Below, in pieces: positions 1 to 36,545 of a stretch of DNA of 36,545 nucleotides. The number at the start of each line of letters is the position of its first letter. The stretch's first letter is position 1. The translations under genes and the position numbers were made by a program. The stretch lies in IMG/VR virus record IMGVR_UViG_2585427736_000013; one strand, 5' to 3'. Source of the DNA: a virus (Duplodnaviria > Heunggongvirae > Uroviricota > Caudoviricetes). The notes under the pieces were generated by a model. The model made no database searches, was not told where the DNA came from, and saw nothing but the letters and a program-made list of their open reading frames with translations.

Positions 1-1293
<1,293 letters not shown>

Positions 1294-1313
1294 TACCCAA
1301 TTTTTCTGAATCT

Positions 1314-1336
1314 AAAAAGCGCCTGCGGGCGCTTTA
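1314..1336 (+). terminator. rho-independent terminator-like hairpin downstream of serS
   Basis: A5 run, stem GCGCC/GGCGC (1319-1323 / 1328-1332) with 4-nt loop, then TTT. Confidence 0.5.
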
Positions 1337-1412
1337 AGTAAAGGTTTAATCATTTGAAAATAAATGGATTTTATTTTTAAGTGTCCATATAACGTCCATC
1401 TTTGAATGCAAA

Positions 1413-1447
1413 AAGCCCACAGCTTCTATGCTATGGGCTTTGTTTTT
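1413..1447. terminator. second hairpin with T-rich tail (possible bidirectional terminator)
   Basis: about 10-bp imperfect stem AAGCCCACAGC / GCTATGGGCTT followed by TTTGTTTTTGG; A-run on the other side. Confidence 0.35.
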
Positions 1448-1471
1448 GGTGTCCTCATGAGTGAGGGAACC

Positions 1472-1503
1472 AAAAAGAAAACCCGCAGTTTTTACGCTGC
1501 GGG
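1472..1503 (-). terminator. intrinsic terminator at 3' end of hok-like transcript
   Basis: perfect 7-bp stem CCCGCAG/CTGCGGG (1482-1488 / 1497-1503); on the minus strand followed by U-tract (complement of 1472-1481). Confidence 0.55.
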
Positions 1504-1595
1504 CTTGTTGTTCACGTCAACTGGAAATAGGGTGCCTTTTCGACCTTTACCCTGGCAACCGATTGACGGGGGATTGCTCCCCCGTCGCGGTTTCC

Positions 1596-1736
1596 TTACT
1601 GCTTACACTGTAAGAACGCCGCAAACTCCGCTCCCCAGAAGCTCATCCGTATTTCACACAGCGAACCGTGCAGCATCCAGATGATGAGGATTGCCGTCAC
1701 GCAGAACGTGATGGCCGTAAGCGATTTTTGCGACAT
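1596..1736 (-). CDS. hok: Hok/Gef-family type I toxin (46 aa), not in ORF track
   Basis: Hand translation of minus strand: MSQKSLTAITFCVTAILIIWMLHGSLCEIRMSFWGAEFAAFLQCKQ; single hydrophobic helix, SLCE motif and AAFLxCK tail resembling HokA-type peptides; AAGGAG Shine-Dalgarno about 8 nt upstream of ATG (rc of 1734-1736). Confidence 0.7.
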   Translation of the reverse strand: MSQKSLTAITFCVTAILIIWMLHGSLCEIRMSFWGAEFAAFLQCKQ

Positions 1737-1866
1737 AGCGCTTGCTCCTTTGTTGGAGAGGCGCTAACCTACGACTTGCGAAGGTTGTATGGTCAGGGCC
1801 TCGGTTAAACAGAAATGTTTTCCGGGGCCTTTCCACATCCGGCCTTCGGGTATTCCCTCCGACCAT
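1654..1866 (-). CDS. mok: mok-like overlapping reading frame (70 aa)
   Basis: ORF-track frame starting upstream of and overlapping the hok-like ORF out of frame, the arrangement of mok/hok loci; low-complexity product. Confidence 0.45.
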   Translation of the reverse strand: MVGGNTRRPDVERPRKTFLFNRGPDHTTFASRRLAPLQQRSKRYVAKIAYGHHVLRDGNPHHLDAARFAV

Positions 1867-1926
1867 CAGCCGAAAGGCACCCGCGTGTAATCTATCGCTT
1901 TTTTGTTAATCCGGCAATTCTGCCCG

Positions 1927-2187
1927 TTAATTCTGAGGTAAAGGCAAGCTCATCTGATTGTTTCCCCTGTGCGAAGCTGGCAGTTCATGCCACGGGATAC
2001 CTTCTGAAGAGTGAACGCCGGAGGCGTGTTTCGATGTGAATTTATGGAAAGCTTCCAGTGTTGAGAAGCATACGCCGCATTCCAGGTTGTTACACTGGTA
2101 ATACTTTTGCCGCACGGTGTTTGAATCATTTTCCGGACGACTGGTGCGGATACGGGCAGATGCGCCACAAAGCGGACAACGGAACAT
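1927..2187 (-). CDS. ogr: late gene transcriptional activator, Ogr/Delta zinc-finger family
   Basis: 86-aa ORF MFRCPLCG...QCNNLECGVCF with the four-Cys arrangement and N-terminal sequence of P2 Ogr. Confidence 0.9.
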   Translation of the reverse strand: MFRCPLCGASARIRTSRPENDSNTVRQKYYQCNNLECGVCFSTLEAFHKFTSKHASGVHSSEGIPWHELPASHRGNNQMSLPLPQN

Positions 2188-2229
2188 AGCGACCTCCCTT
2201 AACGTGGTGCTGCCGCTATTCTAAGTTGC

Positions 2230-3330
2230 TCACTCTGTTTCTGCTATCCATTCCGGGATTTTTGCCTCAAGCTCAAGCTGCGTGGTAAAGCCGCTGTTAT
2301 CAATGGTGTGCTCGGCTTTTGCAATGATCCAGTCCTGATTATCAATCTCGCTTTTAAATCCTGTTACCGCACCATGCATTTCGGGGTAGAGTTCTGCGCG
2401 TCCACGTGCCAGTGTGATGGAGAACGCTGCGGCTCCGCGTTGTAGCTGCTGCCACTTTGCCGCTGCTGCGCGTCTTGCTGCCTGCTCGTTCTGATAAGTC
2501 TTGCGTAATACAAACACATTGCCTTCCGCGCCTTCCATATAATCACCTTCACGGCTGCTGCTTTTCTCTTTTTTCGGTTTGCGGCGTTTCACGCTGACTT
2601 TTTTCTTTTTCCCGTAATTAAGATCAAGCCAGTAAGCGCGTACCCCCGTATACGCTTCGCGGTCAGCAATGCGGAACTGATGGCGATCGCCGCTGCTGCG
2701 TGTGATGGCGAACGATGGCAACGGCTGGCCCAGTGCGTTCACGCCACCGCCTGGCATGATGAATAACAGATTACCGCTTTTTACCGTGGTGATTGCGCCC
2801 AGCATTTCCGCCATGCGCGTAAGGAAGGACATGTCGCTTTCTTCGGTCTGGTCGGCGTGGTCGATTTCGATATCCATCAGCATTTCGCTGATTTGCGGTT
2901 TCAGACCGTACCGATGAGCGATGGCAGATACCACGCGCTCAACGGTCACATCATGCCAGGACACCTCACGTTTAACGTTAAATTCATCCCGAAAATCTGC
3001 GCTTCTGGCTGAAACAGTCAGCCTGTCCGGCGGTCCTTCGTGAGCGATTTCATCAACAATGTAAGTGCCTTTTTCTGTCAGCGGTTCCCCTTTCCAGCCA
3101 ATGAGAACCGTCAGACGCGCGCCCCGTGGCGGTAGCTGCAACTGACCATCCGCATCATCCAGCGTGATGGTGAGCTGGTCCGCCTCAAATCCCCGGTTGT
3201 CGGTCAGTGACAGGCTCATCAGGCGCTCTGCCACGCCTGACAGCGCTTTACCCTCCGCAAGAATATCAAAATCCGGCATTTTCACGGGGTCTGTGCCCTG
3301 ACTGAGCAATTGCATGGTGGTGTCGGTCAT
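2230..3330 (-). CDS. D: phage tail protein D (late control gene D family)
   Basis: ORF-track frame 2230..3462; start placed at ATG (rc of 3328-3330, MTDTTMQLL) preceded by GGGAGGG; gpD-like sequence over about 366 aa. Confidence 0.88.
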   Translation of the reverse strand: MTDTTMQLLSQGTDPVKMPDFDILAEGKALSGVAERLMSLSLTDNRGFEADQLTITLDDADGQLQLPPRGARLTVLIGWKGEPLTEKGTYIVDEIAHEGPPDRLTVSARSADFRDEFNVKREVSWHDVTVERVVSAIAHRYGLKPQISEMLMDIEIDHADQTEESDMSFLTRMAEMLGAITTVKSGNLLFIMPGGGVNALGQPLPSFAITRSSGDRHQFRIADREAYTGVRAYWLDLNYGKKKKVSVKRRKPKKEKSSSREGDYMEGAEGNVFVLRKTYQNEQAARRAAAAKWQQLQRGAAAFSITLARGRAELYPEMHGAVTGFKSEIDNQDWIIAKAEHTIDNSGFTTQLELEAKIPEWIAETE

Positions 3331-3487
3331 CTGTTCCCTCCCTGTGCGGCATGGTCGCATGTGCGTGCGGAGGGGGTTACTGCTTTTTGTTGTCGCCGTG
3401 GCGGGAGAACGGCGCAGGGGGGAGATTACGCGCGTGGTGGGTGATGATTGTTGCCGAATCATTTAACGGATACAAGGGGCTGAAGCT
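3331..3487. promoter_or_regulatory. divergent intergenic region between D (minus) and FI (plus); presumed late promoters
   Basis: 157-bp non-coding gap between two divergently oriented essential tail genes; T/G-rich element followed by G-runs at 3382-3422. Confidence 0.35.
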
Positions 3488-4672
3488 ATGAGTGAAACTC
3501 GTTTTCATGGTGCCCGTGTTACGGAAAATACCGACCTGGTAACAGCGATTAACGATGTTGATTCCAGCGTTATCGGTATCGTGGCAACGGCGGATGATGC
3601 GGACGCGAAGCTGTTCCCGCTGAACAAGCCCACACTGCTGACCCGCGTCAATGACGTGCTGGGGAAATGCGGGACAACGGGGACGCTTTATCGTGCGCTT
3701 AAGGCCATCGCAGACCAGGTGAGCACAAAGGTGATCGTCGTTCGCGTGGCTGAACACAAAGAAGAAGACGGAAAGACGCAGGATCAACTGGTTATCGGTG
3801 GTTCTGAGGATGACGGCAGCTATACGGGAATGTATGCGCTGCTTGTTGCAGAGCAGGATGAAAGCATCGGATACCGTCCGCGTATTCTGGCCGCGCCGGA
3901 GCTGGACACGGAGGCGGTGACAAAATCCCTGTGCGTGATTGCGGGTAAGCTGCGCGCGTTTGTGTATGCCTCATGTCATGGCTGTAACACGATGGCAGAG
4001 GCAATTACCTACCGCCAGAAATTCAACGAACGTGAGGTGATGCTCTTATGGCCGGACTTCATCGCCTACAACCCGAAAAGTGGCAAAAACGAAACGTTCC
4101 CCGCGCCTGCTTATGCGTGCGGCCTTCGTGCGTACATTGACCATGAGCAGGGCTGGCACAAATCACTGTCCAACGTTCCGGTTAAAAATGTGCTGGGGAT
4201 GTCCCGGCATGTGTTCTGGTCGTTGCAGGCCGAAGACAGCGATGCCAACAGCCTTAACAACAAAGAAATCACGACCATTATTCGTCGCAACGGGTTCCGC
4301 TTCTGGGGCAACCGCACACCGGAAACGAACGCCTACATCTTTGAGGTGTATACCCGAACCGCACAGGTACTGGCTGATTCAATTGCGGAAGCGCAGTTTG
4401 AAACCATCGACAGTCCACTGACGCCTGCGAACGTGAAGGATGTTATCAGTGCCATCAGGGCAAAACTGGATTCACTGGTTACTGCCGGGAAACTGATTGG
4501 CGCGTCGTGCTGGTATGACGTGGTGGATAACAGCACCACGGATTTACGTCAGGGGCGTGTGCGTATTCGCTACAAATATACGCCTGTTCCTCCGCTGGAA
4601 GATATGGAGCTTTACCAGACGTTTACTGATGAATACTTTGATCCCGCATTTGCGGTGTTGGGAGGTGTCTGA
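3488..4672 (+). CDS. FI: contractile tail sheath protein
   Basis: 394 aa; strong similarity by recall to P2 FI (FPLNKP, RPRILAAPELDT, LRAFVYAS, EQGWHKSLSNV, FRFWGNRT, YTRTAQV, YTPVPPLE motifs). Confidence 0.95.
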   Translation: MSETRFHGARVTENTDLVTAINDVDSSVIGIVATADDADAKLFPLNKPTLLTRVNDVLGKCGTTGTLYRALKAIADQVSTKVIVVRVAEHKEEDGKTQDQLVIGGSEDDGSYTGMYALLVAEQDESIGYRPRILAAPELDTEAVTKSLCVIAGKLRAFVYASCHGCNTMAEAITYRQKFNEREVMLLWPDFIAYNPKSGKNETFPAPAYACGLRAYIDHEQGWHKSLSNVPVKNVLGMSRHVFWSLQAEDSDANSLNNKEITTIIRRNGFRFWGNRTPETNAYIFEVYTRTAQVLADSIAEAQFETIDSPLTPANVKDVISAIRAKLDSLVTAGKLIGASCWYDVVDNSTTDLRQGRVRIRYKYTPVPPLEDMELYQTFTDEYFDPAFAVLGGV

Positions 4673-5184
4673 TGGCTGTACCAAAACATCTTCGCTTTTT
4701 TACGCTGTTTGTGAATGGTGAAAACGAAGTGGGTAAGGTGACGTCCGTCACTCCACCTAAACTGACGCGCAAAACTGAAAGCTATCGTGGCGGTGGCATG
4801 ATGGGGGCGGTGAGTATCGACCTCGGTCTTGATGATTCTGCGCTTGATGCGAGTTTTGTCATGGGGGGCGCAGTTCGTGAGCTGTTCCTTAAATATGGCG
4901 GCACGATTGACGGCACGTTGCTGCGTTTTGCGGGTGAATACTACACCGATGCAGAAAGTGATCTGTATGAAATCGAGATGCGCGGGCGTGTGACGGAAAT
5001 TGATATGGGGGAAGCCAAACAGGGCGAAGCCACATCACACACTTACGCTGTCAAAAACACCTACTACAAGCTGAGCGTTAACGATCGTCCGCTGTGGGAA
5101 ATCGACCTGCTGAACCACATCTACCGGAAGGACGGCAAGGACATCGTGCCTGATCGCATCCGTTCCGCGCTTGGGCTTGGCTGA
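4672..5184 (+). CDS. FII: tail tube protein
   Basis: 170 aa; start ATG overlaps FI stop (TGATG); size and position of P2 FII. Confidence 0.93.
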   Translation: MAVPKHLRFFTLFVNGENEVGKVTSVTPPKLTRKTESYRGGGMMGAVSIDLGLDDSALDASFVMGGAVRELFLKYGGTIDGTLLRFAGEYYTDAESDLYEIEMRGRVTEIDMGEAKQGEATSHTYAVKNTYYKLSVNDRPLWEIDLLNHIYRKDGKDIVPDRIRSALGLG

Positions 5185-5240
5185 TAAGTAATATGCAGGC
5201 GGCGCAGTGCGTCGCCTCTGACTGAAAAAGGAGACAACTG

Positions 5241-5615
5241 ATGCAAAACATCAATACTGAAACCCGGAATAACGCCGTGGCGGATGATGTGACGGCAGGT
5301 GAGGATATGGCTGTCGAACGTGGCGTAAAACTGGCCCGACCAATTGAGCGCGGTGGCGAAAAAATCACGTATGTGGAAATTACCGGGGCTATTGAGCAGG
5401 CTGGATCTCTGCGTGGTCTGTCGCTGTCTGATGTGCTGAATCTGAAAGCGGATACCATGTTCACGCTGTTGCCTCGCGTGACCTCGCCACGACTGGATGA
5501 AGTGATGATTAAAAAAATGTCGTCACGCGATTTTATTCAGTTGTGCGCTGTGGCTGTAAATTTTATGAGCGAGCCAGACTCTGGCGCGAAGAGCGTGCAG
5601 GAGACGGCAGCGTAA
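5241..5615 (+). CDS. E: tail assembly chaperone E
   Basis: 124-aa ORF with AAAGGAGA Shine-Dalgarno; position between tube and tape-measure genes. Confidence 0.85.
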   Translation: MQNINTETRNNAVADDVTAGEDMAVERGVKLARPIERGGEKITYVEITGAIEQAGSLRGLSLSDVLNLKADTMFTLLPRVTSPRLDEVMIKKMSSRDFIQLCAVAVNFMSEPDSGAKSVQETAA

Positions 5616-5779
5616 TCACCCTGGTGTGCTTTGAGCACATCGAAGATCTGGTGGCGGATATTGCCGCCATTTTTAACTGGTCGCCCGCCGAAATCTTCAT
5701 GATGACGCCCGGCGAAGTGGTTAGCTGGCGTGAGCGGGCGGCACTTCGCAGCGGGAATGCAGACAATGAAGACTCTTGA
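5241..5779 (+). CDS. tail assembly chaperone E+E' fusion via programmed -1 frameshift (predicted)
   Basis: -1 frame is open from 5513 (after TAA at 5510-5512) to TGA at 5777-5779 and overlaps the 3' end of E; A7 run at 5511-5517 and T-rich runs at 5531-5534 and 5561-5564 are candidate slip sites; conserved G/GT-type arrangement. Confidence 0.55.
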
Positions 5780-8573
5780 TATCCGGGTCGCTTTCAGCGC
5801 CGTTGACAGACTGACCCGGCCTGCCGAAAACGCCCGCCGCCTGATGGGGCAGTTTGGTGACTCCATCCAGCGAACGCAGGGGGCGATCAAAAATCTCGAG
5901 CGTCAGGCGCGTTCATTTGAGCGCGCCCGTGACGCTGTCAGTAAAGCGGATGCGAGCATCGTGAAAGCACGACGCCAGCTTAACGCCCTTAATCAGTTAC
6001 AACGCACGGGTACAGTGCTCAGCGAAAAACAACAAAAGCTGATGCAGCAGTTAAGCACCCGGCTTGAACGCCTGAATGAATCGCGCACACGGGAAATTCA
6101 GAAAATGCGGGAGCTTGGCGGAGAGCTGAAACGCCACGGCATTTCCCTGACAGGCAGCGATAACACCATCCAGCAGGCCATCAGACGCACCGAACAGTAC
6201 AACAACCAGCTTGAACGCGAACGGCAGACGCTTGCGCGTGTAACGCGGGCGCGTGAGCGGTATTCGCGCGCGCAGGAAACTGCTGGAAAACTGAAAACAG
6301 GTGGTGCGCTGGCAATTGGTGCGGCAGCGGCTGGCGGCTATGCTGCCGGGCGTTTTTTGCAGCCTGCGATCGGGTTCGGGAAAGAGATGTCCCGCGTTCA
6401 GGCACTGACGCGAATCGATCAGAACAGCCCACAGTTTAAGGCGCTGCGTGAGCAGGCGTTAAAACTTGGCTCTGAAACGCAGTTCACCGCAGGCGATGCC
6501 GCCAGTGGACAGGCATTTCTTGCAATGGCTGGCTTCACACCGCAGGCCATTCAGGCTGCGCTTCCGGGCGTGCTGAGCATGGCAACGGCTGGCGGCATGG
6601 ATCTCGGCGAGACGGCGGATATTGGCTCAAATATCCTAACGCAGTTCGGCCTTTCTGCTGACCAGATGGACCGGGTTGGTGACACACTCACCGCAGCGTT
6701 TACCCGTACCAACACTGACCTTCGCGCACTGGGCGAAACCATGAAATATGCAGGTCCGGTGGCGGGTAAGCTGGGAATATCGCTGGAGCAGGCCGCAGCG
6801 ATGGCGGGCGTGCTGGCGAATATGGGTATCAGAGGGAGTGATGCCGGGACGGCAATGCGTGCCAGCCTGGCTCGTCTGGCATCACCGCCAAAGGCAGCAG
6901 CAGAGGCGCTGAAAGAGCTTGGTGTGGCAGTTTCTGACGCGAACGGCAAAATGCGCCCGATGGAGGATGTGCTGGCCGACCTTTATAAAGCCACCCGCAA
7001 ATACGGGGAAGTTGACCGGGTATCCTTCTTTAAGGACATCGCCGGGGAAGAGGCTTTCACATCGTTTATGGCGCTCGTTGATGCAGCGGGTGACGGGTCC
7101 TTACCCAAACTGAGAAAAGAACTTGAAGGCGCGCGCGGTGAGGCTGAACGCACAGCAAAGGTTATGGCCAACAACCTTGACGGCGATCTGAAATCACTCG
7201 GCAGTGCATGGGAAGGGGTGCGCATCCGCATTGCAGATCTGATTGACGGTCCGCTGCGTTCTGTCACGCAGTGGCTCACGCGTGTGGTATCAAAGGTGAC
7301 GGCGCTGGCGCAGGCCCATCCCGCACTGACGCGCCAGCTACTGATAGCAGGCGGTGCGTTGCTGGCAATGACTGCAACGGTTGGCTCGTTGTCGCTGGCT
7401 ATTGGTGTGCTTGCTGGTCCGCTGGCAAAACTGCGTCTTGGTTTTTCCCTCCTGACCGGATCAATGAATGCTGTCAGGGTCCTGCCAGCACTATGGGGAA
7501 TGGTGACGGGTTCCGTTTCTTTGCTGGGAGGTGCTATCGGGGCGCTGTTCAGTCCGGTTGGTCTTATCGTGGCTGCGCTTGCCGGAGCTGCCATTCTTAT
7601 CTGGAAATATTGGGATCCCATCAGGGCATTTTTTGCCGGGGTGTTCGGCGGGATTATGGAAAGGCTGACCCCGTTGCGCGAAACCTTTGAACGGTTTGGC
7701 CCTGTTTTTGACGTAATCGGAAGCGGGATCAGCCAGGTGTTTAACTGGTTTAAATCGCTGCTGTCACCGATGGAGTCCAGCAAGGAAACGCTGGATAAAT
7801 GTACCAGTGCTGGCGAGATATTCGGTAACGTTCTTGGTGGCGCGTTACAGCTTGTTCTGACGCCTGCAAAAATGTTGCTGGATACGCTGGCGTGGATACT
7901 TGAAAAACTCGGTGTGCTTCCGGATGAAGCGGAAAGGGCGAGAAAGAAAATCGAAGACGCACAGCGTGCGGCCATTCTTCAGGATAAGGTTGCTCTGTTT
8001 CAGGGAGACATTGCGAAAATCAATCCGCCGAAGTCTGCGGAAAATGGCAATGGCACCGGAGGCGATAAACCCAAAGACAACAAACCGCTCACAGACAGCA
8101 ATACCGGTACGCTACGCAGACTCAGCAAGATTGCTGATAACACAGGTAAGCTGGTTGATGAGACGAAAAAACGCATTGGCCCTGGCGATATTGTCTTTAA
8201 GAACCTGCCCCGCGCACTTGCTGTTCGTGGGGAGTGGCAGGAGCGGAAGATTGCGCAGGTCAGTAAGCCTGCCCCCGCAATTAAGATCACACCCGTGGTC
8301 CCGGCTCCGCTGCCTCCGGCGCTGGTCCCTGTTGTTACGGCCAGCTCCCGCCCAGTGGCGGAGGCCATACGATCGCCAGTGGCATCAGTTCCTGCAACTT
8401 CCCGTAACCGGGAGCCTGTTGCCTCCGGATTTGGCGGTGAAATTCATGTTCATCTGCATAACGTTGTTACGCAGAATCCCCGCGAACTGGCGAAACTGGT
8501 CGGTGAAATGGTCAGGGCAGAAATGGAACGGCGCACCCGTGCCGGGCGTGGCAGTTTTTACGATAAAGATTGA
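5766..8573 (+). CDS. T: tail tape measure protein
   Basis: Long ORF (track 5730..8573) with coiled-coil N-terminus, Ala/Gly-rich transmembrane-like central segments; start ambiguous between GTG 5730, ATG 5757 and ATG 5766. Confidence 0.9.
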   Translation: MKTLDIRVAFSAVDRLTRPAENARRLMGQFGDSIQRTQGAIKNLERQARSFERARDAVSKADASIVKARRQLNALNQLQRTGTVLSEKQQKLMQQLSTRLERLNESRTREIQKMRELGGELKRHGISLTGSDNTIQQAIRRTEQYNNQLERERQTLARVTRARERYSRAQETAGKLKTGGALAIGAAAAGGYAAGRFLQPAIGFGKEMSRVQALTRIDQNSPQFKALREQALKLGSETQFTAGDAASGQAFLAMAGFTPQAIQAALPGVLSMATAGGMDLGETADIGSNILTQFGLSADQMDRVGDTLTAAFTRTNTDLRALGETMKYAGPVAGKLGISLEQAAAMAGVLANMGIRGSDAGTAMRASLARLASPPKAAAEALKELGVAVSDANGKMRPMEDVLADLYKATRKYGEVDRVSFFKDIAGEEAFTSFMALVDAAGDGSLPKLRKELEGARGEAERTAKVMANNLDGDLKSLGSAWEGVRIRIADLIDGPLRSVTQWLTRVVSKVTALAQAHPALTRQLLIAGGALLAMTATVGSLSLAIGVLAGPLAKLRLGFSLLTGSMNAVRVLPALWGMVTGSVSLLGGAIGALFSPVGLIVAALAGAAILIWKYWDPIRAFFAGVFGGIMERLTPLRETFERFGPVFDVIGSGISQVFNWFKSLLSPMESSKETLDKCTSAGEIFGNVLGGALQLVLTPAKMLLDTLAWILEKLGVLPDEAERARKKIEDAQRAAILQDKVALFQGDIAKINPPKSAENGNGTGGDKPKDNKPLTDSNTGTLRRLSKIADNTGKLVDETKKRIGPGDIVFKNLPRALAVRGEWQERKIAQVSKPAPAIKITPVVPAPLPPALVPVVTASSRPVAEAIRSPVASVPATSRNREPVASGFGGEIHVHLHNVVTQNPRELAKLVGEMVRAEMERRTRAGRGSFYDKD

Positions 8574-8579
8574 GGAGTC

Positions 8580-9074
8580 ATGGCCATGATGATGATCTAC
8601 GGCATGTTTGTTTTTGAGCTGCGCACATTGCCGCATCAGCAGTTACAGCAAAACAAAAGCTGGCGGCATGTGAAAAATGAGCGCGTTAACCGTTCAGCAA
8701 GCTGGCAGTATATCGGTGCAGGTGATGATCGCGTCGTTCTTTCTGGTGTGCTTTATCCTGAAATCACAGGTGGCGAAGTGTCCCTGTCGCTGCTGACCAC
8801 GCAGGCGTATACAGGGCGCCCCTGGCCTCTGATTGATGGCGTCGGGCAGATTTACGGCATGTATGTTCTGACTGACACAAGTACGACCCGCTCCGAGTTT
8901 GATCGCTATGGCAAGGCAAAAAAGATAGAGTTTTCACTGACCCTTGACCGCTGTGATGAGGATTTGCGGGAGCGCCTGCAATCCTCATCGTTCAGCGATA
9001 TGCTGACTGGCTTCAAAGATAAGGTAACCTCGTCTTTAAATAGCGTGGCTAACTCAGTTCATAGTTTATTTTAA
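8580..9074 (+). CDS. U: tail protein U
   Basis: 164 aa, GAGGAG Shine-Dalgarno; gpU-like sequence (SWRH, VLSGVLYPEITGG, IDGVGQIYGMYVLTD). Confidence 0.9.
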   Translation: MAMMMIYGMFVFELRTLPHQQLQQNKSWRHVKNERVNRSASWQYIGAGDDRVVLSGVLYPEITGGEVSLSLLTTQAYTGRPWPLIDGVGQIYGMYVLTDTSTTRSEFDRYGKAKKIEFSLTLDRCDEDLRERLQSSSFSDMLTGFKDKVTSSLNSVANSVHSLF

Positions 9075-9096
9075 AGAGTTTAATTTCTTGTGATAA

Positions 9097-9120
9097 ATGG
9101 TCCGTAACATATCGGACCAT
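9097..9120. promoter_or_regulatory. 8-bp inverted repeat immediately downstream of U
   Basis: ATGGTCCG-taacatat-CGGACCAT; no T-tract, so terminator or operator role is unresolved. Confidence 0.3.
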
Positions 9121-9150
9121 TCAAGCACATTACATGTTGGTTCCATCTTA

Positions 9151-9179
9151 TTGAATACATCCAGTAGCCACAATATAAT
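9151..9179 (+). promoter_or_regulatory. sigma70-like promoter upstream of acetyltransferase gene
   Basis: TTGAAT (9151-9156), 17-bp spacer, TATAAT (9174-9179) in an AT-rich leader. Confidence 0.5.
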
Positions 9180-9255
9180 TTCTTGAGAGTTCATTACACA
9201 CCCAGTCAGATTAACACCCCATTACATTGTAAGTGATAATGCAGAGATTAAATTC

Positions 9256-9798
9256 ATGGATATAAAAACATTAAAGGAGTGTATAAAAATAGAAGTTATA
9301 GGCGGAAACCATGAGTTTTCATGGAGAAAAGCTTTAACTCGCACCAGACGCAATAGGCGAAAACACTTTATGTTTTGGTGGCGAGTGGCCAGCTATCTAT
9401 ACAGCAGAGGAGGGTTCATGCGCCGGGTGGGCAAACGCATCGGAGCAAACCTTCATCGCGATTATAATGTTGAGATTCCTTTAACAGTGAGTATAGGGCC
9501 AGGCTTAGATATTGCTCACTTATCAGGTATTGTTATTACAGAAAACTGTGTGATAGGGAGAAATCTACATATAAAGCAAGGTGTTACTATTGGTCTAAGA
9601 ACCCCTTCCAATGAGGCAATGATTACTATTGGAGATAATGTTGATATAGGTTGCAATTCATCTATCCTTGGTGGGCAAGTTAATATCGGTGATAACGTTA
9701 CGATAGGTGCTCATGCTCTGGTAACAAAATCTATTCCTTCCAACTCAATATATATAAACGAAATAACTCCCGTTATAAGACAAAAAAAGGCGCAGTAA
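9256..9798 (+). CDS. hexapeptide-repeat (left-handed beta-helix) acetyltransferase, cargo gene
   Basis: 180 aa with repeated [LIV]-G-x-x-x-x hexapeptide units (IGPGLDIAHLSGIVITENCVIGRNLHIKQGVTIG...); visibly AT-rich relative to flanking phage genes. Confidence 0.8.
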   Translation: MDIKTLKECIKIEVIGGNHEFSWRKALTRTRRNRRKHFMFWWRVASYLYSRGGFMRRVGKRIGANLHRDYNVEIPLTVSIGPGLDIAHLSGIVITENCVIGRNLHIKQGVTIGLRTPSNEAMITIGDNVDIGCNSSILGGQVNIGDNVTIGAHALVTKSIPSNSIYINEITPVIRQKKAQ

Positions 9799-9809
9799 GC
9801 GCCTTTTTT
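9788..9809. terminator. bidirectional intrinsic terminator between acetyltransferase and G
   Basis: A7 - GGCGC - agtaa - GCGCC - T6; acetyltransferase stop codon lies in the loop, G stop (rc of 9809-9811) abuts the T-run. Confidence 0.7.
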
Positions 9810-10384
9810 CATGGTTGCTCTGGCCAATCAATATCGGTGGTATTTTCTGGTTGAATACGATTCACCAATACACGGTACTTCTTCCAGCGTGTCAAGTTTA
9901 TCTTTTCGTCTTCTGTCGCTATATCTAAATCAACAGCGTCCTGCAAAGTAGCAATGATCTTACTCGCATAAGCGATTTGTTCTCTCTTCTGAGATTCGGC
10001 GGCTCTGACAAGTGCATCACGCTCTGCATTCTCATCATTCACCCACGCATTTCCGTTCCATTTCTGATAATCCCCCTCCGGGGAAATGGCTGTCACGTCT
10101 GGAGGTAATGCGCCAAGTTCAGAAATATAAATGGCTGCTCCTGTTTTCGTTTCATAGACGGTCTTTCCGCGATGGTCTTCCATCAGTTCCCATTTCATTT
10201 CATCTGCATTGAAAACGGCTGCATAACCAGCAGGAATATCAGGTGGTGCAATATCTGTACTGTTTGCTGGCAGACCTGTATACGGTGGAATATACGCTTC
10301 ACTTTCCCCAATAAATTCATTGGTTCCATCAAGTAAATTAAATACGCGGATAGTTTGTGCTTCTGCACTCATTCTGAAAGCCAT
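9809..10384 (-). CDS. G: tail fibre assembly chaperone
   Basis: 191 aa; Tfa-like N-terminus ([13 protein letters not shown]...); start overlaps stop of H. Confidence 0.88.
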
Positions 10385-12171
10385 TATGCAAGCCTCACAA
10401 TATAGTTAAATGCGATGTTTTTTACGGTATTTTCTGTATTACCTGTAGCATTAACGGTAATAGAGTGCCCGTGTGAGCCAATAGCAACCGTGTGTGAATG
10501 TGCACCAATACCAACAGTATGGTTATGTGCTCCAATGTTGACTGTATGTGCATGATTGCCTGATGAACTTGTAGTCGTAGCACCTTTATCACTTCGCGGA
10601 ACACCATAATCTGCACCGCCTGATTGCACGCTCACAGCAAAACCGACGGTATGTGTATGATTGCCAGAAGTATTGGTTGATTTTGTGCCGTGGTTAAACG
10701 TACTGACTGTTTTTGTCCCGTAATCAAATGAACTGGTCGTTTTCGTTCCTAAGTCCGTATTTGACGCACTGGCGCTGTGAGTATGCGATTTAATCCCGTC
10801 CTGTTCCTGAGACAATACGGCCCGACCAGTGGCGGGTTTTCCTTTGATTGTCCAGCCACGCATATCAGGGAGCACACCAGAGGGATAAGCTACTGCAAGT
10901 TTCGGGTATGCTGATTTGTCAAAAGCCTGCCCCACCATGATAGCGTAACCGTCAGGCGGCGTATCTGACGGCCACGGCAGAGGTATTCCCGGTGGTAATG
11001 CTTCAATTCCCTTTGTGCCATCAAAAGCAACACCACTGATGGGGTGTGCTGTTTCCAGTTTACTTGCAGATACTGCGTTACCTGTTGCGGATAATGCGCC
11101 AATATCCTGCACTGTGGGCTTGTTTTTATCCGTGTAAGTGCGGTACCAGATGGTTTTTTTTCCCTTGTCCAGTATCACCCCGGTAAATTGTGCCCGGTGT
11201 TCTTTTGTGGTCGGATCTGAATCTTCCAGCCCTGTGGTGATCCTGACTATTCCGCCGATGATTTCGCCAAACACTTCAATCAGGCAGCCGCCCAGGCCGA
11301 TATCACCGTACCCCGTGTCAGTAAGCACGCAGTGCTGTGACAGCGAAATATTAGCCCTGAATATCCAGCTCCCTGTTCTGAAGGCGCCACGCTCATTCAG
11401 CCACTCCACGAATTGTTCCGTTGTCCAGCGTTGTCCTGCTTTACCTATGTACCCGTTTTTTGCATAAACGCGTGGTGTGCCCACGTTGATCAGGAACAGC
11501 TCCTTGTTGGGGATGTCCTCACCATTGCGGTTTTTCGCAAGCCGACCATCAGCGTTGTCCATGGCGATCTTTATGGCCTTTGGCGTGGCTGCCCGGGTCT
11601 CTGATGTACTGGTGGTGTCGCTGCTTAACTGAGTAAAACCTTTTGTGGTCAGCGAGGCATCCGGGTGACGTCGTGACTGTTCATGCTCTTTCAGTTTGTC
11701 ATCCACGTAATCCACTGTGGCCATCACCATGGTGTTATCCACGGTAAGCGCCACGGTGGCAGTGCTGGATACGGTCAGAATGGTGCGAAATGTTTGTGCA
11801 CGTCCGGACCCTTCGGCAACGGTTGGTTTGTAACTTTCGGCAGTATTGCCCACCGCGATTAAATCGCCGTGCTCATCAAATACACCAATTTCCCGGATCC
11901 AGAATCCGCCCGTTTCAGGAGGAATAACCAGCTCCGCAATAATGCGGTTCTGATGTGTTGCGTCCAGGATGACGCGATTAACAGTGTTTCGCCACACCTC
12001 ATGCACCAGACGGATCTGCTTACTGTCTGGTGTGGGCAACGTGCCGCCACCGTCGCCCACGGCCATATGAGTCAGGCGGACAGGCTTACCATCTGGCGCG
12101 GCTGCCTGAGCTAATTTTTTTGCACCCGTATCGGTGATAACGGTTTTAAATTTTCGTGTTGTGGTACTCAT
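10384..12171 (-). CDS. H: tail fibre protein
   Basis: 595 aa; N-terminal region like P2 H ([43 protein letters not shown]); C-terminal region with repeated GNHxHTV / HxH motifs. Confidence 0.9.
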
Positions 12172-12173
12172 GC

Positions 12174-12704
12174 TTAATCGCCTGGATAAATGGTAATAAC
12201 TTCACCGTCATAAGTTGCCGCCGCTGCGAAAATATCCCCCGGAATTTCCTGAATGATATTCAGCCCTGTCATGTGGCGGCTGACCGGGCGGGCATCAGCA
12301 ATCAATCGCTCCATTTCCAGATACATTTCCTCCGTCACGCCACTGTCCAGCGTGCCGACTTCAACGGTAAATGTTCCCGGTTCTCCGCCGAACTCCCACC
12401 ACTCAGACACGCGAATGAGGTATCCCAGCGGCTCAATGGCCCGGCGCAGTGCGCTGATGGTCCCTTTGTGTCGGTGTATCAGCCATGCATCACGAATAAC
12501 CTGTCGCTTTGTCTCTTCCGGCCAGTTGCGATCCCAGCGGTCAACGGAAAATGCCCAGGCGAGATAAGGCAGCAGATGCACCGGGCAGGTGTCCGGCGAC
12601 CACAGCGTGTTGAGGTCTACCGGGATGTCTGTAATGCGCGCTCCGACAGCTTCGGCACAACGCATGAAATTGCTGGCTGATGGCGGTAACAGTGAATTAC
12701 TCAT
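12174..12704 (-). CDS. I: baseplate assembly protein I
   Basis: Track frame 12174..12737; start moved to ATG (rc of 12702-12704) with AAGGTGGG Shine-Dalgarno and ATGA-type overlap with J stop, giving 176 aa. Confidence 0.88.
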
Positions 12705-13593
12705 TACGCCCACCTTCGCTGATGGTGAATGACTCACAGCGCGCCGCTTGTATGTCGCTGATGGCCATATTCTGTGTAGGTTCGATTATCTCCACGCGTT
12801 GCACACCGTGCACATGCAGTGCGGCAGCAATGGCGGACAACGCCACGTCCTGACCGATAAGCCCCTGCTCAGCCAGCCACTTCCTGAACGACGATTCAGC
12901 CGCAGCCAGAATAGGTTCGGATTCCGGACCGGGGTAAAAGTACAGTTTTGCATTCAGCCGCCATGTCACGATGCTGGCGCTCTGTACGGTCAGGCGGTCG
13001 GCCACCGGGCGGGTATCCTCTGCATTCAGAACGGCGCGAACGGTATTAAGCAACGCCTCCGTTGCTGTGCCGTCGCCTTTAGTGGACAGAATGGAAACCG
13101 TCACATTTGCCGGAGACGGACTGATAGCCCGCGCATCACGCACCAGACCGCTGGCGCTGCGGGCAAAATACTCGTATGCACCTGACGGGCCAGCAACACT
13201 CAGGCCGTCGTACGCCCGCTGCGCCCGCAGTCTCAGCGAGGTGTCGCTCTCCATCACCGCGTCGGTGGTATCCGTTGCCGGAGTGATAACCAGGCGCTTT
13301 GTGTTCATATTGCCCGCGAGGTTGTCCAGGTCTGTCCCGGCGCTGTGGCTTAACATGCAGGCGCGTGCACCCTCATTGACCCGCTGGCGTAACAGCATTT
13401 CACGAAACGCTGTTGTCTGGGCGATAACGTTCAGTGGTTCCGATTCCAGCTCCAGCGCGGCGGAGACGGCTTCACGCTGTTCGGCGGGATAAGCCGCAAT
13501 CATCATGGCCTTTGTGTCAGCCAGAATTGCCTCAAAGTCAGGCTCCGCGATGATGGCGGGGTCCGGTAACTGTGAAAGGTCAACGGCGGGCAT
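12697..13593 (-). CDS. J: baseplate wedge protein J
   Basis: 298 aa, position and size of P2 J. Confidence 0.88.
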   Translation of the reverse strand: MPAVDLSQLPDPAIIAEPDFEAILADTKAMMIAAYPAEQREAVSAALELESEPLNVIAQTTAFREMLLRQRVNEGARACMLSHSAGTDLDNLAGNMNTKRLVITPATDTTDAVMESDTSLRLRAQRAYDGLSVAGPSGAYEYFARSASGLVRDARAISPSPANVTVSILSTKGDGTATEALLNTVRAVLNAEDTRPVADRLTVQSASIVTWRLNAKLYFYPGPESEPILAAAESSFRKWLAEQGLIGQDVALSAIAAALHVHGVQRVEIIEPTQNMAISDIQAARCESFTISEGGRNE

Positions 13594-13596
13594 GAT

Positions 13597-13947
13597 TTAC
13601 TCCCTTAGCGTGATGGTTAATTCAACATTCTGCATGGTCTGCATGACAGTGCCCGACAGCGTCACCCCGGCGCGGCCTCCCGCTTTCCAGACAACGTCGA
13701 TGGCATCCAGGGCAATGCGGGGTTCCCATCGTGTCAGCGCAATCACGGCAGCACTCATGCATTGCAGACGCGTGGTGTTATTCATGGGTTCGTCAATCAA
13801 ATCAGGCACAAGGCTGCCATATTCCCGTCGCATAACCCGGCTTGCCAGCGGGGTGGTCAGGATGTCCCTGACTGACTGTTTCAGGTGCTCCATATCGTTC
13901 AGGTTTCCCGTCCCGTCCGGATTCATTCCTGTGTAGCGGGTTGTCAC
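13597..13947 (-). CDS. W: baseplate protein W
   Basis: 116 aa, position and size of P2 W. Confidence 0.85.
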   Translation of the reverse strand: MTTRYTGMNPDGTGNLNDMEHLKQSVRDILTTPLASRVMRREYGSLVPDLIDEPMNNTTRLQCMSAAVIALTRWEPRIALDAIDVVWKAGGRAGVTLSGTVMQTMQNVELTITLRE

Positions 13948-14525
13948 TGCGGGCCTCCTGTCGAATCGCTGCCGCCTTTCACGCCACCGTGTTTATGCGT
14001 ATGCACGGTAATGCCGTTTGAGGTGAAGTTGCCGCCGCTGTGCGTGATATTGCCGCTCATCTTTCCTCCTTTTGTGACGTCAAGCGTCGCCGTTCTCAGA
14101 AGGTTTGTGCATTCCACGACGGGCGTATCCAGTTTCACGCTGACGGATGCCTGCAAAGTGGCCGTTTTCATGCCGCTGGCGCTCAGTGCGCCTGCGTCTG
14201 CGTCGTAGCGGAACACCGCGCCATCCGGCGCGCTGACCACGATTTCTTTCAGGCTTTTGCCGGGGGCCGGACTGGCATCACTCCACAGGCTGCCAATTAT
14301 CATGGCGGTTTCCGGGTTGCCGCCAATGCAGGCAATTACCACCTGTTCGCCTGGTGATGGCGGCAGCCACACATTGAAGGCCCCCGCGCGCGTGGTGTTC
14401 CAGCGCAACCAGCCTGTTTCCAGTTCGCCGCTGCGAACGCGCACGCGCCAGGACTTCTCATCAACTTCAGAGATGATCCCGGTGCGGATGATATTGCTCA
14501 GCAGTCGCATGAGTTCTGCGCTCAC
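13944..14525 (-). CDS. V: baseplate spike/hub protein V
   Basis: 193 aa, overlapping stop/start with W and S. Confidence 0.85.
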   Translation of the reverse strand: MSAELMRLLSNIIRTGIISEVDEKSWRVRVRSGELETGWLRWNTTRAGAFNVWLPPSPGEQVVIACIGGNPETAMIIGSLWSDASPAPGKSLKEIVVSAPDGAVFRYDADAGALSASGMKTATLQASVSVKLDTPVVECTNLLRTATLDVTKGGKMSGNITHSGGNFTSNGITVHTHKHGGVKGGSDSTGGPQ

Positions 14526-15166
14526 CGTACAGCCTCCGCAATCCGGCCCAGCACCGTGTTATAAATCAGGCGCTCATCTGCCTGGCTGATACCCAGCAGC
14601 TCACGTACCGGGTAATCGGTGAAAATGCCCGGCGCAACCTGATCGCGCTCACCGAACTGATGAACGCGGGCAATACGTGCGGCCACGCCGCTGTAACCCA
14701 CCGTCACACCGGAAGTATCTGCACGGGCTTTCAGGTAGCGGGCGGTGCGCAGTTTTACGAACATGGGGACGCGCTTTGTGCTGTCCTGGTTGATGCGCCG
14801 GGTGCGTATTTCCAGAAAGCGGTCGATGTCATCCCGGTAAAACGTGCGGATATTGTTTTTATCCTCATCCCACCCGGTAATGGTTCGCCCGTATTTCCCC
14901 GTGTCGTGATGCCAGTTTTTCAGCGTGCGTGCTTCGTTATTCCAGATAAAGCGAATGCGTTCCTGTATCCGGGTTACGCGGCGTCTGCGTGGTGTCCACG
15001 CGGTCCCGTCCGGCGCTTTCTGTGATCGGATACGCGCCTGCTGGGCGCGGCGTAAATCCTGTGCCAGCTTTCTGGCGATGTTATTGATGGCCTGCTGATT
15101 CAGGCTGTCGCGGATGGCCTCAAAGGTTTCATCCACGCGGGTGAATGTCTTATCCATCGCTTTCAC
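14522..15166 (-). CDS. S: tail completion / virion morphogenesis protein S (start uncertain)
   Basis: Frame between R and V; 214-aa longest ORF is longer than P2 S, true start may be internal. Confidence 0.65.
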   Translation of the reverse strand: MKAMDKTFTRVDETFEAIRDSLNQQAINNIARKLAQDLRRAQQARIRSQKAPDGTAWTPRRRRVTRIQERIRFIWNNEARTLKNWHHDTGKYGRTITGWDEDKNNIRTFYRDDIDRFLEIRTRRINQDSTKRVPMFVKLRTARYLKARADTSGVTVGYSGVAARIARVHQFGERDQVAPGIFTDYPVRELLGISQADERLIYNTVLGRIAEAVR

Positions 15167-15617
15167 CCCACGTCACATCCTGGAATACATGCGACCAGTC
15201 GCCTTCGGAAGAGGGCAGACGGGGTTTTGGCTCCGGCAGGTGTTCTGCCTGCGGTGTGCCCTGACTGTTGCGCGTGATGCGAACGCGTTCCCGCAGGGGG
15301 AGCGTAAACAGGAGATCGGCGCTGTCATCGTCATTGATAACGGCGGAAAATTTGATGTCCTGATTACGCTCCGGATTGAGCAACAACTGTGGCTGATTTT
15401 CGGATAACCACGCCAGCAGCGGTAGCGTGAGGTCGTCCAGCTCTCCTGCGTAATCCATGACAAACATCACCATCTGATAGCGGTAAACAAACGAGGGCGT
15501 TTCTCCGGTCGTTTCAATGTTGCCGCTCTCCACGAAAATGGTGAATTTTTCCGGGTTAGCCTGACACCATCGGCATGAACGGGTCATGGCTTCACGCAGG
15601 GAATCAGTTTTCAGCAT
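15150..15617 (-). CDS. R: tail completion protein R
   Basis: 155 aa, same length and position as P2 R. Confidence 0.85.
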   Translation of the reverse strand: MLKTDSLREAMTRSCRWCQANPEKFTIFVESGNIETTGETPSFVYRYQMVMFVMDYAGELDDLTLPLLAWLSENQPQLLLNPERNQDIKFSAVINDDDSADLLFTLPLRERVRITRNSQGTPQAEHLPEPKPRLPSSEGDWSHVFQDVTWGESDG

Positions 15618-15924
15618 GGTTGTTGTCCTTGTTGTTCAGTCGTTGCAGCCTGCGCTGTTCCAGTAATTCAATGGCCCGTTTATCCGAGTTACAGGTTTCC
15701 AGTGCATCCAGAAGGCGGTCGCCCCATATACCGAGATTTCCCCATGTGGGAGTATCAGGGAAGGGGGGAGGCGTTACCGGTATGGTCAGCGTCTGTGGTA
15801 TAAGCCGGACTGACGGCGCTGGCAGTGGCGCGTTCTGCGTGCCTGCGCAACCTGTCAGTAAAACGAGCGTCAGGCAAAGCGTGGGCGCATTCATCTTTTG
15901 CAATATCGTTGCGTAGCTGTTCAC
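15604..15924 (-). CDS. o-spanin lipoprotein (LysC/Rz1-like), partly embedded in lysB
   Basis: Out-of-frame overlap with 3' half of the i-spanin ORF; lipobox LTGC after a hydrophobic segment; Pro-rich periplasmic part; start is GTG 15924 (with GGAGAGG) or ATG 15894. Confidence 0.65.
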   Translation of the reverse strand: MNSYATILQKMNAPTLCLTLVLLTGCAGTQNAPLPAPSVRLIPQTLTIPVTPPPFPDTPTWGNLGIWGDRLLDALETCNSDKRAIELLEQRRLQRLNNKDNNHAEN

Positions 15925-16162
15925 GTCTGGCCTCTCCGTCCTGATTTCGTTGTTGATTTTCCACGCGGAGTTGCGCCAGCACCTGCTGCATATCCTGTAC
16001 CCCGGTGCTGATGATATTCAGGGTGTCGACGGTACTTTTCAGGGCGCTGGCCTGCGCTTCGTTTCTGGCGTTCTCCCGGCCCAGCGACCACGACAGACGC
16101 ATGGATGTTCCCCATGCGGCAATCAGAAGGAAAGCGACGCCCAGCGTGGGCCAGAGCTTCAT
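15755..16162 (-). CDS. i-spanin (LysB/Rz-like)
   Basis: Start placed at ATG (rc of 16160-16162, MKLWPTLGVAFLLIAAWG) overlapping endolysin stop; N-terminal TM then coiled-coil-like domain. Confidence 0.7.
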   Translation of the reverse strand: MKLWPTLGVAFLLIAAWGTSMRLSWSLGRENARNEAQASALKSTVDTLNIISTGVQDMQQVLAQLRVENQQRNQDGEARREQLRNDIAKDECAHALPDARFTDRLRRHAERATASAVSPAYTTDADHTGNASPLP

Positions 16163-16551
16163 GCCGGATAGGCTCCGTGTGGTAACTGAAAATGTGGTCC
16201 GTCTTTCAGGGTCTTCCAGTCGCCGCCCCATTCCACCGGAATATTCAGTTCCCGGCTGGCCTGTCTGAATGCTGCTGCGATTTTTTCGTACAGCGGCCAT
16301 TCCCATGACACCTGGCTGCCGATATAAGCCACAACATCCACGGCATGCCCCGTAAGGTGGCGGCTGTTCATGGTCTGGCTCTTACCCGTGGCCACAAGTT
16401 GCTTCTGGCGGTAACGGCTGCGCAACCCTTCGGTGATACCAAAATCCACTTCCGAGATTTCCAGTGCCCGTCGGGTCACTTTCACCAGATCAGGATTTAC
16501 GCCCTGCAAATTCTTTTCGCTCCGGCTGCTGAATTTAAATGTGTTGCTCAT
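16159..16551 (-). CDS. endolysin, peptidase M15 (VanY-like D-Ala-D-Ala carboxypeptidase fold)
   Basis: 130 aa with SRHLTGHAVDV and DGPHFQLP zinc-ligand-like motifs; position of the endolysin in the lysis cassette. Confidence 0.75.
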   Translation of the reverse strand: MSNTFKFSSRSEKNLQGVNPDLVKVTRRALEISEVDFGITEGLRSRYRQKQLVATGKSQTMNSRHLTGHAVDVVAYIGSQVSWEWPLYEKIAAAFRQASRELNIPVEWGGDWKTLKDGPHFQLPHGAYPA

Positions 16552-16871
16552 TCGTCCTTCTCCTTCACCCTGCGATTAAAGGCCGCAATAACCTTGTCGC
16601 GTGCTTTCTCTGCACCCATAAAACCGATTGATGCGCCGATAAACGTCACGGCATCTTCAGGAAACCCGAAGAAGCGCAACGACCCGGCCACGGCCATGGC
16701 GAGAACGCCGCACGCCAGCGATCCCGTTACGGTCTGAACCAGTGTTCGTCCGTCATAAAGACTCATCAGCGCGGAAATGCTGACCGCCGCGCCTACTGCA
16801 TACACCGTTGGCAGGTGGTCAAAGAGCCATGCAATAACCTGCTCTGTGATCCCTGTTTGAATGGTGTTCAC
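16548..16871 (-). CDS. holin (predicted, three hydrophobic segments)
   Basis: Track frame 16548..17090; start placed at GTG (rc of 16869-16871) preceded by GGGGGAG just after X stop; charged C-terminal tail. Confidence 0.55.
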   Translation of the reverse strand: MNTIQTGITEQVIAWLFDHLPTVYAVGAAVSISALMSLYDGRTLVQTVTGSLACGVLAMAVAGSLRFFGFPEDAVTFIGASIGFMGAEKARDKVIAAFNRRVKEKDE

Positions 16872-16873
16872 TG

Positions 16874-17074
16874 CTACTCCCCCCACAACTGAATCATTTC
16901 TCGTTTCTTCTTCTCCTGTTCCGGCATCTCCACGTCCTGCCCAGCGTCCAGAAATACCTGCTGACAGAGTCCGGGGTTGGCATCCAGCACCTTTTCGGTG
17001 ACGCCCTGCGTCGTGCCGTAGTACCGGAAACAGAGCGAATCCACGGTGTCGCCTTCCAGTGCCTTCACTTTCAT
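16874..17074 (-). CDS. X: tail protein X (LysM-like)
   Basis: Track frame 16874..17107; start placed at internal ATG (MKVKALEGDTV) giving 67 aa as in P2 X and abutting L stop. Confidence 0.8.
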   Translation of the reverse strand: MKVKALEGDTVDSLCFRYYGTTQGVTEKVLDANPGLCQQVFLDAGQDVEMPEQEKKKREMIQLWGE

Positions 17075-17577
17075 CAGCACAACTCCGCAAAGATTCGCGG
17101 GCGGCACAGAATGTCAGAGATGGCCCAGCTCACATCGCGCCACAAATCCGATGTCTGTATATCCAGTGCGTCCGCCCGGCGGTCGCCCTTGTCCGTTGTG
17201 TCCGCATCGCGGTAACGCTCCAGAATCAGGGCGCGTGTGGCGGTATAAACAGCATTGCGCCAGCGCCAGAGATTGACGCTTTCTCCGTTAATTACGGGGG
17301 CCGGAACATCGGCCAGCGTCTGATGGCCAGCCGCCTGCTGTTCCTGCTGCCATGCTTCCAGCTCGCGGGTAACGTGAGCCACGGCCCCGGTGGCAGTATG
17401 CAGCAGGCGGGAGGTGGTCACGCGGCCCGGCAGTCGTACCGCCAGACGCAGCTCGCGCAGCACAATATCCGGCCAGAATGCACCTGCTGAAATGCGAGTG
17501 TCGCCATCATCGGTATCGGTGATGTCGTCCTCTGCGGGTCCTGGTTCAGTTCTGGCAACCATACTCATGGGGTTCAC
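17074..17577 (-). CDS. L: capsid completion protein L
   Basis: 167 aa; size and position of P2 L. Confidence 0.88.
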   Translation of the reverse strand: MNPMSMVARTEPGPAEDDITDTDDGDTRISAGAFWPDIVLRELRLAVRLPGRVTTSRLLHTATGAVAHVTRELEAWQQEQQAAGHQTLADVPAPVINGESVNLWRWRNAVYTATRALILERYRDADTTDKGDRRADALDIQTSDLWRDVSWAISDILCRPRIFAELC

Positions 17578-17670
17578 TCCTGAAAAAAATCGGGCGGTGG
17601 GTGCGCGGTGTAAACGGTCACGGAGTCAAACCGGAACACCGCGCACGCCGCCCGCTGACGGGGTCAGTCG

Positions 17671-18471
17671 TTAACCGCGCTTCGCCTTCTGCGTCGCGGT
17701 GGTTTTTCGTGTTGCAGGCTTCCGCGTTGTCTTTTTACTTTTGCTGCTTTCGTCCTGCGCCTGCTGTGCGCTGGCGTCTTCTGATGCGTCTGCGGAATCG
17801 GCTTTTTTCAGGGCGCGGGAAAGGGTTGCAATCTCGCGTTTCACACCTGCGTTCGGGTTCAGGTGCATCGCTTCGCGCAGCAGCTTCAGTGATGAGGCCA
17901 TGCTGTCTGCATCGGTCAGGCCACGACGGGCAAAGGCACACGCCTTGCATAATTTGGCGCGCACTTCGTCCGGCATGTCCTGGTTGGCGACAATTTCCCA
18001 AAGTGTGTCCAGTGGTTCGATAAAGGCGGATAAATCCGCGTCGGCATCCGTCCCGGCCTGCGTCAGTACCGGGTTGCAGATTTCTTCGGTCAGCACTGTG
18101 GCAGCAGTACGTCCAAAGTTATCCGGCATGATGAGGTTGTGACGGACCACATATGCACCAATACGCAGCGCCAGCGGAAGATCGCCGCAGTCAATCGCCC
18201 ACACCATCAGCGTGGCAATCACTTCATCCTGCTGCCCGCCGTCAGCCTCCAGCGTTCCCTCAATCCAGCCGAAAAAGTCCGGTAATAACTCTTTTTTGAT
18301 GGCGGCTTTCGTGCTTCTGGCCTGTACGCCCTTAAGCCGGGCCTGTGCCAGACGCAGACGATACAGCACCTCTTCATGCGCGGTACGCGCGGCGTGGTCC
18401 ACGCCTTCATTCGCCCGGCCTGCGCGCTGTGCCATCACGTTCTGCCAGTGTTGCTGTGCAGGAGTAATCAT
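17671..18471 (-). CDS. M: terminase small (endonuclease) subunit M
   Basis: 266 aa with Lys/Arg-rich C-terminus; position between N and L. Confidence 0.88.
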   Translation of the reverse strand: MITPAQQHWQNVMAQRAGRANEGVDHAARTAHEEVLYRLRLAQARLKGVQARSTKAAIKKELLPDFFGWIEGTLEADGGQQDEVIATLMVWAIDCGDLPLALRIGAYVVRHNLIMPDNFGRTAATVLTEEICNPVLTQAGTDADADLSAFIEPLDTLWEIVANQDMPDEVRAKLCKACAFARRGLTDADSMASSLKLLREAMHLNPNAGVKREIATLSRALKKADSADASEDASAQQAQDESSKSKKTTRKPATRKTTATQKAKRG

Positions 18472-18516
18472 TTTTTCTCTCCGTTACAGGCGGGCATGAT
18501 GCCCGCCGTGAGTTGA

Positions 18517-19569
18517 TTAGCTGTCGGCGAACTTCAGGCCAGTGACCATCGCGCACTTGCCATAGTCTTCAACGACATAAGCGTCATTGATGGACTGGTA
18601 GGTGGCGATGCGGTTGTATTCCGGTTCGTCTTTCATCAGACGACGCATTGAACCTTTCTGCCAGTAAATCGACAGGTTGTTGAACGAGGTGATCAGCATC
18701 GTTGAATCCGGGAAGAACGGCGCAAGGAACACGCCCATCCCGCCAATGGTGCGCGATGACAGAATGAGCTGCCCGGCAAGTAATTCCGCATTGGGATTCT
18801 GGCCGCTGATGCTGTTCAGCACGGGCAGACGCAGCGAGTTAAACAGGTTGCGCCCCATAATCACCACGAGGTCGTCAGCTTCCTTGTGCCATTCATCCAG
18901 CAGGGATGAGCGCGCGTCCTGTACCAGTGCATCAGCGTTCGCATACTTACCCGCGTGCGCCACGGTGTTGTCCATGTTACGGGAGGTCAGCGTCACGTCA
19001 TTCATAACGCGTTCGCTGGCGTCGGTTCTGATGTGCTCCAGCCACCCCACGTTAACGTCCTGAAGCAACTTGTTGGTGCTGAAGTTGGACTCATCCGCGT
19101 GAGACGTGCCGTTGAAACCGATCATGATGCGGTCAAGTGCCACCTGTCGGGCAATCTGTGCGCTGATGCGGGACTGAAAATCAGGGTGTGCCGCCCAGGC
19201 ATCAAGCTGCGGATATGAAATAAACGTGTCGTAGTTCACCTGTTCGCACTGGTATTTGCGGTTTTTCAGATCAACCACGTTATTCGGGTTACGGCGTTTT
19301 GTGCCGTCATAACTGGTATTCGTGCGCGCAATCGGCCCGGTGGTATCCAGGAGGATTTTTTCGCCTTTCTGGTCTGTCACGCCGATCACGTTAATTCTTT
19401 TTGTAAATTCGGTGCTTTCCTTTGAGGCGTTTTCAAAACGCTGCTGTACCGAGGGTTCCACGGTAAATCGCGATACCAGTGCGGAAACCGGGATATTGTT
19501 AAGCGACGCCTGCTGCGCCATATAGCAACCCAGCTTGTTGCGGGTAATATCTGACATCACCAGATTCAT
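18517..19569 (-). CDS. N: major capsid protein N
   Basis: 350 aa; P2 N-like motifs (FTVEPSV, NKYxCxQ, LDxWA, GFNG, LVVIMGR, NLSIY, YVVEDY). Confidence 0.95.
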   Translation of the reverse strand: MNLVMSDITRNKLGCYMAQQASLNNIPVSALVSRFTVEPSVQQRFENASKESTEFTKRINVIGVTDQKGEKILLDTTGPIARTNTSYDGTKRRNPNNVVDLKNRKYQCEQVNYDTFISYPQLDAWAAHPDFQSRISAQIARQVALDRIMIGFNGTSHADESNFSTNKLLQDVNVGWLEHIRTDASERVMNDVTLTSRNMDNTVAHAGKYANADALVQDARSSLLDEWHKEADDLVVIMGRNLFNSLRLPVLNSISGQNPNAELLAGQLILSSRTIGGMGVFLAPFFPDSTMLITSFNNLSIYWQKGSMRRLMKDEPEYNRIATYQSINDAYVVEDYGKCAMVTGLKFADS

Positions 19570-19592
19570 AAAAAATTTGCTCCTTTGTCTTA

Positions 19593-20429
19593 TCAGAAGT
19601 CAGCCAGCTGGTCGGAGGCTGCGCCCGTTGCGGCGAAGCGGTTCTGCGGATCGCCGTCCTGCGTGCGCAGTTTTTCCTTCAGTGCTGCCAGCTCTGTGGT
19701 CAGTGACGTGATTTTCTGGCGGTCCTGCTGATGGCGGGTTTCCAGCACATTAAAACGGTCGATAATGTCGGCCTGTGACGTTGCGACGCCTTCCACCGCT
19801 TCCTGAATACGGGAGAAACTGGCGTCATCCGCTTTGCGCCCACGACCAATAATCCCCATTACGCGGTTAAACCACTGGGTGCCTTCTTCCTGGCGTTGTT
19901 CTGCCATTTCGATGATTTCAGACTCGATGGCTTCGGAGATAAGCGGTGCTTCACCCTGGATACTGTTGAACGTCATCACCGCCTGACGTTGCTGTGCCGT
20001 GAATTTCAGGCGCTCAGTGCCCAGGCTTGCCGGGGTGTCGGTCATCGCCAGCCCGACCAGATAGGCGCGCCCGTTAACGGAGAACTGCGGGTGCAGTTCG
20101 ATACTGGAATAGATTTTCTTGCCGTCAGCGACAAGCTGCTTCATGCGCTCGGTCGGTTCGATTTCTGCATACAGCGCAGTACGTCCGGCCAGCGGACCTT
20201 CCGTAATGTCTTCCGTACTCAGTGCGGTGACATCGCCCATTGCGGAAAATTCGCTTGACGGGCATGGCGAGAGATAGTGCTCAACGTTCACGCGGGCAGC
20301 GTAAACATCCGGGTTGAAGTTCTCGGCGGCTTCACGCAGATGCACCGGACTGATTTCACGGCCATCAACAGTTGATCCGGAGACAGCCACGCGAAACTTT
20401 TTGCGGGATGTCTTTTTTTCATTAGCCAT
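19593..20429 (-). CDS. O: capsid scaffolding protein O
   Basis: Track frame 19593..20462; start preferred at ATG (rc of 20427-20429, MANEKK) with AGAGGGG Shine-Dalgarno; the upstream ATG lacks one. Confidence 0.88.
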   Translation of the reverse strand: MANEKKTSRKKFRVAVSGSTVDGREISPVHLREAAENFNPDVYAARVNVEHYLSPCPSSEFSAMGDVTALSTEDITEGPLAGRTALYAEIEPTERMKQLVADGKKIYSSIELHPQFSVNGRAYLVGLAMTDTPASLGTERLKFTAQQRQAVMTFNSIQGEAPLISEAIESEIIEMAEQRQEEGTQWFNRVMGIIGRGRKADDASFSRIQEAVEGVATSQADIIDRFNVLETRHQQDRQKITSLTTELAALKEKLRTQDGDPQNRFAATGAASDQLADF

Positions 20430-20583
20430 AGTTTTTGCCCCTCTGACTGGTTCTTCAGTCATGATGGCAAAGCGTAACAGGCTGATACAAAGGGCTTTTG
20501 TTGTAAGAAAACGGCCAGAACAGGGGGTTAAGGAGAACAGTTTCGCGCGCGGGTAATCTTCCTGTAATTACTCAGGGGGAGCA
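20430..20583. promoter_or_regulatory. divergent late promoter region between O and P
   Basis: 154-bp gap between divergent capsid and terminase operons; TGT/ACA-containing element at about 20494-20527. Confidence 0.45.
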
Positions 20584-22335
20584 ATGATTCAGGACGCTTT
20601 TGTGCGCCAGCGTGCGCGGCAACTTTACTGGCAGGGTTATCCGCCCGCAGAAATATCACGTCTGATGGGAATAAACCCGAACACGATTTATGCGTGGAAA
20701 AAACGCGACCAGTGGGATGAAACGCCACCCGTGCAGCGTGTCACGCAGTCCATCGATGCGCGCCTCATCCAGCTTACTGAAAAACAGAATAAAACAGGCG
20801 GTGACTTTAAGGAAATAGACCTGCTGACCCGGCAGCTTAAAAAACTGCATGATGGCCAGCCGGATGCGACGGCCACAGGAAAGAAAGGCCGGGCGAAAAA
20901 ACTCAAAAATCATTTCACGCCGGAACAGATTGCCGCACTGCGGGAAAAAATCATCAGCAGGCTGGAGTGGCATCAGCGGGGCTGGTTTGACTCCCTGACC
21001 CTTTGCAGGGAAGCCGGGATACGTAACAGGATGATCCTGAAATCCCGACAGATTGGGGCGACCTGGTATTTTGCACAGGAAGCACTGCTGATGGCGCTGC
21101 GTGACGATGTGGCGCAACCTTACCAGCGTAACCAGATTTTTTTGTCTGCGTCGCGTCGTCAGGCGTTCCAGTTTAAAAGCATTATTCAGAAGGCCGCGGC
21201 TGAAGTTGATGTGGAGCTGAAAGGGGGCGATAAAATCATCCTCTCCAACGGCGCAGAGCTGCATTTTCTCGGCACTTCTGCTGCGTCGGCACAGTCCTAT
21301 ACGGGCAATTTTTATTTTGATGAATTTTTCTGGGTCAGTCGCTTTGCTGAATTGCGCAAGGTGGCTGGCGCTATGGCAACCCTCAGCGGACTGCGGCGCA
21401 CCTATTTCTCCACGCCATCCACCGAAACGCACGAGGCATACGCCTACTGGAACGGCGACCGCTGGAACGAGAAAAAGGCCTCGCATAAACGCCAGCGTTT
21501 TTCTGTGGACTGGAAAACGCTGCATAACGGGCTTATCTGCCCTGACCGGACGTGGCGGCAAATTGTCACGCTGGAAGATGTGGTTAATCACGGCTGGAAA
21601 CACACCGATATCGACGAAATTCGTGATGAAAACACCGAAGACGAGTTCCTCAATCTCTATATGTGTGAGTTTGTCCGCGAAGGGGAATCGGCATTTAACC
21701 TGAATATCCTGATTGGCTGCGGTGTTGACGGATACGACGACTGGAAAGACTGGAAACCTTTTGCTCCCCGCCCGATGGGGAATCGTTCGGTATGGATTGG
21801 GTATGACGCAAACGGCAGCAGTGGCAACGGCGACAGCGGCGCTGTGTCCGTGGTGGTTCCTCCGGCTGTTCCTGGTGGCCGTTTTCGAACGGTGGAGACG
21901 AGACGCGTTCAGGGGCTGGAGTTTGAAGAACAGGCCAGAGTCATTGAAGAGTTCACGTATCGCTACAACGTGGAACACATCGGCATTGATGTGACGGGCG
22001 GGAACGGGGAGGCTGTTTATCAGATAGTGAAACGGTTTTTCCCTGCTGCTATTCCGTACACCTTCACGCTGTCATCAAAACGGTCGCTGGTACTGAAAAT
22101 GCTGCAAATAATGCGTGCCGGGCGATGGGAATACGATCGCGCCGAACGCGAGCTGGTCGCGGCCTTTAACGCCGTGCGTAAGGTGAAAACACCGGGCGGC
22201 TTTATCACTTACGAAACGGACCGCGCGAGGGGGATCAGCCACGGCGACCTTGCGTGGGCAACCATGCTTGCTGTCATTAACGAACCGATTGGCGGCGAAG
22301 GAGAAAACGAGCGTTTCACGGTTATGGAGTTCTGA
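20584..22335 (+). CDS. P: terminase large (ATPase) subunit P
   Basis: 583 aa; GGGGGA Shine-Dalgarno; size and position of P2 P. Confidence 0.95.
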   Translation: MIQDAFVRQRARQLYWQGYPPAEISRLMGINPNTIYAWKKRDQWDETPPVQRVTQSIDARLIQLTEKQNKTGGDFKEIDLLTRQLKKLHDGQPDATATGKKGRAKKLKNHFTPEQIAALREKIISRLEWHQRGWFDSLTLCREAGIRNRMILKSRQIGATWYFAQEALLMALRDDVAQPYQRNQIFLSASRRQAFQFKSIIQKAAAEVDVELKGGDKIILSNGAELHFLGTSAASAQSYTGNFYFDEFFWVSRFAELRKVAGAMATLSGLRRTYFSTPSTETHEAYAYWNGDRWNEKKASHKRQRFSVDWKTLHNGLICPDRTWRQIVTLEDVVNHGWKHTDIDEIRDENTEDEFLNLYMCEFVREGESAFNLNILIGCGVDGYDDWKDWKPFAPRPMGNRSVWIGYDANGSSGNGDSGAVSVVVPPAVPGGRFRTVETRRVQGLEFEEQARVIEEFTYRYNVEHIGIDVTGGNGEAVYQIVKRFFPAAIPYTFTLSSKRSLVLKMLQIMRAGRWEYDRAERELVAAFNAVRKVKTPGGFITYETDRARGISHGDLAWATMLAVINEPIGGEGENERFTVMEF

Positions 22336-23381
22336 TGAGCAGAAAAAATAAAAAAATGCGCATGAGTTCACGCATTGATCTCGCTGATGCGCTCAGGAAA
22401 GAATCATCGCTCAGTGCATTCACATTTGATGGTCCTTATTGCCTGACCGGGCATGACCTGCTGGACAATATGTACTGTGCTGATAACGGGCGGTGGTATG
22501 AAACCCCGGTGGACTGGTACGGTCTGGCAAGAGCCGCCCGGCAAACGTCCTGGCATCAGTCTGCGCTTTACTTTAAGCGCAATGTATTGCTCGGTTGCTA
22601 CATCCCGCACCCGCTGCTTTCCCGGCAGGATTTCTCGGCGCTGGCGCTGGACTGGTTTGTGTTCGGTAACGCATTCCTTGAGCTTCGGAGCAATATGCTC
22701 GGCGAACCGCTTAAATTACGGCACGCCCTGGCGAAATACATGCGACGCGGAAGTGATCTTGAATCATGGTGGTATGTGCAGGATGGCAAGGATGCGTTTC
22801 AGTTTCGCCCTGGCAAAGTGTGCCACCTGATGAATCCGGACATTAACCAGGAAATCTACGGCATGCCGGAATATCTTGGCGCATTACTCTCGGCCAGCCT
22901 GTCTCATTCGGCGGACATGTTCAGAAAACTGTATTACGACAACGGCTCCCACGCCGGGTGCATCATCTACATCGGTGCAGCGCAGGTAAACCGCGAAAGC
23001 ATGGACTCCCTGAAAGAAACGTTACAGGGGGCACGTGGTGGTGGTGCGTTTAAAAACGTGCTCATTCATGCGCCCAACGGGGGCAAAGAGGGGGTGCAAA
23101 TTTTGCCGTTCCAGCAGATCACCGCAAAAGATGAGTTCATGAATGTTAAGGCGGCATCCCGTGATGATGTGCTGGCTGCGCACCGCGTTCCGCCGCAACT
23201 GATGGGGGCGATGCCGGGCGAAAAAAGTGCGTTTGGTGATGTGGAGAAGGCCGCGCGGGTTTACGCAATTAACGAGCTGATGCCCGTCATGGAGGCCATG
23301 AAGCACATCAATGACTGGCTCGGCGAAGAGGTGATCCGCTTTAACCCTTACGCACTGTTAGACACCCAGCCCACATCCTGA
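22335..23381 (+). CDS. Q: portal protein Q
   Basis: 348 aa; start overlaps P stop (TGATG). Confidence 0.95.
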   Translation: MSRKNKKMRMSSRIDLADALRKESSLSAFTFDGPYCLTGHDLLDNMYCADNGRWYETPVDWYGLARAARQTSWHQSALYFKRNVLLGCYIPHPLLSRQDFSALALDWFVFGNAFLELRSNMLGEPLKLRHALAKYMRRGSDLESWWYVQDGKDAFQFRPGKVCHLMNPDINQEIYGMPEYLGALLSASLSHSADMFRKLYYDNGSHAGCIIYIGAAQVNRESMDSLKETLQGARGGGAFKNVLIHAPNGGKEGVQILPFQQITAKDEFMNVKAASRDDVLAAHRVPPQLMGAMPGEKSAFGDVEKAARVYAINELMPVMEAMKHINDWLGEEVIRFNPYALLDTQPTS

Positions 23382-23906
23382 CGCGCTTCGCTTGTCTGCT
23401 GCTTCGCCGGGGCATAAAAAATTTATGCCCCGACTCTCCAGCTCCTGTATCAGTCAGATAATTTCACGACGCTTTCCTGCTTATTGCCATCATCGACGGT
23501 CAGACTCTTACGCAATCCCACCGCGTTGACTGCGTGTTCTCGCCGCCTCAGTGCGATTTTGACGGCCTTACCTTTCACCCCATCAAATCAGAATCCCTCA
23601 CGTATTTTTCACGCTCAGCGTGAGAAATACGGCCATTCTGTCGTGTCGCTGCGACATCGTTAAGGGAACGCTATTTACCCCCTGAAACGCGGGCTGTTCC
23701 CCCGTCACCTGCGCGCAGAAAAAAACGCGTTTTTTTGTGCACGCACGGATCCTTGACGGATCCAGCCGCCATGCGGGCCGGAAGGGTAAAAAGTCGTTCA
23801 AAAAAATTGTGCAAATTTGTGCACTATTGTGCGGTGTATAAAATGAAAATATGGCGGTGTTATTACTGCCCAACAAGTAGTTATACTTACGTTATGGGCG
23901 TGCATA
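23382..23906. other. cos-proximal non-coding region (cos inferred, not mapped)
   Basis: 525 bp without a credible ORF directly after portal gene Q, where P2-type genomes place cos; 11-bp-arm palindrome 23408-23432, 15-bp-arm inverted repeat 23601-23631, palindrome 23644-23656, A7CGCGT7 palindrome 23719-23736. Confidence 0.35.
23807..23842 (+). promoter_or_regulatory. three phased direct repeats TTGTGC(A/G) plus -10-like TATAAA upstream of phd-doc
   Basis: Repeats begin at 23807, 23817 and 23827 (exact 10-bp phasing); TATAAA at 23837-23842. Confidence 0.4.
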
Positions 23907-24263
23907 ATGGAAATGAATATGAAAACTGTAACTGATGATGAATTTCGTGAGAACCTGAGTGAAATTCTGGATTACCTTTCTTCCGGTGGCAGTGTCGTTA
24001 TCACGGCGCAGGGAGGGAAGGATGTTGTTCTTGCTGGTTCTGATCTTAGTCCTGAAATACGGGCTGTCCTTGGCAAAACCAAAAAACTGCGGGATCAAAT
24101 AAACAAAATGAAGCAACCACTCTTAATAAATGCAGTGAGAGATCTGGAAAAACGTCATCCAGCTCTTGTCGCACAGAGAAAAAAAGGATTGTCTTTTGAA
24201 GATGCAATGAAGCGTACAAGAGAAAAACATGCGGATATCATTAAAAAGCTTGAGGATAACTGA
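23907..24263 (+). CDS. phd: Phd/YefM-type antitoxin (long form, 118 aa)
   Basis: N-terminal region resembles the Phd/YefM fold (FRENLSEILDYLSSGGSVVITAQGGKDVVLA); stop overlaps doc start (TGATG); three in-frame ATGs within 12 nt, so the exact start is uncertain. Confidence 0.7.
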   Translation: MEMNMKTVTDDEFRENLSEILDYLSSGGSVVITAQGGKDVVLAGSDLSPEIRAVLGKTKKLRDQINKMKQPLLINAVRDLEKRHPALVAQRKKGLSFEDAMKRTREKHADIIKKLEDN

Positions 24264-24670
24264 TGGACATAGTGTTTTTGTCAAAAGAACAAGTAGAACG
24301 TATCCATGCTGAAACTTTACCCCAGAGCGGAAATGCCAATGACGGGCTACTTGAAGGTGCTTTAAATCGCGTCAGGACACTACACTACTATGAAGGGGTT
24401 GATGATATTCATGCTCTGGCTGCTATGTATTTGATTGGTATAGCTAAGGCTCATGCCTTTCATGATGGGAATAAACGCACAGCTTTTCAGGCTGCATCAA
24501 TATTTTTAATGATGAACTCTTCCGAACTTTCAAACTCCCTGCTGCTGGTTAAATTAACGGTGTTTTCAGCAATGGGGATAGCTACCCTTGAGGAAGTTAC
24601 CTTTGCTTTGAAATTGCTGTCTGATTATGGCAATGAATTAATCAGCGACTACGAAGAAGATTATATTTAA
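24263..24670 (+). CDS. doc: Doc (death-on-curing) Fic-fold toxin
   Basis: 135 aa containing the Doc-type motif HAFHDGNKRTA. Confidence 0.85.
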   Translation: MDIVFLSKEQVERIHAETLPQSGNANDGLLEGALNRVRTLHYYEGVDDIHALAAMYLIGIAKAHAFHDGNKRTAFQAASIFLMMNSSELSNSLLLVKLTVFSAMGIATLEEVTFALKLLSDYGNELISDYEEDYI

Positions 24671-24836
24671 TGCTGGCATACTCTGTCGTGTTAAGACAAC
24701 AGCCTTTGCGGAGACAGGGCAGGGTGCCAGACTTGCCCGCAGCGCGTCTGACATGAGCAGTTATTCATCTTTTTTATTGTTTTTCTCCATGCATGGCGAC
24801 AGTGCGCCCCGATAAAATTAAAAGCCGTCAAATTCG

Positions 24837-25172
24837 TCATTCATGCGTTTTTTCTTCATGGTCTGTCACTTCTCTCCTGATAAATTCATTGCACAAATCA
24901 ACGCACTCATTGCAGATGTAAACAGACGGTCCGGCAATCAGCTTTGTGACTTCGTACTGGGATTTATTGCAGAAGCTGCAATAAATCGTCTTCTCGCCTG
25001 AAGTCCATGTTTTGCTGGTTTCGCCAGACATCAGTTGTTTGATGTCTTTTTCACGACGAAGAACTATCCGGCCACATTCAGCTATTTTTTGGATGTTGAC
25101 ATTTTCTTCTTTCGCCAGCGCTTCCATTCGCTCAATCAGTCGCTGCGCTTTTTCTCTGTCAATGTGTTGCAT
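24837..25172 (-). CDS. small protein with C-terminal ClpX-type C4 zinc-binding domain
   Basis: 111 aa; residues 64-100 ([38 protein letters not shown]) closely match the N-terminal zinc-binding domain of ClpX as recalled; AAGGGG Shine-Dalgarno. Confidence 0.8.
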
Positions 25173-25206
25173 TGTGTCCCCTTTGTTTATGTTCCCGGAT
25201 TAAAGT

Positions 25207-25230
25207 CATCAGGGCGGATGCGCCCTGATG
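25207..25230 (-). terminator. strong hairpin between parR and the zinc-binding-domain gene
   Basis: perfect 10-bp stem CATCAGGGCG/CGCCCTGATG with 4-nt loop, 6 nt past the parR stop; weak U-tract. Confidence 0.4.
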
Positions 25231-25235
25231 TTGTG

Positions 25236-25547
25236 TTATTCGGGAAATAATGCCCGGATATTTCCGGCCATCTGACTGGTTATCTGTGCGGTTGGTACTG
25301 GCTGTGACACGGGGCGTTCTGTCCTGGTTTGTGTCAGGGATAACGCTTCATCGTCAGCCCATGCAGCCAGTCGGTAAGCCTCTGCCGGATTAATTTTCAT
25401 AAGTGCCAGTCCGGCCAGAAAAGCCACGCGTTGACCACTTTTGCGGGCTTCTGGTGTAAGGCTGTCCAGCCAGGCGCATGCTTCGCCTTCGTTCTTGACG
25501 GCGGCGGGCTTCAGATAGAAACTTATCCGTCTGGTTGGTGTCGTCAT
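25236..25547 (-). CDS. parR: ParR/StbB-like centromere-binding protein
   Basis: Track frame 25236..25682; start placed at ATG (rc of 25545-25547) with AAGGAG Shine-Dalgarno just after parM stop; N-terminus resembles plasmid R1 ParR as recalled. Confidence 0.7.
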   Translation of the reverse strand: MTTPTRRISFYLKPAAVKNEGEACAWLDSLTPEARKSGQRVAFLAGLALMKINPAEAYRLAAWADDEALSLTQTRTERPVSQPVPTAQITSQMAGNIRALFPE

Positions 25548-25551
25548 TGGT

Positions 25552-26511
25552 TTACTCCTTGTCCATTGCGTACAGCCCATTAACCAGAGCAAACTGTGGC
25601 ACCCCGTCCGCGATGAAAGTCGCATTAACTCCGCAGGCTTCGCGGATAGCGGGTGCCACAATCTCCGCCCCGCCACCGACAACCATCACCCGCCCGTAAC
25701 CCGAAAAACCCGCCAGCGCGCGGATCACGCGTTGTTTCAGTGTTTCTTCCTTTTCACGAATAACCGCCATCAGGCTGGCGTAATGCGCGTCATTGTGGAT
25801 GTGCTGGCGCAACCAGGCTTCATCATGGCGATGTTCGATAATGGTATTGGCGATGTGGTGACTGGTACGCATACCGTTAGTGGCCATCACCGACAGTACG
25901 GCATCGGCCATCAGGGAAACGCCTACGTGTGGATCGCAAAACACCTGGCTGATACCTGCCAGTTGCCCCTGAACCTTTGCCACATCCAGTGTGGTTCCGC
26001 CTAAATCCACAATCAGCAGGGATTCAAACGGACTCATGTCAGCCAGTGCCTTAAAGCCAGCCGGAATGGATTCAGGCATAACCCGTACGTTACGGATAGT
26101 GAATGCTTCGCCGTTCTGGTACTCCACCGGGCGCATGACGTTCGCTTTTTTGCGGTTGATGTTGGCCATGTCCGGCTGTGCGTTTGTGTCGAAATATTCG
26201 CTCAGTGGCAGGGTGACAACCACATCCACTTCCTGTGGTGTGATGCCTGATTTGACCAGCGCGTGGTGAATGGCGATTACATTCACATCGCTGTACTGGT
26301 ATTGCGTGTCGGTCGTCTGGACAAAGCGATCGCTGACCGGATCAAAACCATAGCGCACGCCATCAAGCATGTAGTTCGCGGGCTGCGTGCCACCGAACGG
26401 CGCAGACCATTCCGACTTGAAGCTGTTCGGGCTGATGGCGTTGCGGCGTTCGCCGTTCTCAGTCCATGCCAGCTTGATGTTGGTGGAGCCGTCGTCGATA
26501 CAAATTTTCAT
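25552..26511 (-). CDS. parM: ParM/StbA-like actin-type segregation ATPase
   Basis: 319 aa; extended similarity to plasmid R1 ParM as recalled (IDDGSTNIKL, ISPNSF, QYSDVNV, RKKANV, VMPESIPAG, LLIVDLGGTTLD, GGGAE, LVNGLY). Confidence 0.85.
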   Translation of the reverse strand: MKICIDDGSTNIKLAWTENGERRNAISPNSFKSEWSAPFGGTQPANYMLDGVRYGFDPVSDRFVQTTDTQYQYSDVNVIAIHHALVKSGITPQEVDVVVTLPLSEYFDTNAQPDMANINRKKANVMRPVEYQNGEAFTIRNVRVMPESIPAGFKALADMSPFESLLIVDLGGTTLDVAKVQGQLAGISQVFCDPHVGVSLMADAVLSVMATNGMRTSHHIANTIIEHRHDEAWLRQHIHNDAHYASLMAVIREKEETLKQRVIRALAGFSGYGRVMVVGGGAEIVAPAIREACGVNATFIADGVPQFALVNGLYAMDKE

Positions 26512-26660
26512 GTAGCTTTTCCTTATGTTGATTAATTAATCGGTTACAGGATTTTTAAATCCCGCTTTTGCCTGTTTTGTGCGCGCTTCATATATCGCGG
26601 CGCGTTTTTTGCTCATTTACGGGATTTGTGAGTCCCGTTTCTGTCTGTTTTTTGTTTCCA
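26512..26660. promoter_or_regulatory. candidate parC-like centromere/promoter region upstream of parM
   Basis: Two units of palindrome plus CTGTTTT-containing direct repeat (26547-26581 and 26620-26654) flanking a GC hairpin with T6 (26581-26610); the second unit overlaps the 3' end of gene A. Confidence 0.35.
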
Positions 26661-29410
26661 CTGGTCAGGCTACCCCGCAGCAGGTCTGCTTTGCGGTGGG
26701 CGCGTTCAGTGGTTTCACTGATTCTCTGTGCGTGCTCTGCGTCACGGATGGCGCGCAGCATGTCAGAAAGCACGGTAACGGGGGTTTTCATGGTGTTCTG
26801 GTCCTGCTGAAGTGTGGATGCCAGACGTGCGGCGGCTTCGGGGTCTGATGCCCCCAGTTGTTCCAGATAGCTGGCGACCGGGTTATGGCGGATCTCTGTG
26901 CTGCTTACGCCGTGATTACGGCTCAGGCGCTGCCAGAACTGCGTGATTCGGCTGTCCGGGCGGGTATCCGGTTTGCGTACAATTTCAAATCCCTGCGGTG
27001 CAATGATGCTACCGTCAACGTACAGGCTGCCGCCCCGTAACAGGTGCTGCATCTGCTGTTCACCGATATGCAGGCCGAGAGATTCGGCAGATTCCCGCCA
27101 TTCTTTAGCGAGTAATTCGTGGTTATCAGGCAAAGGCCGCTGCTGTTTGCGGCTCTGTGTCCAGCTCTGCATTTCATCACTGCTGTTTTTTGCCTGTTTG
27201 TCACGAAGCGAACGCATCAGCGCCCGGCGTTCGTGCCGTTTCAGTGAGCGCATCCATTCGTTCACTTCAACGCCGTCAGGGAGCTGCGGCCACGGTGCTG
27301 GTCGTTCTTCCGGCTGTTCTGTCCCGTTGTTGTCCGTTTCCTGTACACGGGGACAGTTATTGCCACGAGTCCAAGGGGCGGCAGGGCCGCCCTGAAGGTC
27401 AAAACCATTTTCGCGGGCGCTGTCTTCCGCTTCCGGTTTGCGTCTTACCAGCTTCCAGTTATCCGGATGCGTGCATACGCGGGAAGACTCCCCGATGAGT
27501 GGTGACCAGATCCCGTAAATCTGTACGCTCTGTTCGCCGTAATCGTTCAGCTCATCGGCGAGGTCGTAGGCGGTGCGAATCAGGTAGTCTTTACGTGGAA
27601 CAAGTACGCCACCCTGTTTTTCAATGTAGGAGGCAAAACACCCGGCATCGGCGGCAGCGAGTACCGCATCCATTGCGTCATTCTTCAGCCGTTGCGGGCC
27701 TTCCGGGTTGCGTGCCATCTGGCTGGCAAGGCGGCGGAGTTCACGCCACACCTGACGGGAGGGAATGCCAAAGAACTGGAACTGGCGGACCCGGTGAAGG
27801 CGCGCCCAGCCGATGGCGCGTTCCACGCTCTCGGCCATTGATTTTCCTGTTTCGTGGTCAACGCGTGGCTTGCCCGTTTTCGGGTCGATGCCATCCACGG
27901 CGCGGCTGTCCAGGTTCTTTCCGATGTAGGTGGCGATGTAGCTGGTTGGTGTGCCTTTTGAGCCGTCGACATACTCCACCTTAAAGCGTGGGGTAATATC
28001 ATCACCCAGCTCGTGGCGGTCTTCCTGAATGGCAATATCGCGGGTGATGGCCACGATGCTGTCGATTTCTTCCGGATGAGCAAAGACCATCATGTGCCAG
28101 TGCACGGTGCCGTCATGGTGAGGCTCCACCGTGCGGATGCCATACCAGCGCAGGCCGTCGCGGTTCAGTTTTTTGCGGACCGCCGCAAAAAACGTGTTAA
28201 CCAGGTAATCGCTGGAGTCGCGCATAGTGGCCCCGTTCCATTTGGGGTTCGGATGACCGTTCTCTGTTGTGGCGTGGTATTTTGACGGGCAGGTGACAGT
28301 CAGAAACACCGCTTTGTCGCCACGGGCTTCGGCCAGAAGTTCCAGCCCCTTCATGGTGGCCATCATTTCTGCCTTACGGTGAACCGGGTTACTTACTCCC
28401 GCGTAATACACTGTCTCAAGATCAATCGTGAACCCGTCTTCGTTTTCCAGCATGAAACTTTTCAGGAAATCGCGTGTTTTCTCGCGCTGTGCGCGAAACT
28501 CGCTTAACGCGTCCTGGCTCAGATAGGGTGATGTTTTTCTGGAAACCAGACAGGCGGCGCGGAGTTGTTCTTCTCTCCACTCGCAACGTAACAGCCACAG
28601 TTTGCGTTTCCACCAGTCCGCACAGGTCAGGCGAAGGATTGCGCCCGGTAACAGTTCCGTATCCGGTGCGTTCCTCCGGTCCTTGTCTGTTGTCAGTGCG
28701 TCATAATGCGGCGGCATGGTGTGCAGATGTAACGCCATGCGTGCCAGCATCTGATATGCCTTCAGCGCCACCTCCATGGTCAGTTCACCATCGGTCGCAC
28801 CAAAGTTATCGCAGAGTGTTTCGAAGGTGCTGCTGAACATCGCCGCTGTCATAGTGGCCAGCGTCTGTATCTGGTGCTTGTTGAGCTGTGGCAGGTAAAG
28901 CAAATCGTCCAGGCGTTCACGTCCGGCAAGGGAGCGATAACCCGGAGTTAGCCAGCGACGGTCGGTGCGGTCCAGACGTTCGAATATTTTGCGCAGGGTT
29001 CCGCGCGCGTAACGTTCAGCCTGCCAGTTCTTTTTTCCTTTCTGGCGATCGGCTTCCTGTTTTTTGCGCAGGAAGGAGAGGTGGCGAATAAGCGGGTCGC
29101 GCAGATAGGACGGCAGCAGGCGCAGCGAGGCCATGGCTTCATCCACCGCGCCGCGTGCCTGTCTTCTGGCGTCTCCTGCCAGCGTGATGGTTTTGTCCTG
29201 TTTTTCCTGTGCGTCCAGGCTTTTATTAATCAGGTTGCCCAGTGGCGTGGCGGAGAACGCCGCATCAGCCTTTTCCTGGCGGCGCTCGTTCTCTGCCCGG
29301 TAGGCATCCAGCCAGGAGGAAAGCGCGGATTCAGGAGCGGGGATCCCCGTTCCTTCACGCCCCACTGCGTGGCGCGGTTGTTGCCAGTCCCTGATGTACT
29401 CTGCCGTCAT
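26588..29410 (-). CDS. A: replication initiation endonuclease, gpA-like (rolling-circle HUH family)
   Basis: 940 aa with HUH-type motif (TVHWHMMVFAH); position upstream of the cos-side accessory slot. Confidence 0.88.
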   Translation of the reverse strand: MTAEYIRDWQQPRHAVGREGTGIPAPESALSSWLDAYRAENERRQEKADAAFSATPLGNLINKSLDAQEKQDKTITLAGDARRQARGAVDEAMASLRLLPSYLRDPLIRHLSFLRKKQEADRQKGKKNWQAERYARGTLRKIFERLDRTDRRWLTPGYRSLAGRERLDDLLYLPQLNKHQIQTLATMTAAMFSSTFETLCDNFGATDGELTMEVALKAYQMLARMALHLHTMPPHYDALTTDKDRRNAPDTELLPGAILRLTCADWWKRKLWLLRCEWREEQLRAACLVSRKTSPYLSQDALSEFRAQREKTRDFLKSFMLENEDGFTIDLETVYYAGVSNPVHRKAEMMATMKGLELLAEARGDKAVFLTVTCPSKYHATTENGHPNPKWNGATMRDSSDYLVNTFFAAVRKKLNRDGLRWYGIRTVEPHHDGTVHWHMMVFAHPEEIDSIVAITRDIAIQEDRHELGDDITPRFKVEYVDGSKGTPTSYIATYIGKNLDSRAVDGIDPKTGKPRVDHETGKSMAESVERAIGWARLHRVRQFQFFGIPSRQVWRELRRLASQMARNPEGPQRLKNDAMDAVLAAADAGCFASYIEKQGGVLVPRKDYLIRTAYDLADELNDYGEQSVQIYGIWSPLIGESSRVCTHPDNWKLVRRKPEAEDSARENGFDLQGGPAAPWTRGNNCPRVQETDNNGTEQPEERPAPWPQLPDGVEVNEWMRSLKRHERRALMRSLRDKQAKNSSDEMQSWTQSRKQQRPLPDNHELLAKEWRESAESLGLHIGEQQMQHLLRGGSLYVDGSIIAPQGFEIVRKPDTRPDSRITQFWQRLSRNHGVSSTEIRHNPVASYLEQLGASDPEAAARLASTLQQDQNTMKTPVTVLSDMLRAIRDAEHAQRISETTERAHRKADLLRGSLTSGNKKQTETGLTNPVNEQKTRRDI

Positions 29411-29416
29411 AGTGAT

Positions 29417-29782
29417 TTACTTCGTCATGCCATTCAGGGTGTCGCGGCAGACTGTAGCCAGCCGCTGAATTTCCAGCACGGTGTCTTCTGTGTCGGCATG
29501 GCGATGTGTGATGCGGATGCTGTCGGCAATCACATCGACGATTGCAGAGGATGGGCGCTGGTAAATGCCAATAACGTACGGGGTGCCACCTTCAATGCGG
29601 TAAAGCCTGTAATTTCCCTCGTGGCTGTCAATCATGTAGCGACCATCAATAACAATCTTTCCGTCAGCGAGCTGCGGTACAGGCAGGGATTTCAGGTACA
29701 TGTCATAACGTTCACGCACGCGAACGGCAAGATCACGCTCTGTGTTGAGCAGGTATTCAAGAAAGTCGTTGGCGAGAATCAT
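29417..29782 (-). CDS. hypothetical phage protein (121 aa) immediately upstream of A
   Basis: Compact ORF, 6 nt from A start, same strand. Confidence 0.55.
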   Translation of the reverse strand: MILANDFLEYLLNTERDLAVRVRERYDMYLKSLPVPQLADGKIVIDGRYMIDSHEGNYRLYRIEGGTPYVIGIYQRPSSAIVDVIADSIRITHRHADTEDTVLEIQRLATVCRDTLNGMTK

Positions 29783-29854
29783 TGCGGCAATCCTCTTGTT
29801 ACAGATGTGCGAAGGCCTCCCGCCGCAAGGTGCAGGAAAGGCCCGGAACAGGAA

Positions 29855-30085
29855 TTAATGGAGTTTGTTTTGCTGCTGGATGAGCTGCTGAAGCTCGCGC
29901 AGATCATCCGCCAGATAGCTGAAAACAGCGGATGAGTAGAGGTTTGAAAGTTCGCAGCTACGCTCATGCAGCATATTGATGTGCATGATTTTAGCGACGC
30001 GGAATGCGCGGGAAAGTCTGCGGTTGATTTCAGTCTGGATGTGACGACGCTCCGCGATAGCGCGGTGCTGTTTGCGGTTTGCCAT
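29855..30085 (-). CDS. hypothetical phage protein (76 aa)
   Basis: ORF with basic helical character; weak ribosome-binding site. Confidence 0.45.
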   Translation of the reverse strand: MANRKQHRAIAERRHIQTEINRRLSRAFRVAKIMHINMLHERSCELSNLYSSAVFSYLADDLRELQQLIQQQNKLH

Positions 30086-30452
30086 GGTGTGGCCTCGTAC
30101 GTAGTAAGTTTTTGAAACTCACCAACCCGAGGTTCCAAGCTCAGGGTGGCGAGACGTACAGGGTTGGAACTACCGGCTACGCACGAACCCGGCCCGACCG
30201 AAGTCGGCCCCGTACGCCCCGCCATAATTCTGACGTGAAAAAGACGTGGCGATACAGTACGCACAAAAAAACCGCTGGCGCGGTTGTGCGCGTGCATAGT
30301 CGGCGGGGTTCCAATCCCGGCACCCGCTTTATGAGGTGCAGCGGAAATGTAACCTGACTGATTGCGGCATGGCAAGCGGTTTTTTTGTGAGAACGGCATA
30401 CTAAAAAATCCTGATACTGCTCCGGCCAGCGGTTTTCACTGGCCGGGTTTAA
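30086..30452. other. GC-rich structured non-coding stretch inside the early operon (candidate ncRNA or regulatory region)
   Basis: About 370 bp with no credible ORF; hairpin 30422-30446; minus-strand terminator-like CCGC/GCGG stem plus U7 (30265-30283); plus-strand hairpin followed by T7 (30362-30386); several other inverted repeats. Confidence 0.3.
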
Positions 30453-31283
30453 TTACTTCACCGGAACAAACGGAACAGCGGTATTGCTGGTCATGTATTG
30501 CGGTAGCGTGCCGTTCCATTTGTTGATTGCTTCCAGCTCCATAACGCCGGGATTCTGGCGCAGAGCTTCACCGCGTAAACGAATGGCGTCGGCTTCAGCC
30601 TGGGCTTTTGTGCGAATGGCATCAGCCTGTCCGGCAGCTTCTGCGCGCAACATGTTGGCTTCTGCTTCGCGTTGCTTGACTTCCTGTTCGCGTTGCAGGG
30701 TTTTCTGGTTTGCCGTGACTTTGGCGTTAATGCTGTCGATAACGGTTGGCGGATATTCCGGTTTACCGACATAAGAGAGGCTCATGACCTGAATGCCGAT
30801 GGGGGTCATCTCTTCCTGAATATCTTTAAGTGCTGAATCCAGCAGTTCAGACTTGCCACCGTCGATGAATTTATCGGTGGTCATTTTGCTGGCCAGTCGG
30901 TTGAGTGCGTCGGCGATCTTCTGGCGCAGGTCAGTGTCGGTAATGTCGTCCACGCCTTTGCGGTAGGTCTGAAACACTGTGGTAACTTTGGATGGATCGA
31001 CCTTGTAGGCCACGCCGATGTGATAGCCGATGGTTGTGCCGTCACTCATCTGGAAGCTGAACGGGTCATCGTAGGTCTTCATTTGTTTGAAGGTCGGGAA
31101 GATGTAAACCTCGGTATTCCAGCCAGTCCAGTAGCGGCCAACGCCAACCACTTCGCCAACGCCTTTGTCGTCGCCCAGCTTATTGACTTTGATGCCCACA
31201 TTACCTGGCTCAACGCGATCGCAGCCAACCAGCAGGATGGCGGCAAAAAGCGGGAGAATCTGAAAGAGTTTGAATTTCTTCAT
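30453..31283 (-). CDS. SPFH/band-7 (stomatin-prohibitin-HflK/C-like) lipoprotein
   Basis: 276 aa; signal peptide with lipobox LLVGC; SPFH-like core followed by Ala/Glu/Arg-rich coiled-coil tail. Confidence 0.75.
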   Translation of the reverse strand: MKKFKLFQILPLFAAILLVGCDRVEPGNVGIKVNKLGDDKGVGEVVGVGRYWTGWNTEVYIFPTFKQMKTYDDPFSFQMSDGTTIGYHIGVAYKVDPSKVTTVFQTYRKGVDDITDTDLRQKIADALNRLASKMTTDKFIDGGKSELLDSALKDIQEEMTPIGIQVMSLSYVGKPEYPPTVIDSINAKVTANQKTLQREQEVKQREAEANMLRAEAAGQADAIRTKAQAEADAIRLRGEALRQNPGVMELEAINKWNGTLPQYMTSNTAVPFVPVK

Positions 31284-31483
31284 TGTTTGATTTCCTTGAT
31301 GTACTTACTGAAAAGGCGAACAACGCCTGCCGGGTACAGCATGGCAATGAAAATGCCCAGCAATACCAGGAAGGAGCTGTCTGATGAAATCATTCGGGGG
31401 AGTAGTCCTGCATACAGAATGAGAGAGACGAGGACGCATACCAGCGCCCACATGTATGCGCGAAACCAGGTCTTGTTGTTCAT
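31280..31483 (-). CDS. small two-TM membrane protein translationally coupled to the SPFH gene
   Basis: 67 aa with two hydrophobic helices; stop overlaps SPFH start (ATGA). Confidence 0.6.
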   Translation of the reverse strand: MNNKTWFRAYMWALVCVLVSLILYAGLLPRMISSDSSFLVLLGIFIAMLYPAGVVRLFSKYIKEIKQ

Positions 31484-31494
31484 ATCGCGGTCCT

Positions 31495-31794
31495 TTACTG
31501 GTTAAGGAAAAAATCAAAAACCTTGTCGATGCGTTGCAGCAACTCTTGTTGCATTGCTTCCGGCGTTTCTGGTTCGCCTGGTGACTCCAGCGGTGCGCAG
31601 AAATCAGCGATTTCATGATGGAGCGTCAGGCGAATGGCAGGAGCCATGGTTCTGGCGTGCTCCAGCTCATCCAGCAGTGCCAGCACGGCAGATGGTGAGA
31701 GCATTGCGCGAAACGCCAGTAATTTTTGATGCGTTGCCATTCGTTGCAGGTCAGTCGCCAGTTCGCGTAGCTTCTGGTGGTTGATGGTGCTCAT
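31495..31794 (-). CDS. hypothetical protein (99 aa)
   Basis: ORF in tightly packed early operon; no recognisable motif. Confidence 0.5.
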   Translation of the reverse strand: MSTINHQKLRELATDLQRMATHQKLLAFRAMLSPSAVLALLDELEHARTMAPAIRLTLHHEIADFCAPLESPGEPETPEAMQQELLQRIDKVFDFFLNQ

Positions 31795-32036
31795 GCTCTG
31801 GCTTCCTTCAGTAGCTGGTTAAACATGCGGGTGAGTGGGTTGCTGCACCCGAACGGCATCGGGTTTACCTGGTAAGAGAACCGACCGCCTGTTTTGCGTT
31901 TTTCTCTGATGACTAAGCCGTCGAGCCAGAGTCGGCGTAACTCCGCATTAATGGTTGTGGTTGGGGTATTCAGTGCTGCGGCGATTTCTCCACCGCTACA
32001 ACCCGGATTGGCGGCGATGTAGTCCAGAATGGTCAT
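31791..32036 (-). CDS. winged-helix DNA-binding protein (81 aa)
   Basis: ILDYIAANPGCSGGEIAAALNTPTTTINAELRRLWLDGLV resembles a winged helix-turn-helix; start overlaps upstream stop. Confidence 0.5.
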   Translation of the reverse strand: MTILDYIAANPGCSGGEIAAALNTPTTTINAELRRLWLDGLVIREKRKTGGRFSYQVNPMPFGCSNPLTRMFNQLLKEARA

Positions 32037-32254
32037 CTGCGTGACTCCTGTACCTGTCGGATAAGGTTCCCCCGCGCCACATTCGTGGCGCAGAAGTAAG
32101 TGCCGTCAGTGAGATAGATGTGATGTGCATCTTTTTCTGAACGGTGTTTGTCGATAGTGGTAATCAGGCGTTCGTCGACCTCGTATTCGCGCCCTCTGGA
32201 GGTAAAGCGAACGACGGGAAAATGCTTAATTGCCATTACGCTCTCTTTGTCCAA
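32033..32254 (-). CDS. hypothetical protein (73 aa)
   Basis: ORF with overlapping stop/start coupling. Confidence 0.5.
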   Translation of the reverse strand: MDKESVMAIKHFPVVRFTSRGREYEVDERLITTIDKHRSEKDAHHIYLTDGTYFCATNVARGNLIRQVQESRR

Positions 32255-32259
32255 TAGCC

Positions 32260-32670
32260 CTATGCGTTAAATACGGCACGTTGCGTGCCATCAATGAATG
32301 CGGCCTGAGTGCGTTCTATCAGGCGGAGATTTGTCAGAACTTCTGACTCTCTTACGGGGTAATGGGTAATCAGGTATTTGTCCTGCAATTCGGCGATAAT
32401 GATGTATTGCTGTAGCTCCGAGCCAATAATATGAATAAGGTGTCCAATGTCAGATAAATTCAGTCTGGTGGTTGGTTGTGTTTTGAGAACCGTTAGTTCA
32501 GCATCCTGTTTTTCGATGATTTCGGCTGCTTCGGCGGTTACTCTTGTTATCATCATGGCCGTGGTGGCAGGCCCAATCATTCCTTCATTTGTTGCATCCT
32601 GAATGGCTCTGTTTGCGGTCTCCGATATATTTTTTAGCGCAGTTACAATGCCTTTTTCTTTTGCGTTCAT
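32260..32670 (-). CDS. hypothetical protein (136 aa)
   Basis: First ORF after an AT-rich roughly 200-bp gap; no recognisable motif. Confidence 0.5.
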   Translation of the reverse strand: MNAKEKGIVTALKNISETANRAIQDATNEGMIGPATTAMMITRVTAEAAEIIEKQDAELTVLKTQPTTRLNLSDIGHLIHIIGSELQQYIIIAELQDKYLITHYPVRESEVLTNLRLIERTQAAFIDGTQRAVFNA

Positions 32671-32763
32671 TTTTGTATCTCCATTATTTACGTGTGTGAA
32701 TGCCTCCGTTAATTCGGATGGTTTTCACGTTTTCTTATTTAATCTGGTGTTTTATTTGTGCTG

Positions 32764-32877
32764 TTATTCGTCAGAGAAAAAACGCTCAATCTTTTTCACT
32801 GAATGAATAATTCGCATAATGCCAATAGCGCAGATCACCGAAATAATCAGAACAAGCCACGAGATAAATATACTCAT
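32764..32877 (-). CDS. small hydrophobic peptide (37 aa), not in ORF track
   Basis: Hand translation: MSIFISWLVLIISVICAIGIMRIIHSVKKIERFFSDE; ATG overlaps the stop of the upstream 80-aa gene (ATGA). Confidence 0.3.
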   Translation of the reverse strand: MSIFISWLVLIISVICAIGIMRIIHSVKKIERFFSDE

Positions 32878-33116
32878 GCGATATTCCCCAGCTTATACGG
32901 TTCAATATGTTCCCCGCATTCTGCGGCACAGATCAGCTCGGAAAGTTCGTTAAGTGCATCCAGATCATCAGCGTAAAAAGCCACGTCATACAGACTCCGG
33001 ATTGCCCTGGTCAATGAGTCACGGGCTGCACGTTCAGCATGAGCGCCTGATGCACTTAAGCGAAAATAAAAACGCTCAAGTGCTTTGTTAATGAGAGTTT
33101 TATATTCTTTGCCCAT
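32874..33116 (-). CDS. hypothetical protein (80 aa)
   Basis: ORF in early operon. Confidence 0.5.
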   Translation of the reverse strand: MGKEYKTLINKALERFYFRLSASGAHAERAARDSLTRAIRSLYDVAFYADDLDALNELSELICAAECGEHIEPYKLGNIA

Positions 33117-33136
33117 TGTATTTTCCCGGAAAACAA

Positions 33137-33391
33137 TTAAACAAAATCTCTTAATGGTTTACCTGATTCAATGCGCTCAATTGCATCGTTAATGGCCATG
33201 TATGCGGCGTGATCACCTGCATAGCGTGCGCATTCCTGTAGTGACTTTAATCCGCTGATAGTATCGCTTTTTGCTTCCGATAAAGGTTTCACCGTATTTA
33301 ATGCATCACGGGCATTATTATCTATGAGTCGGTGTATGATAAGAGTGTAGGCCGAGGCTATCTCTACCATGTTTTTTGTCGTTGTTGCCAT
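33137..33391 (-). CDS. hypothetical protein (84 aa)
   Basis: ORF in early operon. Confidence 0.5.
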   Translation of the reverse strand: MATTTKNMVEIASAYTLIIHRLIDNNARDALNTVKPLSEAKSDTISGLKSLQECARYAGDHAAYMAINDAIERIESGKPLRDFV

Positions 33392-33394
33392 TGG

Positions 33395-33745
33395 TTAATT
33401 CCCCCGTGGATGCTGAAAACTACGTCCTGCAATTAAGCGGTCAACCGTGCGTAGCGCTTCGTACAATGTAAAATCCTGTCCGAACTGATTGTCGCCGCAG
33501 CTCAATGCAAAAATGCGGTTTCCGGTAAACGGATTGCGTGGGCATTTGTGGACCACAATTCCAGCTTTCTCAATCAGCCAGGTATGCTCGCCGATTTGTT
33601 TTACTGGGTAGCCATCCGGCGTTGCGTGTGTTTCGCTCAGGCTGTAGCGAGAGTTGCTACGTGATGCACTGGTAGCGAAACGGTTAGCGTGGCGTTCCGC
33701 ACCGTTGCGGAAGCGCGGCTGTGAAGAATTGCGCTGTAGTTTCAT
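33395..33745 (-). CDS. hypothetical protein (116 aa)
   Basis: ORF; weak ribosome-binding site; AT-rich upstream region. Confidence 0.45.
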   Translation of the reverse strand: MKLQRNSSQPRFRNGAERHANRFATSASRSNSRYSLSETHATPDGYPVKQIGEHTWLIEKAGIVVHKCPRNPFTGNRIFALSCGDNQFGQDFTLYEALRTVDRLIAGRSFQHPRGN

Positions 33746-33880
33746 ATTAAAACTCTGTACCTTCGGTAAGGTGTACTCGTGTCACCTTGTATTGATTTGT
33801 GGTATTTTTTGTGTGTCTAGGACTTGGACTGGCCGGTTCAGGTCCTGGCTTATGTTTAATTAAATTGTTTAGAGGTTTTC

Positions 33881-34072
33881 ATGTCAGAAGATAAAAAAGT
33901 TGTTAATTTGTTGAGTGACCTTAGTGCTGCTCTGGATAACATTAACCCTCCTAGGGTAAAAACGACGGGTGATAAAGACGCATTAAACGCAGAGATTCAT
34001 ATATTACTGGCGTTAGTAACTGACAAAATTCAGCGTAAATACCCACCTGTCACACAACTGGTTGATTTTTAA
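33881..34072 (+). CDS. hypothetical small protein (63 aa), opposite strand to the early operon
   Basis: AGAGG Shine-Dalgarno 5 nt upstream; AT-rich; convergent with the 140-aa gene. Confidence 0.45.
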   Translation: MSEDKKVVNLLSDLSAALDNINPPRVKTTGDKDALNAEIHILLALVTDKIQRKYPPVTQLVDF

Positions 34073-34078
34073 TTTGAT

Positions 34079-34501
34079 TTATGCCGGGCTGCTCCCGGCA
34101 TCTTCTAGCTGCCATAATGTCTCGTCACCTGATAGAGCAAAACGAAATGAGTGAAGTATATCCTCCCGAGAGAAGCTCACGGCTACAGCTGCGGGAAAGT
34201 CAAATATAATCCCACCTTCATTTTTAAAACGATTACGCAATTGATAGGCTATCGGTTTGATTTGTGCAGGAAGAGTATCTATATCTCTTCCATTGACAAC
34301 AGAATCTTTGTTTTCCAGTACTGATTTAGCGATTAGATATAGATGCCAGTAACTGGTTACAATTGTTACTCCTGTGATGTGTCGTAAATTAATTGCAATT
34401 CGTCCGTTATTATATTTTTCCGCAAGGTATTTCAGGTTATCAATTAATGCTTGGTCATTTTTTGAAATAGTTATTGTGAAATCTGACGTGTTTGTTTTCA
34501 T
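34079..34501 (-). CDS. hypothetical protein (140 aa), AT-rich cargo directly downstream of cox-like gene
   Basis: ORF 5 nt after cox-like stop; visibly AT-rich; no recognisable motif. Confidence 0.5.
   Translation of the reverse strand: MKTNTSDFTITISKNDQALIDNLKYLAEKYNNGRIAINLRHITGVTIVTSYWHLYLIAKSVLENKDSVVNGRDIDTLPAQIKPIAYQLRNRFKNEGGIIFDFPAAVAVSFSREDILHSFRFALSGDETLWQLEDAGSSPA
34081..34101. terminator. hairpin at convergent junction of the 63-aa and 140-aa genes
   Basis: ATGCCGGG-ctgct-CCCGGCAT (8-bp stem) inside the last codons of the 140-aa ORF. Confidence 0.3.
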
Positions 34502-34505
34502 ACGA

Positions 34506-35027
34506 TTAGTTGCCTCTGTTGTTTCTGAGTTGGTTCAGTTTTGAGCTTCTGCCTGTATAAACTCGCTTACCGTTAATGGTCTGGCAGTCTTCTTTATTAG
34601 CTGGAGAGAACTTCCTTTTCTGGCGGTCATACGTCCAGTAACTTTTCCAGTTGTGCCATTCTGGGGGCTCGTGCTCTGGTAGCTCATCAGCCAACTTGTC
34701 CCACTCTTTGGCGTTAAACCACCATACTCCGTCTGAGTTTTCATCTTCCGGGTTTGTGCGCGTCTTGTGTCCCGGCATTTGACCGCGATGAATGGCTACG
34801 CGCAGTGCAGATTTTGTTAGCCCAATATATGCCGCGCCTTTTTCCAGAGAGCAAAGCCCGGCGATCGGACCATCCAGCCGTAAAGTCGCTCCTTTTTTGT
34901 AGGAACGCTTTTTCTTGTTTTCTTCGTGTTCGTCGTCGTTGGCAGCATCAATGGATCCGCTGAGTGCGTCACTTTCCTGAAGTGGTTGGTGGTCAGATAA
35001 CTCTTTATCGGCAATGAAGTCCCGCAT
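34506..35027 (-). CDS. cox: Cox/Apl-like excisionase-regulator with N-terminal acidic extension
   Basis: 173 aa; central region (AAYIGLTKSALRVAIHRGQMPGHK...GVWWFNAKEWDKLA) resembles P2 Cox as recalled; divergent from C. Confidence 0.65.
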   Translation of the reverse strand: MRDFIADKELSDHQPLQESDALSGSIDAANDDEHEENKKKRSYKKGATLRLDGPIAGLCSLEKGAAYIGLTKSALRVAIHRGQMPGHKTRTNPEDENSDGVWWFNAKEWDKLADELPEHEPPEWHNWKSYWTYDRQKRKFSPANKEDCQTINGKRVYTGRSSKLNQLRNNRGN

Positions 35028-35069
35028 TTGTTATCCTCTTGCGTTGGTGCGCTTATCGCGCCTTGTTAT

Positions 35070-35117
35070 GGTTTGTTTTGGTTTGTTTTGGTTTGTAAAG
35101 ATAATCGTACGGTTATC
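35070..35117. promoter_or_regulatory. operator-like repeats in the cox/C divergent promoter region
   Basis: Three tandem 10-bp repeats GGTTTGTTTT (35070-35099) followed by near-palindrome GATAATCG-ta-CGGTTATC (35100-35117). Confidence 0.5.
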
Positions 35118-35141
35118 TTTGTGCGAGAGGTTAATACTCAA

Positions 35142-35483
35142 ATGGTTATCTTGTCAATAGACTATGCGGAAAAGTTGCGTCAAATACGTAAGGCAGAGGG
35201 GCTAACACAAAAGCAGTTTGCTGATATCACAGGACTATCTTTAGCAGCCATAAGGAACTATGAATCAGGGCAAAAAAGCGCCAGAGCAAAAATCGTTGAG
35301 ACTGTTTTGCAGGTAGATCGATTCGAAAAGTATATGTTGTGGTTATTAAAGGATAAAACGCTACCTGCCGCCGGGCAAATAGCCCCGGCTCTCTCTCTTG
35401 ATGGCTCTTCTCAGTCGGAGGGCGATCAGGCTTCAACCGACGCTATCCAAAAATCACCCCGATCAGGCCGCAATGCTGGCTGA
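35142..35483 (+). CDS. C: immunity repressor C (P2 C-like, HTH)
   Basis: Track frame 35028..35483; start placed at ATG 35142 with GAGAGG Shine-Dalgarno; HTH (LTQKQFADITGLSLAAIRNYESGQ) and C-terminal KYMLWLL...GQIAPAL match P2 C as recalled. Confidence 0.85.
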   Translation: MVILSIDYAEKLRQIRKAEGLTQKQFADITGLSLAAIRNYESGQKSARAKIVETVLQVDRFEKYMLWLLKDKTLPAAGQIAPALSLDGSSQSEGDQASTDAIQKSPRSGRNAG

Positions 35484-35537
35484 CGCTACACATTGAGCGA
35501 ATTGCATTTCGCAAGGAGTGCCTGATTAATTTATCCG

Positions 35538-36545
35538 TTGGAGGGGCTAATCATGTCGATTAAGCAACTCAAAGACGGACGTTATAAGGTTGATGTAAGA
35601 CCACAGGGTGCTGAGGGTAAGCGGATTCGAAAAACCTTCACCCTGAAATCGAAGGCCCAGGAGTTTGAGAGGTATGTTTTACAGAATTTTCATGACAAGC
35701 CGTGGCAGGCAAAACCAGCTGATCAGCGGCGGTTATCTGAACTGATAGAGGACTGGTGGATGCTTGACGGACGTAATCAGCCTTACGGAGATTCCTACAG
35801 GGTCAGGCTGGAAAAGGTGATACGTGAAATGGGAGATCCACGCGCCAGCCAGATGACGCGAAAATTTATGCTTGAATATCGGTCAGAGAAATTACAGGCC
35901 GGATTAATGCCGTCCAGCATTAATCGTGACTTGTGCGTTTTGTCAACGATGTTCTCAGTATTGATTGAGACGGAGGTTTTTCACAACGCGAACCCTGTAC
36001 GCGGTATACGCAAACTGAAAGTTCAGAACACAGAAATGGCCTTTCTTTCTGATGATGAGATTGATCGGCTTCTTGAGCGACTCGAAGGTGATGCGCGTCG
36101 TGTCGCCATTCTGTGTCTTTCTACGGGAGCTCGGTGGGGTGAGGCGGCGGAATTACGTGGGGAGCATATCGTCGGTAATCGCGTGACGTTCTTCAACACC
36201 AAGAACGGGAAGTCTCGTTCGGTTCCGGTGTCTGATGCCGTGCTCTCGCTGATTAAAACCCGCCGAACCGGGCCGCTGTACGATGTCGATTATCTCCGGT
36301 TTCGCGAGATCCTCCAGGAGGTGAAGCCTGATTTGCCAAAAGGACAGGCTACTCATGTGATGCGTCATACGTTCGCCACGCATTTCATGATGAACGGGGG
36401 AAACATCGTTACCCTGCAACGGATTCTGGGACATGCCACTATTCAGCAAACGATGACTTATGCGCATTTTTCACCGGACTTTTTACAGGACGCAATCAAC
36501 TTTAATCCGCTGGCTGAAAGTGTCCATAAACTGTCCATCGATTAG
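35538..36545 (+). CDS. int: tyrosine integrase
   Basis: 335 aa ending at TAG 36543-36545; C-terminal catalytic region with HxxR and conserved Tyr (HVMRHTFATHF...LGHATIQQTMTYAHF); start TTG 35538 or ATG 35553. Confidence 0.93.
   Translation: MEGLIMSIKQLKDGRYKVDVRPQGAEGKRIRKTFTLKSKAQEFERYVLQNFHDKPWQAKPADQRRLSELIEDWWMLDGRNQPYGDSYRVRLEKVIREMGDPRASQMTRKFMLEYRSEKLQAGLMPSSINRDLCVLSTMFSVLIETEVFHNANPVRGIRKLKVQNTEMAFLSDDEIDRLLERLEGDARRVAILCLSTGARWGEAAELRGEHIVGNRVTFFNTKNGKSRSVPVSDAVLSLIKTRRTGPLYDVDYLRFREILQEVKPDLPKGQATHVMRHTFATHFMMNGGNIVTLQRILGHATIQQTMTYAHFSPDFLQDAINFNPLAESVHKLSID

Follow-up and report, generated by a model that had tools for sequence, protein, structure and literature searches.

SPFH proteins and the closest described systems

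SPFH proteins are now structurally understood as membrane cages, and their clients are mostly unknown. Among the known SPFH proteins of E. coli, HflK/C is to our knowledge the only one that faces the periplasm, QmcA facing the cytoplasm, and we know of no precedent for a periplasm-facing SPFH cage other than that of FtsH. In the HflK/HflC–FtsH complex (PDB 7vhp, 7wi3 and 9cz2), an N-terminal membrane anchor is combined with a periplasmic SPFH domain, behind which come a long helix and then a C-terminal element. A second arrangement is the NfeD–SPFH operon, exemplified by YbbJ–QmcA of E. coli (PDB 8z5g), wherein the gene of a small membrane protein lies directly upstream of the SPFH gene, co-oriented with and coupled to it.

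SPFH genes are also found in phages. In staphylococcal Kayviruses (the Staphylococcus phage K group), the SPFH gene mbpS sits beside mbpV, a gene for a small membrane protein with a single transmembrane (TM) helix, in the lysis-gene cluster and not in an early region (PMC7150955). Pasteurella multocida releases its prophage-borne SPFH lipoprotein PM0222 in outer-membrane vesicles, and the protein signals via TLR1/2 and adds to virulence in mice (PMC9872710). Apart from this one virulence study, the literature searched on phage SPFH function offers only speculation (FtsH/CII, Sec export, adsorption). According to a 2026 paper, it 'remains unclear' why a phage genome holds an SPFH lipoprotein (PMC13239085), and a survey of SPFH proteins in Pseudomonas aeruginosa makes no mention of phages (PMC13086221).

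The nearest relatives of the pair described here are gp11 and gp12 of phage P88 (PHROG 1130 and 200), annotated as 'membrane protein' and 'lipoprotein' in NC_026014, with 'putative SPFH domain protein' as the label in KP063541. They are essentially the same genes in the same order and the same early-operon position, and nothing material differs; the 67-aa protein is 97.0% identical to gp11 and the SPFH protein 99.6% identical to gp12. The pair is already annotated in databases, and in the window it is an accessory gene pair of a P88-like prophage. The present analysis shows that the phage SPFH gene does not stand alone: it forms a conserved unit of two genes together with a dedicated hairpin partner, often missed by annotators, and this unit moves among large virulent phages as well as P2-like, lambdoid and P1-like ones.

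An accessory cassette in the early operon

The window (the whole stretch of DNA that was analysed, 36,545 nucleotides) is about 95% identical to P88 and is a P88-like, P2-family prophage with the pair as cargo in its early (Pe/Cox-side) operon. The main features of the cassette are as follows.

30390..31494, minus strand: accessory cassette comprising the small gene, the SPFH gene and a 3' hairpin (blastn against sister phages)
31280..31483, minus strand: gene of the 67-aa two-TM hairpin membrane protein, the SPFH partner (PHROG 1130; PHROG search, hydrophobicity)
30453..31283, minus strand: gene of the SPFH/Band_7 lipoprotein, 276 aa (PHROG 200; Pfam, PHROG)
30422..30446, minus strand: 8-bp GC-rich hairpin, 6 nt after the SPFH stop (sequence)

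A preliminary description made from the sequence had placed both reading frames within 30453–31483 and had set them apart from the canonical P2 early region. Both statements hold, the two ORFs lying on the minus strand. The cassette is a clean 1,105-bp insertion absent from the sister P88-like phages PhiR44_2 and Entero_P88(23), whose blastn alignments run up to 30389 and resume at 31491/31495, with about 18 bp between; in Shae_phiSM, the slot is occupied by another gene of 552 nt.

Translational coupling of the two genes had likewise been proposed, and the geometry bears it out. Positions 31280–31283 read tcat (ATGA on the minus strand), so that the TGA of the small ORF overlaps the ATG of the SPFH gene by 4 nt, and the latter is preceded, at a distance of 9 nt, by an AAGGA. 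The small ORF has an AGGA 7 nt before its ATG and starts 11 nt past the stop of an upstream Ead/Ea22-like gene, a gap that leaves no room for a promoter of the module's own. Promoter-like sites are not enriched in the region either (9 found against 7.2 ± 2.5 expected from shuffles), so that a dedicated promoter, none being credible, was rejected.

The SPFH lipoprotein

The following parts of the 276-aa protein are distinguished, in order from its N-terminus.

31221..31283, minus strand: signal peptide and lipobox, residues 1–21 (ending LLVGC), with Asp at +2 (sequence)
30657..31217, minus strand: SPFH (Band_7) domain, residues 23–209 (Pfam)
30555..30749, minus strand: long single helix of 65 residues, 179–243, rich in Ala, Glu and Gln (AF2 secondary structure)
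30456..30521, minus strand: conserved C-terminal tail, residues 255–276, KWNGTLPQYM...PF (alignment, AF2)

The SPFH domain named in the preliminary description was recovered by profile search: the match to Pfam PF01145 (Band_7; E 7.5e-31, 108 bits against a cut-off of 23.6) covers model positions 2–176 of 176, and the protein matches PHROG 200 'lipoprotein' with an E of 1.5e-112. The records of Stx2 and phiP27 label their copies 'serine protease'; this label was rejected because the protein holds no protease domain and only Band_7, and it is judged to have been carried over from the stomatin/NfeD literature.

The protomer modelled by AF2 (overall pLDDT 79) has an alpha/beta domain at residues 21–176, with pLDDT mostly 76–93, followed by the long helix, which in the model is the equivalent of the 'wall' helix of SPFH cages. 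Foldseek matched the model to full-length protomers of HflK/C, prohibitin, erlin, stomatin, flotillin and QmcA, each with a probability of 1.00 and with E values from 1e-14 to 1e-8, and the predicted protomer thus resembles those that form cages. In the tail, W256, G258, P261 and P271 are invariant across sequences 39–92% identical to the window's protein, while residues 260–276 are disordered in the monomer model (pLDDT < 50). The tail is a candidate cap or oligomerisation element; its conservation is compatible with a cage and does not prove one.

The claimed lipobox is present. The N-terminus, MKKFKLFQILPLFAAILLVGC followed by DRV, combines a positive n-region with a hydrophobic h-region and the lipobox L-V-G-C, whose Cys21 precedes Asp, and it matches the pattern [LVI][ASTVI][GAS]C. 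All close relatives have the signal-peptide Cys, and 123 of 134 unique sequences match this strict pattern, which misses the remaining 11. At position +2, the matching sequences carry D (49), S (47), E (16), Y (8) or G (3). At the nucleotide level, similarity to the copies in Stx2, phiP27 and the P1 variant stops at 31226–31232, the junction of signal peptide and mature protein. Since close relatives have the lipobox and two of three distant ones have N-in TM anchors, an extracytoplasmic orientation of the SPFH protein is predicted. In E. coli, Asp at +2 confers Lol avoidance and inner-membrane retention. Lipidation at Cys21 and retention in the inner membrane are predicted for the window's protein; for retention, the Asp+2 rule is the sole indication, relatives have S, E, Y or G at this position, and the occurrence of PM0222 in outer-membrane vesicles speaks against it.

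The hairpin partner

The upstream protein had been described as a two-TM protein, and a Kyte–Doolittle scan finds two hydrophobic spans (about residues 6–33 and 31–58), joined by a conserved turn.

31376..31399, minus strand: conserved turn motif, codons 29–36 (PRMISSDS), between TM1 and TM2 (alignment)

The protein matches PHROG 1130 'membrane protein' (E 1.3e-22) and has no Pfam match at E <= 0.01. The turn has the consensus P-x-[LM]-[IV]-S-[SA]-x-[DS] in the small family, and P29, S33 and G43 are invariant in an alignment of 18 sequences that are only 13–46% identical to the window's protein. Positive residues at both ends point to an N-in/C-in hairpin, with the turn predicted, by the positive-inside rule, to face the periplasm.

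The preliminary description had likened the two genes to NfeD–SPFH or HflK/C pairs, and neither likeness survives. The 67-aa protein lacks an NfeD/OB domain, a Pfam match or similarity to YbbJ: no NfeD match was obtained among 18 members of the family scanned against Pfam at E <= 1, and a profile of the family found no similarity to YbbJ or any other chain in the PDB. The phage pair shares with YbbJ–QmcA a coupled membrane-protein gene directly before the SPFH gene, and QmcA is a structural match of the phage protomer; the phage pair differs from YbbJ–QmcA in that its partner is without the OB-fold domain and its SPFH protein is a predicted secreted lipoprotein. As for HflK/C, a profile search of all ORFs of the window found one SPFH ORF (E 5.5e-141), the next best having an E of 3.2. 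The scores of the SPFH protein against TIGR01932 (HflC; 25.7 bits) and TIGR01933 (HflK; 23.6 bits) are far below the respective cut-offs of 134.4 and 159.4. The phage protein shares the SPFH domain, long helix and C-terminal element with HflK/HflC, as well as an N-terminal membrane anchor and a predicted periplasmic position of the SPFH domain. It is encoded by one gene and not by two paralogues, would have a lipid anchor in place of the TM helix and is about 16–18% identical.

Compared with the window's module, the Kayvirus pair differs in its Gram-positive host, its location in a lysis-gene cluster and its single-TM partner; MbpS is nonetheless a detectable homologue of the SPFH protein (25% identity, E 1e-8). 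Another lipoprotein with an upstream small gene, P1 Plp/Upl, which lies in the same region of P1, was considered as an equivalent and rejected for want of sequence homology (one of the two pairs gave a BLASTP E of 16, and the other did not align).

Distribution, pairing and selection

About 800 phage records carry SPFH homologues, and most belong to virulent groups; homologues also occur in Gram-positive phages and haloarchaeal viruses. The mature SPFH protein is 91–93% identical in amino acid sequence across P2-like, lambdoid (Stx2/phiP27) and P1-like phage-plasmid carriers, and identity to homologues in large virulent phages is 62–82%. The module behaves as mobile cargo exchanged among unrelated phages. 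In every Gram-negative context examined it lies in an early operon or early-type region:

P88: Pe operon
Stx2, phiP27 and PAN70: pL-side operon
P1 variants: ban operon, with the pair in place of tciABC
Tribble (77-kb Klebsiella phage) and Pokken (Schitoviridae): early-type regions
KNP2 (Vequintavirinae) and Pa222 (Bruynoghevirus): early-type regions

The partner travels with the SPFH gene. Of 141 distinct module variants drawn from 270 viral loci, 135 have a match to the small-family profile beside the SPFH gene and in the same orientation, so that the module is a real two-gene unit; in the records of Stx2, phiP27, the P1 variant and Pokken this neighbour is a formerly unannotated ORF. There is no conserved third gene downstream, the downstream ORF clusters each being confined to one SPFH subtype.

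The pN/pS is 0.021 in the mature SPFH part but reaches 0.44 in the signal peptide and 0.36 in the small gene (from 18 P88-type alleles). Purifying selection on the mature SPFH protein is very strong, and the protein does not show the diversification of an arms race. For the small ORF, conservation of the reading frame and its recurrence beside the SPFH gene together indicate more than chance.

A proposed periplasmic cage

With belief and doubt evenly balanced, we favour the reading that, early in lytic growth, the SPFH protein assembles around its hairpin partner into a cage that sits on the inner membrane and faces the periplasm. Upon infection or induction, the early transcript would yield the 67-aa hairpin and then, via coupled re-initiation at the ATGA, the SPFH pre-lipoprotein. 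The hairpin would enter the inner membrane with both ends cytoplasmic and the P-x-L-I-S-S-x-D turn toward the periplasm, and the SPFH protein would be exported, lipidated at Cys21 and held on the inner membrane, on its periplasmic side, through Asp at +2. Ring assembly by the long helix and the C-terminal tail may then produce a dome or cage, as in all solved SPFH proteins, fencing an inner-membrane patch that holds the hairpin partner. Within such a patch, a conserved component of the host inner membrane would most probably be sequestered or insulated while the phage develops lytically. Gene position is the one indication of early expression, and the Kayvirus SPFH gene, in its lysis cluster, does not share this position; oligomerisation and the nature of the host client are proposals.

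A broader and more speculative version, in which we place little confidence, is that the pair is a widespread phage-built periplasmic nanocage, of temperate and virulent phages alike, that captures or insulates a conserved host inner-membrane machine. Its targets might be FtsH, a DNA-entry component or an envelope-stress component, and the 60–85-aa hairpin family might serve as a dedicated adaptor. If true, the pair would be a new and general type of phage device for host takeover or exclusion, with an adaptor family not recognised before. At two genes and 1.1 kb, the module is in any case a tractable and cheap experimental target.

Alternative explanations

The first alternative, that of superinfection exclusion or envelope protection, is doubtful; the preliminary description had named exclusion and abortive infection as possible roles. 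Here an early periplasmic cage and its hairpin may block DNA entry by a secondary phage, envelope damage or colicins, by analogy with early phage products acting at or through the inner membrane. Known phage exclusion genes act early: T4 Imm and Sp and the TP-J34 lipoprotein Ltp block secondary infection, and lambda CIII, a functional analogy of another kind, inhibits FtsH. The early-operon position in temperate phages and early-type position in virulent ones match this timing, and the predicted envelope location of both proteins is also in its favour. The P1 variants add a further hint, as the tciABC genes that the pair replaces are annotated in the P1 record 'tellurite or colicin resistance or inhibition of cell division', and the behaviour as mobile cargo of unrelated phages counts for this reading as well. 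The analogies with CIII, Imm, Sp and Ltp are, however, functional only, scans of Pfam and PADLOC-DB having found no sequence or fold relationship between them and either protein, and the Pfam scans linked neither protein to Imm or another exclusion family. The SPFH protein matched no defence model of PADLOC-DB v2 at E <= 0.1. The small protein gave one marginal match, to PDC-M18B (E 0.008, over 20 residues of a TM segment), which is treated as hydrophobic noise, and a defence-system assignment of the module was rejected. Further, a pN/pS of 0.02 and identity of at least 91% across carriers lack the diversification usual for genes of phage–phage conflict, and no phenotype is reported in the literature searched on phage SPFH proteins. 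Occurrence in virulent phages and the repressor control of the early operons also argue against a lysogeny-specific or prophage-expressed defence role.

It is unlikely, too, that the cage is, as the preliminary description suggested, specifically a modulator of FtsH, mimicking or competing with HflK/C so as to trap or inhibit the protease. Such an effect would stabilise phage regulators, sigma-32 or LpxC and thereby alter the lysis–lysogeny decision or host physiology. Several observations are in its favour: the predicted orientation of the phage protein is that of HflK/C, its best sequence match in the PDB is HflK (7vhq, E 1e-4, residues 115–241), and HflC and HflK are its sole NCBIfam matches, both below cut-off. 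Lambda keeps its own FtsH inhibitor, cIII, in the pL-side operon, where the module resides in lambdoid carriers, and a conserved host target would be consistent with the strong purifying selection. It should, however, be noted that, at the low identity to HflK/C given above, prohibitin, erlin and stomatin are equally good structural matches, and that the HflK and HflC scores are far under their cut-offs. The early region of the window phage contains Cox and the C repressor, but no match to the CII family was found among the six other early-operon proteins scanned. The module is, moreover, common in virulent phages, in phages of Gram-positive hosts and in haloarchaeal viruses, which lack a lysogeny switch or an HflKC-type arrangement.

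A role in lysis timing or secretion, with the SPFH protein as a scaffold that organises holins, antiholins or Sec export and the hairpin as a holin-like client, appears very improbable. It draws on the Kayviruses, in which mbpS lies between lysK and tgl beside the holin-like mbpV and whose authors propose that MbpS aids Sec-dependent export of Tgl (PMC7150955), and on one member of the small family that matches Pfam Holin_SPP1 (E 0.17). The latter match is not significant, and the module sits in early regions, far from lysis genes, both in the window and in every Gram-negative context that was examined. In the window, its flanks are early regulators and replication genes, and the P2-type lysis cassette does not adjoin it.

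That the lipoprotein is a lysogenic-conversion or virulence factor, displayed or released by the lysogen to act on an animal host or on bacterial fitness, is barely credible: PM0222 would be a precedent (PMC9872710), and related SPFH genes occur in 711 of 5,426 complete E. coli genomes (about 13%), UTI89 and STEC strains included, but the module has no evident promoter of its own, lies inside a repressor-controlled early operon and is shared with strictly virulent phages, which cannot convert their host.

Elements flanking the cassette

The GC-rich hairpin after the SPFH stop is followed by a T-run only 13 nt beyond it and is thus not a canonical intrinsic terminator; the minus-strand scan lists none there, and a terminator at this position was rejected. 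A tRNA or attachment site beside the module was likewise rejected, as ARAGORN found none. The structured region near the module is an isrK-like sRNA together with a C4 antisense RNA.

A coupled gene pair in the early operon

The small hairpin gene and the SPFH lipoprotein gene of the window are already annotated accessory genes of a P88-like prophage; the new point is that together they form a conserved, mobile and presumably early-expressed unit of two genes that many groups of phages share. The window is DNA of a P88-like phage in the P2 family (Peduoviridae, Xuanwuvirus). Over the module region it shares 95% identity with P88, whose counterparts are gp11 ('membrane protein', 97.0% amino acid identity) and gp12 (99.6%), the latter labelled 'lipoprotein / putative SPFH domain protein'.

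Early operon of the window, in order on the minus strand, with Pfam evidence for the genes
Cox-like regulator, facing the C repressor (HTH)
DUF4761, DUF4754 and small ORFs
MarR-type winged-helix protein
31495..31794, minus, Ead/Ea22-like protein
31280..31483, minus, small hairpin gene, 67 aa (ORF; PHROG 1130)
30453..31283, minus, SPFH lipoprotein gene, 276 aa (ORF; Pfam Band_7, PHROG 200)
30422..30446, minus, hairpin structure
30265..30339, minus, isrK-like sRNA of the Hfq-binding type (65.5 bits)
30142..30229, minus, C4 antisense RNA (82.6 bits)
29855..30085, minus, 'derepression' protein gene
26588..29410, minus, replication protein gpA
25552..26511, minus, ParM

The preliminary description, a lipobox-bearing SPFH protein translationally coupled to an upstream two-TM protein, is confirmed in all particulars, and its interpretation is partly supported. 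The larger protein is a bona fide member of the SPFH superfamily, matching Pfam Band_7/SPFH over residues 23-209 (E 7.5e-31, 108 bits, cut-off 23.6) and the phage 'lipoprotein' family PHROG 200 (E 1.5e-112). Its N-terminus, MKKFKLFQILPLFAAILLVGC followed by DRVEP, is a textbook signal peptide and lipobox with Asp at +2. The small protein matches the 'membrane protein' family PHROG 1130 (E 1.3e-22), with no match in the Pfam scan. It has two hydrophobic spans, and the positive charges at both termini imply an N-in/C-in hairpin. Window 31280-31283 reads tcat (ATGA on the coding strand), so that the stop of the small ORF and the SPFH start overlap by 4 nt. AAGGA lies 9 nt 5' of the SPFH ATG; the small ORF, preceded by an AGGA of its own, starts 11 nt past the TAA of the Ead/Ea22-like gene.

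The placement of the pair outside the canonical P2 early region also holds. Two sister phages, PhiR44_2 and Entero_P88(23), skip 30390..31494: they align up to 30389 and again from 31491/31495, with ~18 bp between, and Shae_phiSM has a different 552-nt gene at the insertion point. The pair is thus a clean 1,105-bp cargo insertion (30390..31494) at a variable site within the early operon. The space in it is too small for a separate promoter, shuffled sequence gives promoter-like matches no less often than this region does, and no canonical terminator follows the SPFH stop, the hairpin at 30422..30446 being non-canonical.

Distribution among phages and bacterial genomes

The mature SPFH coding part recurs at 87-93% nucleotide identity in Stx2 phages, phiP27 and P1-like phage-plasmids, with 91-93% identity between the proteins. 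The copies in Stx2 phages and phiP27 lie beside xis and int, and in these phages, as in Pseudomonas phage PAN70, the pair is on the repressor-side (pL-type) early operon. In P1 variants it replaces tciA-tciB-tciC, on the same strand as ban and inside the C1-controlled ban operon. The pair spans 2983..4070 of the variant MH422554; the matching place in P1 (NC_005856, 14209..14924) holds tciA-tciB-tciC, which are TerB-like and annotated 'tellurite or colicin resistance or inhibition of cell division'.

Nucleotide similarity among module versions ends at 31226-31232, the exact junction of signal peptide and mature protein. This breakpoint indicates that two units are exchanged separately: the signal peptide together with the small gene, and the mature SPFH part. 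Between module types, amino acid identity is 20-48% for the signal peptide and small gene block and 91-93% for the mature SPFH part. Across P88-type alleles the mature SPFH part has a pN/pS of 0.021 and shows no diversifying selection; the values are 0.36 in the small gene and 0.44 in the signal peptide.

By tblastn, an SPFH homologue is present in ~800 phage records. The carriers include Herelleviridae of Staphylococcus (271) and Enterococcus; 70-77-kb phages of Erwinia, Klebsiella and Escherichia, which we take to be N4-like; Stenotrophomonas phage Pokken (Schitoviridae); Vequintavirinae; Bruynoghevirus; Caulobacter phiCbK-type and jumbo phages; and Halorubrum viruses. The copy in Erwinia phage Pastis is 82% identical to the window protein. 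The SPFH gene of Tribble, KNP2, Pokken and Pa222 sits amid small early-type ORFs, nucleotide-metabolism and HNH genes, and tRNAs. A related SPFH gene occurs in 711 of the 5,426 complete E. coli genomes and the whole P88-type insert in 145 of them; plasmids account for about half of all places.

The hairpin partner family

Upstream of the SPFH gene, no gene is annotated in the Stx2, phiP27, P1-variant and Pokken records, but all of them contain at this place an unannotated two-TM ORF of 62-78 aa that overlaps or abuts the SPFH start.

Unannotated partner ORFs
Stx2_EH2201, 3467..3655, minus
phiP27, equivalent position
MH422554, 3809..4045, minus
Pokken, about 2280..2500, plus

A profile built from seven such proteins was searched against all ORFs of 270 viral loci with a full SPFH gene. 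Of 141 distinct module variants, 135 have a co-oriented small ORF adjoining the SPFH gene, with E values of 1e-30 to 1e-4 in all but one. Members are only 13-46% identical to the window protein, but TM1 is followed by a common turn motif, P-x-[LM]-[IV]-S-[SA]-x-[DS]; P29, S33 and G43 are invariant. The partner is a real, conserved family. It has no Pfam domain and no PDB relative, YbbJ included, and there is no conserved third gene 3' of the pair. In the records its members are named only 'hypothetical' or 'membrane protein', and annotators systematically miss the family.

Two viral contigs (L015 and L220) carry variant small genes beside an intact SPFH gene: in one, an apparent frameshift disrupts the N-terminal half and leaves only TM2 in frame; in the other the C-terminus is shortened. 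In Pseudomonas virus Pa222 (Bruynoghevirus; about 1990..2200, plus strand) the gene directly 5' of the SPFH gene encodes a different single-TM protein, and a weak family candidate (VVPQMLSPANT motif, E 0.42) lies ~460 nt upstream.

SPFH structure and comparison with known systems

In an AF2 model of the SPFH protein (37-sequence alignment, mean pLDDT 79), a signal helix leads into an alpha/beta SPFH domain (residues 21-176). A single helix of 65 residues (179-243) and a short one (245-254) follow, and then a low-confidence C-terminal tail of conserved sequence, in which W256, G258, P261 and P271 are invariant. Foldseek aligned the model full length with protomers of all solved SPFH cages (prohibitin, HflK/C, erlin, stomatin, flotillin and QmcA-YbbJ; E 2e-14 to 2e-8, ~16% identity), none being preferred, and with the vault protein at about 1e-7.

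All close relatives have a signal peptide ending in Cys; distant ones have an N-terminal TM anchor instead, with positive charges preceding the TM helix in two of the three examined. From these anchors and charges the SPFH domain of the family is predicted to lie on the extracytoplasmic side. HflK/C have the same orientation; QmcA and flotillins have the opposite one.

The proposed likeness to known pairs fared less well. An HflK/C pair is ruled out, as the window has a single SPFH gene and the protein falls far under the cut-offs of the NCBIfam HflC and HflK models; HflK is its best PDB sequence match, at only E 1e-4. The partner lacks an NfeD domain, which rules out an NfeD-SPFH pair, although such operons follow the same logic, with a small membrane protein coupled upstream. 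P1 Plp/Upl are unrelated to the pair, and the PADLOC defence models gave no match to it. The lipoprotein belongs to the family of SPFH scaffold proteins and is unusual in its predicted lipid anchor; its dedicated partner is of a non-NfeD type.

Proposed mechanism and alternative functions

From the anatomy of the pair and established SPFH and lipoprotein biology, a general model can be drawn. An early transcript would allow coupled translation of both genes, and the hairpin protein would enter the inner membrane. The SPFH protein would be exported, lipidated and, by the Asp+2 rule, kept at the periplasmic leaflet, although S, E, Y or G at +2 in relatives makes this retention uncertain. An SPFH ring or cage could then form over a membrane patch enclosing the hairpin. 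We give such a coupled hairpin and lipoprotein cage on the inner membrane an even chance of being correct.

The module occurs in early regions of temperate and virulent phages alike, and the mature SPFH protein is near-invariant across carriers of unrelated virions and lifestyles. Together with the lack of diversifying selection, this favours a conserved constraint, from the host or from self-assembly, and a part in lytic development; it speaks against a switch specific to lysogeny and against a defence gene expressed by the prophage.

None of the literature searched reports a test of what phage SPFH proteins do; roles in FtsH and CII (PMC10269572, PMC4936722), Sec export (PMC7150955) and adsorption and entry (PMC13239085) are speculations of the respective authors. 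Within or beside the cage model, capture of FtsH by the SPFH cage is unlikely, and exclusion or envelope protection is about equally so. Help in lysis or secretion, for which only the Kayvirus context speaks (PMC7150955), and lysogenic conversion, suggested only by Pasteurella PM0222 (PMC9872710), are less probable still.

Further observations on the early operon

The isrK-like sRNA and C4 antisense RNA stand in tandem directly 5' of the 'derepression protein' gene, recalling the P1/P7 immI c4-ant arrangement, here within a P2-family phage. A promoter-like site (30375..30346) lies at the very edge of the SPFH insert. Two probably spurious ORFs, 29779..30399 (minus, 206 aa) and 30079..30357 (plus, 92 aa), cross both sRNA genes; in PhiR44_2 and P88 (SF19_gp13) the equivalent stretch carries a protein-coding annotation, 'hypothetical protein'. 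The gpA replication endonuclease has 940 aa, of which the Phage_GPA domain covers only residues 179-503, with long N- and C-terminal extensions outside it. Directly 3' of gpA, in this integrase-bearing P2-family phage, is the ParM-type actin-like plasmid segregation gene (StbA_N, E 1.8e-82, plus the ParM C-terminal domain).
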